The notes below the pieces were generated by a model. That model did not search any database. It saw nothing but the letters and a program-made list of their open reading frames with translations, and was not told where the DNA came from. The translations under genes were made by a program, and so were the position numbers. Below, one piece after another: positions 1 through 64,000 of a DNA stretch of 64,000 bases; position 1 is the stretch's first letter, and every line of letters begins with the position of its first letter. This DNA is from Candidatus Freyarchaeum deiterrae. Lineage in GTDB: Archaea; Asgardarchaeota; Jordiarchaeia; Jordiarchaeales; Jordiarchaeaceae. The stretch covers positions 2,432,001-2,496,000 of the forward strand of contig CP147778.1 in the NCBI GenBank assembly GCA_037305845.1, given 5' to 3'.

Positions 1-288
1 TACTTGATTGTTAATAATCATTGTTAAAAAATGCATTCCAAGTCCTCCGATTTACTTTCTCCAAAAGATATTATTTTACTTATTATGGAAAGCAAACACC
101 ATTACCTCAATTTTATATTAATCTAGCTTATAAAAAAATATCTATCTAATTTTTGTATTGTAAATATTAGAAAATTATTAAATTGAATTATTAACTCTTT
201 TTTAAACTATTGTTTTGGAAAATTCTTATATATTGATGGATGTATACAACCACATAATTTCTTAAAAAACGTTTAGGAGGAGAAAAGA

Positions 289-1116
289 ATAGCACCACGT
301 AAAGTTCACTTAACAGCAGGATTTATAATTTGGGCTGCATTCTCAATAATATTCTACTACTGGTTCCTACACACCAACACTTACATCCCGGCAAAGCTTT
401 TGGGCTTGACAAGTCTTCCCGCGTTGACCCCTATTGCTGTAGGGCGCTCGATAACCTCTGGAGACATAATATACATAGTAGTATCATTAATAATGGTGTT
501 GACGGGTTCTGAGATGGCCGACTACGATAAAATGATTACTCTACTGCAACACAGAGACTGGCTCACCCACTCTGTGATAATACCCGGGATTTTTTCAGCA
601 ATTGTATTGATATTTAATATTGTTCAGGTAGGTGCCAGTCTAGAATCAATGATATTTTGGCCCGCAACTGATACTACTCTTACACTCGCGATGTCTGTAT
701 TCGCACTAGGAGCTGCTTCGCATCTACTCTTAGATTATTTCCCACCAATCAAAATCGAGGAACTTCATAGCAAAAAGGGATCCATAGTAGCTGGGCATGA
801 GGGGTCTGATTACTTTATTTCCGGGATGACCGCGCAAGAACTTTTTAGAAGGCTCGAAGGAACCGCCCTAGTTCATTTCTGGTGGAACATAAAAGTAGCA
901 AAAGAAGATACTGCGAACCCCTCTAAAGGTAAGAGAGAACGTAAGGATAAGAAAGACTACGAGCTGAGAAGAACCCTCGAACCAAGACAATCACAAGCCT
1001 ACTACCTGGCAAACGGCGCGGCTCTAATCGTAATAGCACTATTATTAATTTGGCAGTTCCTGCTTATAGAAGCCAGTACAACATTGCTAGAAATTGCGAT
1101 TATCTCGATTCTCTAA
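289..1116 (+). CDS. Membrane-bound metal-dependent hydrolase (YdjM/LexA-binding family-like); probable non-canonical ATA start
   Basis: Motifs 'ADYD', 'HRDWLTHS' and 'SHLLLD' plus several TM helices. The frame stays open upstream of ORF 400 to an ATA at 289 (giving APRKVHLTAG), 8 nt after GGAGG (276-280), with an in-frame TAG at 274. Confidence 0.65.
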   Translation: MAPRKVHLTAGFIIWAAFSIIFYYWFLHTNTYIPAKLLGLTSLPALTPIAVGRSITSGDIIYIVVSLIMVLTGSEMADYDKMITLLQHRDWLTHSVIIPGIFSAIVLIFNIVQVGASLESMIFWPATDTTLTLAMSVFALGAASHLLLDYFPPIKIEELHSKKGSIVAGHEGSDYFISGMTAQELFRRLEGTALVHFWWNIKVAKEDTANPSKGKRERKDKKDYELRRTLEPRQSQAYYLANGAALIVIALLLIWQFLLIEASTTLLEIAIISIL

Positions 1117-1266
1117 GGGGAGTTGACTAGATTAGTTAATCCTCTTTTTTCTTTTTTTAAACTCAAAAAATAATCCTCGAAACAAATAAAAATAGAATGC
1201 TTTGAGGATTTTGAAACTATAAAAACAAATTTCAGATTTTTTTAAAAAAAAGGGAGAAGATGGCTT

Positions 1267-2214
1267 TTAAACCTGTGCTCCGCAACTTGGGCAGAAGCGA
1301 CTTCCTGGTGGAACCTGAGTTTTGCACTTTGGACAGGTTTTTCCGCCTCCCAGTTGGGCGCCACAATTGTTACAGAAACGTGCATTAGCGGCTATTTGCG
1401 CTCCACACTTCGGACACGTTGTCAAAGCGACTTGAGGACCTTGCGGTTGTTGAAGCAACTGTGGCATTATTACCATTCCGACGCCTGCTCCAGCGGAGCC
1501 TCCTCCTTTTCCCAGAGATTCCGCAGCGCTTTTGGTGGTTTCTAGGGTGGCTAGGCGGTCACCTTGAACTTGGCCTGTTTGCATCCAGAATAGTCTATCT
1601 CTGTATTCTGGAGTTGTGTCCATTCCCTCGAATTTGAGATCCACGAGGTCTAAGCCGATTCTTCCGAACTGCTCTTTGATTGTGGTTTTCACTTTCATAC
1701 TGCTCTCATTGAGTTGTGTGAAAGCGTCTCTCAGGGTAAAGCCCGACACATTTTCGATGAGTTTTTCTAAGATGAAGCCTCTGATAAATTCGCTGACAGC
1801 ATCGGTTGTGAACGCCTTAGCGTTTCCTACAACCTCAACCACAAATAGTTTGGGCTCCTCTACTTTGAAATAATACGCACCGTGGAACATTAGCGGTGCA
1901 AGTTCTTGGGTTTGGCCTCTGCCACCAAATTTTCCCTGAAACTGCGAAGTGGAAATGAATATAACATCAGATGTAAACACGTTTTTGTTAAATCCTGTCA
2001 ATTTTTCATATGCTTTGGTTAAGAGGGGTAGTTTCATAGTGGCCAGCACATGTCTTCCTGGGCCAAAAACATCGTAAGCTTTTCCGTCTCTGAAGAACAC
2101 TGCCTGCTGGTTTTCAGCAACAATTAGTGCTGCTCCCCAAGTTAGGTTGTTGTCTGGAAATCGCCAAACAATATCTTGTTTTCCAGCTCCACGCCATTCT
2201 ATTACTTGTGGCAC
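1267..2214 (-). CDS. SPFH/band-7 domain protein with C-terminal double zinc ribbon
   Basis: SPFH-type N-terminus (DIVWRFP, LIVAENQQAVFFRDGK, FGPGRH). C-terminal CPKC..FCNNC..CPKC..FCPSC. GTG start with GAGGTGA RBS. Confidence 0.85.
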   Translation of the reverse strand: MPQVIEWRGAGKQDIVWRFPDNNLTWGAALIVAENQQAVFFRDGKAYDVFGPGRHVLATMKLPLLTKAYEKLTGFNKNVFTSDVIFISTSQFQGKFGGRGQTQELAPLMFHGAYYFKVEEPKLFVVEVVGNAKAFTTDAVSEFIRGFILEKLIENVSGFTLRDAFTQLNESSMKVKTTIKEQFGRIGLDLVDLKFEGMDTTPEYRDRLFWMQTGQVQGDRLATLETTKSAAESLGKGGGSAGAGVGMVIMPQLLQQPQGPQVALTTCPKCGAQIAANARFCNNCGAQLGGGKTCPKCKTQVPPGSRFCPSCGAQV

Positions 2215-2235
2215 AAATATTCACCTCTACTATTT

Positions 2236-2827
2236 TTATTCGAATTTGAGCATATAGCTTCTTCTATCTCCAAACTTTTTGTCAATATCGTCAAGTGTTC
2301 GTCTCAATGAAAAGATCTGCTGGTAAGCATTATCAAATTTACTCGATTCGAGTTCATCTTTAAGAGACTTTATTTCGCCTTGAAAAGTTTGGATATCATC
2401 TAAAATCGATGAATCGAATTCATACATTCTGTCAAGTTCTGGTTCACGAATTTTTACTGAGTCAAAAAAACCACCATAACCATAGTCAGCGTGGTTTATT
2501 CTCTCAGCGACCCTGTCTACGAGCGCCATCAATCTATCCATCTGCTCCCAAGTATTATTGACTTTATAATCCACAAGCATCTCCTGTACAAGATTAAGGT
2601 CACTTTTAGAATCACTGAACTGCTTGAACATGTAGTTCCGTAAAGCTTTATCCGCCTCTCTACGTATTTCCTTTGCCTTGTATCCATGTTGGCCGAGCAG
2701 AAGTAACTCTTACTGCTCAGTAACCAGGGATTACAAAGGCAACTTTCTCCAATAGGCTTCTGTTGGACTGTTCTCTTACTTCGCCTTTAATCTTCTCTGC
2801 TGTTGTTTTCTCTTTCTTACTAAACAT
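2236..2827 (-). CDS. Conserved hypothetical coiled-coil protein, spliced: join(complement 2720-2827, 2236-2688), 186 aa
   Basis: Exon 1 from ATG 2827 reads MFSKKEK...LLEKVAFVIPGY. Exon 2 reads HGYKAKEIRREADKALRNYMFKQ..., in frame with ORF 2236-2631. Joining gives IPGYHGYKAKEIRREADK. Co-oriented with and just upstream of the SPFH gene. Confidence 0.85.
2689..2719 (-). other. 31-nt BHB-type intron in a protein-coding gene
   Basis: Minus strand: atccct-GGTT-AC^T-gagcag-taagagttactt-ctgctc-GGCC-AA^C-atggatac. It shows a 4-bp helix, two 3-nt bulges, an inner stem and outer exon-exon pairing. It begins with an in-frame TGA. Confidence 0.85.
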
Positions 2828-2943
2828 TTTAACAACCCCATAATCGTTGCCGTACACATAAACTTCATACATCATGCTCTTAAAAAGATTTCATTACGAG
2901 CAAGAATAATAGAAATGCTCTTAAAAGATTTACTATGGATTAG

Positions 2944-4345
2944 CAAGAAAGCCCTAGTCCCTTTAGGGTGGGGGATGAATTGCGGGAGTTTAAATACCGA
3001 AAAAGGAGGAAAAAGGGGGAGTGAAAAGGGTATGCGGATAAACTGGGGTTTGAAGCCTACCCGCATCGGACTCGTTATGAATGAGGGAGAGTTGCGCATT
3101 TGAGAAGGACTAACACCTTCCGGCTGGTTCCAGCAAAGGAGCAGAAGCAGAGACTTTTCAGTTTAGCCGACAACTGCTCCAAAATGTACAACGAGATAAA
3201 CCATAAACGCAGACAATCATTCTTCTCAGGCAGATTCGACTGGAACACCGACGAACAATACCACAAATACAAGGGGTTAGTCGGCTCCGCCACCGCCCAG
3301 CAAATCACACAAAAGAACAACGAAGCCTGGAAATCATACTGGGCACTCCTAAAGAAGTGGAAAAAGGGAAAGGTGGAGAAGAAACCCAAACCTCCGAGAT
3401 ACTGGAAGGATCGCGAGACTGGAAAAAGACCCCTTAGAATCCTGGTAAGGTGCGACAGCTACCATCTGGAAGAAAAAGCCCTCAAACTCCCTTTCGGACT
3501 AAAAACGCAGTGGAGGGGCAGAAACAGGTGGAAAGGCGGTAAACAGGGCAGACTCGAAATAACCTATGACGAACTCTCGGAGAAATGGTACGCCTACATG
3601 CCAGTAGAGATCAAACCTCCTCTACACCAGCAACAGCAGCAGCTGAAAGGAAAAGAAAAGGAGGCGTACGTGGATCTGGGAGTGAAAGTCCCCATAATGG
3701 CGAGTATAGATTGGGAAGTCTTCGGCTACCGGGCGAATCCCATGCTCTCGGACTGGTGGTACTGGACACACAGAATAGCGGAACACCAGTCAATCCTGAA
3801 AGATGTAAACAATCGGTCAACCTCAAAGCTGTTAAAATCCTACCATAGGATGAGGCAGAGAAGATTCAGGAACAGTGTCAACGTGATGGTGAGGGACTTC
3901 GTTGAAAAGTGCTGGAACAGGGGAGTCTCGGAGATAGTCTGCGGAGATTTGAGAGACATAAGAAGCAGCGCCAACTTCTCAAGGAGAAGCAACTCCATGA
4001 TTCACAACTTCTGGTCGGTAGGATACATAGTAAGGAGGATAGAAGAAGTAGCAGAGGAGTACGGGATAAAAATAACTAGAGTTGATGAGAAAGGAACATC
4101 ATCAGAATGTCCGAGGTGCGGCTCAAAAAGAATCGTTAGAAGCAAAAGAATGTTCAGGTGCCGGGACTGCGGACTGGAAGCACACCGAGACGCCGTAGGC
4201 TGCGTAAACATAGGGCTTGCTCACCAACAAAAAGAAAAAGAAAAGGATGCGGAAGCCGTTAACAGGGCGGTGACACGCCCCACACTTCTAACAATAACTG
4301 CAGAAGTGTATAACTCCCTACCTTTCAAGGAGGGGAGTATGTCAG
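2944..4345 (+). mobile_element. IS200/IS605-family element carrying tnpB only (IS1341-like); ends approximate
   Basis: Left subterminal hairpin CAAGAAAGCCCTAGTCCCTTTAGGGTGGGG (2944-2973). Right hairpin AACTCCCTACCTTTCAAGGAGGGGAGT followed by ATGTCAG (to 4345). No tnpA in the element. Confidence 0.7.
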
Positions 4346-4356
4346 TAATCAGGTAA
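3100..4356 (+). CDS. tnpB: RNA-guided endonuclease TnpB
   Basis: N-terminal 'RTNTFRLVP...YNEIN' helix region, RuvC-I 'AYVDLG', zinc finger 'TSSECPRC...FRCRDCG', RuvC-III 'AHRDAVGCVNI'. Confidence 0.92.
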   Translation: MRRTNTFRLVPAKEQKQRLFSLADNCSKMYNEINHKRRQSFFSGRFDWNTDEQYHKYKGLVGSATAQQITQKNNEAWKSYWALLKKWKKGKVEKKPKPPRYWKDRETGKRPLRILVRCDSYHLEEKALKLPFGLKTQWRGRNRWKGGKQGRLEITYDELSEKWYAYMPVEIKPPLHQQQQQLKGKEKEAYVDLGVKVPIMASIDWEVFGYRANPMLSDWWYWTHRIAEHQSILKDVNNRSTSKLLKSYHRMRQRRFRNSVNVMVRDFVEKCWNRGVSEIVCGDLRDIRSSANFSRRSNSMIHNFWSVGYIVRRIEEVAEEYGIKITRVDEKGTSSECPRCGSKRIVRSKRMFRCRDCGLEAHRDAVGCVNIGLAHQQKEKEKDAEAVNRAVTRPTLLTITAEVYNSLPFKEGSMSVIR

Positions 4357-4611
4357 ACCCCACACTTAAATCTTCAAAATTAACATGAATTAACAGAAAT
4401 TTCCTATTGTACAAAAAAAACAAAATTAGGGAGATTAACTTTTTTTATAACTTCCCTATAAATTATAAATATTGTAATTAGAACAGGAAAAGTATTCCTT
4501 TGTGTAGGGAAATATTCAATAGTTTATACCCTATCTGTTAAAAAGGTAATTAAAAAGTTACAAGGGAGAACAAAGCACATGTTTTAATTCTGTGGCTTGG
4601 AGGTTATTTGA

Positions 4612-5748
4612 ATGATGGAGCAAATGGAACGAAAGGGGAAGAAATTAAAACCTCCCCCTAAGGGCAGATTAATAGTTTCCAATATGTCTGGTGTTGAACT
4701 ACTAATTGCGTTTGAAGTTTTATCCAAAATGCGAGACCAAGGTAAGATCACTGATACGTTAATATTTGTTTCCCATAGTAAAGAATCATTAAGTTTGGGA
4801 AAATACGAAGACCTAGATGATATTCATTATAAGGCGGTGAAAAGAGACGGGGTGCTGGTAGGGCGAAGGGAGAGTGGGGCTGGCACTTACTATGCACCTA
4901 AAGGCCAAATCGCGGCTGTCCTAGTGACAACCACGGATGTGTTTCCAAACTTGGACGAAGCTGAGAGGATTTGGGCTGAAGAAATCATTCTTGAACTCTT
5001 CATAAGGGTGGGTGTTCTGGATGCTTATTACGATCATCCGGGTGATATTAAAAAGGAAGAAAAGAAGTTGGGTGGGAGCACCTCAATGATTTCGGGAAGA
5101 GGAATTACGGTGGGAGCGTTCATTAACCGGCTTACACCCAACGTCAAGTTTTTCACAGAATATCTCGTATATCCTGAGGAAAAGCTCAAGGACGAAATAC
5201 TGCGCGACGTAACCATGTACGCGGGCAGTATGGAAGAAGATGCACCCCAAACGCCAAGCGAGGATGAATTAAAGAAACTCCTACTAGGTATTGTGAACCA
5301 AAAATTGGGCATGGATTTTGAACCCGGGGATTTCACTAAAGAAGAAAAAGAAATGATAGCTAAAGACTTCAAAAAACTTACCTCGGAAGACTCGGTAACC
5401 AGCATCTCTAAGAGCAGATGGTATGCCAAGCTACCACATGACTGGAACGCGGCGACTTTCAGTTACAAAGCAGAAAGAATAGTAACTGCAAGCGTAGCAA
5501 TCGACAAAAGTAAAAAAATCAAAGATGTTCTTATAACAGGTGACTTTTTACTCTCACCCCCAAACGATTTAGAAAAAGTAACAAACGCACTGAAAGAAAT
5601 ATCAGCAGAAAACAAAAAAGCCATAACCAACTCAATAGTTGAAGCTTTTCAAAATAACAGCACAGACTATTCAGGCTTTACTATCGAGGAATTCGTTAAA
5701 ACGGTAACAGAAGCGGCAAACCTCGCCTTAGAACAATCATCAAAATAA
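4612..5748 (+). CDS. Lipoate-protein ligase A family protein (divergent)
   Basis: 'GRRESGAGTYY', 'GDI..EEKKLGG' and C-terminal 'DVLITGDFLLSP' domain, paralleling the ligase at 24684. Confidence 0.8.
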   Translation: MMEQMERKGKKLKPPPKGRLIVSNMSGVELLIAFEVLSKMRDQGKITDTLIFVSHSKESLSLGKYEDLDDIHYKAVKRDGVLVGRRESGAGTYYAPKGQIAAVLVTTTDVFPNLDEAERIWAEEIILELFIRVGVLDAYYDHPGDIKKEEKKLGGSTSMISGRGITVGAFINRLTPNVKFFTEYLVYPEEKLKDEILRDVTMYAGSMEEDAPQTPSEDELKKLLLGIVNQKLGMDFEPGDFTKEEKEMIAKDFKKLTSEDSVTSISKSRWYAKLPHDWNAATFSYKAERIVTASVAIDKSKKIKDVLITGDFLLSPPNDLEKVTNALKEISAENKKAITNSIVEAFQNNSTDYSGFTIEEFVKTVTEAANLALEQSSK

Positions 5749-6049
5749 CAACACAAAATCAATTTCAATTTTACGGAAGGGACCCATCAACCCATACGCA
5801 GAAGGGCTCTTCAAATTAAGTTTTCATAACCCAAAGAAAAATGTTGAAAGACTAACATTACAAAGCTTGGTTTAAATATTAACATAAAAAACAACTCTCA
5901 AAAAAAAACAGATTTTTAGGTAATTAAAAAAAGAGGGGAAATTTTTGTATGATTTATTGGTTTTTTGAAGTACAGGTAGTTTTGGAATCGCCTCAGTAAT
6001 AGGCAACTTTTTCAAGACATTAGCAGTCAGGTCATTATGTCAAGCGGCT

Positions 6050-6322
6050 TTATCTGTTCATAATTAGATTAAATAAAACTAGTATTGCTCCGATAGCTAC
6101 GAGAAGTATTGCAACCATTATCAATGCGCTTCCAGTAACTGCAGTATACAGCATAAAGAATCCTATAGTTTCGCTAAAGACAAGCCAAATGAGAAAAGCG
6201 TTATTAGCAGCACCTGTTAATCCAGTCCAAGCAAAGAAAATTACTATAACCGCTATTATGAGAACAATAAAGGCAATCCATGAAAGCATAGTAGAAGTAC
6301 TCATACCTTTACGTTTAGGCAC
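6050..6322 (-). CDS. Small membrane protein (3 TM)
   Basis: Hydrophobic 90-aa ORF with GTG start after AGGAGGAG. Confidence 0.7.
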   Translation of the reverse strand: MPKRKGMSTSTMLSWIAFIVLIIAVIVIFFAWTGLTGAANNAFLIWLVFSETIGFFMLYTAVTGSALIMVAILLVAIGAILVLFNLIMNR

Positions 6323-6632
6323 GCCATTCTCCTCCTAATCTCCTGTTTATGAATGTTTTATTATAAGAAACTTATATTAAAATTTTACTTTGGGTTTGTA
6401 GTACATTAAGAAAGCTGTGGAAATTCATAAAAGGGGTTTTTTGAGCTTATCCCGTTCCATTCCTTTACTGGAGTCTTTTCAGCTATTAAAAATCGCTCGC
6501 AAAATACAAGTTTATAAGACTAACATTTCTGAGAATGAAAACATACAACTATTCACAAAAACCATTAGCGAAATTTAAATGCCTATACACTATTATAATT
6601 TCAATTAAACTGAAGATTAAAGGTGAACTCTG

Positions 6633-7265
6633 ATGGAGATTATGAATCAAATAGCAATGATTCCCGGGCAATCCTGGGCTTCAAACGTTTACGTGGTGGG
6701 CAAAGAAGATTTAGCACTAATTGATTCGGGTTTAAATGGTGATTTTGAAAGCTACATTATTCCACAAATTAAATCCCTGGGTCTTCAACCAAACAGAATT
6801 AATAAACTCGTAATCACCCATTTCCACCCTGACCACATAGGCGGCGCCCCCGAAGTCGTCAACTTCTGCGCACCCCAGATAATGGTTCACGAAATAGAAG
6901 CCCAATACATTGAGGAAAGAATGGGCCTTGAAGTTCAGGTTAAGCTTAAAGATGGAGATGTGATACAACTGGGAAACATGAATTTTCAAGTCATACATAC
7001 CCCTGGGCATTCCCCGGGAGCAATATGCTTGTACAATTCTGAAAACAAGGTGCTTTTCTCGGGAGACACCGTCTTTTCTTATGGAATAGGACGCACAGAT
7101 ATATCAGGCGGCGATACCAGTACCCTTAAAAAATCCATAAAAAAATTAACGGAATTAGATGTACAGATACTCTTACCGGGTCACGATGTTCCAGTTCTTG
7201 GAAACGCAAACGAAAACATAAAGATAGACTACTCATTTATTGAATCCATGATAGATGAGGAGTAA
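6633..7265 (+). CDS. Metallo-beta-lactamase fold hydrolase (glyoxalase II-like)
   Basis: THFHPDHIGG, HTPGHSPG, FSGDT and PGH motifs. Confidence 0.9.
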   Translation: MEIMNQIAMIPGQSWASNVYVVGKEDLALIDSGLNGDFESYIIPQIKSLGLQPNRINKLVITHFHPDHIGGAPEVVNFCAPQIMVHEIEAQYIEERMGLEVQVKLKDGDVIQLGNMNFQVIHTPGHSPGAICLYNSENKVLFSGDTVFSYGIGRTDISGGDTSTLKKSIKKLTELDVQILLPGHDVPVLGNANENIKIDYSFIESMIDEE

Positions 7266-7489
7266 TAAGAGTATACTCTTTACTTCTAAGCTGAGCACCA
7301 AACAACTCATTCTACTTTACAAAATAGAGTAAACTTTTAATGGAACATAATTAGCTTATTTAAAAGCATCATCCGTTAAATTAAAATGCAAGCCAGCATA
7401 ATAACTTATCTTACAAAGTATTAAAGTGCAAATTCGAATTCGGAGTACATAAGCCTCAATGTTAACATTGAAAATAAGGTGCACTAATT

Positions 7490-8707
7490 ATGAAAAGACC
7501 ATTTGAAGAAATGTTTTCAAAAACGGCAAATAGGATTCAAGCCTCCATCATCCGTGAGCTTCTTAAATTGACCCAGAAACCAGAGATCATATCCTTCGCT
7601 GGAGGATTGCCCAATCCAGACGCTTTCCCCGTGGAGCAGATACAAGAAATCTGTCCCGATGTGATTAACAACTCAAACGCTCTCCAGTATGGAACCACTG
7701 AGGGCGTGGTGGAATTAAGGGAAGCGCTCCAAAAAAGAATGGCTACAAAAAACGTGAAATGCGAATTAGAAAATATCCAAATCACCTCCGGATCTCAACA
7801 GTCCCTGGACATCCTTGGGAGAATACTACTCGATCCAAATGATATAGTACTCACGACCTGCCCCACGTATCTGGGTGCAGTTCAGGCCTTCGGGTTCCAG
7901 GAGCCGAGATACGAACTCGTAGAGATGGACGAACACTCAGTAGTTGTAGAGGATTTAGAAGCACGCCTTGAAGATATACAAAAGAGAGGGGAAATTGAAA
8001 GACTAAAATTCTTCTACCTTACACCCACCTTCCATAATCCAGCAGGTGTAACCATACCCGAAAAACGTCGAAGAGAGATAATAGAGCTCTGCAACACTTA
8101 CGATGTGCTAGTTATAGAGGATGACCCTTACAGTGAGCTGAGATACCGGGGAAAAGATGAACCGCTGCTAAAATCATTAGACACCGAGGATCGCGTGGTC
8201 TACGTTAGCACCTTTTCCAAAATTCTTGTGCCCGGCTTCAGAACTGCTTGGATGGTCGGCCCAGTCGAACTAATTAAAAAAGTCGTGATGGCAAAACAAG
8301 CGGTAGACCTTTGCACAACCCCCTTCACTCAATACATTGCTGCAGAATATTTGAGCAGAGGATACGTGAACCAACACATTAAAAAAATCAAGGAAGTCTA
8401 CGGAAGAAAAATGCAGATAATGCTCAAATCTATGCAAGAATACTTCCCAGACGGAGCTCAGTACGCCGAACCAGACGGTGGAATGTTCGTCTGGGTGAGA
8501 TTACCCGAAGACATAAACACAATAGACCTGTTCCCCAAAGCAATTGAACAGAACGTCGCATACGTGGTAGGAACAGCATTTTACCCCAATGGAGGAGGAC
8601 TCAATACGATGCGACTGAACTTCACACATCCCTCGGATGAAAATGTCGAAGAAGGCATAAAAAGGCTGGGAAACGTCCTCCAAGAGGAGCTCGCAAAAAA
8701 CGCTTAA
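7490..8707 (+). CDS. PLP-dependent aminotransferase class I/II (LysN/Aro8 type)
   Basis: ISFAGGLP, QYGTTEG, FHNPAG, EDDPY and STFSKILVPGFR (PLP lysine). Confidence 0.92.
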   Translation: MKRPFEEMFSKTANRIQASIIRELLKLTQKPEIISFAGGLPNPDAFPVEQIQEICPDVINNSNALQYGTTEGVVELREALQKRMATKNVKCELENIQITSGSQQSLDILGRILLDPNDIVLTTCPTYLGAVQAFGFQEPRYELVEMDEHSVVVEDLEARLEDIQKRGEIERLKFFYLTPTFHNPAGVTIPEKRRREIIELCNTYDVLVIEDDPYSELRYRGKDEPLLKSLDTEDRVVYVSTFSKILVPGFRTAWMVGPVELIKKVVMAKQAVDLCTTPFTQYIAAEYLSRGYVNQHIKKIKEVYGRKMQIMLKSMQEYFPDGAQYAEPDGGMFVWVRLPEDINTIDLFPKAIEQNVAYVVGTAFYPNGGGLNTMRLNFTHPSDENVEEGIKRLGNVLQEELAKNA

Positions 8708-8902
8708 TCCTACCTTCAACTCCTGATTCAAACATCTGATACTTCAAAAATAATAAAAAAAATGAAGGGTCGGACGCCCCTTATTTTTATCCTTTATTCT
8801 AATTCACAGCCCTTACAGTTCCTAGAAATATGTTGAGGGTTCCCAACTTCCAAGAATGGTTTTTGGGTAAACTATTTATCTGCTAAGGAGGAAACTTAAG
8901 AT

Positions 8903-9433
8903 ATGTCTTTAATTTATCCAGAGCAGTTTGAAACAGTCATAAAACTGAGAGACGGGAAGGAAGCACTAGTTAGACCGTTAAAACCAACTGTCGATAAAGA
9001 AAAACTATACGAAATGTACAGCACACTATCGAAGGACACAAACTACTACCGCTTCCTAAACTATCAACCCGTCACCAGATGGATCGTGGAACAATGGAGC
9101 GATGTAAACTACGACGACAAAATGACACTACTAGCCATAATAAAAGAAAACGGGAAAGAGAGAGTAATAGCTGATTCCCGATACTACCTGGATAAAACTA
9201 CCGGCGAAGCTGAAATAGCCATAGTGGTACACGACGACTACCAAGCCAAGGGAATAGGAACAAAACTACTCGCCTACACAATCGAAGTAGCCAAAAAAAT
9301 GGGAGTAAAAAAATTATACGCCTACTTGGACCCCACAAACAAAAGAATAATCCACGTAGTTAAAACCCTCGGCTTCACCGTTAAATGGGCTAACGACATA
9401 GGCGAGTACAGAGCCGATCTACCACTGCAATAA
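8903..9433 (+). CDS. GNAT acetyltransferase (Pat-like)
   Basis: 'LRDG...VRPL', 'YYRFL', 'AEIAIVVHDDYQAKGIG'. Confidence 0.88.
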   Translation: MSLIYPEQFETVIKLRDGKEALVRPLKPTVDKEKLYEMYSTLSKDTNYYRFLNYQPVTRWIVEQWSDVNYDDKMTLLAIIKENGKERVIADSRYYLDKTTGEAEIAIVVHDDYQAKGIGTKLLAYTIEVAKKMGVKKLYAYLDPTNKRIIHVVKTLGFTVKWANDIGEYRADLPLQ

Positions 9434-9467
9434 ATAACCTCCCAAAAAGTTTGACGAGAGAATTTCA

Positions 9468-9836
9468 TCATTCGAACTCGTATTTTACGTCGGTCATAAG
9501 GTATACAACCACTATAATTCCGATTGTCAGAGGAATTATACCAACTATAATTAGAAGAAGGAATATACTACCGATTATCATAATTACTCCAAGTATCAAT
9601 GCGAGGATGCGTCCCCAATTCTTCATTCGGAACAAGCCTATAGCAGCAAAGACATACATTTCCGCCACAATAAATATAACAATAACCCCTATCTGATTAA
9701 AGATACTTTGAGGAGTAAAGTAAGATGTAAGGGCAGAATATAATACCCCCATGAATGTCCCAAGGCAACCTGCCAGCCCACCAATAATAAAGAAGACTAC
9801 AGTTAGTGCGGTGACACCACTCGGTCTATAAGACAC
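9468..9836 (-). CDS. Hypothetical membrane protein (4 TM)
   Basis: 'RPSGVTAL...GLFRMKNWGR' pattern; hydrophobic. Confidence 0.75.
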   Translation of the reverse strand: MSYRPSGVTALTVVFFIIGGLAGCLGTFMGVLYSALTSYFTPQSIFNQIGVIVIFIVAEMYVFAAIGLFRMKNWGRILALILGVIMIIGSIFLLLIIVGIIPLTIGIIVVVYLMTDVKYEFE

Positions 9837-9946
9837 ATATATCCCGCCCCATATTTTTTACTAAAAAATAAACATTAGTTTTAAATTATGTTATTTTTAA
9901 ATATTAAAACATTTGGAAAGCGGCACAATTTAGACCTTGGTTAAGG

Positions 9947-10627
9947 CTAGTCGGCTTCCTTCAGTAGCTTCTTTAACTTTTTGGAAGCGTCGTGGAGCAG
10001 GGGTTTGCCGTGCCCTGGCAACAATATATCGAAATCTAGCTTCGCTATCTTTCTCACTGATTTCCATGCTTTTTCTATATCAAGTGACATTGATTTTGCC
10101 GGGCCTTTCACGTTACCACTGCCGTCGGTTCTTAACACATCGCCCACAAAAACCGCCTTTCCCGGTTTGTATAGACATATGCTGCCCTCGGTGTGTCCCG
10201 GGCAGTGTATCACCTCTAATCCCCCTATCTTGTCTCCTTCCTTCAGGATAATGTCTGGCTTGACTTTTTGGAAGTTCATAAATTTCATAAATACTCCGAA
10301 GAATGCCCCTGCTAAGCCCTTCACTCTTTTCAGTTCTCTGTCCCCTGAAAGGCTCGGCGCATCGTCTTCATGTATGGCGACCTTTGCTCCCGTTATTCTC
10401 TTAAGCTCCGCCGCGCTTCCAGAGTGGTCGATATCAGAGTGAGTTAAAATTATTGCCTCAATTTTCAGCGAGTCTTTTCCTAGGGCTCTAATTTGGCTAG
10501 CAATCTTTTTTCCATTTCGGGTTAAGCCAGTGTCAATGACAAAACCTTTGCTACCGGCAATGTACAGATAACTGTTGGCTGCTCGTATTCCTTTAAAGCA
10601 ATAAATTCCATCTGCTATCTCCATCAC
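9947..10627 (-). CDS. Metallo-beta-lactamase fold hydrolase
   Basis: THSDIDHSG, HCPGHTEG, VGD and LPGHG motifs. Confidence 0.9.
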   Translation of the reverse strand: MMEIADGIYCFKGIRAANSYLYIAGSKGFVIDTGLTRNGKKIASQIRALGKDSLKIEAIILTHSDIDHSGSAAELKRITGAKVAIHEDDAPSLSGDRELKRVKGLAGAFFGVFMKFMNFQKVKPDIILKEGDKIGGLEVIHCPGHTEGSICLYKPGKAVFVGDVLRTDGSGNVKGPAKSMSLDIEKAWKSVRKIAKLDFDILLPGHGKPLLHDASKKLKKLLKEAD

Positions 10628-10944
10628 AATTCGCCTCTTTCCTTTTCAGCTAACTCACAACATCATCAGGAGAAAACTAATATAATATCATCTTCTAGAA
10701 GGGTGCTGCCAAAATCATTGGCAAGATTTTTTTAATAAATTTTTTGTTCTTTTTCAAGCAAGCAATTCTTTTAGTTAAATGAGTCATCACCACTTTTCAA
10801 ACTTGAACATTTTATTCGCTCACAGACACGATTTGAAATACTTTCCTCTAAATCTTTCTTGTGTTTCGTTTAATTTTCGAAATGATTTTTATATTATTTC
10901 TGCGTTGAATATTCATAAAGTTCGTAAAGCGAGGAGTGTTTGTT

Positions 10945-11907
10945 TTGAGAGCGTTGCTAATAGAAAATGGTGAGGTTAAAGTTGTTGAGGATTATCCTAA
11001 ACCCAAAGTTAAATCCGGCTGGGTTTTAATTAAACCCAGTGTTGTTGGGATTTGTAATACGGATTTGGAGCTCATTGAGGGATATATGAATTTTAGTGGA
11101 GTGCCGGGGCATGAATTCGTAGGCATTGTCGAGGAGGCGAGCGATAAGAAACTCTTGGGAAGACGCGTTGTGGGTGAAATAAACTTCGCTTGTGGTTCCT
11201 GTGAATATTGTAGAAAGGGACTGCAGAGGCATTGTCCTAACAGGAGTGTTTTGGGCATACAAAACGCGGACGGTGCTTTCGCCGATTATGTTACTCTACC
11301 ACGGGAGAATATTCACGTTCTTCCTGATAGTGTGAGTGATGATCAAGCCGTGTTTGTGGAGCCTCTCGCGGCCTCTCTGGAGATTCTGATGCAAACGCAC
11401 ATTAAACCAACCATGAAAGTATACGTTTTGGGCGATGGAAAACTCGGCTTGCTGACTGCACAGGTTCTCAGGCTAACTGGATGCGATTTGTTACTAGTGG
11501 GTAAACATGAGAACAAATTAGGAATAGTTGAAAGAATGGGTGTTAAGACCACCACTCAGGAAAACCTACCAGTTACCAAGGCAGATTTGGTGGTCGAGTG
11601 TACTGGTAACTCCAGTGGTTACAGTTTGGCAAAGAGGATGGTTAATCCCTCGGGAATAATAGTCGCGAAAAGTACGTACCATCAGAATCTGGAGTTGAAC
11701 TGGTCAGAAATCGTGGTAGATGAGATTACCATAATAGGTTCAAGGTGCGGACCATTTGACCCCGCGATAAGACTTCTGGAACAAAGACTCATAGACACCG
11801 ACTCCCTGATAACCGCTAGATACCCCTTCGAAGAAGTATTAAGAGCATTTGAACACGCGAAAGAACGCGAAGCAATAAAGATACTGGTCCAAATTGGGAA
11901 ACCGTGA
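10945..11907 (+). CDS. Zn-dependent medium-chain alcohol dehydrogenase
   Basis: GICNTD, PGHEFVG, CGSCEYC..HC structural Zn site, GDGKLG. The TTG start at 10945 fits the RBS spacing better than GTG 10936. Confidence 0.9.
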   Translation: MRALLIENGEVKVVEDYPKPKVKSGWVLIKPSVVGICNTDLELIEGYMNFSGVPGHEFVGIVEEASDKKLLGRRVVGEINFACGSCEYCRKGLQRHCPNRSVLGIQNADGAFADYVTLPRENIHVLPDSVSDDQAVFVEPLAASLEILMQTHIKPTMKVYVLGDGKLGLLTAQVLRLTGCDLLLVGKHENKLGIVERMGVKTTTQENLPVTKADLVVECTGNSSGYSLAKRMVNPSGIIVAKSTYHQNLELNWSEIVVDEITIIGSRCGPFDPAIRLLEQRLIDTDSLITARYPFEEVLRAFEHAKEREAIKILVQIGKP

Positions 11908-12213
11908 GAGTCCACCATTCAAGACAAGTATGTTGACCTACACTGACCAGCTCACTTATTGATAACTGATAAAGAATTACTGGTATTTCCGCCTTCGCAA
12001 TCAAAAAATTCTCAACGATTAATAAAATCCTTAAAAATTAAATAACTATAACTCTTTTATTATCAATTCATCCTCAAAATTCCCATTTCCAAGCACTTAA
12101 CTCCGCTGATGCGTTTCAAGGGGCAGAGCTTTACCAAAAGGATTTATTAATTCTGAATCCAAATAAAGGATTAAAAACATTTCATAGTCAACAGGAATGC
12201 GAGGCAACATAAA

Positions 12214-13515
12214 ATGGAACTTGAAATTATTAAAGCCGGCGAAACAGAAGGCGCGGCTTACATTCATCCCGAAGTAGCAAAATCCGAAGGAATCTACGAC
12301 GGAAACATTATTCTGTTTGAAGACCCCACCACAGGAAACTTCGGCGCAGCCCCCGCATACATGGATAAAAAACTCGAGAAAACCAAGATAAAAATCGACT
12401 CCACCCTCGTAGAATCAAGTGGACTCGACGAAGGATTCAAAGTAAACGTCAAAAACTACACCGGAAAACTACAACCACTAAGAAAACTAATAATCGGAGT
12501 AGAACCACTAAGCGGACAAGCACCAGAAGACGTGTTCAAACAAGCTCAGGAAAGAAGAAGCGAACTCAAAAAACTCCTAAACAAAAGAGTCATCTTCAAA
12601 AAAATGAAACTAAGATGGAAAGACCTTGAAGCCAACATCTCCATAGAATCCACTGACCCCGATCTAAAAGGAAAAGAATTCGCAATAGTCAACTGGCCCG
12701 AAATAGAAAGAGCAGAAATCGTACCCGTAGGACCAGCAATGCCCTTCAACGCCATACTGCTCATCGACGTTTCCGGAAGCATGAGCACTAAAGACATGAA
12801 AGTTGTGAACATAGCTCCCGCCAGAGAAGGAATAAGCAGTCTCCTAGAATCAGAACAGATCTCAAGCTTCCTAAGCAGATTCGAAGAGGGAGACGATGTA
12901 AAAAGAAGACATGGCGCAGCATTCGCCGCACTATTATACCTAGCAGAAAAAGTGGGAAGAGGATACGGCGAGAAAGTATCCATAGCCACATACCACGACG
13001 AAGCCAAAATAATAAAATTCGACGGAAACGAATACTACGACGCCACTACAGGAAAAATAGACCAGGTAGCAGATACCATACTCACAGAAGTAGCATACAA
13101 AACCGGCGGATACACAAACATGAGCGACGCCCTCCGAAAAGCAATAGGCGTCCTCAAAAAATCGTTCAAGGGCACTGGACAAAACATGATTGTACTCATG
13201 ACAGACGGTTTCCCACAAGGAACAGACACCGAAGAAGCGGTCATGTCCATCGTGGAGAGAGAACTAACACAGGTATCCAACGTGGTTCTCTACGCGGTAG
13301 GAATAGGAGGAGAAGTTAACGATAAACTGATGGAAAACATTGCAACCGCGACTGGAGGAGTCTACTTCAAAGCAACCGACCTAGGAAAGCTCCTCAACTG
13401 GTACAGCGAACTCGCAAGATCATTCACAAAAGCCGTCCACCAAAAAGAGAAAAAACCAACAACAACAACAGAAGAAGAACATGCGGCTGCGGAAACCAGT
13501 ACCGAATCCGATTAA
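12214..13515 (+). CDS. vWA domain protein with CDC48-N-like N-terminus
   Basis: MIDAS DVSGS, T (YTNM) and TDG. The N-terminus has a double-psi-barrel-like pattern (AYIHPEVAKSEGIYDGNII..KIKID..SGLDEGFKVNV). Confidence 0.75.
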   Translation: MELEIIKAGETEGAAYIHPEVAKSEGIYDGNIILFEDPTTGNFGAAPAYMDKKLEKTKIKIDSTLVESSGLDEGFKVNVKNYTGKLQPLRKLIIGVEPLSGQAPEDVFKQAQERRSELKKLLNKRVIFKKMKLRWKDLEANISIESTDPDLKGKEFAIVNWPEIERAEIVPVGPAMPFNAILLIDVSGSMSTKDMKVVNIAPAREGISSLLESEQISSFLSRFEEGDDVKRRHGAAFAALLYLAEKVGRGYGEKVSIATYHDEAKIIKFDGNEYYDATTGKIDQVADTILTEVAYKTGGYTNMSDALRKAIGVLKKSFKGTGQNMIVLMTDGFPQGTDTEEAVMSIVERELTQVSNVVLYAVGIGGEVNDKLMENIATATGGVYFKATDLGKLLNWYSELARSFTKAVHQKEKKPTTTTEEEHAAAETSTESD

Positions 13516-13854
13516 TTTACTTATCACCCCTTTTAGTTATTTTTACTTCTATTTTTTCACATTTCTTTCCAAAAACATACCGTTTTTATGTCTGAAATTT
13601 TTAGGATTTAGGGAGTGATAGAAGAAGGTAACATTTTTGATAATAGTTTATTTCTTAATAATAAAAAATTAGATGAAAGAAAATAAGGGGGAGGTTTTAT
13701 TTTTTCACGCCCTCTCCTATTTTTGTTTGTCTTTGGGAACTTGTTTTTTAATTTGGGTCTATAAGTTTTGGTTACTTGCTTTTACTGTTTTCTCTCTTGG
13801 GTTGCCAGTTTCTCGGAGGAGGCTGGCTACGACTATTTTTCTCTAGGTGTATTT

Positions 13855-14139
13855 TTACTTCGTGAGTGTTATGGTCATTGCTGATACGTTGCTTTGTCCT
13901 CTCTCGTTTTCAATGCTTTCCGTGCCGATTTCAATGTTTTTGACTGTTACATCTGAGAGAAATCTTTCTCTCGTAATTTCTGCTACGTCGACTGCTCTGC
14001 TTATTGCTCTTCCTCGAGCTTTTATTGAGACTTCTTTGCTTCCCTTATTGAATTGGGTTATTACTGCCAGAACATAGTTCATGGTAGGTTTTAAATTTCC
14101 GACAAATACGGTATTTTCGTCCCTTATTGTTGTAGGCAT
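13855..14139 (-). CDS. albA: Chromatin protein Alba
   Basis: [14 protein letters not shown] and [16 protein letters not shown] signatures. Confidence 0.95.
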
Positions 14140-14514
14140 TTTTCTCAACCTTCCTAGAATTAATTCAGTTTCTCACTATTTATCTCCAATGTTCTCGTTC
14201 TTGATGCGTCTAGATAGATAGATGTAAACATAATTTCATTATACTTGTTTATAAAATTGTTGTTCAAAACATCGTTATAATGCAAAAATATGTGTTCTGT
14301 GACTCTATGTATACATGTTTGGGGCTACTGCCAGTGGAGGAAAAGGGGGATTCATAAAGCTTTTTTTCCGATTCTAAGCCATCAAAAAGGTGAAAATTGG
14401 ATTAGCTTCCAGTTTTGGCATTGGGGAAAAATTATTATTTCAATAGAGCTAAATGTGTAAGGTATAGTAATTTTTTTGTACGTTCAGCGGCTATTGATTC
14501 CTTAGGGGATAATA

Positions 14515-14946
14515 ATGCTGAAATCAAAAAAGGATAAAATTATCTACAAACTGACTAACCCCTTTTCCTATACCGGCGCAACCGTTCCCGAAACTGCCTC
14601 CGTCCAAGGAAAAGAGGTCAAAATAAAACCCATAGTTGAAGAGTTCAAGAAACGCGAACAGGGAGGAAAATTGACAAGTCAGGATATCCTCTTCGGAGCA
14701 ACCCTCTCCAGGCTCCTCGAAAACGAAATCCAGAAAATCATAAACAAAATGAATAATGAGGAGATTTCTACGGAAGAGGCCGAAAAAAACATGGACACTT
14801 GGCTGGGAATCATAAGAGCATCCAAAATTCTCAATAAACAAGAAGAGAGTGTAGACCAGAGAAAAATCGAAAAGGACGAAAAGGTACGCTTCGTCAAGTG
14901 GGCGAAAAGCCTCTTAGACCCAGCACTATTTTCGTACAACTACTAG
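14515..14946 (+). CDS. Hypothetical protein
   Basis: 143-aa ORF with ATG and a purine-rich RBS; no recognisable motif. Confidence 0.65.
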   Translation: MLKSKKDKIIYKLTNPFSYTGATVPETASVQGKEVKIKPIVEEFKKREQGGKLTSQDILFGATLSRLLENEIQKIINKMNNEEISTEEAEKNMDTWLGIIRASKILNKQEESVDQRKIEKDEKVRFVKWAKSLLDPALFSYNY

Positions 14947-15046
14947 CATATGCTCCCAGCATACAATTATTTATGGAGCAAAAATTAGAAAAAGAAACCT
15001 GTTTAGGTTTCTGATTTTTCTGTATCTGTTCTGTTTTGTTTTGGAA

Positions 15047-15286
15047 TCATCTTTCTGGTGCGATTATGCAGGTCATGGTTTCAACCACTCCCTCCATAGG
15101 CCTCAAAACGTCGAAAATAAATGAATCCAACGCCTCCGAATTGTTCATCTTTACTTTCATTATTATATCGTACAGGCCATAAACTAGGTCTACGTTCTCT
15201 ACAGAATCGAACTCCTTGAACTTTGATAAAAGATCTTTCTCAAATCCAGTGGCAGTCTTAATAAGAATATAGGCAGACGTAACCAA
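15047..15286 (-). CDS. Lrp/AsnC ligand-binding (RAM) domain protein
   Basis: 'AYILIK..G.E', 'VYGLYDIIMKV', 'GVVETMTCI'. TTG start after GGAGG. Confidence 0.85.
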   Translation of the reverse strand: MVTSAYILIKTATGFEKDLLSKFKEFDSVENVDLVYGLYDIIMKVKMNNSEALDSFIFDVLRPMEGVVETMTCIIAPER

Positions 15287-15597
15287 CTCTAAAAATCCTC
15301 CTATAAACCTATACACCAAAAGATGGTACTCAGTTTTTAGAAAAACTAAGTGCTAGTAAAGAAACCAACTCCAATAATTAAAAATGTTCCCTTCCCAAGC
15401 TAAAACAAGTATCAATCCACAGCAACAGTAAAGAAGCAAACCCCAAAACCGTACCACATCGACAGGAAGCTTTCACTCTGGAAAAATTTCCCAAATGTGG
15501 GGCAGTCACGGAACACGAAAAAATTCAAAAAAATAAAAAGAGTGCTGGGTTAATAGCCCACACCTAACAAATTTGTGTTAGTAAAATTTTTTTAGGC

Positions 15598-17133
15598 TTA
15601 TTTTTTAACGGGGATTGCGTACATTTTTCTGAATTTTTCTAGCATCGCTCTTGGAGTCACTGTTTCTCTCGTGTATCTGGGTAGCTCCTTCTCGATTCCC
15701 GAAAGGTACTTTGCAATACTCTTCAACTTCTCAATGTCGTACCTAGACATCATAGCAATGGTTTCCATCTGGGGGCTGCCTCCGCCGTGAAGGCCCGCTA
15801 CCTGACTAAGTCCCGCCATTTCTGAGCCTATCGCACCTTCTATAAATCGGAAGAGTCTATGCTGGTTTTCTGCGGAAATCTTCGGATTTCTCATCATGTA
15901 CTTGTTTACCAGATCCCCTGTTTCCTCATTGTAGAAATCTCCCTCAAGGGGCAGAGTGACCGATAAACCTCCCGCAAGGTCAGCTACGGTCTTGTACTCG
16001 TTGTATATCTCCTCACCCGCCAGCCTTCTACCCGCATTGGTTAAAATCTCGTCGGGTATATAAGTGCCGCTGGGAGCCTTCTCAGCACGGTAGGCGCTAG
16101 CCTGGCCGGCGGCGAACACCAGTTCCGCCACACCTATCAGGTGAGACAACTTTTCTTGAACATGTTTCTCTTTCTCAATCCCGTTATACTCCGCAACCAG
16201 AGCTGCCGTGCTACTCAAAACTTCGGACACCGCTGGTTTACAGCCAGTGTAAGAATGCCTGTGGTAGTGAGCGAAGAGCAGAGCGAGAAAACCTGCGTAA
16301 GGAGTCACCTTCGGATCCTCATTCCCATTCATAAAGACTCTCTCTTTGGGCACAAAGACATCATCGAAAATGGTGAACGATTCAACGTCCCCTAGGTGGG
16401 CTGCAGGGGCGTCCAAATGCTTCCTCTTATGATGGTACCCTGGTCTGCAAAGAAGCTTCACACCATCCGTGTCCGCGGGGATAGCGAATGCAACAGCGTA
16501 ATCCTTATCCTTGTCAGTCATCATCCTTGTAGGAATAGCTATAATCTCATCCGCGTAAGGAGCAACGGTATTACAAAGCTTCGCACCCCTAACTATAATA
16601 CCATCCTTCCTAGTTTCCACTACCCTAAGATAAAGGTCCGGATCCACCTGTTCACTAGGCCTCTTCATCCTGTCGCCCTTAGAATCAGTCTGAGCACAGT
16701 TACCAGTAAGATCATTCTTCTGGAAATAATCAAGAAACTTCAAAAATCTCTTGTTATAATCCGTGCCAACCGCTTCATCCATCTCATAAGTTACAACGGA
16801 CAACGCATTCAAACTATCGATACCCATACATCTCTGAATACACCCACCAACACGATGACACAAAACCCTAGTCATCATCTGCTTCGCAAGAAGATCCTCC
16901 TTACTCTGATGAATATGAGTAAACCGGTTAATCTTCTCACCAGAAATATGTGACGTAGCAGTACACAAGTCCTCGAACTCTGGATCGTTAGCTCTATCAT
17001 AAGTCTCCTTAATAATATTAATACCACCCTGAAGCCGAGGGTCACTCCTATCCACTTTTTCACCATCAATGTACACATTAGGCTTCATATCAAGCAAACG
17101 ACTGTAATAGTCCTCATAAGTTTTAATACCCAT
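15598..17133 (-). CDS. 4-hydroxybutyryl-CoA dehydratase-like protein (HpaB/AbfD family)
   Basis: 'GGCIQRCMGID' (CxxxC), 'AQTDSKGDR', 'HYHRHSYTGCK' and 'HGGGS' match [4Fe-4S]/FAD AbfD motifs. ATG at 17133 follows GGAGG. Confidence 0.85.
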   Translation of the reverse strand: MGIKTYEDYYSRLLDMKPNVYIDGEKVDRSDPRLQGGINIIKETYDRANDPEFEDLCTATSHISGEKINRFTHIHQSKEDLLAKQMMTRVLCHRVGGCIQRCMGIDSLNALSVVTYEMDEAVGTDYNKRFLKFLDYFQKNDLTGNCAQTDSKGDRMKRPSEQVDPDLYLRVVETRKDGIIVRGAKLCNTVAPYADEIIAIPTRMMTDKDKDYAVAFAIPADTDGVKLLCRPGYHHKRKHLDAPAAHLGDVESFTIFDDVFVPKERVFMNGNEDPKVTPYAGFLALLFAHYHRHSYTGCKPAVSEVLSSTAALVAEYNGIEKEKHVQEKLSHLIGVAELVFAAGQASAYRAEKAPSGTYIPDEILTNAGRRLAGEEIYNEYKTVADLAGGLSVTLPLEGDFYNEETGDLVNKYMMRNPKISAENQHRLFRFIEGAIGSEMAGLSQVAGLHGGGSPQMETIAMMSRYDIEKLKSIAKYLSGIEKELPRYTRETVTPRAMLEKFRKMYAIPVKK

Positions 17134-17843
17134 AACATAACTTCCTCCTAAAACAGAACACAAGAACAAAACACAATAAATTATTATGAAAACAATGTAA
17201 AAAACAGTTATAAAAATTCCCCTAAATAAACCTTTACACCAACACAAAACAAAAACAAATAGAAATCCAAATCAGAAAAACGAAACGAAAAACCAAAAAT
17301 AAAAAACACTCACAGAAAAGAAAAGAAACAATCAAAATAAAAAAGATGAAAGAATCCACAATAAATTGAATCTTTTCATGTTACTGTCTTCGCTAAAACA
17401 GAATTGCTTTAATGAATAGAAAAGAGTAGGAGTAGATTTTTCATACCTCTTTCATCCGACGTTACATCAGATGGGAGTACATCCTGCCTATCATCTCAGA
17501 AGCCATGGGCGGAATGGTGCCATACATCTCAATCTATTTTTACAAACTCATTTACCAATGGCAAGGTCAGCCGCAGCCACAATCGCCACGTTCCTACCAT
17601 TATAATCCAAAGTTCACTGCAGAGACAAGATGCTGCGTGATTAGCCTTTTATGAAGTCTTTCTATGAAAATTGTACAGAAGCGAAATAGAATATTCACAA
17701 TGTACGAGTTAAACGAAGACAGCCTCCTTGCCAACCGAGATAAAACATCCCACTAATTCCACCAACCAAATTTACAACGTAACACAGTTAAGATAAGTTT
17801 AAAAATTCGAAACATACAATCCCCACAAGAGAGGAGAGAAAAA

Positions 17844-19319
17844 TTGAACCCTGCAGACGAAAATAAGGATGCAGAAATCGATAAGATGATAGAAGAAATT
17901 AACAAGGCAATACTCAAAAACCCCAAAACACAAAAAGAAACCATAGACAGCATACAAAGCACAATAAACCAAACAGAAAACATAGGGGTTGTGGGGCGGT
18001 GCCTCACCGATGTCGCTAATGCAAGCCCTGAGCTAGCGGAGAAACTAGCCAAAGCCATAAATTTGAAAACCCTAGCCAGAAAAATAGACCAAACAAAAGA
18101 TATACGGGATTTGGGGTGGTGCCTCATCGAGGTCGCTAGAGCAAGCCCTGACCTAGCGGAGAAACTGATACCGAGTGTAGCCAGAAAAATAGACCAAACA
18201 GAAGACATACATGCTGTGGGGGACTGCCTCAACAGTGTCGCTAAGGCAAGCTCTGAGCTAGCGGAGAAACTAGCCAAAGCCATAAATTTGGAAACCCTAG
18301 CCAAAAAAATAGACCAAACAGAAAACATAGATAATGTTTGGTTGTGCCTCCTCGGGGTCGCTGATGCAAGCCCTGAGATAGGGGAAAAACTAGCCAAAGC
18401 CATAAACACGGAAAACCTAGCCAGAAAAATAGACCAAACAGAAGACATACGAGCTGTGGGGTCGTGCCTCTTCGGGGTCGCTAGAGCAAGCCCTGAGCTA
18501 GCGGAGAAACTGATACCGAGTGTAGCCAGAAAAATAGACCAAACAGAAAACATAGAGGCTGTGGGGGAATGCTTCTTCGGGCTCGCTAGAGCAAGCTCTG
18601 AGATAGCGGAGAAACTAGCCAAAGCCATAAATTTGGAAACCCTAGCTAGAAAAATAGACCAAACAGAAGACATATTGGCTGTGGGGCGGTGCCTTCCCGA
18701 CATCGCTGGAGCAAGTCGTGAGACAGTGGAGGAACTAGCCAAAGCCATAAATTTGGAAACCCTAACCATAAAAATAGATCAAACAGAAGACACAGATCAT
18801 GTGGGGGTGTTCCTCTCCTTTGTCGCTGAAGCAAGCCCTGAGCTAGCGGAGAAACTGATACCGAGTGTAGCCAGAAAAATAGACCAAACAGAAGACATAC
18901 ATGCTGTGGGGTTATGCCTCGCCTTTGTCGCTGAAAAAATCACTGAGCTAGCAGAGAAACTGATACCGAGTGTAGCCAGAAAAATAGACCAAACAGAAGA
19001 CATACATGCTGTGGGGCGGTGCCTCACCGATGTCGCTAATGCAAGCCCTGAGCTAGCGGAGAAACTAGCCAAAGCCATAAATTTGGAAACCCTAGCTAGA
19101 AAAATAGACCAAACAGAAGATATACGGGATTTGGGGCGGTGTCTCATCGATGTCGCTTATGCAAGCCCTGAGCTAGCGGAGAAACTGATACCGAGTGTAG
19201 CCAGAAAAATAGACCAAACAGAAGACATAGAGGCTGTGGAGTGGTACCTCGCTGATGTCGCTAAAGCAAGCCCTGAAATAGGAGAAAAACTAGCCAAAGC
19301 CGTAACACGGAAACCCTAG
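17844..19319 (+). CDS. Helical tandem-repeat (HEAT/alpha-solenoid-like) protein; C-terminus truncated by a 1-nt deletion
   Basis: Twelve in-frame units of KIDQTEDIxxVGxCLxxVAxASPELAEKL plus a linker (AKAINLETLAR or IPSVAR); a 13th unit continues in another frame. Confidence 0.8.
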   Translation: MNPADENKDAEIDKMIEEINKAILKNPKTQKETIDSIQSTINQTENIGVVGRCLTDVANASPELAEKLAKAINLKTLARKIDQTKDIRDLGWCLIEVARASPDLAEKLIPSVARKIDQTEDIHAVGDCLNSVAKASSELAEKLAKAINLETLAKKIDQTENIDNVWLCLLGVADASPEIGEKLAKAINTENLARKIDQTEDIRAVGSCLFGVARASPELAEKLIPSVARKIDQTENIEAVGECFFGLARASSEIAEKLAKAINLETLARKIDQTEDILAVGRCLPDIAGASRETVEELAKAINLETLTIKIDQTEDTDHVGVFLSFVAEASPELAEKLIPSVARKIDQTEDIHAVGLCLAFVAEKITELAEKLIPSVARKIDQTEDIHAVGRCLTDVANASPELAEKLAKAINLETLARKIDQTEDIRDLGRCLIDVAYASPELAEKLIPSVARKIDQTEDIEAVEWYLADVAKASPEIGEKLAKAVTRKP

Positions 19320-19410
19320 CAAAAAACATAGATCAAACAGAAGACACATGGGCTGTTATACATTGTGTCTCACGTGTTGCTAGTGCGAGTCTTTTGGTTT
19401 GGGGGAAGCT
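17961..19410 (+). repeat. Coding tandem repeat array of mixed 120-nt and 105-nt units (13 units)
   Basis: Near-identical nucleotide blocks (AGAAAAATAGACCAAACAGAAGAC; GCAAGCCCTGAGCTAGCGGAGAAACT) recur at 105/120-nt spacing. Confidence 0.9.
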
Positions 19411-19708
19411 AGTTAGCCTGAATAAACAGGGAAGGCACGACGAGAAAGAAGCACAAAACAGACGATTTTATAGCTTTAATGCGTCTCTCGGAAGTCTATC
19501 TTTTTCTCGGCGATTCTGATAGGAGTAAAGAGGCGGCTGAGAAAGCTTTAAATCAATAAAAACAAGCCAAAACAGAGAAAAAACACACAACAACTGAAAC
19601 CCAATAATCACATAAACAATAAGACCACACAAACAAAAAACCGTCAAACAAAAACTCAAAAAACAGAGAATCAAAATAAAAAGATAAAAAGAAAAGAAAG
19701 GAAAAACC

Positions 19709-20110
19709 CTACTCAGTCGTCATATCGACAACCCATAGCATAGCCTTCCGATCCGAAGTAGCGAGCTCGTAAGTAGTAGTCATCTCAAGAGCATCCTTAG
19801 GACAAGACTCAACACACTGCTCGCAAAATAAACAACTACCAATATCGCATACAGGCAGTTTGCCGGGTTTGTTTTTTAGTTCTGGGGGGTAGTTTTCGGG
19901 CCAGTCTGTCATGGTTATTGCCATTGAGGGGCAGTCTTTGGCGCATGTTCCGCATCCTACGCATCTTTTGAGGTATAGTGTGTGTCTTCCTCTTAGGTGT
20001 TCGTTTGGTGTTAGTTTTTGGAAGGGGTAGAATACTGTTGCTGGTTTTCTGGGTAGGTTTCTTAGTAGTTCGTTTTCCATTCTTCCTGGTCTGACCATGT
20101 TGTTTTTCAC
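19709..20110 (-). CDS. NuoI-like 2x[4Fe-4S] subunit
   Basis: CVGCGTCAKDCP and CLFCEQCVESCP; 'RGRH' motif. Confidence 0.9.
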   Translation of the reverse strand: MKNNMVRPGRMENELLRNLPRKPATVFYPFQKLTPNEHLRGRHTLYLKRCVGCGTCAKDCPSMAITMTDWPENYPPELKNKPGKLPVCDIGSCLFCEQCVESCPKDALEMTTTYELATSDRKAMLWVVDMTTE

Positions 20111-20120
20111 GCTCCTATTA

Positions 20121-21395
20121 TTATATTAGTACTAGTAGCCATAGCATTAGGTAGTAGCTTGCTTGCCATCCGAGTAGGTCGAAGTAGAATACTACTTCTA
20201 GTGCTATTATGTTTAGGAATGCTAGTGGGATTAGGTATTTCCATGAGCCTTTGACTACTTGGTCTATTCTGAATCTTGCGAATAGTGTTCTGAGGTTTGC
20301 TATTACGAATATTATTGCGAAGACTTTTACTAGGAACCATCCGGTGCCGATGAGGTAGCCCCAGGGGAATGCTCCCATTAGTCGGTCTAGTTGTGATAGT
20401 CCGATTTGGCTTCCTGGGCCCCAGGGTCCGCCTAGGAATAGTGCTGCTGCTAGTCCTGCGCCCCATACGTATTCGAGGTCGGCTGATAGTCGGAATATTG
20501 CTAGTTTTCTTCCGGATATTTCGGTTTGCCATCCGGCTACTATTTCTGTGTGGGCTTCTGGTATGTCGAAGGGTACTTTTTCCATTTCGGCCATTAGTGA
20601 AATTATGAATACTGCGAATGAAACGGGTGCTAGTAGTATGAATGGTATGCCTAAGGTTGATTGGAGTTGGGTGATGTTTGCTACTGTTAAAACCGAGAGA
20701 CCTGATGCTGGAATTACTGTTGATAGTGTTGCTAGTGCTGATGGGTAGTGTAGTCCTAGAGAGAGCATGATGTTGTTGACCTGTATTGGTCCGGAGTAGT
20801 AGTATCCTAATATGATTGCTGGGGTTATGGCTGATAATACGAAGGGTATTTCGTAGGCTATGAGTTGCATGCCGGCTCTGGCTGTTCCCACTTCGGCGAA
20901 CCTGTTGGTTGAGAACCAGCCGGTAAGGATTACTGTTAGGGCGAATATTGTGGAGAGGAACAATAGTGCTATGAGGTCTCCTTCGAAGCTTATTACGCCG
21001 CTGTTTGTGTATATTGGGATGAACATTAGCATGACTAGGCCTAGTGTCATTGCTATGATTGGGGTTGCGGCTAGGCTTCGTGCTTCCGCGCCGCTCTGTA
21101 CTACGTCTTCTTTGGCTAGTAGTTTGACGAGGTCGGCTACTGGTTGTAGTACTCCGTGGTATCCGGTGTGGAAGGGTCCAACCCGGTTCTGTAGTCGGGC
21201 GTAGAGTTTTCGGTCGTACCATTCCGCAAAGAGTGATACGCCTATTACGAATAGGATGCCTGGAAATATGATTATTTTAAAGAGATCTAGCAATGGGTTG
21301 CTCTGTTGCTGAAGTAGGTATTGAAAGGCTAGGTTGGGGTAGCCATATTTTATGTATAAGTAGAGTTGAATGTACAATTGTAAGTTAACGGCCAT
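20121..21395 (-). CDS. NuoH/complex I subunit 1-like membrane subunit
   Basis: 'DRKLYARLQNRVGP', 'LQPVADLVKLLAKE', 'PFDIPEAHTEIVAG'. Confidence 0.92.
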   Translation of the reverse strand: MAVNLQLYIQLYLYIKYGYPNLAFQYLLQQQSNPLLDLFKIIIFPGILFVIGVSLFAEWYDRKLYARLQNRVGPFHTGYHGVLQPVADLVKLLAKEDVVQSGAEARSLAATPIIAMTLGLVMLMFIPIYTNSGVISFEGDLIALLFLSTIFALTVILTGWFSTNRFAEVGTARAGMQLIAYEIPFVLSAITPAIILGYYYSGPIQVNNIMLSLGLHYPSALATLSTVIPASGLSVLTVANITQLQSTLGIPFILLAPVSFAVFIISLMAEMEKVPFDIPEAHTEIVAGWQTEISGRKLAIFRLSADLEYVWGAGLAAALFLGGPWGPGSQIGLSQLDRLMGAFPWGYLIGTGWFLVKVFAIIFVIANLRTLFARFRIDQVVKGSWKYLIPLAFLNIIALEVVFYFDLLGWQASYYLMLWLLVLI

Positions 21396-21398
21396 TTT

Positions 21399-22577
21399 TT
21401 ACCACCTTTTCTTTTCGTAAAATTCAATACCATATTTTCTTAGGCTTTCTATGTCCATTGTCCAAGTTTTTTCTTTTTCTGTGTTGACGAATGTTACTCG
21501 GTCGGTGCAGCTTAAGCACGGGTCTATGGCTGCGATGACTATTGGTACGTCTGCGATGTAGCCTCCCTTCAGCATATATAATACTGAGGGCCAGTTTGCG
21601 AGTGACGGTGTTCGTATTTTTACTCTTTCGGGTTTGTCTGATCCGTTAGCTTTGATGTAGTAGATGAGTTCACCACGGGGGGCCTCGTATCTGCTTACCA
21701 CTTCTCCCTCTGGTACACGCCTTTTTAGTTTGAGTCGGATGTCGTCCTTTGGGAGATGGTCTAGCATCCATTCTACCATGTTGCACGACTGTAGTGTTTC
21801 CAGAATGCGTACCGCTACTCTTCCGAACACATCGCAGGAGTCCCAGGTAATTACGTCGAAGGGTACTTCAGCGTAGGCGGCGTTTGGGTCGTCTTTGCGG
21901 CCGTCCATGTTGATTCCTGAGGCTCTTAGAGTGGGTCCTACTGCTCCCAGTTTTCGTCCCACTTCTGGTGGGAGTACTCCTACGCCTTGAGCTCTTTTCA
22001 GAATGGTGGGCTCGTTGACGCAGAGCTTGAGGTAATAGTTCATTCTTTCCTTCAAGTATTCCATGTCTTTCTTGATTGCTGGGATTTTATCCTTGCTTAT
22101 GTCTCTTCGGACTCCTCCAATCGTGTTCATGGCGTAGTTTACTCTGTTTCCCGAAATCAGTTCAAGATCGTTCATGACGATTTCACGGTCTCTCCAGGTG
22201 TAGTTGAAGAGGGTGTCGAATCCTATTTCATGTCCTGCTACACCGAGCCATAGCATGTGTGAGTGAATTCTCTCTAACTCGCATACAATGGTTCTTATGT
22301 AGAGCCCCCTTCGGGGCACTTCTTCGTCGAGTAACTCTTCCACTCCTTGGGTGAATGTTGTTGTGTGAGAGTGAGAACAAATACCGCAAACTCTCTCGAA
22401 GAAGTATATGTCTCGAACGTAGGGCCTTAATTCGCCTGATTTTTCCATTCCTCGGTGATTGTATCCTAACCTAATCTGGGCATCCACAACCTGTTCTCCA
22501 TCAACTTCAATGGTGAAGTTTACCGGTTCCTTCAGGGCTGGATGCTGAGGTCCTATTGGTATTTTAACGGTCGTCAT
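21399..22577 (-). CDS. Group 4 [NiFe]-hydrogenase large subunit
   Basis: GPQHP, L1 'ERVCGICSHSH', 'EAPRGE' and L2 'DPCLSCTDR', followed by a 32-aa C-terminal extension. Confidence 0.92.
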   Translation of the reverse strand: MTTVKIPIGPQHPALKEPVNFTIEVDGEQVVDAQIRLGYNHRGMEKSGELRPYVRDIYFFERVCGICSHSHTTTFTQGVEELLDEEVPRRGLYIRTIVCELERIHSHMLWLGVAGHEIGFDTLFNYTWRDREIVMNDLELISGNRVNYAMNTIGGVRRDISKDKIPAIKKDMEYLKERMNYYLKLCVNEPTILKRAQGVGVLPPEVGRKLGAVGPTLRASGINMDGRKDDPNAAYAEVPFDVITWDSCDVFGRVAVRILETLQSCNMVEWMLDHLPKDDIRLKLKRRVPEGEVVSRYEAPRGELIYYIKANGSDKPERVKIRTPSLANWPSVLYMLKGGYIADVPIVIAAIDPCLSCTDRVTFVNTEKEKTWTMDIESLRKYGIEFYEKKRW

Positions 22578-22580
22578 TTT

Positions 22581-23093
22581 TTATTCAACTCCTTCTGGCA
22601 GCCAATCTTTGCGCAGAGGATACACTCCCTCTGGAAAGTCATCCGGCAGGATGAAGCGTTCCAGATTAGGATGATTCTCAAAAACTACTCCGAGAAGGTC
22701 GTGTATTTCCCTCTCGTAAAAAGTGGCTGCGGGTAGTATATCTACAATTGTTTCAATTTTGGGATTTTTCTTAGGAACTTCTGTTCTGACAGAGGGGTTT
22801 GTGCGGTATCCTTGATGCTTGTACAGGTGATATATGACTTCCAATGTTTCTCCCTTGTCAACGCCGGTTATTGTGGACAGGTGTTGTAAGTCCCAGTTGT
22901 CTTTCATCCACTGGATTACCTTTCTGTGGTCTCCGGGCTTTACTCTGATGAACATTCTTTTCGGTCTCGGAATCCATATCTCGACGGCTTTTCCGAACAC
23001 TTTTTCTAGCTCAGCCTTCATTTTTTCCTCCTCTTTTGCGGGAGGTTTTACTTTAGGCTTTGCTTCTTTCTTTTCTTCTCCTTCTTCTGACAT
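22581..23093 (-). CDS. NuoC-like subunit
   Basis: 'FYEREIHDLLGVVFENHP..RFILP..YPLRKDW'. Confidence 0.92.
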   Translation of the reverse strand: MSEEGEEKKEAKPKVKPPAKEEEKMKAELEKVFGKAVEIWIPRPKRMFIRVKPGDHRKVIQWMKDNWDLQHLSTITGVDKGETLEVIYHLYKHQGYRTNPSVRTEVPKKNPKIETIVDILPAATFYEREIHDLLGVVFENHPNLERFILPDDFPEGVYPLRKDWLPEGVE

Positions 23094-23098
23094 CTGTT

Positions 23099-23533
23099 TT
23101 ATCCTCCCTTTAGTTTTCCCAGTAGTTTTGCAACTGCGTCAATTATCGCTTCGGGTTTGGGAGGGCATCCGGGTACGTACATGTTAACTGGAATTATTTT
23201 GTCGTATCCTCCCTCGATGTTGTAGCATCCTTGGAAAACGCCTCCAGTTATGGCACAGTTTCCGACGGCGATGCAGAATTTTGGTTCCGCCATTTGCTCG
23301 TAGAGGCGTTTGAATCTGGGTGTCATCTGTTTGGTTATTGAGCCTGTGCCTACCATCACGTCTGCGTGTCTCGGTGAACCTACTAGGAGTATGCCGAAGC
23401 GTTCTATGTCGTATTTCGGCATTAGGGCGGCGAGAACTTCTATGTCGCAACCGTTGCATGCCCCAGTGTTCATGTGAAAAACCCAAGGGGATTTTACCCT
23501 TGACCAAGTTACAAGTCTATCTTTAAGTCCCAA
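23099..23533 (-). CDS. Hydrogenase small subunit (NuoB-like)
   Basis: GACNGCDIE, SPRHAD, GNCA..GG, PGCPPKPE. Confidence 0.93.
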   Translation of the reverse strand: MGLKDRLVTWSRVKSPWVFHMNTGACNGCDIEVLAALMPKYDIERFGILLVGSPRHADVMVGTGSITKQMTPRFKRLYEQMAEPKFCIAVGNCAITGGVFQGCYNIEGGYDKIIPVNMYVPGCPPKPEAIIDAVAKLLGKLKGG

Positions 23534-23550
23534 TTATTACACCACCTTAA

Positions 23551-23868
23551 CTATTTCCGGTATAAGACCAATACTGCTGCTATTGTAGCAAAGGCCACGA
23601 ATACTCCACCATAGAGTGGATTCGAGAAGGCAGAGGTGAATATCACAAAACCCGCCGTTTCAAGTATTGTGAAGAAAACCGCATAGTAGAACAATTGCAG
23701 TCTGAATTGGAATTTCTCTGCGGGGTATTTCTCTCCACAAGCGTAAGCCATCATTTTTTCCTTGCTTTTCTTTCCTTTAGGTGCCAAATATCTTGAGGAA
23801 GCGTATAACGCGCAGGCACCAATAAAACTGATTAATATTGCTAATCCAAATGTGGCAATATCGGGCAA
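23551..23868 (-). CDS. NuoA-like membrane subunit
   Basis: 'K..AYACGE', 'FYYAVFFTILE'; 3 TM. Confidence 0.85.
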   Translation of the reverse strand: MPDIATFGLAILISFIGACALYASSRYLAPKGKKSKEKMMAYACGEKYPAEKFQFRLQLFYYAVFFTILETAGFVIFTSAFSNPLYGGVFVAFATIAAVLVLYRK

Positions 23869-24196
23869 TGTCTGTTTGCACCTCCAACTCTAAAGTAATA
23901 GCGATTAGATACCTTTACCTATTTAAGTTTCACTCTTACAGATATTTTATCAGATTAAAAGGTTTTCCTCGGCTCTTTCCGTTTTTTTAAAGTTTTTCTT
24001 CACAGTTTTTTACGTTTTTCGGAATTCTTTTTCCTACGTTCCAGAATTCGAATATATTTTAAATAGGTTTGGCAAAAATTTTCCAATTGGATAATAATAG
24101 TTCATAAAAAACATTTTTTATTGGGAGTAAAAACGCAAGGTTTTTTTAAACGAAAGAATATTATATTCAAAATCACAGATATTTCTGTCTGATTAG

Positions 24197-24649
24197 GTGT
24201 TGGGTATGGAGGTAACGTTTAAGTTAGAAGGTGAGAGCGTCACCGTAAAACTTCCTGAAAACTTGTACTATAACAATGATCACTGCTGGGTGAAGGCAGA
24301 AAACGGAAAAGCAAGAATCGGATTCGACGACTTCGGCCAAGCAACAGCTGGGAAAATCCTTTTCGCAAGACTTAAACCCGAGGGGAAGCCCATTGAGGTG
24401 GATAAGAGCTTCGGTTCAATAGAAACCGGAAAATGGGTAGGACCACTAAAAGCTCCAATCAGTGGCACTATACTAGAAGTCAATCCTGAACTAAAAAAGA
24501 AGCCCACCATTATCAACGAGGATCCCTATGGAAAAGGATGGTTAGTAGTTGTACAACCAACAAATCTAAAACCAGAATTATCCAAACTTGTCACCGGTGC
24601 CGCTATCAAAAGTTGGATAGACAAAGAAATAAAAGAAAGAATAAAATAA
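24197..24649 (+). CDS. Lipoyl-carrier protein, GcvH/LbpA family (ATG at 24206 also possible)
   Basis: 'HCWVK..ARIG.DD', lipoyl-Lys motif 'GSIETGKWVGPLKAP', 'NEDPYGKGWL'. Confidence 0.88.
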   Translation: MLGMEVTFKLEGESVTVKLPENLYYNNDHCWVKAENGKARIGFDDFGQATAGKILFARLKPEGKPIEVDKSFGSIETGKWVGPLKAPISGTILEVNPELKKKPTIINEDPYGKGWLVVVQPTNLKPELSKLVTGAAIKSWIDKEIKERIK

Positions 24650-24683
24650 ACCAACATTTCACTCTTTTTTTAATTTTTGAGGC

Positions 24684-25781
24684 TTGAAAGAATTGGAAGA
24701 ATGGCGACTCTTAGACTTGGACGCCTTACCCGCAACAGACACTCAAACCATATACGAGGCTGTCGCATCAGCCAGAAGCAAGAACCTTGTTCCCGAAACT
24801 CTCATACTCTGCTACCCCAAAAGTCCGCTAGTTTGTATAGGATATCACCAAGATTTAGAGAAGGAAGTAGATTACTCTTTTTGCCAGTCTCAGAGAATAC
24901 CAGTGGTTCGGAGAATCCTGGGTGGTGGAGCAGTGTACCTAGACCAGGGGCAACTCTTCTACCAAGTAATTATTGATAAGAAAAACCCCAAAGTTCCACT
25001 ATCAATAAATGATTTCTTTCGGAAGCTTCTAGAAGCACCCACAAAAACCTATCAGGAACTGGGTATCCCCGCGGTTTACAAGCCAATCAATGACATCGAA
25101 GTAGGCGGTAGAAAAATCAGCGGTAACGGTGCCGGCACTCTGGAAAATGTTGTAAACATAATGACTGGTAACATCATAATGGACTTCAACTTTGAAATGA
25201 TGGTGAAAATCCTAAAGGTTCCGAGTGAAAAATTCAGGGATAAAGTGGCGAAAAGCCTAGAGGAGCGAATGACCACCATAAAAAAGGAACTGGGACATGA
25301 GGTCCCCCTAGAAAAAATCAAATCGTTGCTCATAAAAAACTACGAGGAAACTCTAGATATAAAACTGCGAAAAGGAATGCTCAACGATTGGGAAAAGAAA
25401 ACCATGAGAGGCCTGAAAAAGAAATACCAATCCCAAGAATGGTTAAACATGGTATTTTTGCGTCATCCGGACCTAGCACGAAAAGTAAAAATTTCGAGCA
25501 TCGCATACGTTTCCGAATCCGCCTACAAAGCACCCGGAGGCCTAATCAGGGTCACCCTGAGGATAGATGAGGACAAAATAAAAGAAATAATGCTCAGTGG
25601 AGATTTCTTCATATATCCCGAGGACAAATTAAGCGAGCTAGAAAAAAGACTTACTGGGGTTCCCACCGATATAAGCGAAATAAATCAAGTTATCCAAACC
25701 TTTTACAAGGAAGAAAAAATAGAAACTCCCGGGGTAACCGCGCAGGACTTTCTAACAGCAATACGCCAAGCAACGGAGTGA
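24684..25781 (+). CDS. lplA: Lipoate-protein ligase (catalytic plus C-terminal accessory domain)
   Basis: 'VRRILGGGAVYLD', 'NDIEVGGRKISGNG', 'YKAPGGLIR..SGDFF'. Confidence 0.9.
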   Translation: MKELEEWRLLDLDALPATDTQTIYEAVASARSKNLVPETLILCYPKSPLVCIGYHQDLEKEVDYSFCQSQRIPVVRRILGGGAVYLDQGQLFYQVIIDKKNPKVPLSINDFFRKLLEAPTKTYQELGIPAVYKPINDIEVGGRKISGNGAGTLENVVNIMTGNIIMDFNFEMMVKILKVPSEKFRDKVAKSLEERMTTIKKELGHEVPLEKIKSLLIKNYEETLDIKLRKGMLNDWEKKTMRGLKKKYQSQEWLNMVFLRHPDLARKVKISSIAYVSESAYKAPGGLIRVTLRIDEDKIKEIMLSGDFFIYPEDKLSELEKRLTGVPTDISEINQVIQTFYKEEKIETPGVTAQDFLTAIRQATE

Positions 25782-25949
25782 AAAGTCAAGTTTTCTTTTT
25801 GAAAAAGAATACTCATTACTAAGAACCGTTTTTGAATTTCTGTTCAAAAATCAGACACATACAGTTCATAATTTTTTTAAATTTTGGTAATCTTTATTAT
25901 ACAGCGTTATCCTAATTGAACACTCAACCAAAAGTGGAGGTGTAAACGG

Positions 25950-27005
25950 CTGGAGAAGTATAGGTTAACTAAGGCAGTAACTCTTCATGGATGATCATGT
26001 AAACTACCTCAAACTGAACTGAATAACCTTCTAGAAAATGTCGGAGTGAGAAGAGACCCCTCAGGAAGACTAATTGGAGGAATCGGGGAAGACGCCGCCG
26101 TGGTCAAGATTCGGGATGATCTGGTACTCATAGAAACTGTTGATTACATGACCCCGAACGTTGATGATCCCTATATCCAGGGCAAGATTGCTGCGGTAAA
26201 CGTTACGAACGATGTGTATAGTGTAAATCTACTTGATTTACATGCATAAGCAATAGGCGCAACCGATGTTGTGAGCTTCTTAGCGATACTCGGAGTTCCT
26301 GAAAATATGCCTATTAAAATAGCTGAGGGAATGCTGAAGGGAATAAACGATTTACTAAGCGAACTGGGCACTACAACCATCACCGGCGGTCACACCATAA
26401 TAAATCCCTGGCCCTTAGTCGGAGGAGTGGCTTCAGGAATAGCTCATCCAGACCAGATAGTAACCCACAAGAATGCTCGACCCAACGATGTGGTGCTGCT
26501 TACTAAACCGCTGGGTACTCAGCCAGCGATGGCTTGTTATAGAGGACTCCTAGATCCCAGCGTCGCAGAGCAAATACTGGGATTAATGTCCAGAAAGGCA
26601 GCAGAAGAAATTGTTCAAAAGGGGATTGACATTATGACTAGGACAAATAAGCCGGTGGCTGAGGCGATGTCAGCTGTGAAACCTCATGCCTCTACAGATG
26701 TCACCGGATTCGGACTTCTCGGGCACTCTCGAAATTTAGCAGGTGAAAGCAAGGTTAACATTGACATTCACACAATTCCCATAATCAAAGGCACTTTGGA
26801 GCTTTCGGATCTTTTCGGATACGGACTTCAGTCTGGTGAGTCAGCGGAAACCGCGGGTGGAATGATTCTAATTGTTTCAGAAGACCAGAAGGAAAGCTTG
26901 GAATCAGAGTTGGACAAAGGTTCTGTTAATCACTACGAAATAGGTACCGTGAGGAAGGGGTCTGGAAAAGTTGATACCAGCAAGGCGGAAATACTTGAAG
27001 TTTGA
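25950..27005 (+). CDS. selD: Selenophosphate synthetase, selenoprotein, spliced: join(25950-26219, 26250-27005), 341 aa, Sec at codon 15 (TGA 25992-25994)
   Basis: From CTG 25950 (GGAGG at 25936-25940): EKYRLTKAVTLHG-U-SCKLP...GEDAAV...ETVDY...DPYIQGKIAAVNVTNDVY|AIGA...GGHT...LTKPLGT...TDVTGFGLLGH...ETAGG. The ORF track splits this into 26046-26249 and 26271-27005. Confidence 0.93.
26220..26249 (+). other. 30-nt BHB/BHL-type intron in selD
   Basis: GTGT-AT^A-gtgtaaatc-tactt-gatttacat-GCAT-AA^G. It ends in an in-frame TAA, and excision restores NDVYAIG (SelD 'SDxYAMG' motif). The outer exon helix is not well formed. Confidence 0.85.
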
Positions 27006-27008
27006 GCG

Positions 27009-27069
27009 GCAGTAATGATCTGAGGATTAAACCCTTATTTGGGAATCTAAAGAGAACATTCCATCCTGC
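27009..27069 (+). promoter_or_regulatory. SECIS element (eukaryote-like, AUGA/AAA/GA, with apical mini-stem) in selD 3'-UTR
   Basis: ATGA (27015-18), stem tct-ga-ggatt, AAA (27029-31), ccc-ttattt-ggg, aatct-aa-aga, GA (27054-55). Flanking gcag/ctgc can pair. It starts about 10 nt after the selD stop. Confidence 0.8.
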
Positions 27070-27353
27070 AAGGGTGGTGCCGCTACTCCAATCAATTTAC
27101 TTATACGAAAATTGTTTTTACTTTACTTTGAGAATATTTTCTTTAATCAAGCTTTATTCGTTATCTTTTAACAAATTTATGTTGATGCATCTACTAAATT
27201 GGGCTTATACAGCTTCTTTTAGCTCACAGTTGCCCCTTAAAGACTTTTTTCGGCGTTTTTTGGCACGTAAGAGTTAAATATAACATCACATCCAAGCTAC
27301 TGCGTTTAAAATAAATAAAAAAAATAGTGAGTGATAAAATAGAGGCGACTTGA

Positions 27354-27608
27354 ATGATTGACCCAACGATTATTCACGTGGCTCTCTTAGCGCTAGTCAT
27401 ATTCTTCGGCGTACTTGCTGTGGAACTTAAAAGACTTGATCACGCAGTAATAGCTTTTGCATCAATGAACGTTGTCTTAGGGGTTCTATTCTACCTACTC
27501 TACGCACCTTGGGTAGCAGTGTTTCAGTGGCTAATCTACGGAGGAGCAATAGTAGTTCTCCTACTAGTTACAGTAAGCCTCACAAGACAAGCACGTGAGA
27601 GTGAGTAA
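27354..27608 (+). CDS. NuoJ N-terminal-like / MbhD-like small membrane subunit
   Basis: 'L.HAVIAF...LLYAPWVAVFQWLIYGGAIVVL'. Confidence 0.8.
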   Translation: MIDPTIIHVALLALVIFFGVLAVELKRLDHAVIAFASMNVVLGVLFYLLYAPWVAVFQWLIYGGAIVVLLLVTVSLTRQARESE

Positions 27609-27610
27609 AA

Positions 27611-27949
27611 ATGAACAGAGAAACATTAATAAAAGCCACAAGAATAGCAATCGGCATAATTCTCGCAGCATTCGTCATAGTTATAGTACTTAAAGTATTC
27701 GTGGCATCTCCCTCTGCCTTTTATCCCTTCTACTTGACGCTTTTCAACCCAATGAACAACGCTACATTAACACAAGCTCCAGTTTGGCAAATAGCCTTCT
27801 ATGAAGGCAACTACCTATGGTCAAACAGAGTCATTGACACAATGTCTCTAGCTGTGGTATTTGTCGCCACAGGTCTCGGAGCAGCAATACTTCTTCGAGC
27901 AGAACCTGAAGAAAAAGAAACAGAAGAAGAAAAAGGAGCTGAACACTAA
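27611..27949 (+). CDS. Small membrane subunit (NuoJ C-terminal / MbhE-like)
   Basis: 2 TM with 'LW.NR.IDT' motif; lies within the operon. Confidence 0.7.
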   Translation: MNRETLIKATRIAIGIILAAFVIVIVLKVFVASPSAFYPFYLTLFNPMNNATLTQAPVWQIAFYEGNYLWSNRVIDTMSLAVVFVATGLGAAILLRAEPEEKETEEEKGAEH

Positions 27950-28380
27950 TGGCATTACCAGTATCCCCAGTATTATATCTGGCAACCGCGGCGATTCTCT
28001 ACGGAATCGGACTTTATGCAGTCGCGACCAAGAGAAACGTCATAAAAATTGTAATCGGTATCGAAGTCCTAGTTGCAGCAGCTCACCTGAACTTCATAGC
28101 TTTCTCAGCATACCGATGGTTCACCCTGTGGACGCAGCAAATATACTCTGTTCTCCAACTTGGCGGAATAACTGATCCATATCTAACAATTGTTGGATCA
28201 TACATTATGACTGCGAACTTCTACACACCCCTATTCGTAGACCCGCTCGCACACGTTTTCGTCATAATATCCATCGTCATCGGTGGCTGCGTAGTAGCAA
28301 TAGCCTTGTCATTCATAGTGAATCTCTACAAGCACTACGGCACACTGGACTCACAACAAATGAGAAAACTCAGATGGTAG
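27949..28380 (+). CDS. NuoK/MrpC-like subunit
   Basis: 'GIGLY....KRNVIKIVIGIEVL...HLNF', 'LYKHYGTLD...LRW'. Confidence 0.88.
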   Translation: MALPVSPVLYLATAAILYGIGLYAVATKRNVIKIVIGIEVLVAAAHLNFIAFSAYRWFTLWTQQIYSVLQLGGITDPYLTIVGSYIMTANFYTPLFVDPLAHVFVIISIVIGGCVVAIALSFIVNLYKHYGTLDSQQMRKLRW

Positions 28381-28389
28381 AGGTGAAAA

Positions 28390-30783
28390 ATGATGATACC
28401 ATACGCACCCTGGCTTGTTTGGATAGTTCCCATGTTAGGAGCAGTCCTAACACCCGTTTTTGGCAAAATTAACCCAAAATTCAGAGATGTTTGCGCTATA
28501 CTATTCGCGGCAGCAGCAGCAATAATAGCTGTATCCATGATTCCAGACATATGGAACGGATACGTTGTTCTAGCGCAACCACAGTTTCTACTCGGATATA
28601 GTGCAATTCCCTCATTGCCATGGGATGGCACAGTAGCATTGACCCCACAGTGGAACATGGTCATAAAGTGGGTGTCTCTTACGCCCTACGACTGGACGCA
28701 AATGTGGATACCGAACATTCCCTTAAATCCACCAGCACAAATCGGAATTTTTCTGCCACAAGGACTATACGCGGGAGTACTTGTTGACCCCCTAAGCGTG
28801 TTCATGGCAAACATAACGGCATGCATAGGATTCCTAATAATGGTCTTCTCCTGGGGCTATATGCACGGAGATCATGACCTAACACGTTACTGGTTCTTCA
28901 TGAACTTCTTCATCGGCGGCATGATTTTACTTGTATTATCCGACAACCTAATCCAAATGTTCATAGGCTGGGAGATAGTCGGTCTCTGCAGCTGGGGCCT
29001 AATCGGCTTCTGGCACAAATCCAAAGAAAAGAGCCCAGTCCCAGACTATATCACAGAAGGAGAATACAACGCCTACAGCGGTATGAAAGCATTCATGACC
29101 ACAAAAATAGGAGACATAGCCCTACTAACAGCAATTGTCATAATATTCTTCGTATCAGGAACATTCAACTTCGTCCAGCTACAGCAAAACGCGGCCCTGT
29201 CCATACTTAACCCGCTTACTTCCTCAACAAATGTTGGATACGGTTGGATTACCGACCTAGCCACAAGAGGACTATTGCCTGTAGTCGCGATACTATTCTT
29301 CGGCGGTCCAGTAGCAAAGTCTGCACAGTTCCCACTAGATACATGGTTACCAGAAGCCATGGCTGGTCCTACAACAGTCTCAGCGCTCATACATGCTGCT
29401 ACCATGGTTAAGGCAGGTGTATACCTAGTAGCCCGAATGCTACCCATATTCTTCGGCGCAACAGAAGTACTAAAAACACTAGTAGAGGATCCATCTCTGT
29501 TCCAATTGTACGGTGCCAACCTTTCACCTGTAAATTGGTTATATTTGTACGTAAAAGTTCAAGGCGGAGTGTGGGTCTTCTTCGTAACAGTTGCCATTAT
29601 AGGTGCCTTCACGGCTCTTCTAACGGCAACCATGGGCGTAGTGACCAGAGAAATAAAAAGAGTTCTAGCCTACTCCACCATGAGCCAGATCGGATACATG
29701 ATGCTAGCTCTGGGAATCGCTGGAATCTCCAGCGTCTCAGCAATAGGATTCCTCGCGGGCACATTCCAACTAATGGCTCACGCCATCTTCAAAGCACTAT
29801 TATTCCTTGGCGCGGGAGCAGTGCTCCACGTGGTTATAACCAAGGACATGTTTGAGATGGGTGGACTCAGGAAAAAGATGCCTATCACATGGGCATGTAT
29901 GCTCGTGGGAGGCCTCGCACTAGCGGGATTCCCTGGGCTCACGGGATGGTTCGGAAAAGAGGCAATACTAGGTTCAGCCTTGGACGCAAACCAACTGATT
30001 TTCTACGCAATAGCCGCCATAGTGGTCGCAATTACCACGTTCTACACGTTCCGCATGATAGGACTAACGTTCCACGGGCCAGAAAGCAAAAACGTCAAGA
30101 ACCTTGAGAAAGAAGGACACCTCCACGAAGCTCCAAAAGTAATGTACATACCCTTATTAATTCTAGCGGGTGCAACAATCCTATTCGGATTGTTTGAACC
30201 AGGATTCAGACAGTACTTCCTAGGACCATTCTACACATACCTACCAAACCTACCACAATATGTCCAAACATATCTTCTCGGAGGGCTGGTTTTCAGCGAG
30301 GCCCCCTTAGGTACTCCCCAAAACCTTGTTCCATTCTACACGCTTTATCAATATATTCAGTTGACTACTTACCCCGGATGGCTTGCAGAACTAGCGAGCT
30401 CTTGGCCATCGATTCTGTTGTCCTTTGGACTCTTCGTAGTCGGCTTCATACCCGCATGGTACTATTACATATCCCGAAGGGGTGTTGCTGAGAACGTAAC
30501 CAGCAGTCGTGTCGGCGGAGCCATCTGGAAATTCCTTTACAACAGATGGTACATCAATAGGCTTTACCAAATAGTCTTCGTTGACGGATTCCTTTCGGGA
30601 GCAACCTGGCTCTACAATAATCTAGAAGTCAAAGTAATGGACGGATTCAACTACGCCAGCGCGAAGCTGACCATGGTTACCAGTGAAAAATTCCGAAAAA
30701 CACAGTCCGGAGTGGCTTTTATCAACATACTAATGATCGTAGCAGGAGTGACGTTACTACTTGTGATATTTCTACTATGGTAG
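28390..30783 (+). CDS. NuoL/MrpA-like antiporter subunit
   Basis: 'GWEIVGLCSWGLIGFW', 'AKSAQFPLDTWLPEAMAGPTTVSALIHAATMVKAG', 'HAIFKALLFL'. Confidence 0.93.
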   Translation: MMIPYAPWLVWIVPMLGAVLTPVFGKINPKFRDVCAILFAAAAAIIAVSMIPDIWNGYVVLAQPQFLLGYSAIPSLPWDGTVALTPQWNMVIKWVSLTPYDWTQMWIPNIPLNPPAQIGIFLPQGLYAGVLVDPLSVFMANITACIGFLIMVFSWGYMHGDHDLTRYWFFMNFFIGGMILLVLSDNLIQMFIGWEIVGLCSWGLIGFWHKSKEKSPVPDYITEGEYNAYSGMKAFMTTKIGDIALLTAIVIIFFVSGTFNFVQLQQNAALSILNPLTSSTNVGYGWITDLATRGLLPVVAILFFGGPVAKSAQFPLDTWLPEAMAGPTTVSALIHAATMVKAGVYLVARMLPIFFGATEVLKTLVEDPSLFQLYGANLSPVNWLYLYVKVQGGVWVFFVTVAIIGAFTALLTATMGVVTREIKRVLAYSTMSQIGYMMLALGIAGISSVSAIGFLAGTFQLMAHAIFKALLFLGAGAVLHVVITKDMFEMGGLRKKMPITWACMLVGGLALAGFPGLTGWFGKEAILGSALDANQLIFYAIAAIVVAITTFYTFRMIGLTFHGPESKNVKNLEKEGHLHEAPKVMYIPLLILAGATILFGLFEPGFRQYFLGPFYTYLPNLPQYVQTYLLGGLVFSEAPLGTPQNLVPFYTLYQYIQLTTYPGWLAELASSWPSILLSFGLFVVGFIPAWYYYISRRGVAENVTSSRVGGAIWKFLYNRWYINRLYQIVFVDGFLSGATWLYNNLEVKVMDGFNYASAKLTMVTSEKFRKTQSGVAFINILMIVAGVTLLLVIFLLW

Positions 30784-30795
30784 GAGGATGAAAAA

Positions 30796-32619
30796 ATGAT
30801 AAACAACCTATTTGCAAGCTATGAACTTTTTACATCCTTAGCAGTCTTACTGATAATGGGGCCAATAGTTTACCTAATCGGAAAGAAATCCAGTAGAGTT
30901 GCGAGATGGTTAGCATTCCTAACCGCAGCTATTACAGCGGTACTTATGATACACGTGGGAATTATCCTACTTGACCCATACGCTGTATCAGTAACACTAA
31001 CATTAAACCCAACCACATGGACATACAGTTTCATATATGCAACACAAATGTTCCCATACGCGTTACAATTAAACGTACAACTTTATCCGTTCACAACCTC
31101 CCTAAACACAATTCCATGGGTATGGAATTCCTTCGATAGAGCGGTTTCAAATCCCCTGTACATATTGTACAATGTAATTCCAAACGGCCCTTACATGTTG
31201 GCGCTCCCCATTTCACAGTTAAGTAATCCTCTAGGAAACCTCACGCTTAACGCGGGACTAATCGCAGACGGACTGAGTTATCCCATAGCTATGCTCATAG
31301 CGGGGCTTGGTGCCGCAGTTATGTTCTACTGCGCCTTCTACATGAAGGATGTGGAGAGTCCTGGAAGCTTCTTAGGAAACATGCTACTATTTATCGGCGG
31401 CATGCTTGGAGTACTACTGGCAACAAACGTGATAGAGTTCTTCCTCTTCTGGGAAGTGATGCTCATCCCATCATACATACTGATTAACCAGTTCGGATTA
31501 ACCGAAAGAAAAAACATCACTGCCCTCAAATACTTCCTGTGGACTACTTTTGGCTCTATGATCATGTTCGTAGGCATATTCATGATGGGTGTAATGCTAA
31601 ACTCATTCGACTTCAGACAAATGTCCCTAAATCTAACAAGTGCCCAGTTAGCCTACACTAACTACTTAAATCTCTACCTACCCTTCGGACAACTCTACAA
31701 CCAGTGGCTCACCTTATATCTCGTAGGATTAATCCTCGTCGTTCCAGCAGTTCTAATCTTCATTGGCTTCGCTGTAAAAATGGCGATATTTCCTCTGCAC
31801 ACATGGTTACCTGATACCTACATGGAAGCTCCAATGCCCGTTGTTCTTCTGCTGAGTGCAGCTATGACCAAAACCGCGGCCTATGGTATCGCAAGATTCC
31901 TAGTGGTTTTCATGGGGCCTTCTGTTCAAATGCTTTCAACAAGCCTAGCAATAGTTGCCCTAGTCACCGCTGCTTACGGCGGAGTTATGGCGCTAGCACA
32001 AAAGAACCTAAAGAAGATGCTAGCATACTCCTCAATGAGCCAAATGGGATACATCCTGTTCGGCTTCGCCGTGATAAATGTCATAGGCGTAAACGGTGCC
32101 CTACTGCACATACTAAACCACGGTATTTGCATGGGAATATGGTTCATGGTTGCGGGAATCATACAGAAAAACGCTGGCACCCTAGATTTCGACAAACTCG
32201 GAGGGCTGTCTGAAAAAATGCCTGCAACAGCCGCGTTAGCAGCCATCGCAGGCTTATCACTTGCGGGGGTACCGCCACTGCTGGGGTTCACCAGCGAGTG
32301 GATGATATTCGTAGGAGGTGCAACAGCACCGCAATACCTGCTAACCGCGCTCCTAATTGTAGCTACAGCCTTCACACTCGGCTACTACCTGTGGGCCATA
32401 AGAAGGATATTCTTCGGACCACTGAAAAAAGGACTTGAAAAAATACAAGCACAACGAAGCCTAGTAGTACCCATAGCCGTGTTAGCAATCTTCGTAGTAG
32501 TGCTAGGAATATTACCAGTAATCGCTACACAATACTTCGCACCGATAACCAGCAGTATTCTCACACCATGGTACGGATACCAACAATTCCTACACTTACT
32601 AGGAATAGGAGGTCCTTAA
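30796..32619 (+). CDS. NuoM-like antiporter subunit
   Basis: 'FFLFWEVMLIP', 'AVKMAIFPLHTWLPD', 'LAYSSMSQMG'. Confidence 0.9.
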   Translation: MINNLFASYELFTSLAVLLIMGPIVYLIGKKSSRVARWLAFLTAAITAVLMIHVGIILLDPYAVSVTLTLNPTTWTYSFIYATQMFPYALQLNVQLYPFTTSLNTIPWVWNSFDRAVSNPLYILYNVIPNGPYMLALPISQLSNPLGNLTLNAGLIADGLSYPIAMLIAGLGAAVMFYCAFYMKDVESPGSFLGNMLLFIGGMLGVLLATNVIEFFLFWEVMLIPSYILINQFGLTERKNITALKYFLWTTFGSMIMFVGIFMMGVMLNSFDFRQMSLNLTSAQLAYTNYLNLYLPFGQLYNQWLTLYLVGLILVVPAVLIFIGFAVKMAIFPLHTWLPDTYMEAPMPVVLLLSAAMTKTAAYGIARFLVVFMGPSVQMLSTSLAIVALVTAAYGGVMALAQKNLKKMLAYSSMSQMGYILFGFAVINVIGVNGALLHILNHGICMGIWFMVAGIIQKNAGTLDFDKLGGLSEKMPATAALAAIAGLSLAGVPPLLGFTSEWMIFVGGATAPQYLLTALLIVATAFTLGYYLWAIRRIFFGPLKKGLEKIQAQRSLVVPIAVLAIFVVVLGILPVIATQYFAPITSSILTPWYGYQQFLHLLGIGGP

Positions 32620-32620
32620 A

Positions 32621-34402
32621 ATGATAAGCGACATAAATCTACTTTATCCAATACTCATCCCAATTGCAACCGCAATATTAGTAATCGGAGCCGGCACCCT
32701 ATTCGAAAGAGTAGCAGGAGGCAGGCTACAAAGAATCAGAGAAATCATAGCAACCGCAGGGTTCTCAATAACCGCTTACATAATCTACTTAATGTATCTG
32801 AACCTGAACACCCTCCAACTCTTATCGTACATTGCACCCATAGTGTTCGGTATGCCCATCATACCCACATACTACTTTGAATACATGCCGGGCGGATACA
32901 CCACAACCATACTCATTAATCTGCTCACCGGCGGTCAGGGGCCTCTCGCAAAAGTCTCAGCCCTATCAATGTTCACTGCACCACCCACCGGTTCAGTCTT
33001 CGCGGTGGACTTCCTGAGCATAGTAATGGCGGCAACCTTCACAGGCCTCGGGCTCCTCGTGTGCGTCTACTCCATAAGCTACATGGAACATGACACTGGC
33101 AAAACAAAATTCTTCGCACTGCTACTAATCTTGGTGGCAGCGCTAAACGGCATTGTCTTCTCGGGTGACTTGTTCACGCTATTCGTGTTCTTCGAAATAA
33201 TGAGCATAAGCGCCTATTCCCTGGTAGGATTCAGAAAAGAGAAATGGGAACCGGTGGAAGCCGGATTCAAATACCTGATAATGGTAGCAGTAGGAAGCTC
33301 ACTCGTCCTATACGCAATGTCATTCATATACGGCTACACAGGAACACTCAACTTCGCCTACGCTGGAAGTGTAATAAACACACTACTCAGTCTAGACCCA
33401 CTTCAGCTATCCACACTCAGACCCCTATTCTATCTAGTAATCGCATTCCTACTAGCAGGATTCGGGGTTGAGGCAGCTATTGTACCACTACACTGGTGGC
33501 TGCCTGACGCGCACCCAGCCGCTCCGAGCGGTATGAGTGCTATGCTATCGGGTGTGGTTATCGCGTCTGGTGTCTACTCCATAATACGCACCTTAACGGT
33601 TCTATTCCCAGTTCAGTCCACTCCATTCCCATACTTATGGTACACCTTTACCACGACTGCCTACAGTTATCCATACGGTTTCCCAGCGACTCCTTATCCG
33701 TTTGACTGGAGCTACGCATTGGTTGTTTTGGCAATAATCACGATGGTTGTTGCTAACATTATGGCTTTGCTTCAGAAGGACATTAAGCGTTTGCTTGCGT
33801 ACAGCAGTATTTTGAACATCGGTTACATCCTTATGGGATTCTCAACGGGTACGTTCCTTGGGTATACTGCGGCTTGGTTCCAGGTCATTAACCACGCTAT
33901 GATGAAGGGACTCCTCTTCTTGTGCGCTGGAGCGTATCTCCACGCGACGGGTTCGCGTATGATAGATGATCTCTCCGGCATAGGTAGGAAGATGAAAACT
34001 GTGAGCATAAGCCTTGGTATTGGCAGTTTTGCACTTATTGGCTTGCCGCCCTTCAACGGGTTCTGGTCGAAGCTTCTCCTGATTCTTGCCCCAATCCAAC
34101 TTGCACCCTTCACTATGAATGGGTGGGTTTGGATTACTCTATCACTAGTTGCGGTGCTTTCCAGCGGTTTCTCGGCTATATATTACCTGAGGTTGATACA
34201 GATTGTCTGGTTCGGCAAGGAGTCTGCGAAGGTTAAGGCGCTTGAAAAGAAAAGAGCCTCTGTATGGATACTCGTTCCTATCGTATTATTAGCAGCAGCC
34301 TGCGTAATATTCGGAATATTCCCAAACATAATTTACAATCTAGCAAACAGTGCTGCCGGATCTCTGTACTACATTCCTTGGTACTTTGGCGGAATTATCT
34401 AA
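32621..34402 (+). CDS. NuoN/MrpD-like antiporter subunit
   Basis: 'DLFTLFVFFEIMS', 'EAGFKY', 'PLHWWLPDAHPAAP', 'DIKRLLAYSS'. Confidence 0.9.
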   Translation: MISDINLLYPILIPIATAILVIGAGTLFERVAGGRLQRIREIIATAGFSITAYIIYLMYLNLNTLQLLSYIAPIVFGMPIIPTYYFEYMPGGYTTTILINLLTGGQGPLAKVSALSMFTAPPTGSVFAVDFLSIVMAATFTGLGLLVCVYSISYMEHDTGKTKFFALLLILVAALNGIVFSGDLFTLFVFFEIMSISAYSLVGFRKEKWEPVEAGFKYLIMVAVGSSLVLYAMSFIYGYTGTLNFAYAGSVINTLLSLDPLQLSTLRPLFYLVIAFLLAGFGVEAAIVPLHWWLPDAHPAAPSGMSAMLSGVVIASGVYSIIRTLTVLFPVQSTPFPYLWYTFTTTAYSYPYGFPATPYPFDWSYALVVLAIITMVVANIMALLQKDIKRLLAYSSILNIGYILMGFSTGTFLGYTAAWFQVINHAMMKGLLFLCAGAYLHATGSRMIDDLSGIGRKMKTVSISLGIGSFALIGLPPFNGFWSKLLLILAPIQLAPFTMNGWVWITLSLVAVLSSGFSAIYYLRLIQIVWFGKESAKVKALEKKRASVWILVPIVLLAAACVIFGIFPNIIYNLANSAAGSLYYIPWYFGGII

Positions 34403-34560
34403 AACCTAATCCCTCTTTTTTATTTTTTCAATTTTATGTTATTCTGATATTCTAATTTTCGTGATTGTCCTTTGATTTTTTTATGTAATACATTTTTTTC
34501 GTTTTTTTGGAAAAGCTTTAATTGCGGTTTTGAGTACACCATTTTCTTGGAGGGCTTCCT

Positions 34561-35025
34561 ATGAGCCTCGAAAAAAGGAAAAAAAATGATAGTAGAAGGT
34601 TTACTGCTGGAAACGTCGGCAAATGGATGGTTGTTGGTTCAGAGCTTCCTATTATGGTTATTGCCGGTGTTTATATCGGTTATTATTTAGGTCAACAGTT
34701 CGGTTCTTGGGTTGCTACATTTGCCCCCATAATTGGGGCTTTATTGGGTATGCTTGTGGGAACATACAATATAATTAGAATTGTTAGGCTTTGGGAATCT
34801 CGGCAAATTTCCAAAAGAATAGATAAAAAAGAACCTCCCGCACCTTCATCTCCATCAGAGGAATCGAAGGATTTTCCGGCTGAGGCTCAAAAGAAGCGTA
34901 AAGGTTCCAAACTCTCTCAGGATGAGAAGTTGGATAGCGTAATCAAACTTATGAAGCTCCAAGCGAATTTTGAAGATGATGAGGGCTCTTCTTCTACTAA
35001 GAATGATAAAAAAAGAAACGAATAA
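34561..35025 (+). CDS. AtpZ/AtpI (UncI)-like 2-TM protein
   Basis: 'GSELPIMVIAGVYIGYYLG' 2-TM pattern; directly upstream of the ATPase C and c genes. Confidence 0.65.
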   Translation: MSLEKRKKNDSRRFTAGNVGKWMVVGSELPIMVIAGVYIGYYLGQQFGSWVATFAPIIGALLGMLVGTYNIIRIVRLWESRQISKRIDKKEPPAPSSPSEESKDFPAEAQKKRKGSKLSQDEKLDSVIKLMKLQANFEDDEGSSSTKNDKKRNE

Positions 35026-35088
35026 TTTTTTATATAAGTAATTATCAACGTAGGAGAAGCCTCAAAAAAATGTTAGCGGGGTAAACCA

Positions 35089-36153
35089 ATGGGCGTGTCC
35101 ACTGCAAGACAATATGCACAAATCAACGCAAAGGTAAGGGCACTTAAATCGCATCTGATATCAGTTGGAGATTATGAAAAACTAGTTCAGTCCTCTAACG
35201 TTGACGATGCGGTACGCCTTCTCAGCGCAACTAGTTACGCCGAAAGAATGGCTCAAGTGGAATTAAGACCACCCTACGATTTGGTACAAGTAGACAGAGT
35301 TCTAAGCGAAGAATTCCTAAAGTCCTTCGAATTGATAACAAACAGCTCATCTGGAAAAGCGAAAGAATTCTTAAAACTCTATAAAGAAAAATTCTACTAC
35401 GACAACCTGAAAGTCATAGTCAGTGCTGTAACCAGTAAGACCTCGAAACAGACCGCATTACAATACATCGTATCGCTTTCTCCCAAAGAAGCGGAGGAGT
35501 ACGGCGTTCTCTTAGATTCACAGAATATCAATCAGCTCATTGATCAGGTAAGAAATCGTAAGGCTAAGGAAGCCTTAACAGCGGCACTACCACAGTTTGA
35601 ATCTCTCAAAACTCCCCTAGTCCTAGAAACCGCACTTGATAAGGAGATATACAACGAACTCTGGGAAAAAATAAAAAAGCTCTCTCGAAGTGATAAAAAA
35701 TACGCTAAGACGTTAATCGGAACAAAAATAGACATTATAAATATCATGACCGTTCTTAGAAGCAAAGCCTTGAAACTTAGACCAGAAGTGATAGAGCAGC
35801 TCATTTTGCCCGTATTCTACAAGTCTGAACATGCCATTAGAGAATGCATTGCTGCAGCCGATATAGACGGTGTACTAAACTCTCTCTCGGTTTCGGAATT
35901 CCAGCACCTTGCCTACAGAGCAAAGGAAGCTTATGAAAAAGAAAAGTCTCTTTTTTCAATTGAACACGCTTTAAACGAGTATTTTACTCAAATTGTTTAC
36001 TCCCAATTACTTGGTTTTCCCTTTCACATAGGGGTTCCAATATCTTATCTGGAGCTTAAAAGCCAAGAAATCCGAAACATTAAAATAATAATTGTCGGGA
36101 AAGTAGAGGCGGTAGAACCAAGCAGGATACGTGACCTACTAACAATCTTCTAA
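35089..36153 (+). CDS. atpC: A/V-type ATP synthase subunit C (d)
   Basis: 'YAQINAKVRALKSHL', 'DIINIMTVLRSK', 'YLELKSQEIRNIKII..GK'. Confidence 0.9.
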   Translation: MGVSTARQYAQINAKVRALKSHLISVGDYEKLVQSSNVDDAVRLLSATSYAERMAQVELRPPYDLVQVDRVLSEEFLKSFELITNSSSGKAKEFLKLYKEKFYYDNLKVIVSAVTSKTSKQTALQYIVSLSPKEAEEYGVLLDSQNINQLIDQVRNRKAKEALTAALPQFESLKTPLVLETALDKEIYNELWEKIKKLSRSDKKYAKTLIGTKIDIINIMTVLRSKALKLRPEVIEQLILPVFYKSEHAIRECIAAADIDGVLNSLSVSEFQHLAYRAKEAYEKEKSLFSIEHALNEYFTQIVYSQLLGFPFHIGVPISYLELKSQEIRNIKIIIVGKVEAVEPSRIRDLLTIF

Positions 36154-36169
36154 AAATTGAGGTGGAAAA

Positions 36170-36514
36170 ATGAACAAAACGTCTATAATACTACTAGTAG
36201 CAGTGGCGGTAACTCTAGCATTCGCATTGGTCAATACCTTTGTAGTTGCTCAGGGAACCTTCAATTTTAACTTTACAGGATTACCCGTGTATGATGCCTT
36301 CGGAAAGATATCTACAGGTTTGGGTGCGGGTCTCGCTGTAGGTCTAGCGGGTCTTGGAGCTGGTCTCGGTATGGGTACGGCATCAGCAGCCGCAATAGGA
36401 GCTATAAGTGAGAAACCCGAAGTATTCGGCAGATCTATCATCTACATTGTGTTAATCGAAGCTATCGCGATATATGGATTCGTTATCAGTTTCTTGTTAA
36501 TCGGCAAACTATAA
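36170..36514 (+). CDS. atpK: A/V-type ATP synthase proteolipid subunit K (c), single hairpin with N-terminal hydrophobic extension
   Basis: 'GLAGLGAGLGMG', 'EKPEVFG', 'LIEAIAIYG' (ion-carrying Glu). Confidence 0.92.
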   Translation: MNKTSIILLVAVAVTLAFALVNTFVVAQGTFNFNFTGLPVYDAFGKISTGLGAGLAVGLAGLGAGLGMGTASAAAIGAISEKPEVFGRSIIYIVLIEAIAIYGFVISFLLIGKL

Positions 36515-36837
36515 AAAAAACAAAAAATCTACCACCTTTTTTTTAATTCTCCATTTTCTTGCATTCAAACATACCCCCGTTTGATCGCAGTTATTTGGTG
36601 GTAATTTTAACACGTATTTTCCTTTCATCCCTTAAAATTATTAATGCTTAAAGGGTCACATACCCAAAAATATAGGTTCACTTTGACAAATCGGAAAAGC
36701 AGGAAGTGGAGCAGTGATACAAGTCTATCTAAAAATATAGGATTATAACAAAGTTATATGCTGCAAAGAAAAATTTATATATCTGAAAAAAGCATAACTT
36801 GTTTCGCCTTATCGGAGATTGGGTGCGGGTTATATTC

Positions 36838-39800
36838 ATGAGCGTTAAGAATTGCCTTAAAAGGTATAAAAAATCGGCGCTCGGATTAATTGTAATCTCA
36901 ATTTTCCTCTTATCCTTATATATACCCGTGTTCTACTTTTCCCAAATCTCTAACAATCCCCTCATAAATATTCCTCCCAATTATCTTTTAAACAACAATG
37001 TGAATTCCAAAGATTCTACGAATGGGCAGTCCGTAAGCAATACGGTGGATGTTTACGGCTACGATTCAAACAATAATCTCCTATACGTATACGCCAACCC
37101 CTGGACATACAGCTATCTGGGTCAGGGAGACCAGATTAGAATAACCTTAACCCACACAATACAAAATCGCAACGTCAAATATATTGTAATCGTTCACCCT
37201 TACAGCATGGGTTGGAAATTCGAGAGCAACTCAAGCGGGACTGTTGTTCCAATCAATTGGACAACGGGCAACGGCGGGCAATGCACATGCATTAAAGACT
37301 TTACAGACCCTGTCACCGTAACCTGGATAGCAAACACAACATACACATACTCAGGAATAACCTTCACCAGTGGAAACGAACCCATAACCTACACTGGTAA
37401 CCCGATAATCACCCGAAACGGATCAACACTCAGATTCCAATTCAGGGACGGCGTATGGACTGATACTCGTTTTATACTCCCCGGCGATCCCGAAATGAAC
37501 TGCTTTTCAGCGGTTTCGATAAACAGTGGTTCAAATCCCGATTATGCGAACACCCCATGGTCCTCAACAGAATACAGTAATGGTCGAAACGATGATAATG
37601 CAGGAAACCATTACGAGCAAACAGCAGCTGATTGGTCCTCGAGTTTAGTCTGGAACAGGTACGTTGCTAATCTATCTTGGTTCAGCGGCCAAGACGGGGA
37701 AACCGCAAGATTACTTAATGACATAATCTATTCTTTCAAAGGATATACGCAACTACAAGGTACTAACTTGTGGGGAACTCTATTCTATAAAGACAATAGT
37801 GGCACATGGCATGCCATGGCAAGCTTACCCAATCCAAATCAAGCTACTCTTTTGATACCCTCTTCAACAATTACTAGTAATGTCAACGGGCTGCTCCAGA
37901 ACGATCAAACTCTAGTTTTCGGTGCAGGAGCTTCGGCTCAGTCTTTCACGTGGCCAAATTATGCTTGTTTTTGGGGGTATTGGTATATTACAGGTTATAC
38001 TATCGTTGACTCTGATACCACCTTATATGTAAACCAAGTTAAAGCCCAGGTGGACTACAACTGGCACTACACGTGGGCTAATCTAACCTATCACGGTACA
38101 TCCTTCAACACCAACGATTACCCCTGGCTCTTTATAAAGTATAAGTCAAGCTCCACGAACAATTGGAACTTTTGGCTGACAAACGGAGGAAATGACAAAG
38201 CCGCTAAACCATTATCTCTAGTGGGAACCAATGGACAATGGAATACGGTCAAGGTTAATATAAGTGATATTATTGGTGGAGGCATCTACGATGGATTCCA
38301 CCTTGAGAAGAACTATAACGACCAATTCAAGAACGACTGGATAGAATTCGACTACGTCCTAACCGGACGCGAAGTAGAAGTGAACAGCCTTAACCAGAAC
38401 GGCACCTCCAATCTCACAGTATCGGCAGCTGATGGAAACCAAAATTTGGGAACAACTAATAATCCGTTAAACGTATCCGGATCAATAAGACAAATGGACG
38501 GATACGACAATCCCTTCATCCCAGACTCAAGCCAACTAGGCTGCACACTCGAACTCTGGAAGGACGGAGTGCAAAAAGTTTGCTCCGACACAGTGTACAA
38601 CAGCAACAGCAACTTCGTCTACTCCATAGTAACCGGTGATTCACAGCCACTGTCCACGGGAAGCTACACGGTTAAAATCAAACCCCACTGGACGAATCCC
38701 CGTTACCCCGATGTGGAACTCAACTTTTCCTTATACCCCCTAACGGTTTCCGATACGGATTGGCGTACGGGAAATGGAACCGTTGAAGTAATTGAAAAGG
38801 TTGGTGCAAACTATTACACCTACAATGATGCCTGGCAATACCGATATGCCCCGGATGGAACAATCCAGACTCGCATCATGCACAACCTTGAAAACGAGGC
38901 GGCTGATTACTTACTAGTAGGCTATAAAGACGGATGGAATCTTAACGAAACTCTGTTAAAAGGCGGAACGCTGAGCCCCTATCCCGATGATTTTAGTAGT
39001 TTCAGGATCCAGGCTGGATCTGATGACTGGAATTATACTTCCACCACTTATAGCACGGTCAAATCCAGCGTATATCTAGGAACCGATTATTCTGGCACAG
39101 CCTATAGTGCTGGATTCAGATGGCCTCTATCAATCCCACACGGCTCCACGATCTTAAGCAGCACCTTAACCCTAACGGCTCTAAACAGAAGCAGCCTCTA
39201 CCCGTTCACCACAAACATCCGATTATACGATCAGGATAACTGTTCCTCACCGGACTCAAGTATTCAGACTTGGAATACCACGGGAGATGTTCTCTGGACC
39301 TTGAACAACTGGATTCCGGGCGAGGAGTACACCTCTCCAGACATTACTTCACTTGTTCAAAGCTTCATTGATAGGTCAGGTTACATTCCTGGAAAATACA
39401 CAGGATTAGTGCTTGACGCAGGGAACTCCACAACTGGGATTTACCGAAGCGCATATACGTATGATAATCGCCAAGATTGGTCAGCAAGACTAGACATCAA
39501 ATATGTAAACCCAACCTACACAAATTACTATTGGATACAAGAGCCCGCAACGCACACAATGATTACTTTCGACGTTAATCAAACACTCGCATATAACGGT
39601 ATCAACGTGGTCACCGGAAACGAACCCTTCACAATATTCGGAAATCCACAAGCTCTTGAACTAAGTGGGAACACCTTCACGTTCGCACCGATAAAACAAA
39701 ACTATAATGTTACCGATACACTTAGTAGTTACACAAAATCCGATATCGGTTATAATACATACACTCCACCATACGGGTTTGAATCTGTGTTTATGCCTAT

Positions 39801-42800
39801 TGGGCAACCCTCATCCCTACAAAACACTGATAAGAATTACTATTATCAGGGTTCGTTTGGTGTTTCGTCTAATATAGTATACCTCAAAGGGTACATTAAT
39901 CCCGCTAATTACATGAATTTAGCTGATTGGAAATGCACGCAAATAGACTTGAACTATACGGGGCACGCTATAGCTTCAGGCTCTACCACTGATTATAATT
40001 CTCGGAATTACAGTTGGAACTACTGGACTCAGCAGTGGTCTTGGGACGGCTCCAAGATTCCGACGGGGAGCTCCGACATTTCAAGAAGTACGACATGGAT
40101 TGCTGGAAATTCTGGAGCGCCCTCCGAATTTAATGACACAGTAGGAATGGGTGTGTTAGCCTACAGCACCTGGGCATCAAATAATATTGGGGTTGGTTGT
40201 AGTATCGAAATGTGGTCCGACCTGTTTAGCGGCACGTGCCACTTTGAATCGAGATACTCTTCACTAAGGTATGATTGTTCCCCGTTTAACACAAACGATG
40301 AGCCCTACCTGATAGTGAGATATAGAACCTCCTCGGGCACGCCGCAGAATTGGAGCTTCTACTTAACCAGCGGCGATAACAGAACAGCATATCTCATCCC
40401 TCTCTCAAGCTCTACTAATTGGAATACAAGCATCATCAATATTAAGGATGGCAACACCTACGACGGATTCTTCCTCAACTCCTCAGACTGGGGACAATCT
40501 ATTCAATTCGACTACATTCTAACAGGCCACCTAATGGAGGTGAACAGTCTTAACCAGACTGGCGACCCCGTTCTCCAAGTATATGAAGAAAACCCAACAT
40601 CCATTCCAGGGTCATCTAATAATCCGTTACACGTAAACGGAACAATTAGACAAATGGACGGCTACTCTAATCCCACCTCAAACCTGAGCTGTACACTTGA
40701 ACTCTGGATGGGTGGACTGTTTGGCAGTCCCTACAATGTCGTTAATAATGTGAACGGTGCTTTCGATTGCACGATAAATAACTTAGGCTCTCAACTATCT
40801 GATGGAAATGTTTACACTGTTATAATCAAGTCTCCCTATGGGGAAAACCCTCACTACTCCGATGCCAATCTTAGTTTCTGTGTCAAAGTTGATTCTTCGA
40901 ATAATTATCAAATAGTGACTCTTGATAGCCAATCGATAATCCAAGTGATCGAAGAGAACAGCTCAGGATACTACACTTACAACGACCCCCTGGTATGCCA
41001 GTATGTGAACAGAGAAACCCAGATAAACATCACACACACTCTAAAAAACAATGGTGTCGAATATTTACTGGTGGGCTATAGGAGCGGGTGGAATCTTAAT
41101 TCAGCCACAACAAGCGGGCAACCTACTTTACCACTCGTACCCTATCAGGATGCAAATATGAGAAACTACTACTGGATTAATACAACATCCCTAAAACTTG
41201 GGTCGCAGATTAATGTGACTTTCGACTCCAACCAAACTTTTACCTACAATGGAGTTAACGTAGTCACCGACAATGGAATCAACTTGGTTACCGGAAACGA
41301 ACCATTCACTGTTGTTGGAGCGCCAAACTCTCTCACATTAGACGGGAACAACGTTACCTTTAGTGCCATAAAACTAAACGACGTCATCATTACAGACACA
41401 CTTCTATCATTTCATAGAGAAATAACAGGTAAAGACTCCGGTTCCTTAACTGGTTTTAGTTCAACAAGTTTCATTCCCTTAAGCCCTTCAGCTATGCAAT
41501 CTGTAAGCGCTTCAGATAATACTTACTATTCCCAAACAGCAAGTAGTATTAACTATAATGGAGTTGAGACTCAAAATTCTGAAGTATTTATTAAAGGTTT
41601 TATTAATCCCACTGACTATGGTGTAGACCTAAACTACTGGAAATGTTACCAGATAAGTGTCTCTTATTCGGGTAAGGCTGGTGTTACTTATCCTGGTTCC
41701 ATGCCTTCAAGTTCAAGTTCATGTGGGTACCAGTTTTTTGTTTGGGGATACTGGGATCCACAGGATTGGAATCATACATCCGATATGAATATGATTGGCG
41801 CCTTTAATACGGGTGACCAATTTGTAAGTAAACAGTTCAATGCTGGGAATATTGTAACCGGCGGCGAATTTATAGGACCGGTAGGCTTGGGTGTGGACGC
41901 TTACTTTTTTAATAATAACGTGTCTACGGTTAATATGTATAATGACCAACTTCAAGGTACATGCTACTATGCGCAAAAATATGCTTCAATGTCATATTAT
42001 TCGGATCCATTCAACACAATTAATGAACCCTATCTGATAGTGAAATATAGAACCTCCTCGAACTATAATCCGACGAATTGGAACTTCTACCTATCAAGCC
42101 AAGATAATAAAATAGCGAAACTAATTACTTCTCTTTCAGGATCTACCCAATGGAATACAAGCGTTATCCCCATTCCGGGTAGCCAGGACGGCAATACCTA
42201 TAACGGCTTCTTCCTCAACTCCTCAGACTGGGGACAATGGATTCAATTCGACTACATACTAACCGGCCACCCGCAGGTGAACAGCCCCAGCCCGACCCAG
42301 TCGAATGGTAATCTGAATGTTACGATTACGAACCCCACCATGGGCAGCACGGTCAACTACGGAGTTGTCTGGATAAACGGAACCTATAACTCCACAGGGA
42401 GTAACATCGCCCAAATAACCATTAACGATACACGCTTCGGTCTCATGCAACCTTCAATAGGAGGGTCTAACTACGGTACTTCTGGAATCTACAGCTTCAG
42501 AGCTTCGTGTATACCAGCGAGTGAGTTCGGCGTGGAGGTTACGGTCGAGGATGTGACGGGAAACATGGGAACAGCGGCAAGACATGTCGCGGTGGTAGAC
42601 ATGGAGAACCCCACCATCAATCTTAATTCCCATATCGATAATTCCCCTGAATCCTTGTATACTTCATCTTTTATTAAAAATGATATCGTCTGGATAAACG
42701 GAACCTTCAACGGCACAGGCAGCCCGATTAGAAGCATAACCATTAACGACTCAAGGTTCGTCCTAGTAGAGCGTGATAATACGGATCCCAATGGAATTAC

Positions 42801-43107
42801 CGGTAGCTTCAGCTTCAAGAACCCAACCCCTATAGTAGCGGATAAATCTACTCCTTTTGTAATATTCGATCTAAACATCACAGTCAAAGATTATGCAGGA
42901 AATACTAAAACAATAATAGTAATTGTATTGGCTCTTAATCCTAATTTTGATGAGTATACAGAATCTATGATCTTAGGATATGATTATTCGAAATTTTACG
43001 TAATGAATCAACTAATTCAAGACTTACTCCTCACTCCTGACTTTTGGCAAATAGTTCTTGTAAATGCGGGTGCAATATTCATGGCTATATTGGCCTTTCT
43101 CGCCTAA
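36838..43107 (+). CDS. Giant (~2090 aa) secreted/membrane-anchored surface glycoprotein with three internal modules
   Basis: N-terminal TM/signal, N/T/S/Y/W-rich sequence with many NxS/T sequons, threefold 'TGNEP...FNT..P.L...FDY.LTG' module, two C-terminal Ig-like repeats and a terminal hydrophobic helix. Confidence 0.85.
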   Translation: MSVKNCLKRYKKSALGLIVISIFLLSLYIPVFYFSQISNNPLINIPPNYLLNNNVNSKDSTNGQSVSNTVDVYGYDSNNNLLYVYANPWTYSYLGQGDQIRITLTHTIQNRNVKYIVIVHPYSMGWKFESNSSGTVVPINWTTGNGGQCTCIKDFTDPVTVTWIANTTYTYSGITFTSGNEPITYTGNPIITRNGSTLRFQFRDGVWTDTRFILPGDPEMNCFSAVSINSGSNPDYANTPWSSTEYSNGRNDDNAGNHYEQTAADWSSSLVWNRYVANLSWFSGQDGETARLLNDIIYSFKGYTQLQGTNLWGTLFYKDNSGTWHAMASLPNPNQATLLIPSSTITSNVNGLLQNDQTLVFGAGASAQSFTWPNYACFWGYWYITGYTIVDSDTTLYVNQVKAQVDYNWHYTWANLTYHGTSFNTNDYPWLFIKYKSSSTNNWNFWLTNGGNDKAAKPLSLVGTNGQWNTVKVNISDIIGGGIYDGFHLEKNYNDQFKNDWIEFDYVLTGREVEVNSLNQNGTSNLTVSAADGNQNLGTTNNPLNVSGSIRQMDGYDNPFIPDSSQLGCTLELWKDGVQKVCSDTVYNSNSNFVYSIVTGDSQPLSTGSYTVKIKPHWTNPRYPDVELNFSLYPLTVSDTDWRTGNGTVEVIEKVGANYYTYNDAWQYRYAPDGTIQTRIMHNLENEAADYLLVGYKDGWNLNETLLKGGTLSPYPDDFSSFRIQAGSDDWNYTSTTYSTVKSSVYLGTDYSGTAYSAGFRWPLSIPHGSTILSSTLTLTALNRSSLYPFTTNIRLYDQDNCSSPDSSIQTWNTTGDVLWTLNNWIPGEEYTSPDITSLVQSFIDRSGYIPGKYTGLVLDAGNSTTGIYRSAYTYDNRQDWSARLDIKYVNPTYTNYYWIQEPATHTMITFDVNQTLAYNGINVVTGNEPFTIFGNPQALELSGNTFTFAPIKQNYNVTDTLSSYTKSDIGYNTYTPPYGFESVFMPIGQPSSLQNTDKNYYYQGSFGVSSNIVYLKGYINPANYMNLADWKCTQIDLNYTGHAIASGSTTDYNSRNYSWNYWTQQWSWDGSKIPTGSSDISRSTTWIAGNSGAPSEFNDTVGMGVLAYSTWASNNIGVGCSIEMWSDLFSGTCHFESRYSSLRYDCSPFNTNDEPYLIVRYRTSSGTPQNWSFYLTSGDNRTAYLIPLSSSTNWNTSIINIKDGNTYDGFFLNSSDWGQSIQFDYILTGHLMEVNSLNQTGDPVLQVYEENPTSIPGSSNNPLHVNGTIRQMDGYSNPTSNLSCTLELWMGGLFGSPYNVVNNVNGAFDCTINNLGSQLSDGNVYTVIIKSPYGENPHYSDANLSFCVKVDSSNNYQIVTLDSQSIIQVIEENSSGYYTYNDPLVCQYVNRETQINITHTLKNNGVEYLLVGYRSGWNLNSATTSGQPTLPLVPYQDANMRNYYWINTTSLKLGSQINVTFDSNQTFTYNGVNVVTDNGINLVTGNEPFTVVGAPNSLTLDGNNVTFSAIKLNDVIITDTLLSFHREITGKDSGSLTGFSSTSFIPLSPSAMQSVSASDNTYYSQTASSINYNGVETQNSEVFIKGFINPTDYGVDLNYWKCYQISVSYSGKAGVTYPGSMPSSSSSCGYQFFVWGYWDPQDWNHTSDMNMIGAFNTGDQFVSKQFNAGNIVTGGEFIGPVGLGVDAYFFNNNVSTVNMYNDQLQGTCYYAQKYASMSYYSDPFNTINEPYLIVKYRTSSNYNPTNWNFYLSSQDNKIAKLITSLSGSTQWNTSVIPIPGSQDGNTYNGFFLNSSDWGQWIQFDYILTGHPQVNSPSPTQSNGNLNVTITNPTMGSTVNYGVVWINGTYNSTGSNIAQITINDTRFGLMQPSIGGSNYGTSGIYSFRASCIPASEFGVEVTVEDVTGNMGTAARHVAVVDMENPTINLNSHIDNSPESLYTSSFIKNDIVWINGTFNGTGSPIRSITINDSRFVLVERDNTDPNGITGSFSFKNPTPIVADKSTPFVIFDLNITVKDYAGNTKTIIVIVLALNPNFDEYTESMILGYDYSKFYVMNQLIQDLLLTPDFWQIVLVNAGAIFMAILAFLA

Positions 43108-43253
43108 AGTATCAGCGAGATATTGTAGATTTATTCATTATTCTACAATCTGCGTTTTTAAAAAGGTAGATGTTACTAATTGGGAATCAGTTAATAACAT
43201 GTTTGATGGCTCAAAATGTTTTTGGTTTGTCTGAAAAAATAAAATAGAAGATT

Positions 43254-43940
43254 TTATTCTAATAAAATCTTTGCTGCTTTCACTCTAATTTCTTTGGTTT
43301 TCCGTTCTCGTATTGCTTCGAAAGTGTTGTCAACGGATACGCTGCCATCCTTTTTCCTAACCAAACATCCGCCGGTTGCATCTATTGTTTCTTTTGAAAC
43401 TGTTATGCTTGTTGGATTTTTGGTTTCAGTTTCCACATTTTTAGCTACTGAAGAAGCGTTGGACAAGTATTTGCTGTGTCCCTCTGGTAGGAGAACTTCT
43501 AACTCTCCGCCGCCTATACTTACTGCTGCGCCTTGTACCAATCTTTCCAGTATTTTGGAATAATCTTTTGAGGAGGTTAACTCTTTTAGCTTTTCGTTAG
43601 CCTTTTCGAACGCCGTTTCGATTAGTTGTTCTTGTGCTTTGGTTTTTCTTTGTTTCGCCTTGAGTTTTGCTTCCGCCAGTCTTCTTCGCTTGTATCTCTC
43701 AGCTTCTTCCTTTCCTCTTTTGGTTATTTCATCAACCTTTTTTTCTGTTTTGCCTGTAGCCTCTTCCTCGATTTGCTTTGCTTTTACTTCGGCTTCCTCA
43801 ATTATTGCTTTCGCTTTTTCTTCTGCTTCTTCTTCGATTTTGCTTTTGATTTTCTTTAATCGCTCCATTTCCGGTTCTTCAATGCCTTCTTCTATTACTT
43901 CTTCTTCGCCTTTGACTGCTTCTTTGTCTGCTGCCTTCAT
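43254..43940 (-). CDS. atpE: A/V-type ATP synthase subunit E
   Basis: Long charged N-terminal helix; 'GGCLVR..DGSVSVDNTFE'. Confidence 0.9.
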   Translation of the reverse strand: MKAADKEAVKGEEEVIEEGIEEPEMERLKKIKSKIEEEAEEKAKAIIEEAEVKAKQIEEEATGKTEKKVDEITKRGKEEAERYKRRRLAEAKLKAKQRKTKAQEQLIETAFEKANEKLKELTSSKDYSKILERLVQGAAVSIGGGELEVLLPEGHSKYLSNASSVAKNVETETKNPTSITVSKETIDATGGCLVRKKDGSVSVDNTFEAIRERKTKEIRVKAAKILLE

Positions 43941-43941
43941 T

Positions 43942-44280
43942 TTATCGTCCCCCGATTATTGCTTCCACAATTACTTGGGCTGCTTCTTCTATTTTTTTTG
44001 ACTTTTCTGATATTATGTTCTCTGCTTCCTTCTCAGATTCGCTATCGATCTTTTTAACCTCTTCGTTCACTGTTTTTTCTGCTTTTTTCATCATTTTTTC
44101 GACTTCTTTTTCAGCCGAGCTGACCCTTTCTTTAAGTAATTCGTCTCTTTTTTTCATTGCACTATTTTCTATTGTTTGTGCTTCGATCTCTGCTGAGGCG
44201 ATTTTTTTGTCTGCTGCCTCTTCAGCACTTCTGATAACTTTAAGAACATCCGAAGCCATTGCACTCACCTCAAAGCTCAC
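43942..44280 (-). CDS. A/V-type ATP synthase subunit H/G (peripheral stalk); ATG at 44259 likely
   Basis: 'LKVIRSAEEAADKKI..AE' coiled coil; adjacent to subunit E. Confidence 0.75.
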   Translation of the reverse strand: MSFEVSAMASDVLKVIRSAEEAADKKIASAEIEAQTIENSAMKKRDELLKERVSSAEKEVEKMMKKAEKTVNEEVKKIDSESEKEAENIISEKSKKIEEAAQVIVEAIIGGR

Positions 44281-44680
44281 TGTATTTTTTCAAGTCTGAA
44301 GTATTACCTTTAAATATTTAACAATAACGCTACCTCTTATCCTAAAAACAGGTATCTTTGCGAATAATTATTCATACCAGCTCCCAAAAGGATTAATTAC
44401 ACTAGCAATAATGGAAAACAAGTACTGGATTAACCCTTAAGCGCATCAATGGCGCCTAGTTTTCAGCATACTATCTCCTGAGATATGAGATGAAAACTTT
44501 TCTCAGGTCGAGAATGAAATTCCCTCTCTAACAGAGAGCATACTCTCCAGTCTGCAATCTTCAATTACATCAAGCTATCTCATACTTGTAAAAGTCTGCA
44601 AAAATTATATATATTCGAAGCTTCAACCGTAGAATACTTCTAGTTACATTATCAGATAACAACTTTCAAAGGGACTTACG

Positions 44681-47155
44681 ATGCAATTCTCCGTAGCTGA
44701 AATGGGCATTATAAAAATTATCTGCCATAAAGATTATGAACGCGACTTGATGCGTTGCCTACATGAGATAGGAAACGTAGAACTCATAGACGTAATGGAA
44801 CAGCGTACTTCTACAGCTATCGAGCTTTCTGAACAGGAGCAGTCTGTTTACAAGGTCTTAAGCGACATACAAAGAGAGGTTGATTACCTCGAATTAACCC
44901 AGTATATTCCTGGTATAGCGGCTAAAATACGTCCAAAAAAGCGTTATCTACTTGACGATAGAAAATTAGATAAAATACTCGATATGTCTGAAAAGACCTT
45001 AAGTAAGGTTGAGCCGAAAGTACAGTCCCTAAGCCAAGAATTATTACAAACGCGGCAGAGTTTAGACCAGCAATACACAATATTCAAAGTAGCAGAGACC
45101 CTTGCCCCCCTAGATATTGCCATATCTCAACTAGGCCCGGGAAGATACGTTTACGCAGTAGCGGGGACGGTGCCAACCGTTAGATCTGGAACATTAAAAT
45201 GGCGTATCAAAGAAGTGACAGAGGGTAACTATGTATTCCGTTCCGAAAGCATAGCTGGAGGGCGGGACGTAGTCTTCATCGCGATACTAAACCAGTACCG
45301 AGGAGTGGTTGAAAGAATTCTCACCGCTTTTGGCTTCGAAGAGTTCAAAGTGCCTCCAGATGTTAAAGGCAGTTTACAGGATATAATGACAAAGACACAG
45401 GCAAAAATAAAAAAATTAGAAGAAGACCTCGAAAACCTAGAAAAAAAACGCATGGATCTAACCAAAGAGTGGGGATTCCAATTACTTATTTGCAGAGAAC
45501 AGCTAGAAATCGAAAGAGACCGCATAGATGCTAAAAAGTACCTCCGGATAACTAAATCAACTATAGAAGTTTGGGGGTGGGTACCCCTCAAAGCAGCCAA
45601 AAAGCTAACGAATGCCATTGATAATGTTACAGAAAAGACCGCCATAATTGAGGTAACAAAAAATCCTCCCACCAAAGAAGAGCCCCCCTCAAAAATGGTA
45701 AATAACAGAACTTTTAGTCCATACCAAAAACTGGTAAAAGGTTTTGGTATACCGAACTACCATGAAATAGACCCAACAAAACTCATGACTCTAAGCCTTC
45801 CGTTCTTCTTCGGACTTATGTTTCCAGACGTAGCCCACGGAGCCATACTGACCGTATTTGCACTCGCAATGCTCGCCTTGAGACTAAAAAGGCCAGCAGT
45901 CAGCGGGATTTCAGCCTACATATACGAAGGAGCAGGACTACTGTTTCTTTGTGGACTTTTTGCAATGCTCTTTGGGTTCATTTTCGGCGAAGTGTTTGGG
46001 TCAACCAGTATCATTAATCCTCTATGGTTCTATCCGTTCGGAACAGCCGATGGAAACTTCAGACTCCTAAGACTATCCATAGTTATCGGAGTAATCACAA
46101 TTACAGCCGGATTTTTAGTAAAATTTAGTAACCTAGTAAGGAACGGTAAGAGAAAACTGGCGGTCTTCCAGCCACTGATGCTCATAATTTTCTACATAGG
46201 CGCATTCCTAATCATATACAGCGATGAATATAGCGTAAACTTCACAGGATGGGGGTCCCCCTGGGGAACTGTAATTACTAGGTTACAATCAGCGATGCTA
46301 GATCCAAATTATACTACACCACCATCGTGGTTCACACAAAGTCAGTGGGACTACTTGAGATTCGCATGGGCGACAACACCCTTCTACAACACAACTATAA
46401 GACCCCTAAAAGCACTAGAACCCATAGGTGTTGGAACCTACATAATAGATACAAATCTATGGCACATATGGTCGTTGATAGCCCAGTTTCAATACATCAA
46501 CACTGGTGATAAAACACTAGTAAACACTTTAACTAGTATTCAGCAATTTGTTGTATTCAATACAACATCTTGGTCGCCTGCTATTAGCTTACCACCTATC
46601 CAATTTCTCACCTACGGACTTGTCTTGCTTCCTCTGCTTGTTTCGCTTATTGGCACCATACGCCTGGCTCACGACCGAATGGAAGGAGTCTCAGAGCAGA
46701 TAGACTACTTAATCTCCTGCCTATCTCACTCAATATCCTTCGCACGAATTTTTGCTCTAGCGGCAGTACACGCCATCCTATCCGAAATATTCCTAGGACT
46801 ACCTGGTCCACCCTTACTGACGAATACATATAGCTTAACAGCATTAACATCTGGGACAACAGCAGTTGCCTTTCCAGCTGTGGCCGCCGAGTCGCTACTT
46901 TGGGCTGGGGTGGGCGCTATTCTGATAGTTGGGTTAGAAGGACTATTGGGCTTCATGAATAGCTTGCGACTTCATTGGGTGGAGTTCTTCACCAAGTTTT
47001 ACGTTGGCGATGGAAGAGAATTCGCTCCCTTTACTTCGTCTCGTCAACTAACCAGAGTGGAAAGAACTTTCGAAGCACCTGTCTATGAAAAAGAGATTAC
47101 GGTGAAGGCTAGCGGTTCTAAAGGAAGCAGATTTAGACGCAAAGCTCAGAGCTGA
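44681..47155 (+). CDS. atpI: A/V-type ATP synthase subunit I (a)
   Basis: 'GWVP', 'FGIPNYHEIDPT', 'FFGLMFPD', 'SFARIFALAAVH' (essential Arg), 'LRLHWVEFFTKFY'. Confidence 0.93.
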   Translation: MQFSVAEMGIIKIICHKDYERDLMRCLHEIGNVELIDVMEQRTSTAIELSEQEQSVYKVLSDIQREVDYLELTQYIPGIAAKIRPKKRYLLDDRKLDKILDMSEKTLSKVEPKVQSLSQELLQTRQSLDQQYTIFKVAETLAPLDIAISQLGPGRYVYAVAGTVPTVRSGTLKWRIKEVTEGNYVFRSESIAGGRDVVFIAILNQYRGVVERILTAFGFEEFKVPPDVKGSLQDIMTKTQAKIKKLEEDLENLEKKRMDLTKEWGFQLLICREQLEIERDRIDAKKYLRITKSTIEVWGWVPLKAAKKLTNAIDNVTEKTAIIEVTKNPPTKEEPPSKMVNNRTFSPYQKLVKGFGIPNYHEIDPTKLMTLSLPFFFGLMFPDVAHGAILTVFALAMLALRLKRPAVSGISAYIYEGAGLLFLCGLFAMLFGFIFGEVFGSTSIINPLWFYPFGTADGNFRLLRLSIVIGVITITAGFLVKFSNLVRNGKRKLAVFQPLMLIIFYIGAFLIIYSDEYSVNFTGWGSPWGTVITRLQSAMLDPNYTTPPSWFTQSQWDYLRFAWATTPFYNTTIRPLKALEPIGVGTYIIDTNLWHIWSLIAQFQYINTGDKTLVNTLTSIQQFVVFNTTSWSPAISLPPIQFLTYGLVLLPLLVSLIGTIRLAHDRMEGVSEQIDYLISCLSHSISFARIFALAAVHAILSEIFLGLPGPPLLTNTYSLTALTSGTTAVAFPAVAAESLLWAGVGAILIVGLEGLLGFMNSLRLHWVEFFTKFYVGDGREFAPFTSSRQLTRVERTFEAPVYEKEITVKASGSKGSRFRRKAQS

Positions 47156-47222
47156 TCAGACACCCTTTCTCTACTCCTTTTTTTATGTAATGCTCAAGCT
47201 AATCCAAATTTTCTTTTTATTA

Positions 47223-47573
47223 CTATTCTTTTCGAGTTTTTGGATCCTTTACAAGTGTCCTCTTCAACTTTTTTTGTTTCCGTTTTGGTTTTTTATCCTT
47301 CAAAGCTTCTTTTTTGAGTTTATAAAGCTGGTACACGAGCAGAGCTTGGAGAATAATCAAGAAAAATAGGAGTGTTAAACCAATTATATCAAGTTGTTGA
47401 AAGGGAATCGGCGTGGGTAGAAGGTTTAAGCGCCCCCACCAATTATTATTTATGAAATTCAAGTTTATAATAACAAGCCACAAAATCGGAAAAAAAATAA
47501 GGTAACCGACCGCCTTCTGAAGATTGGAAAGCCTTCTGGCCCTTACTTTCGCCTTTTCAAGTTCAGACATCAA
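47223..47573 (-). CDS. Small membrane protein with basic tail
   Basis: 2 TM followed by a Lys-rich C-terminus. Confidence 0.65.
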   Translation of the reverse strand: MMSELEKAKVRARRLSNLQKAVGYLIFFPILWLVIINLNFINNNWWGRLNLLPTPIPFQQLDIIGLTLLFFLIILQALLVYQLYKLKKEALKDKKPKRKQKKLKRTLVKDPKTRKE

Positions 47574-47701
47574 ATCACACTCATTTATCCTGAAATAGGA
47601 TGCCTGCAGCTATAAAAAAATTTACGCATATAAAAAATGACTAGAAACCCTCTTTTTACTACCTTTCTTCTTCGCCTGAAGTAATCACATTTTAAACTGC
47701 T

Positions 47702-48868
47702 TTATATTAAAGCTTTGACTGCTTCTTCTAGGTCGTTAATTGTTAACTGAAACATGGGAAATATTCTGGAGATAGTGTTTATTGTCCATCCGGAGTGACC
47801 TGCCGGATTTATCCAGACCGCCTTTTTGAAATGGTCTCGCAAGCGGGTGAGCCACACAATGCCCGGTGTTTCGTCTGTGTCAACGGGATAAAAATAAATT
47901 GCGCCGCCTGGCTCCATCAGTTCAGCAGGATGCATGTTCGCGTCTCCTACGATGATGAGCTTGTAATTCTTATCATACTTCTGCATTAAATCCGCCGTGG
48001 CAACCATTGTGGAGTTCAATTGCGCCATGTCCTTATAGACGTATTGATAGACACAATTGTGGAAGTAAAAGTACTGAAAATCCTTAAAGAATTTCAGGGA
48101 GTGCGCTGCCGAAAAGAGTTGATTCACGAGGTCGGAGTAAGGATCCATGGAACCTCCAGTATCCATTAGAAGAAGAACCTTCACGCGGTTTTTCCGTTCC
48201 GGATGAAATATGAGTTCCAATTCCCCGGCGTTCTTACACGTTTCATCAATCGTATCCTCAAGACACAACTCATCCGGCACACCGACCCGTTTAAACAGCC
48301 GCAGTTTTTTAAGAGCCATCTGAATCTGGCGAATGTCCAGAGTCAAGTCATGTCGATAGTTCTGATACCGACGCTCCAGAGCATACTTCATAGCCGTGCC
48401 GCTCCCTCTCCGGTCACCGAAACTAATTCCCGTAGGATGAGCACCGCGAACTCCAAAGGGAGATGTTCCACCAGTACCAATCCACTTATCGCCCCCATCA
48501 TGTCGCTCCTTCTGCTCCTTGAGCCGCTCTTCAAGAAGCCTTCGAAGCTCCTCCACATTCAAGTGCTTCAGGAACTCCAGCTCTTCGGGCGAGAGATACT
48601 TCTGATTACGCGGATTCTCAAGCCACTTAAGAAACTCCTCATCTATCGTGAGAGACCCTTCCACGTCCCTAAAATACTGAGCAAAACACTGATCAAAAGC
48701 ATCAAAATAACACTCGTTTTTCACGAGCAGGGCACGGGTTAGGAAATAAAAATCATTGAACCTACAGTTGTGAAGCCCCTTCGAGAGAGCTTCCATGTAG
48801 GTAAGCCACTCGGTAATCGTAACAGGGATCTTATTCTGCTTCAAAAGGAAAAAGAAATCGATGAGCAA
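47702..48868 (-). CDS. vWA/CoxE-like protein (MoxR partner)
   Basis: 'ERHDGGDKWIGTGGTSPFG', MIDAS-like 'DTGGSM', 'YFHNCVY', 'VGDA'. Confidence 0.88.
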   Translation of the reverse strand: MLIDFFFLLKQNKIPVTITEWLTYMEALSKGLHNCRFNDFYFLTRALLVKNECYFDAFDQCFAQYFRDVEGSLTIDEEFLKWLENPRNQKYLSPEELEFLKHLNVEELRRLLEERLKEQKERHDGGDKWIGTGGTSPFGVRGAHPTGISFGDRRGSGTAMKYALERRYQNYRHDLTLDIRQIQMALKKLRLFKRVGVPDELCLEDTIDETCKNAGELELIFHPERKNRVKVLLLMDTGGSMDPYSDLVNQLFSAAHSLKFFKDFQYFYFHNCVYQYVYKDMAQLNSTMVATADLMQKYDKNYKLIIVGDANMHPAELMEPGGAIYFYPVDTDETPGIVWLTRLRDHFKKAVWINPAGHSGWTINTISRIFPMFQLTINDLEEAVKALI

Positions 48869-49750
48869 CTAATAATATCTCCTGCGATTTGTTTCCGGCG
48901 TTTCATAAGCCGCCCGCTTCTGCTGCTGTTGCTGCATTACTCGATTAAGTTCTGCGATATCCTGCTCCTTCTTGATGAGAGAACCGAGAAAAGGAATCTC
49001 CTCAGCCAATTTTCTCTCAGAAATTCCGAAACGAAGCAGCACAGCTATCCAATCAATAAGCTCACTCGTCGAGGGCTTCTTCTTCAAAGTATTAATGGAA
49101 CGAATCTCATAGAACTTTTTCAAAACCTGATTAAGAAGATTCTCTTCCAAGTTTGGATGATGAACATTCACAATCCTACGCATCAGTTCCTCATCCGGAA
49201 ACTCTATGTAATGAAACACACACCGACGGAGAAAAGCATCTGGCAACTCCTTCTCATTGTTACTAGTGATAACAACAATGGGCCGGGTTTTCGCCTTAAT
49301 CTCTCTTCCCGTTTCTATAATCCTAAACGACATCTCGTCAAGCTCATTTAAGAGATCGTTTGGAAATTCTATATCAGCTTTGTCAATTTCATCGATTAGG
49401 AGGACTAATTGTTCGTCGGAATCAAATGCTTGACCCAACTCTCCCAATTTGATGTAGCTTTCGATATTTGAAACGTCTTTGTCACCAAAGCGGCTGTCAT
49501 TCAGACGCTGAACCGTATCGTATACGTAAAGTCCATCCTTCGCTTTGGTCGTAGACTTTATGTTCCAAACAAGCAACTTTTTGTTCAAAGCCTTTGCAAC
49601 GCTCTTCGCCAGAAGCGTTTTTCCCGTCCCGGGTTCACCTCGAACCAGCAAAGGGCGTCCAAGTGTAACTGATGCATTAACAATATTTGCAAGTTCCTCC
49701 GATGCGATGTAATCATCAGAACCTTCATAAATTTTAGCTGTTTCAGTCAA
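48869..49750 (-). CDS. MoxR-family AAA+ ATPase
   Basis: Walker A GEPGTGKT, Walker B LLIDEIDKAD, 'TSNNEKELPDAFLRRC'. Confidence 0.93.
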   Translation of the reverse strand: MTETAKIYEGSDDYIASEELANIVNASVTLGRPLLVRGEPGTGKTLLAKSVAKALNKKLLVWNIKSTTKAKDGLYVYDTVQRLNDSRFGDKDVSNIESYIKLGELGQAFDSDEQLVLLIDEIDKADIEFPNDLLNELDEMSFRIIETGREIKAKTRPIVVITSNNEKELPDAFLRRCVFHYIEFPDEELMRRIVNVHHPNLEENLLNQVLKKFYEIRSINTLKKKPSTSELIDWIAVLLRFGISERKLAEEIPFLGSLIKKEQDIAELNRVMQQQQQKRAAYETPETNRRRYY

Positions 49751-49935
49751 ATTTCTCTACCAGCGACGGTCATTAATAATAAGTGATAATTAACAATCAT
49801 TAAAATTCGATTTAAATTTTTTCTACACCAAACTCTCAGAAAAATAACAATAAATGAGAAATGCGTACACACGGTGTGCAATTCAACTCTTACAAAAAGG
49901 GGCACTTTTGGTGCTGATAAAGATAAAGAAATTTT

Positions 49936-50061
49936 TTATTCTGCGTCTAGAAATATGAGCATTCCGAATAATTCACCCTTTTCGATTTCAATGTTCAGCT
50001 TGTCCACTGCGGTGAGACTTTTGAATTTCTTAGTTAAATCTTTTGTTTTGATTACGGACAA
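49936..50061 (-). pseudogene. 5' remnant of an ABC transporter ATP-binding gene
   Basis: TTG after GGAGG reads MSVIKTKDLTKKFKSLTAVDKLNIEIEKGELFGML, then breaks off just before Walker A. Confidence 0.75.
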
Positions 50062-50646
50062 CTTGGTACGTCTACCTCCTATTGGTCTCCTTTGTTTGCT
50101 AAACGACGATGCATAGGAGGCTTTTAAGGTTTGAAATTTGCTTCTATTAAATTCAACTTCTGAACTTTGAACCTTTTATTTGGGGGTGCTCTAATACTTT
50201 CATTTATTTTTTTTTCAATCAGTTATTTTCTATTAACTAGATATTTATACAATTAATAATTTTATAATTTTAGTTTTTTATTTTATTAATAATATGTTCT
50301 TTAAAAAAATGTATCAAACCAAACGTTTAAATTGTTTGAGAAAGAAGTAATAATCAAGCTGTTATAAGGAAGACAGCCCGGAGATAAAACTAGGTGAGGA
50401 GGGGTCCCTTACTTATCTCTTACTAAAGAAACAATTCAACCACAAAATTAGTTCAAAATTACAGAACTAAAATTTATCAGAACTCTTTTAGACCTGATTC
50501 AAATTTCAGATAATAGAATCATTTTGCTAGATTCCAATTAAATTTTAACATACTCCTGCTGAAACATGAGCAAGTTTTTTGGTCGAAAAGGCTTTATTAG
50601 ATTTCGCGCTTATAATATAACTCACAAACATAATGGGTGGTATGAA

Positions 50647-51495
50647 TTGTCTAGTAAACCTTGTTACATGCTTATGCTTCAAATTGAACGCGGAGATAAG
50701 GTTCCCATCCCATTCAGACAAGAAAACCTGTCTGACGATAAGATTATTGCACTTATAGACGAGTCTAAAAGCTCTTTATACCTCTGGGTCGGAAAAGACT
50801 CTAGTGACGTCAACAAAAGGTCGGCCACGCGTACTGCGCAATCAATAAAAAAATCGGGATTTTCATACGGGCAACTTCACATAGGACACGACCTGAAGGA
50901 CCTAAAGGTTGTCGATGCATCCAACCCGGACGATCCAGAAACCCGCAATAATCAATCAGAGTTAACCGCGATTTTCCGTCGTAAATTCACAAAGAAGGAC
51001 CAATTTGTGATGGAGATCGGAGCAAAACCACAGGCTGCCCCAGCTGTCCCGCCAGTGGAAAAGGAAGCGTACACACCGAAGCCTGAACCTAAAATTATTG
51101 CTCCTAAAAAACCTGCTTCTGTTCCGAAACCTGTTTTTGTCTCTGAGCCAGAACCGATCGCTGAGGAAGTTGAACCGACTCCGGAACCCGTAGCAACACC
51201 AAAACCAGTTATTCGCGAAGAATTACCTTCGGCTGTTGACCCAGAATTGGTTGGGCAAGTTAAACTCGGGCTTTTGACTACCATTCTAGCTACCAAATTT
51301 TCAGGTTACGTATTTAAATCCACTTTGTCCAGCGATGGGAAGCCAATATATGAGTTTTCAAGCAGTGGAGGCTCTCTTTGTAAAGTCTCTCTAGAAGGAA
51401 GCGACCTTATCATTTTCCCGGATTCCAGATTTGGCGGAATGAGAGAAGATATAGTTAAAATGCTGAAGAGTAAGGTTAGTTCCCTTAAATTATAG
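50647..51495 (+). CDS. Gelsolin-domain protein with Pro/Glu-rich linker and C-terminal domain
   Basis: 'LSDDKIIALIDE....LYLWVGKDSSDVNKRSA...AQSI' gelsolin-repeat pattern; PKPEP/PEP-rich linker. TTG start at 50647 preferred. Confidence 0.75.
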   Translation: MSSKPCYMLMLQIERGDKVPIPFRQENLSDDKIIALIDESKSSLYLWVGKDSSDVNKRSATRTAQSIKKSGFSYGQLHIGHDLKDLKVVDASNPDDPETRNNQSELTAIFRRKFTKKDQFVMEIGAKPQAAPAVPPVEKEAYTPKPEPKIIAPKKPASVPKPVFVSEPEPIAEEVEPTPEPVATPKPVIREELPSAVDPELVGQVKLGLLTTILATKFSGYVFKSTLSSDGKPIYEFSSSGGSLCKVSLEGSDLIIFPDSRFGGMREDIVKMLKSKVSSLKL

Positions 51496-51526
51496 ACTCA
51501 CTCTCTTCTTTCCCCTCTTCTTATTT

Positions 51527-52291
51527 TTATATAACTTTTAGTGCAAAAGTCATATATCCAGTGTGCCCTATCATTCTGGTCTCTGGTCTGGTTTTTCCCT
51601 CTTCTACATTGATGTATCTAACGATGCATTCTAGTGTTGTCAAGTCGATGAAGTTTTGTTTTTCCAGTTCCTTCACTGTTTTTTGCACCTGTTCAATAGT
51701 GGGGGAATATGAAGAGAAGTGTCCTCCCGCTATTAGTGCATCGTAAGCCAGTTTAACCGCTAACCATGGTGTAGCCATGTCCAGTATGACGGCGTCTACT
51801 TGTTTTTCTTCTATGCCCTCCAGAATGTCTTTATTTTTGAGTTCCACGTAATCCAGAACTCCCGTTTTTTCGAGGTTTTTTCTAGCTATTTTTAGGAACT
51901 CCTCCCTATTCTCGTAACTGTAGACCTTACCGGAAGGTTTAACATAATTCGCTAAAATGCTGGTGAGCGCACCGCTACCGGTACCCGCTTCCACAACCCG
52001 GCTACCAGGAATTACACCCGTGTTCAACAAGATGAAACCCATGTCTTTGGGATAGATTATCTGTGTGGCTCTCTGCATCTTCAAAAGCAAATCCATGGGA
52101 GTTGGCTTGACCGCGTAAAATTTATAATTTAGGTTGCTCAAAACCATGGTTCCATACGGTTTACCTATGATATCAGCAAAGTTTACTGCTCCTTTGTGAG
52201 TATGGTGAATTTTTCCCTCTTCAGCTTTAAGAAGCCATCTCCTCTTCCTATCGTATATTAATAGCACATAGTCGCCTACGTTAATGCTCAT
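51527..52291 (-). CDS. trmI: tRNA (adenine-N1)-methyltransferase TrmI/Gcd14
   Basis: 'QIIYPKD', 'VVEAGTGSGALT', 'LDMATPW', 'YSPTIEQV', 'HTGY'. Confidence 0.93.
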   Translation of the reverse strand: MSINVGDYVLLIYDRKRRWLLKAEEGKIHHTHKGAVNFADIIGKPYGTMVLSNLNYKFYAVKPTPMDLLLKMQRATQIIYPKDMGFILLNTGVIPGSRVVEAGTGSGALTSILANYVKPSGKVYSYENREEFLKIARKNLEKTGVLDYVELKNKDILEGIEEKQVDAVILDMATPWLAVKLAYDALIAGGHFSSYSPTIEQVQKTVKELEKQNFIDLTTLECIVRYINVEEGKTRPETRMIGHTGYMTFALKVI

Positions 52292-53344
52292 TTCTTCTCA
52301 CTTCTCTGCTCTAGATTCGGTTCTCCTATGAGTGGGATTTCAGCGCCGCATTTAGGGCATTTTTTATCAGGGGTAATCCGATACTTGGTGATGCTAAAAA
52401 TATATCTCTCTATGAGTAGTTCTCCGCAAACTGGGCACCAGGTGTTCTCGCCGCTGTGTCCCGGTACATTTCCTATGTAGACGTATTTTAGGCCTTCACT
52501 GAGTCCTATCTGCCTGGCTATTTCCAGTGTTTCTGTCGGCGTGGTGTCTCTGTCCATCATTCGATATTCCGGGTGGAACTTGGTTAGATGCCAAGGCATG
52601 TTTTCGTCTTCCCTATTTATTCTTTTAGCTATGCTTCTTAAACAGTCTTCATCATCATTTACTTCGGGAATCACTAGTGTTGTTACTTCGATATGTATCC
52701 CCCTCTTCTTTGATTCGTGAATGTTGCTCCAAACATAATCGACGTCAGCTCCGCAGTACTTCTGCACGTTTTCCTTACACCCCTTTACATCCACATTCAT
52801 AGCATCCATGCCGCTTTCTATAAGAAGATTCAGAGCCTCGGGAGTCATGTAGCCATTGGTCACATAAGTATTGTAGTATCCCCTCTCTTTCGCAAGCCTA
52901 AACACGTCCAGAGAGTACTCTAACATTAGAGTAGGCTCGTTAAAAGAAATAGAGGTTCCCTGACACTTATAGGCCTTAACCAGCTTCATAAACTGCTCCG
53001 GGCTTACATAATTCTTGGACTCATCCGGAGGATGTTTCGAGATCTCCCAATTTTGACACCAAGGGCAGAAAAAAGTTGCATCCCCAGGAGCCGACAGTTA
53101 GAGCTTTTGAACCGGGGTAAAAATGGAAGAATGGTTTCTTTTCGATGGGGTTTGCGCTTAGGGAGGAGATGTCACCGTAGATTAACGTGTATAACTTTCC
53201 ATCAATGTTTTTTCTTGTTTTGCATACTCCAGTTCCACCTTCTGGGATTACGCATTTACGCATGCAAGTGAGGCATCTAATTTTTCCATTTTCGTTTCCT
53301 TCACTCAGTATTGCCTCTTTCAAACAGTCTTCATTATTTCTCAT
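52288..53344 (-). pseudogene. AmmeMemoRadiSam-system radical SAM enzyme split by a 1-nt frameshift (pseudogene or sequence error)
   Basis: 'CLTCMRKC..G.C', 'PIEKKPFFHFYPGS', 'GCNF', then one extra T in T6 (53069-53074). Removing it restores CNFFCPWCQNWEIS and joins in frame to 'SFNEPT..VTNG..YVYIGN'. Confidence 0.85.
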
Positions 53345-53723
53345 TTGAAAATCCTCATTTTAGGTTTCAGCCCATTTTTTTGAAAATAATGGTTTTTAAA
53401 CTTGAAAATCAGGTAACATTATAATATGGCTTATTTTAAATTCTTCTGCTCATAAATAAGATTTTGAAGTTGGCTTTCTGATTTTCTTCAATGTTTTAGA
53501 TCTTCTTTTGAACGGCTGTAACTGTCCACTCTATCCCTTGCCCTTTTTTCCTTCACACCTAGTGAAATAAATGGATAACATTTTTGTCAGACAAAAACTA
53601 AAAAGCATACTCACAGCGTTAGTCTTAGAACCAAAGTGTTTCTTCAAAAGAAAATCTTATATATAAATTATCTTAATAATGATTCATAAAATTTTGTTCA
53701 CTAAGTGGCTGGTTGATGATAGT

Positions 53724-54089
53724 ATGTCTAAAGATATACAAATACCACCTGCGGTTCCTCTCAAACTCAGCAGTTTAGAGGATTTGGCGAGGATGCTAGT
53801 TTTTTGGATGTCTCGAGAAAGAGGCGCTTCAATTCTGTATTTCAAAAAGGATGGAAAGCATGTCTACGGCGCTCTAACAGTGAGCTTCCCCGGATACTAT
53901 GAACTTAGAGGACTTCCACTATTCATATGTGTGGTTAACGATGAGGCTCCTAAAGGGCAGTTTCTCCGATATCAGGGAACGCCTGAAGAGTCCATAACTT
54001 TCGTAAAATCCTTAGAAATGGATCCCAAATACCAATTCATTCCCATAATAAAACTCGCCGAAGCTCCGAAGTTCGTAGGAAACCTATAA
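53724..54089 (+). CDS. Conserved archaeal hypothetical protein
   Basis: 'LSSLEDLARM...YYELRGLP...IPIIKL'. Confidence 0.7.
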   Translation: MSKDIQIPPAVPLKLSSLEDLARMLVFWMSRERGASILYFKKDGKHVYGALTVSFPGYYELRGLPLFICVVNDEAPKGQFLRYQGTPEESITFVKSLEMDPKYQFIPIIKLAEAPKFVGNL

Positions 54090-54195
54090 ACCTGAACAAT
54101 TCCCATCTAAACCGGAATAGTCTCTTTAATTTAGAGAACCTGCTCAACCAAAATATCTCTACATAAATAATTGATTAGCGGGTATCTCACTTTTT

Positions 54196-55590
54196 TTAGA
54201 AACTCACTTGTTTCGAGGGCGATCTGGCGAAGCTCCAAACAAAAGCTAGGAACCAGAATACTGAGAGGCCGACTATGGCTATCAGTGTGATGATGCTGTT
54301 TGTTGAGACAAGATACCAGACTTGATATACAATGCCAAGGAAAGCGGGATTCCCTGTGTCTACGAAAAAGTATATGAAAATTTGCTGAATTTCATTAAGG
54401 GGAATGTACAGGTTAAACCAGTACTGATACGGAACATATTTTGCTACTAGGCTGGGTAATGTGTACAGGTACCATGAAATGTACTGTGGTATCGTGGCTA
54501 ATTGGATTATGAACTTGCCAGTGAAGTAGTCTACTGCTATAAATGCTCCGGCGAAAATGAAGCCTATTATTGAGGGGTTTAAGCCTAATCCTTTCTGAAT
54601 TCCTTTAATTAGACCTATGAGAGTCACTACGCCGAATATTCCGAGGCAGATCCAATTGATGTAATCGAATAGAAGCCCTGGACTCCCACCCCAGGTAAGA
54701 TATCCCGAGGGGCTTATTCCCGGGAAGTAAACGTATGGTAAAGTAAAGTATGCTAAAACTAGGAAAACTGCCATCTGAAAAACCGCAAGCAGTCTGTATG
54801 GTACTTCCGTCATTTTTACTCCATAGGTGTTCGCTTCAAATTCTCCCGCACCTGCAAAAATTAGCCAGATTACAGAGCCAATCGCTAGGGCATCGACTAT
54901 GCACATGGCAATCGCGTACACCATTACCATGATATTGGTCCATATGCTCCAAATCCAATTGGCCATCAAGAAAAAGACTTGACCGTTGTAAAAAATATAA
55001 GCGGCATAAATCGGCAGTGGACATATCATGAGCACGAGAAGAGCCCCAAACAGTATTCTGGCTCCACTGCTTCTCTTCCACACCCACTCACTCTTGGTTA
55101 CTATTCTACCCGCAAGGATAATCCCTCCAACGACGCCTAGAATGGGGGAAATCATTGGAAGTAAGAAAAATAGTATAACTATCAGAGTGTTGAAGCCGTA
55201 AAAAATCCTATACCGGAGAGGAATAATCGTTGTGCTACTGTTCATAGCTGAAAACGTGTTAGCTAAACGCGTCCTATTTAAATATATGAACAAGACCCAG
55301 GGCAGCGAGAAAAAGATGGGAGCAACCACATAATTAATTAGAGTATCTACAAGGCTAGATTGGAGACCAAATTGGAGGAGCTGTATAATAATTTGATAAA
55401 TGGGGGCGCCCTCAAGAATCGGATAAATCTGGAAAGGAAATTGATGAATCTTGTAAGGAGAAATACCAAACAAAATCAGGAAATATATCGGCAAAGCTAT
55501 TGCACAAAGCACAACCAGCAGCCTAACCGCTATAACTCCACCGAATCTTCTACTCATCGGGAGATCCTCCAAAAGATAAGCTCCAGACAA
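54196..55590 (-). CDS. Multi-pass membrane protein of unknown function
   Basis: About 10 hydrophobic segments over 464 aa. Confidence 0.75.
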   Translation of the reverse strand: MSGAYLLEDLPMSRRFGGVIAVRLLVVLCAIALPIYFLILFGISPYKIHQFPFQIYPILEGAPIYQIIIQLLQFGLQSSLVDTLINYVVAPIFFSLPWVLFIYLNRTRLANTFSAMNSSTTIIPLRYRIFYGFNTLIVILFFLLPMISPILGVVGGIILAGRIVTKSEWVWKRSSGARILFGALLVLMICPLPIYAAYIFYNGQVFFLMANWIWSIWTNIMVMVYAIAMCIVDALAIGSVIWLIFAGAGEFEANTYGVKMTEVPYRLLAVFQMAVFLVLAYFTLPYVYFPGISPSGYLTWGGSPGLLFDYINWICLGIFGVVTLIGLIKGIQKGLGLNPSIIGFIFAGAFIAVDYFTGKFIIQLATIPQYISWYLYTLPSLVAKYVPYQYWFNLYIPLNEIQQIFIYFFVDTGNPAFLGIVYQVWYLVSTNSIITLIAIVGLSVFWFLAFVWSFARSPSKQVSF

Positions 55591-55727
55591 TACTTAAAAT
55601 AAGGCGTCGCTCAAAACTAAAAAATGTTTCTATTCCCCCAACCCAGCAAACACTAGCATAAACAAGAGAAGCAGAAAAACAGAAGCTATGATTAGCCTAA
55701 ATTCGATTTTCTAATTTAATGTTGATT

Positions 55728-56255
55728 CTATTTCGTTTTTAGGACGAATTCCCATTCACACCATAGATTCTCATCATGCTCATCCGGAGGACACACAACA
55801 CAATTCGCCTCCATCTTTGGATTAAACGCCTTTGCAAACTCTTTCAAATAAGTCCATCTAACCTCCTTGCAGGGAAATTCGCCAACCCCTTTCCTTATTC
55901 TGGCTTTTTGGGTGCGGCAACTAGTAACTCTGAACACCACTCTATCCGATTTACTCTCCCACTCCTTCTCCTCCTGGTACAAAGCCCAGCTGGTGGCTCT
56001 CAGCATCGTCGTAAATGACTCCAAATCATTATTTTTTAATCCCAAAAGCTCTTTTAAATCTCTAGCTTCCAACTTCGCCAATGTATTCCAACAGTTTCTG
56101 TCAATGTTTGTAGCAGCATCAGTACCAAAATTTTCCTCAATTCCTAGAAAATAGAAGCCATCAACTCTCCAAATGTTACCAACCTGTAACGATAGCAGGT
56201 CCACCAATTTTTGTTTTGAAAGACTCTGCAACCAGTTTCTATCCTCGCCGTTCAT
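55728..56255 (-). CDS. DUF6125-like protein (V4R/ATC-hydrolase-like)
   Basis: 'VDGFYFLGIE..FG.D.A', 'CRTQ.AR...FPCK', 'CPPDEH....CEWEF'. Confidence 0.75.
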   Translation of the reverse strand: MNGEDRNWLQSLSKQKLVDLLSLQVGNIWRVDGFYFLGIEENFGTDAATNIDRNCWNTLAKLEARDLKELLGLKNNDLESFTTMLRATSWALYQEEKEWESKSDRVVFRVTSCRTQKARIRKGVGEFPCKEVRWTYLKEFAKAFNPKMEANCVVCPPDEHDENLWCEWEFVLKTK

Positions 56256-56518
56256 TTTAATTCACCGTCACTTAGGTTACTAGTCCAGAATAAATATTTT
56301 CACATATTCAATTTCGTTTTTTTACCATGCAGTGAACTTTGTATTAAAACTTTGCAACACTTAAAAGATTACTGACCAAGATGATAACTTATATTAAATT
56401 TTCTTGAAGAAGTGCCCATTTTTGTTCCAAAACAGGTGAAAAACAATAGATAAATTTATGAGGAGTGATACAAATAATATCAAAACTGAAATAGCTATGG
56501 CGAATTACTCCTAATGGT

Positions 56519-57040
56519 TTGGGACTGGAATTGGAGGATGAATCTAGAAAACAGGTTCAAGAGTACTTGGAACTGTGTCAAAAACATATAGACGAAATGA
56601 GAAAAAAATTCGGGATCGAAATAGATTCAGCTGAATCCATAATCGAACACTCCGACAAGCAATTGGAACTCGCAGACGACATAAACACTTACCTCCAGGG
56701 AATAATAGAGTACCTAGAACTAAGAAAGAGGACAATGAACGAGTTCCTCTCCCAGCTATTCTGGATAAAACAGGCGCTCAACTCCACAAAATCCGAAGAA
56801 ATTTCCTTCTATCTACGCAACTCCCTCGAAGGACTAATAGACATGGAAACCCTACTAGACCGAGAAAACGAGCTTCTAATAAACTTTGAAAAAAGAGTTC
56901 AAACCATAAGAAACTTCCTAGACTTCGTTGAGGGAACAAAAAAAGAAATAGAAAACTACAAAAAATTCTACCCCGAACTCATAAACAAACTAGACGAAAT
57001 AATAAAAAACACTAAAGAAACCCCCCCAAAAACAACCTGA
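56519..57040 (+). CDS. Hypothetical coiled-coil protein
   Basis: 173-aa helical, E/K/L-rich ORF. Confidence 0.65.
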   Translation: MGLELEDESRKQVQEYLELCQKHIDEMRKKFGIEIDSAESIIEHSDKQLELADDINTYLQGIIEYLELRKRTMNEFLSQLFWIKQALNSTKSEEISFYLRNSLEGLIDMETLLDRENELLINFEKRVQTIRNFLDFVEGTKKEIENYKKFYPELINKLDEIIKNTKETPPKTT

Positions 57041-57095
57041 ACATATCACACAAAAAAATCCCAAACAAAATTTTCTATCCCCCTTTTTAAAAGAA

Positions 57096-57875
57096 TTATC
57101 CTATTGCTTCGTTAATTTTTTCTTTTATTTCCTTGGCAGACAATTTTGGATCTTCCGACTGATAGATTGAACGTCCTACAATAGCGTAAGTGGTTCCCGC
57201 ACGGAAAGCCTCGCCTATTTCACCCCCCTGAAAACCGATACCCGGACTAAAAATCGGAATCTTTCCACCAACGATTTCAGAAACCCTCTCAATTATCTTC
57301 GGCTGTGTAGCTCCAACCACAACCCCATCAGCCCCCCATGACTTCGACTTCTCAGCAAAAATCTCATACTGAAAACGGGTCTCACCATCCGCGTTAACCA
57401 CTTTTTGACCATATCCCTCCTCAGCGCCCGGATGAGACATGTACACCAATAGAATGACGCCCTTCCCGTAGTCCTTCGCGACGCTAAAGACAGAGTCTAA
57501 TCCGCCCTTCCACCCTACGAAAGGATTAGCGATCAGAGCATCAAAACCCGCCTCGAAAAAGTAATGCGAAGCCCACTCATTAGTATGTTCCACATCATTC
57601 AGTTTACAATCCATAATGAGAGGGAGACCATAGTGAGCCGCATCCTCAATCAACAATCTGAGATCATCAAAAAGACCGAGAGGAAGCAATAACTGAAAAT
57701 TAATCTTAACCCCCACAATATGCTCCTCAACATCACTCAGAATCCTTCGAGATTTTACCAGTAATTTTCTCTTAAAATCCTTCGCACCAACTGACGGAGA
57801 CAAATCCAACGCTAAAACCACACGACTCCCATTCTCTCTAACACGTTTTTCAAGCTTCCCACTAAAAACCGACAT
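57096..57875 (-). CDS. pyrF: Orotidine-5'-phosphate decarboxylase
   Basis: 'LALD', 'GVK', 'DCKLNDVEHT', 'SPGIGFQGG', 'IVGRSIY'. Confidence 0.93.
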   Translation of the reverse strand: MSVFSGKLEKRVRENGSRVVLALDLSPSVGAKDFKRKLLVKSRRILSDVEEHIVGVKINFQLLLPLGLFDDLRLLIEDAAHYGLPLIMDCKLNDVEHTNEWASHYFFEAGFDALIANPFVGWKGGLDSVFSVAKDYGKGVILLVYMSHPGAEEGYGQKVVNADGETRFQYEIFAEKSKSWGADGVVVGATQPKIIERVSEIVGGKIPIFSPGIGFQGGEIGEAFRAGTTYAIVGRSIYQSEDPKLSAKEIKEKINEAIG

Positions 57876-57962
57876 GAAAAGCCACCCAACAAAAGAAAAG
57901 CAAAACTAGTAAAAAAAACTATCCATCCACAAACAAATAAACGAGAAAAAATACTTCGCAGA

Positions 57963-58436
57963 TTAGATAAGTCCTAGTATTACATTAATCACTTTAGGAA
58001 TAACTGCTTTAATCTCTGGTGAAAGATCCATGTCGTACTCCTTATAATTTTTCGGCTCTACACCAACCAGCACCAACTCTGGAGGCAACTTACCCGTCTC
58101 TTTGCCAATCCTGAGAGCAGACAACAAATCCATTTCATGAAGAGAAAAAAACTTAACCACACCCTTCAACAACCTATCAATATCCACCACGTAAATTTGA
58201 CCCGGTTCACCGCCACCCAAAACAGCATCTACAATAATTACTTTATCAGCACCCTCCATAAGATTAAGAATCGAAACACCACCTGTCCCACCATCAAAAA
58301 ATTCAACATTAGGCGGCAAATTAATCTCGTTTAACTCCTCAACAATATGCACTCCCAATCCCTCATCACCAAGCAACAGGTTACCAACACCAATGATTAT
58401 CGTATGTTTTATCTTTGTTATTTTTAATACCTCCAT
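57963..58436 (-). CDS. Hydrogenase maturation protease (HyaD/HycI family)
   Basis: 'GVGNLLLGDEGLG', 'DGGTG', 'IIVDA', 'SLHE'. Confidence 0.92.
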   Translation of the reverse strand: MEVLKITKIKHTIIIGVGNLLLGDEGLGVHIVEELNEINLPPNVEFFDGGTGGVSILNLMEGADKVIIVDAVLGGGEPGQIYVVDIDRLLKGVVKFFSLHEMDLLSALRIGKETGKLPPELVLVGVEPKNYKEYDMDLSPEIKAVIPKVINVILGLI

Positions 58437-58630
58437 CCTAAAAGGATTCTCCTCCGTATTAAAAAATTATTGGAAGCACATCAATGTAAATATTTGAATC
58501 AGGGTTTATGGAAACACGGGAGGAAAACTTTCAGAAACAGCGTAGAATAAAATTCAAAGCTTATAAGAGATAATAGAGAAATTAAACGACGAGAGTTGGG
58601 TGAAAAGTTTTATGCTCCTAAAATAAGGTA

Positions 58631-58909
58631 TTGTTAGAGGGATTAACGGAGATGAAAATAACAAAGAGCTGGGACTACGCCACTGGGGAATACGTGGCAA
58701 AAATTGTTGAAGGAAAAAGAAAATCTACTGTAAGAGTCGGTAGCACGCTAGATGTGGATGTTGCTCGTGACGACGCGTTAGATCTGGATTACTCTATCGA
58801 TGACTTGGCGGTGAAGGTTAGCGGCGACAAAGAATTAGCCATCCAAGCCGCCGGAGCAAAGGGACTAAAAGCCTATTTGAACGAATATTTAGAAATGAAA
58901 AGAGATTGA
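58631..58909 (+). CDS. Small hypothetical protein (ATG at 58652 possible)
   Basis: Open frame with typical composition; no motif recognised. Confidence 0.6.
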   Translation: MLEGLTEMKITKSWDYATGEYVAKIVEGKRKSTVRVGSTLDVDVARDDALDLDYSIDDLAVKVSGDKELAIQAAGAKGLKAYLNEYLEMKRD

Positions 58910-59156
58910 GGCAACCCTATTTGCTAGTTTTAATTCGCTCCAACTTAATTCTCTGCCCTGTTAAGCATTCCTTCGACTATTAACGCCTAGCCGAACATAA
59001 CAAGGATTCCCTCTACCTAGATTGCATGAAGCCATTCTGCTGTCTAGAAATAGTGTTATTGGTGGATAGCAACTGCCGCAAACATTACCTTATTAAGCAT
59101 ATTCGATTCAATTGAATCAATACTAAAATAGGGAGTTAAGAGAGAAGTGAACTATT

Positions 59157-61487
59157 TTGAAACAAACATTTAGGATTAGGAAAGCTTCCAAAAAAGCAAT
59201 ACTACTGATAACAGTCCTACTCACAACAATAATAACAATCGCAGCAGTCACCGCAATCCAAAACCAAAACGCAAATCCACTAATCTGTCAGACTCTACTC
59301 ACAAGCACGAACTCCCACGCAAACCAACCAATAATTGTAAAAGCTGACCCAGCCTGGGAAGATGAAACCTTTACGAATACATCAACTTACAGCAACATGG
59401 AAATCATACTGAACGGAAATCTAACAATTGACACCGGAGGAATCCTAACTCTAACCAACGTCACCCTAAGGGTAAACTGCACCACCAACGGTGAACACCA
59501 AATAGAAGTTAAAAACAATGGGACGCTCTACATCAATGGATCCTCAATCATTACAGCCCTAAACACCAGCTACAGATTCCTATTCAAGGTGCAGTCCGGT
59601 TCGACGTTCCAGATGAATAACAGCGAACTACACTATTGCGGATACGAGAATACTTTCAGCAGCAATGATTGTTATGGTCTCTGGATAAACACAAACAACA
59701 CAATTATTATAAACAACACATTCACAGACGGCTTCTACGGAATCATATTATGGTATTCACAAAACAATACAATAATAAACAACACCGCCATAAACAACGA
59801 CTTAGAGGGCTTCACCCTGTGGGACAGTCAGTACAACAACCTTACTGGTAACTACGCCTCAAACAACATATTTACTGGCTTTTCATTGAGTTATAGCTCT
59901 TACAACAATCTTACCGGTAACACGGTCATAAATCCCCCCCTGTTCAATGCTGCTTCTTCAGGCTTCTACATGCAACATAGCTCTTACAACAATCTTACTG
60001 GTAACACCGTTACAAACCCCACCTGGGATGGCTTCTACCTGATCGAATGCCAGTACAACAATCTCACTGGTAACACCGTCACAAACAGCGGACGTGGCTT
60101 CGAACAGTGGAGATGCCAGTACAACACTTTTACTGGTAACAACGCCTCAAACAACGATTACGGAGGCTTCTACGTGTACAATAGCACACATAACACTTTT
60201 ACTGGTAACAACGCCTCAAACAACGGCGGCCTCGGCTTATACCTAGACCCATACTCGAATTACAATAATCTTTCTGGCAACACTGCAAGCAACAACGGCT
60301 ACTACGGCTTCTACCTGGACTCTAGCTCGAACCATAATAATCTTTCTGGCAACACTGCAAACAATAACATACTATACGGCTTCTTCCTAGACTCTAGCCC
60401 CTACAATATGCTTTTAGGTAACAACGCCACAAATAACAACTATAACTTCTACCTCTTGTCCAGCTCGAACAACACTCTTTCGGGCAACACAGCAGCCGCT
60501 CCAGAAATCTACGACATCATTCCGGTGAACATCTTCATTTTTGCGTATCCGACTACTGATACTTGGGTCAGGTATCATGGCTTGTCTGTGGATCAACCTC
60601 TGCCCAATGACTTCTGGAACCATCCAGGCTACACCATCCAACAAACTCCGATATCATTTACCTACACCACGATAAGATACTTTTCCCCAGGGAGCCACTA
60701 CGTCGAGTACGCGAGTTCTGGTTACGTGCCGGACTACGCTTGGCATGCGAGAATATATATCAATAATGTCCTGATGGCGCAAGGAGACGTTGGAAGATTA
60801 AACCACCTCATAGCCAATTTCACAGTGACCAACACCACCTACGGCTTCTGCCTAAACTCCAGCCCGTACAATAATCTTACGGGCAACACCGCAACCAACA
60901 CCACCTACGGCTTCTATTTGGAAGGGTCTTCTACTAATAATAATCTCTTAAATAACACCGCTTTAAACAGTAAAAGTGTAGGATACAACTGGACTACTAA
61001 CTGTATCAATAATGATTTTACGGGCAGTGTGGAGACGAACTACCTGCGCGTGAAAGTCACCGAAGGTCTGGGCTTTCCTATTAACGGTGCGGATGTTGAA
61101 GTTGTGACCGAAGGAACAGTTGTTTACAAGACACCACAATTTAATGGCACAGACAACAAAACTGGCTCGAACGGTGCCACTCCATGGATCGCTGTCACCT
61201 ACAGGACAGGCACGGGAATAGATACAATGACTATGAACACGACCACCGTCACAGTTTACTATCCAGGGTTCAGCGTCTTGGACAATTCGAGAACAGTGGA
61301 AATGTCATTGTCGCACATAGAAACATTCACAGTGGCTACTGAGCAACTTACACTGCTTTCCATCCTGCTGCAGGTTGGAACACAAGGCGGTGGCAGTACC
61401 CTTGTTTACGCAGCTATAAGTGTTACTACCTGTGCAGTTGTGGCAGCAGCGGTTTTGTTCTACTACTTCCGCTTCCATAGAGTATAA
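59157..61487 (+). CDS. Surface protein with NosD-like right-handed beta-helix (PbH1 repeats) and C-terminal TM anchor
   Basis: Repeated 'GF.L..S.YNNLTGNTA.NN' units; N-terminal signal; C-terminal hydrophobic helix. Confidence 0.88.
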   Translation: MKQTFRIRKASKKAILLITVLLTTIITIAAVTAIQNQNANPLICQTLLTSTNSHANQPIIVKADPAWEDETFTNTSTYSNMEIILNGNLTIDTGGILTLTNVTLRVNCTTNGEHQIEVKNNGTLYINGSSIITALNTSYRFLFKVQSGSTFQMNNSELHYCGYENTFSSNDCYGLWINTNNTIIINNTFTDGFYGIILWYSQNNTIINNTAINNDLEGFTLWDSQYNNLTGNYASNNIFTGFSLSYSSYNNLTGNTVINPPLFNAASSGFYMQHSSYNNLTGNTVTNPTWDGFYLIECQYNNLTGNTVTNSGRGFEQWRCQYNTFTGNNASNNDYGGFYVYNSTHNTFTGNNASNNGGLGLYLDPYSNYNNLSGNTASNNGYYGFYLDSSSNHNNLSGNTANNNILYGFFLDSSPYNMLLGNNATNNNYNFYLLSSSNNTLSGNTAAAPEIYDIIPVNIFIFAYPTTDTWVRYHGLSVDQPLPNDFWNHPGYTIQQTPISFTYTTIRYFSPGSHYVEYASSGYVPDYAWHARIYINNVLMAQGDVGRLNHLIANFTVTNTTYGFCLNSSPYNNLTGNTATNTTYGFYLEGSSTNNNLLNNTALNSKSVGYNWTTNCINNDFTGSVETNYLRVKVTEGLGFPINGADVEVVTEGTVVYKTPQFNGTDNKTGSNGATPWIAVTYRTGTGIDTMTMNTTTVTVYYPGFSVLDNSRTVEMSLSHIETFTVATEQLTLLSILLQVGTQGGGSTLVYAAISVTTCAVVAAAVLFYYFRFHRV

Positions 61488-61752
61488 AACGATAAGAACA
61501 CGGATTGGAAAATAATAAACCCCAAAACCAGTGATTCTGAACCTTCACCATCTACAATTTCTTTTTTTATTTAGTACCATAATAATGACACCGACAGCAG
61601 CAAAGTCAGTACGCCAAATAAAAACAATAAAAATGCTACCCTTTAATGAAATAAATTCGTTTATTCTAGAATGAGACATCACCAAATGAGTGGAGAAAAC
61701 ATTAATATGGTTTCGACAATCGGAAGAGCTATGTAAAAGGAGGAAATTTAAA

Positions 61753-62328
61753 ATGAGACTTCTGGGCATTGTTTGCAGCCCGCGCAAAGGCGGAAACACG
61801 GAAATTCTGGTTAAAGAAGCCTTGAAACCGGCTCAGGAAGCCGGTTGGGAAACCGAGTTATTTTTAATGTCAGAAAAACAGGTGGCTCCCTGTGATGCTT
61901 GTGGAGCTTGTTTCAAAACTGGCTCCTGTGTTATTAAAGACGATATGCAAGAACTGTACTCGATGCTTGAACAGGCCGACGGTGTGATAATCGGCAGCCC
62001 GGTCTACTTCGGCAATGTCAGCGCACAGGCCAAAGCGGTCATGGACAGAACCTATGCCATAGCGTTTAAACGAGCACTAAAAGACAAAGTAGCCGGCGCC
62101 ATCGTCGCTGCCAGAAGGGTGGGGGCAGCGCAAGCACGCTCCTTAATATACTCCTTCTGCATTATTCACGGAATGATAGTAGCCGCAGGAGGAATAGGAT
62201 ACGGGGGAGACCCCGGTGATGTCTTAAAGGGAGTAGGAACCATCGGCCCCTCAGCTACGGCAGAAGCACGGCAAGTAGGTATCAGAGTCATGAACCTGGC
62301 GGAACGGCTGACCAAAAGCAAGAAATAA
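61753..62328 (+). CDS. Iron-sulfur flavoprotein / flavodoxin family protein
   Basis: 'GIVCSPRKGGNT', 'CDACGACFKTGSCVIKDDM', 'GSPVYFG'. Confidence 0.9.
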   Translation: MRLLGIVCSPRKGGNTEILVKEALKPAQEAGWETELFLMSEKQVAPCDACGACFKTGSCVIKDDMQELYSMLEQADGVIIGSPVYFGNVSAQAKAVMDRTYAIAFKRALKDKVAGAIVAARRVGAAQARSLIYSFCIIHGMIVAAGGIGYGGDPGDVLKGVGTIGPSATAEARQVGIRVMNLAERLTKSKK

Positions 62329-62598
62329 ATCCATTACAACATTTAAAATGAGCAATAAAAAGGAAGATTATGCCTCAGGTTTTTATTAGTGCATAACTTC
62401 TACATTGCGTAAATCCATATTATCTCCAATTAAGGAGGGGAGGGTGGAGATTATTGTCTCTCTACCTACCATAAATATCATCCACGAACATTTAGCTACA
62501 TAAAAAAATGAAAAAAAAGGGAAAGAGAAATAAATAGCAAAAAAGTAAAGTTCACAAACCAACAATAATGTTACTCAACAAAAAAGGTGAATGTAAAA

Positions 62599-64000
62599 AT
62601 GAAGCTATTCGAACCAATCAAGATAAACACCCTCCAGCTTAAGAATCGTATCACTATGCCCGCCATGCATCTGAATTATATGCGCGTATGATTACTTTGT
62701 ACGCGTAGGTTAAGCAGATCAGGGCTATGTGACTCAGCGATTAATTGATTTTTACGCTGAACGGGCAAAGAATGAGGTAGGTTTGATTCTTGTCGGAGGA
62801 TGTTACACGGAAGTCCTTGCGAAAGGATTCGATACAATGATTAGAATAGATCAGGATGATGCTATTCCAGGTCTTTCAAAACTCACTGAAGCTATTCATG
62901 AGGGTGGTGCCAAATGTGGTGCGCAGTTATACCACTCGGGAAGATACTCGTTTTCTGCGGTGATAGGTCAGGCGTCTGTGAGTGCTTCGGCAGTACAATC
63001 GAAATTCACAGGTGAGACTCCAAGGGCTCTGACGAAGGAGGAAATTCTACAAACTGAGGAGAATTTTGGTGAGGCTGCTCTTAGAGCTAAAAAGGCGAAT
63101 TTCGATGCTGTGGAGCTTATTGCTTCGGCGGGGTACTTGATTCCGCAGTTCCTTTCGCCGCTCACTAATAAGAGGGATGATGAGTATGGTGGTGATCTTA
63201 GTGCTAGGGCGCGGTTCGGTGTTGAGTGTATTCAGGCTATTAGGGACAAGGTTGGGGATGATTATCCCTTGATTATGCGGCTTTCTGGGGATGATATGAT
63301 GCCTGGGGGTAACACTTACCGGGAAGTCAGGGAATACGCTCCTTTATTCGCGGAGGCGGGTGTGGATATGTTTAATGTTACTGGGGGTTGGCATGAGTCG
63401 ACTGTTCCTCAGATTACTATGAATGTTCCGCGGGGTACCTATGTTTGGCTGGCTGAGAATGTTAAAGAGGTTGTTGATGTGCCGGTTATGGCGTGTAACC
63501 GGATTACTGATCCTTTGATGGCGGAGCAGGTTCTTCTTGATGGTAGGGCGGATCTTGTGGGTTTGGGTCGGGGTTTGCTCTGTGACCCGGAGTGGGCTAG
63601 GAAAGCTAAGGAGGGGCGTTTCCGCGAGATTCGGCAGTGTTTGGGTTGTAATCAGGGTTGCTTTGACCATGTGTTTGCACTTCAGCCTGTGGAGTGTTTG
63701 GCGAATGCTGCTGCGAGTCGTGAGGCGGAGTATCGGATTAAGCCTGCTGCTAAGCGTAAAAAGGTACTTATTATTGGTGGCGGACCGGGTGGTATGGAGG
63801 CTGCGAGGGTTGCGAAGCTTAGGGGTCATGATGTTACTCTTTACGAGAAGACTTACACGCTGGGCGGTCAGCTGAACCTAGCCGCGGCACCACAAGACAG
63901 GCGGGAGTTCAAGAATCTGGTTGACTACCTGTCTTATCAAATGAGTTTGCTCGGTGTTAACGTGGTTTTGGGTAAGGAGGTTACTCCTGATGTTGTCAAG
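62599..64000 (+). CDS. NADH:flavin oxidoreductase (Old Yellow Enzyme / FadH-like with Fe-S and FAD domains), spliced: join(62599-62679, 62714->64000), runs off the window
   Basis: MKLFEPIKINTLQLKNRITMPAMHLNY|ADQGYVTQRLIDFYAERAK...QLYHSGRY...GYLIPQFLSPLTNKRDDEYGG...CLGCNQGC...IIGGGPGG. Missing from the ORF track. Confidence 0.9.
62680..62713 (+). other. 34-nt BHB-type intron in the OYE/FadH-like gene
   Basis: atctg-AATT-AT^A-tgcgcgta-tgattactttg-tacgcgta-GGTT-AA^G-cagat: a complete helix-bulge-helix-bulge-helix. In-frame TGA inside. Confidence 0.9.

What the first reader, a model, noticed from the sequence alone, without database searches (positions are those of the whole stretch)
62665..62722. 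Textbook 34-nt BHB intron in an OYE/FadH-like reductase gene
Seen: outer helix AUCUG/CAGAU (5 perfect bp, exon-exon), central helix AAUU/GGUU, bulges AU^A and AA^G, inner stem UGCGCGUA/UACGCGUA. Excision converts a 30-codon dead end (UGA in the intron) into MPAMHLNY-ADQGYVTQRLIDFYAERAK, the normal OYE N-terminus next to the FMN-binding PAM motif. This is the clearest of the three cases and the best first experimental target.
Basis: partly seen in the sequence, partly recalled or inferred. Interest (0 to 1): 0.88.

Follow-up and report, generated by a model that had tools for sequence, protein, structure and literature searches.

The report
tRNA-type intron in Asgard fadH-like gene
A 34-base hairpin that breaks a flavin-reductase gene of an Asgard archaeon has the exact shape cut by the tRNA-splicing enzyme; a second, non-sister relative carries it at the same spot, and both broken genes are still under strong selection, so the messenger RNA is very probably spliced, which the papers I searched report inside a coding sequence for only one archaeal gene (cbf5).

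Summary
Window 62680-62713 is a 34-nt insert in a FadH-like (2,4-dienoyl-CoA reductase family) gene. It folds as a canonical hBHBh' motif: 5-bp outer helix, 4-bp central helix, two 3-nt bulges and an 11-bp inner stem. All three reading frames are closed inside it.

Thirteen orthologues have no insert, and they show that the predicted cuts restore ...HLNY|ADQGY... and a 660-aa protein, the length of all close orthologues.

New here: a second orthologue (L041/L042, two independent assemblies) carries a 34-nt insert at the same codon boundary. It is 47% identical in sequence but has the same BHB geometry, with three compensatory base-pair changes.

The two intron-bearing genes are not sisters; each has an intronless sister. 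The likeliest history is one old gain and two exact losses. Both interrupted genes evolve under purifying selection as strong as in their intact sisters.

The genome encodes alpha and beta EndA subunits, RtcB and archease.

No RNA data could be obtained, so splicing itself is inferred.

The scan has already reported BHB introns in mRNAs of this genome and of other Asgard genomes, and it read this same stretch in an overlapping window. In the papers I searched, only cbf5 has such an intron inside a coding sequence.

The parts
62512..62598 (+). Promoter and 5' leader. It includes an A/T-rich box AAATAAATA (62528-62536) and an SD-like GGTGA (62586-62590), 9-13 nt before the ATG.
   Evidence: About 96% identical to the intronless sister contig L036, and partly conserved in all genus-level orthologues, although synonymous sites have diverged. 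Calling it a promoter or ribosome-binding site is an inference from position.
62599..62679 (+). Exon 1: 27 codons, MKLFEPIKINTLQLKNRITMPAMHLNY. This is the first beta strand and the FMN-site P-A-M motif of the OYE barrel.
   Evidence: It matches Pfam Oxidored_FMN profile positions 1-22 and is collinear with the N-termini of all orthologues.
62669..62673 (+). Outer helix, 5' strand (AUCUG, exon 1). It pairs with 62715-62719.
   Evidence: Identical in the second intron-bearing gene; degraded in both intronless sisters.
62674..62677 (+). Central 4-bp helix, exon strand (AAUU). It pairs with 62708-62711.
62678..62680 (+). 5' bulge AU^A. The predicted cut lies between 62679 and 62680.
   Evidence: Canonical BHB geometry. 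This cut position is the one required by the intronless orthologues.
62680..62713 (+). The 34-nt intron. Stops fall in all three frames: TGA 62689-62691, TAG 62706-62708, TAA 62711-62713.
   Evidence: It corresponds to a clean 34-nt gap in the orthologues. It is unique in the genome and was not found in the 10 order-level relatives searched.
62681..62707 (+). Inner hairpin: 11-bp stem (62681-62691 with 62697-62707) and loop UUACU (62692-62696).
   Evidence: Compared with L041, three pairs change on both sides and three on one side while staying paired.
62708..62711 (+). Central helix, intron strand (GGUU).
62712..62714 (+). 3' bulge AA^G. The predicted cut lies between 62713 and 62714.
62715..62719 (+). 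Outer helix, 3' strand (CAGAU, exon 2). A further helix GCC 62662-62664 with GGC 62723-62725 extends it.
62714..64000 (+). Exon 2 (633 codons; runs past the window end to window-equivalent 64615). It holds the rest of the Oxidored_FMN barrel, the Cys motif C-x2-C-x3-C-x11-C and the FAD/NAD(P) Rossmann domain.
   Evidence: Pfam hit at E 5.7e-65, starting at profile position 29. Full length read from the genome. The sister protein aligns end to end with E. coli FadH 1PS9 at E 2.4e-128.

Best explanation
Window 62680-62713 is a bulge-helix-bulge (tRNA-type) intron in the pre-mRNA of a FadH-like Fe-S flavoprotein gene of a Freyarchaeia/Jordarchaeales-type Asgard archaeon.

Proposed mechanism:
1. 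The transcript folds so that exon bases 62669-62677 and 62715-62719, together with the intron, build an hBHBh' motif. Its geometry is that of a canonical pre-tRNA anticodon arm: a 5-bp stem with the intron after the sixth of seven loop bases.
2. The heterotetrameric (alpha-beta)2 splicing endonuclease cuts after 62679 and after 62713.
3. RtcB, helped by archease, joins the exons and probably circularises the 34-nt intron.
4. The joined mRNA encodes a 660-aa enzyme reading ...MPAMHLNY-ADQGYV....

Unspliced RNA can give only a 30-residue peptide, because the insert is closed in all three frames.

Shown here: the structure; the exact match of the cut sites to intronless orthologues; a homologous intron in a second lineage; purifying selection on both interrupted genes; and the presence of the enzymes. 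Inferred: cleavage, ligation and translation of the joined mRNA.

The most likely history is one gain before the four-lineage clade split, followed by two exact losses.
For: **1. Geometry.** The motif has 5 + 4 + 11 base pairs and two 3-nt bulges.

**2. Cut sites fixed independently.** Five same-genus genomes and eight other orthologues read HL(G/N)Y|A(D/E/Q) without interruption, and the DNA alignment shows a clean 34-nt gap. The chance of a 20-bp BHB at one given site and length is about 3e-8.

**3. Product length.** The spliced product is 660 aa, as are all close orthologues. Pfam places exon 1 at profile positions 1-22 and exon 2 from position 29.

**4. Second intron-bearing orthologue.** P0004 is carried on L041 (an ENA assembly) and L042 (a Logan assembly). 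It has a 34-nt insert at the same phase-0 site and gives a spliced 660-aa product with no stop.
- It folds the same way: dG -20.1 kcal/mol, z -2.6.
- The introns are 16/34 identical, whereas the 35 flanking exon bases of the 69-nt alignment are 30/35 identical.
- 93.5% of cells in the BHB register pair, against 17-50% in shifted registers.
- Three pairs change on both sides and four change on one side compatibly.
- The intron-to-intron alignment beats shuffles at p 0.0025.

**5. Selection.**
- G000 against its intronless sister L036: dN 0.052, dS 0.49, omega 0.11.
- Branch dN for G000 is 0.020-0.026, against 0.026-0.032 for L036.
- Branch dN for L041 is 0.023-0.025, against 0.031-0.033 for its intronless sister L040.
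- There are no other stops or frameshifts in 1980 nt.
- The promoter, leader and SD-like box are conserved.

**6. Exon bases constrained by the fold.** G000 and L041 share CAT CTG ... GCA GAT and GCC ... GGC at every helix position. The intronless sisters have CAC TTG ... GCG GAT and CAC CTA ... GCA GAC. G000's flanks give the best BHB of 14 orthologues tested.

**7. Machinery.**
- The alpha subunit has Tyr/His/Lys and a Lys aligned with A. pernix K44 of the specificity loop.
- The beta paralogue lacks the catalytic His.
- RtcB and archease are encoded.
- Asgard EndA is published as the (alpha-beta)2 type with the L1 loop.
- 92-95% of tRNA genes carry introns in complete Freyarchaeia and Atabeyarchaeia genomes.
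Against: - There is no RNA-level evidence.
- Only two distinct intron sequences exist, so the column-shuffle control on covariation is uninformative (69 of 500 shuffles reach the observed value). The structure was also derived from one of the two sequences.
- The central helix is weak: two G.U pairs in G000 and an A.C mismatch in L041. It is absent from the minimum-energy fold.
- BHB-like motifs are common by chance across the genome.
- A 50%-identical intact paralogue exists in G000, so loss of this copy might be tolerated.
Confidence: 0.88

Rival explanations
1. This is a dead gene. The 34 nt are a recent insertion or mutational scar that inactivated one of several OYE-family paralogues, and its BHB shape has no function.
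For: No RNA evidence could be obtained. An intact 50%-identical paralogue exists. BHB-like motifs are frequent by chance.
Against: The same-length insert at the same site has persisted in two lineages whose four-fold degenerate sites differ at 61%. Both genes keep omega near 0.1, and their branch dN is no higher than in their intact sisters. There is no second lesion in 1980 nt, and the leader is conserved. The chance of a BHB at this exact site and length is about 3e-8.
Confidence: 0.05
2. The intron is spliced, but its history differs. It entered the two lineages separately, by two independent gains or by lateral transfer and homing into the same site, rather than by one old gain and two exact losses.
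For: The tree ((G000,L036),(L041,L040)) has 100/100 support on both pairs, and every alternative is rejected (AU p < 0.001). That costs two events for separate gains against three for one gain plus two losses. The 20 exon bases upstream of the intron are identical in G000 and L041, which could be a co-conversion tract.
Against: Length, site and phase are the same. The intron alignment is significant (p 0.0025). Ten of 11 stem differences are transitions. The introns differ at 53% of sites, close to the 61% at four-fold sites, so a recent transfer is unlikely. The shared exon bases all lie in BHB helices, apart from one Pro codon. The 5' leaders of G000 and L041 differ. No donor copy was found.
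Confidence: 0.2
3. The gap is crossed during translation, by programmed bypass (as in T4 gene 60) or by frameshifting, without RNA splicing.
For: The gap is short, forms a hairpin and has a stop codon soon after the take-off region, which superficially resembles gene 60.
Against: There is no matching take-off and landing codon: TAT before the gap, TAA before GCA after it. All three frames are closed inside the 34 nt. The conserved features are those of a BHB.
Confidence: 0.01
4. This is a split gene that makes two polypeptides: a 30-residue peptide plus a 628-residue protein from GTG 62729. Alternatively, the insert is an assembly artefact.
For: A GTG at 62729 opens the downstream frame. In L041 an internal ATG was called as the start.
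Against: The downstream product would lack the first barrel strand and the P-A-M FMN motif. The two lineages would use different internal starts. The insert is present in a closed genome and in two further independent assemblies of another organism.
Confidence: 0.02

Closest known systems
cbf5 pre-mRNA intron of Crenarchaeota (Desulfurococcales and Sulfolobales; Watanabe 2002, Yoshinari 2006, Yokobori 2009, PMC2738675)
   Same: It is a BHB intron inside a protein-coding sequence. It occurs in hosts with a hetero-oligomeric EndA. Its distribution among relatives is patchy and has been interpreted as gain and loss.
   Different: The gene is different (a metabolic FadH-like reductase, not an RNA-modification enzyme) and so is the phylum (Asgard). 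cbf5 splicing was shown experimentally; here it is inferred. This case has two intron-bearing lineages, each paired with an intronless sister.
BHB intron in the 5' UTR of Haloferax volcanii HVO_1309 (PMC7714728)
   Same: It is an mRNA substrate of the archaeal splicing endonuclease, confirmed in vivo and in vitro.
   Different: It lies in the untranslated leader, so no reading frame depends on it, and the host is a euryarchaeon.
Canonical archaeal pre-tRNA intron at position 37/38
   Same: The geometry is identical: a 5-bp outer helix, a 4-bp central helix, two 3-nt bulges each cut after the second base, and an intron-only inner helix. The same enzymes are expected to act.
   Different: The host RNA is an mRNA, so the 'anticodon stem' is built from His-Leu and Ala-Asp codons. 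No tRNA or Rfam family matches in the window.
HAC1/XBP1 unconventional mRNA splicing in eukaryotes (from general knowledge, not tested here)
   Same: A short frame-changing intron is removed from an mRNA by a protein endonuclease, and in animals the exons are joined by RtcB.
   Different: The nuclease is Ire1, not the tRNA endonuclease. The signal is twin stem-loops, not a BHB. It is a regulated stress response.
Transposon-born BHB introns reported by this scan (e1-5513978, e1-5396476)
   Same: Small BHB introns in Asgard genes.
   Different: There is no target-site duplication here: the 7-mers match at 3/7 in G000 and 4/7 in L041. No other copy exists in the genome, and none was found in the relatives searched. 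A 15-nt repeat in L041 is not significant.

Membership tests
Archaeal BHB (EndA-dependent) intron | Two 3-nt bulges on opposite strands, separated by a 4-bp helix | tested here: met
   AU^A and AA^G flank AAUU/GGUU. In L041 the helix AACU/GGCU has one A.C mismatch, a relaxed form.
Archaeal BHB (EndA-dependent) intron | Flanking helices on both sides (h and h') | tested here: met
   A 5-bp outer helix with a 3-bp extension, and an 11-bp inner stem. Both appear in the minimum-energy fold. The L041 fold has the same helices.
Archaeal BHB (EndA-dependent) intron | Cutting after the second base of each bulge gives the correct mature sequence | tested here: met
   The junction TAT|GCA corresponds to TAY GCN in 13 intronless orthologues. 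The product is 660 aa, as in the orthologues.
Archaeal BHB (EndA-dependent) intron | Structure conserved while sequence diverges in homologous introns | tested here: met
   The introns are 47% identical and 93.5% of cells pair. Three pairs change on both sides and four on one side; shifted registers pair at 17-50%. Only two sequences exist, so the power is low.
Archaeal BHB (EndA-dependent) intron | The host encodes a splicing endonuclease and an RNA ligase | tested here: met
   EndA alpha carries the catalytic Tyr/His/Lys and the K44-equivalent Lys. EndA beta lacks the catalytic His. RtcB and archease are present.
Archaeal BHB (EndA-dependent) intron | Excision and exon ligation observed in RNA | not testable with these tools
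The spliced junction was not found in the metagenome contigs.
2,4-dienoyl-CoA reductase / enoate reductase class of the Old Yellow Enzyme family | N-terminal Oxidored_FMN barrel, a 4-Cys Fe-S motif and a C-terminal FAD/NAD(P) Rossmann domain | tested here: met
   Pfam PF00724 at E 5.7e-65, plus Pyr_redox_2 and NAD_binding_8. CLGCNQGC...C and GGGPGG are seen in the translation. The sister protein aligns over its full length to E. coli FadH 1PS9 at E 2.4e-128. The substrate is unknown.
MITE / transposon-derived BHB intron | Target-site duplication and multiple copies of the element | tested here: not met
   The flanking 7-mers match at 3/7. No second copy exists in the genome, and none was found in the 10 order-level relatives searched.
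Programmed translational bypass (T4 gene 60 type) | Matched take-off and landing codons flanking the gap | tested here: not met
   TAT precedes the gap and TAA precedes GCA after it; no match in either lineage.

The most novel reading that the evidence does not exclude
This intron is an old, vertically inherited mRNA intron of a lineage close to eukaryotes. It has been kept for a long time by selection on RNA shape, strongly enough to fix the synonymous sites of the neighbouring codons, and it has been deleted exactly at least twice. It would be one member of a genome-wide set of protein genes that this archaeon must splice with its tRNA enzymes, meaning routine protein-catalysed mRNA splicing in a prokaryote, with intron gain and loss visible between sister species.
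Probability: 0.55. Interest if true: 0.85.

Novelty: new member of a known kind. Interest (0 to 1): 0.74.

Why it matters
In the papers I could search, an EndA-type intron inside an archaeal coding sequence is documented only for cbf5. Recent work on Asgard introns covers tRNA genes only.

This locus has an unusually clean comparative design: two intron-bearing genes, each with an intronless sister. That design does three things.
- It shows, without RNA data, that the interrupted gene stays functional.
- It shows that a BHB can constrain the synonymous sites of flanking codons.
- It shows that such introns are lost exactly.

This makes the gain-and-loss dynamics of protein-gene introns in the closest prokaryotic relatives of eukaryotes directly testable.

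There is also a practical point. Gene callers truncate these genes. P0004 was called 22 residues short, and exon 1 of G000 would be missed.

Tried and rejected
- **RNA evidence.** The spliced-junction 30-mer gave 0 hits in metagenome contigs.
- **More intron-bearing orthologues.** Three degenerate-pattern scans gave 0 hits. The L041 type lives in the ENA and Logan collections, which those scans do not cover.
- **Other copies of the intron.** None in the genome, and none found in the 10 order-level relatives searched.
- **My own genome-wide screen.** I scanned for BHB motifs and then asked whether excision joins two ORFs. The screen was not specific: 3.7% of BHB hits pass, against 4.2% of random positions. 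It neither supports nor tests the scan's earlier counts of mRNA introns.
- **Gly-to-Asn change as an adaptation to the intron.** Rejected as stated. The intronless sister L036 also has Asn, and in L041 the Asn codon pairs worse than Gly would.
- **Origin by target-site duplication or local duplication.** The resemblance is 11/15 in L041 and not significant (p 0.44). Similarities between the introns and exon 2 fall at different places in the two lineages, so I treat them as chance.
- **Bypass, frameshift, split gene, artefact.** See the rival explanations.
- **OYE paralogue flagged with an in-frame TAA.** It is an ordinary 329-aa gene, and the TAA is its own stop codon.

Full report
**What is there**

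The window is G000:C1:2432001-2496000 of a closed 3.58-Mb archaeal genome with 40.7% G+C.

An ORF starts at ATG 62599, behind an SD-like GGTGA. It reads MKLFEPIKINTLQLKNRITMPAMHLNY and then runs into UGA at 62689-62691. A second frame is open from 62714 for 633 codons, past the end of the window.

Pfam places the first piece on Oxidored_FMN profile positions 1-22, and the second from position 29 onward (E 5.7e-65). A Rossmann FAD/NAD(P) domain follows. The closest intact relative aligns end to end with E. coli 2,4-dienoyl-CoA reductase 1PS9 (E 2.4e-128). The substrate is unknown.

The 34 nt between the two pieces (62680-62713) carry a stop in each of the three frames. Read-through or frameshifting cannot bridge them.

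**The fold**

The parts list gives the coordinates.
- The minimum-energy fold is -26.6 kcal/mol, z -3.78, and none of 200 shuffles folds as well. It contains the outer helix, a 3-bp extension and an 11-bp inner stem around a 7 x 7 internal loop.
- Closing that loop into the 4-bp central helix with two 3-nt bulges costs 3.3 kcal/mol.
- The geometry is that of a canonical pre-tRNA anticodon arm with its intron at position 37/38.
- No tRNA gene and no Rfam family is present in the window.

A caution from my own scan: BHB-like motifs are common. With G.U pairs allowed and 20 or more paired bases, the genome holds 34 against about 16 expected. The shape alone proves little. What matters is that site and length are fixed independently.

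**Independent definition of the cut sites**

Five genomes of the same genus carry the gene uninterrupted, at 87-90% protein identity. The DNA alignment shows one clean 34-nt gap. At the codon level, CTG AAT TAT | GCA GAT corresponds to CTT GGA TAC GCG GAT. Eight further orthologues agree.

The spliced product is 660 aa. The full-length close orthologues in the protein database, named FAD-dependent oxidoreductase or 2,4-dienoyl-CoA reductase of Freyarchaeota/Jordarchaeaceae, are also 660 aa. The exceptions are P0004, called short (see below), and a partial sequence.

For one given site and length, the null rate of a BHB this good is about 3e-8.

**A second, homologous intron**

One close orthologue, P0004, was called 22 residues short. 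Its contig exists as L041 (an ENA assembly) and as L042 (a Logan assembly).
- Exon 1 reads MKLFEPIKIRGMQLKNRVVMPAMHLNY.
- A 34-nt insert follows at the same phase-0 site.
- Exon 2 then starts with ADKG.... The spliced product is 660 aa without a stop.

The RNA folds with the same architecture (dG -20.1 kcal/mol, z -2.6). A relaxed scan finds no better alternative BHB there.

The two introns are 16/34 identical, and the 35 flanking exon bases of the 69-nt alignment are 30/35 identical. Their alignment beats shuffles at p 0.0025. In the BHB register:
- 93.5% of cells pair, against 17-50% in shifted registers.
- Three inner-stem pairs change on both sides (U-A to C-G, C-G to U-A, U-A to C-G).
- Four pairs change on one side and stay paired.
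- Three are broken in L041, including an A.C in the central helix.

Ten of the 11 stem differences are transitions. All five differences in the loop are transversions. With only two sequences the shuffle control has no power (69 of 500 shuffles reach the observed value), and I do not lean on it.

**History**

A nucleotide tree gives ((G000, L036), (L041, L040)) with 100/100 support on both pairs. All 14 alternative arrangements are rejected (AU p < 0.001). L036 and L040 lack the intron.
- The introns differ at 53% of sites, similar to the 61% difference at four-fold degenerate sites between G000 and L041. This fits vertical descent.
- I therefore favour one gain before this clade split, followed by two exact losses.
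- Separate gains or lateral transfer remain possible (about 0.2).
- The origin is open. There is no target duplication and no other copy. A repeat-like resemblance between the intron end and the exon end in L041 is not significant.

**Is the gene alive?**

- G000 against L036: dN 0.052, dS 0.49, omega 0.11.
- Non-synonymous change is split evenly or slightly in favour of the intron-bearing branch, in both pairs:
  - G000 0.020-0.026 against L036 0.026-0.032.
  - L041 0.023-0.025 against L040 0.031-0.033.
- A gene dead for these branch lengths would show roughly ten times more.
- The 87 nt before the ATG are about 96% identical to L036.
- The exon bases that build the BHB helices are identical in G000 and L041 at seven synonymous positions and differ in both intronless sisters. 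By my rough estimate the chance of this is about 0.004. This is an inference, not a tool result.

**Machinery**

There are two EndA paralogues.
- One is most similar to chain B of PDB entries 3p1z and 3ajv, which I recall (not checked here) as the A. pernix catalytic subunit. It has the catalytic His, and a Lys aligned with K44 of the specificity loop.
- The other lacks the catalytic His.

RtcB and archease are present. The (alpha-beta)2 type with the L1 loop is published for Asgard archaea.

**Literature and earlier notes**

The papers I could search report coding-sequence BHB introns only for cbf5 (PMC2738675), and a 5'-UTR case in Haloferax (PMC7714728). Work on Asgard introns treats tRNA genes only.

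This scan has already reported mRNA BHB introns elsewhere in this genome and in other Asgard genomes, and it read this same stretch in an overlapping window. I did not verify those counts.

**Verdict**

- RNA-level proof is missing.
- This is a new member of a known kind, and its sister-pair design is unusually informative.

Noticed in passing
window 62674-62676, with L036, L040 and L041: Asn (AAY) at the codon that forms the exon strand of the central helix occurs only in the two intron-bearing genes and in L036, the intronless sister of G000. The other close orthologues have Gly: 10, L037 and L040, and P0001, P0003, P0008. This may be a footprint of a lost intron in L036. However, in L041 Asn pairs worse than Gly would, so the link is unexplained.
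   Followed up: partly
window 62599-62778 versus L036 1501-1680: The first 60 codons have dS 1.38, against 0.26-0.76 in the rest of the gene. The 87 nt just upstream of the ATG are about 96% identical between G000 and L036.
   Followed up: no
L041 1467-1481 and 1501-1515: In L041 the 3' end of the intron resembles the end of exon 1 (11/15 identical). A direct repeat of this kind could mediate an exact 34-nt deletion at the DNA level. It is not significant by shuffling.
   Followed up: partly
whole genome G000: ARAGORN finds only 17 tRNA genes in a complete genome, many with odd 'introns'. This fits heavily interrupted tRNA genes as published for Freyarchaeia and Atabeyarchaeia.
   Followed up: no
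That scanner requires all four central pairs and at least 4-bp outer and inner helices. They are probably relaxed motifs. I did not examine them.
   Followed up: no
G000:C1:911408-912355 (-): An OYE paralogue was flagged with an in-frame TAA. It is an ordinary 329-aa gene, and the TAA is its own stop codon.
   Followed up: yes
G001:C117:4952-6235 (-): In a same-genus genome, a paralogue of this gene (52% identity) shows one in-frame TAG. It could be another intron, a pseudogene or a sequencing error.
   Followed up: no
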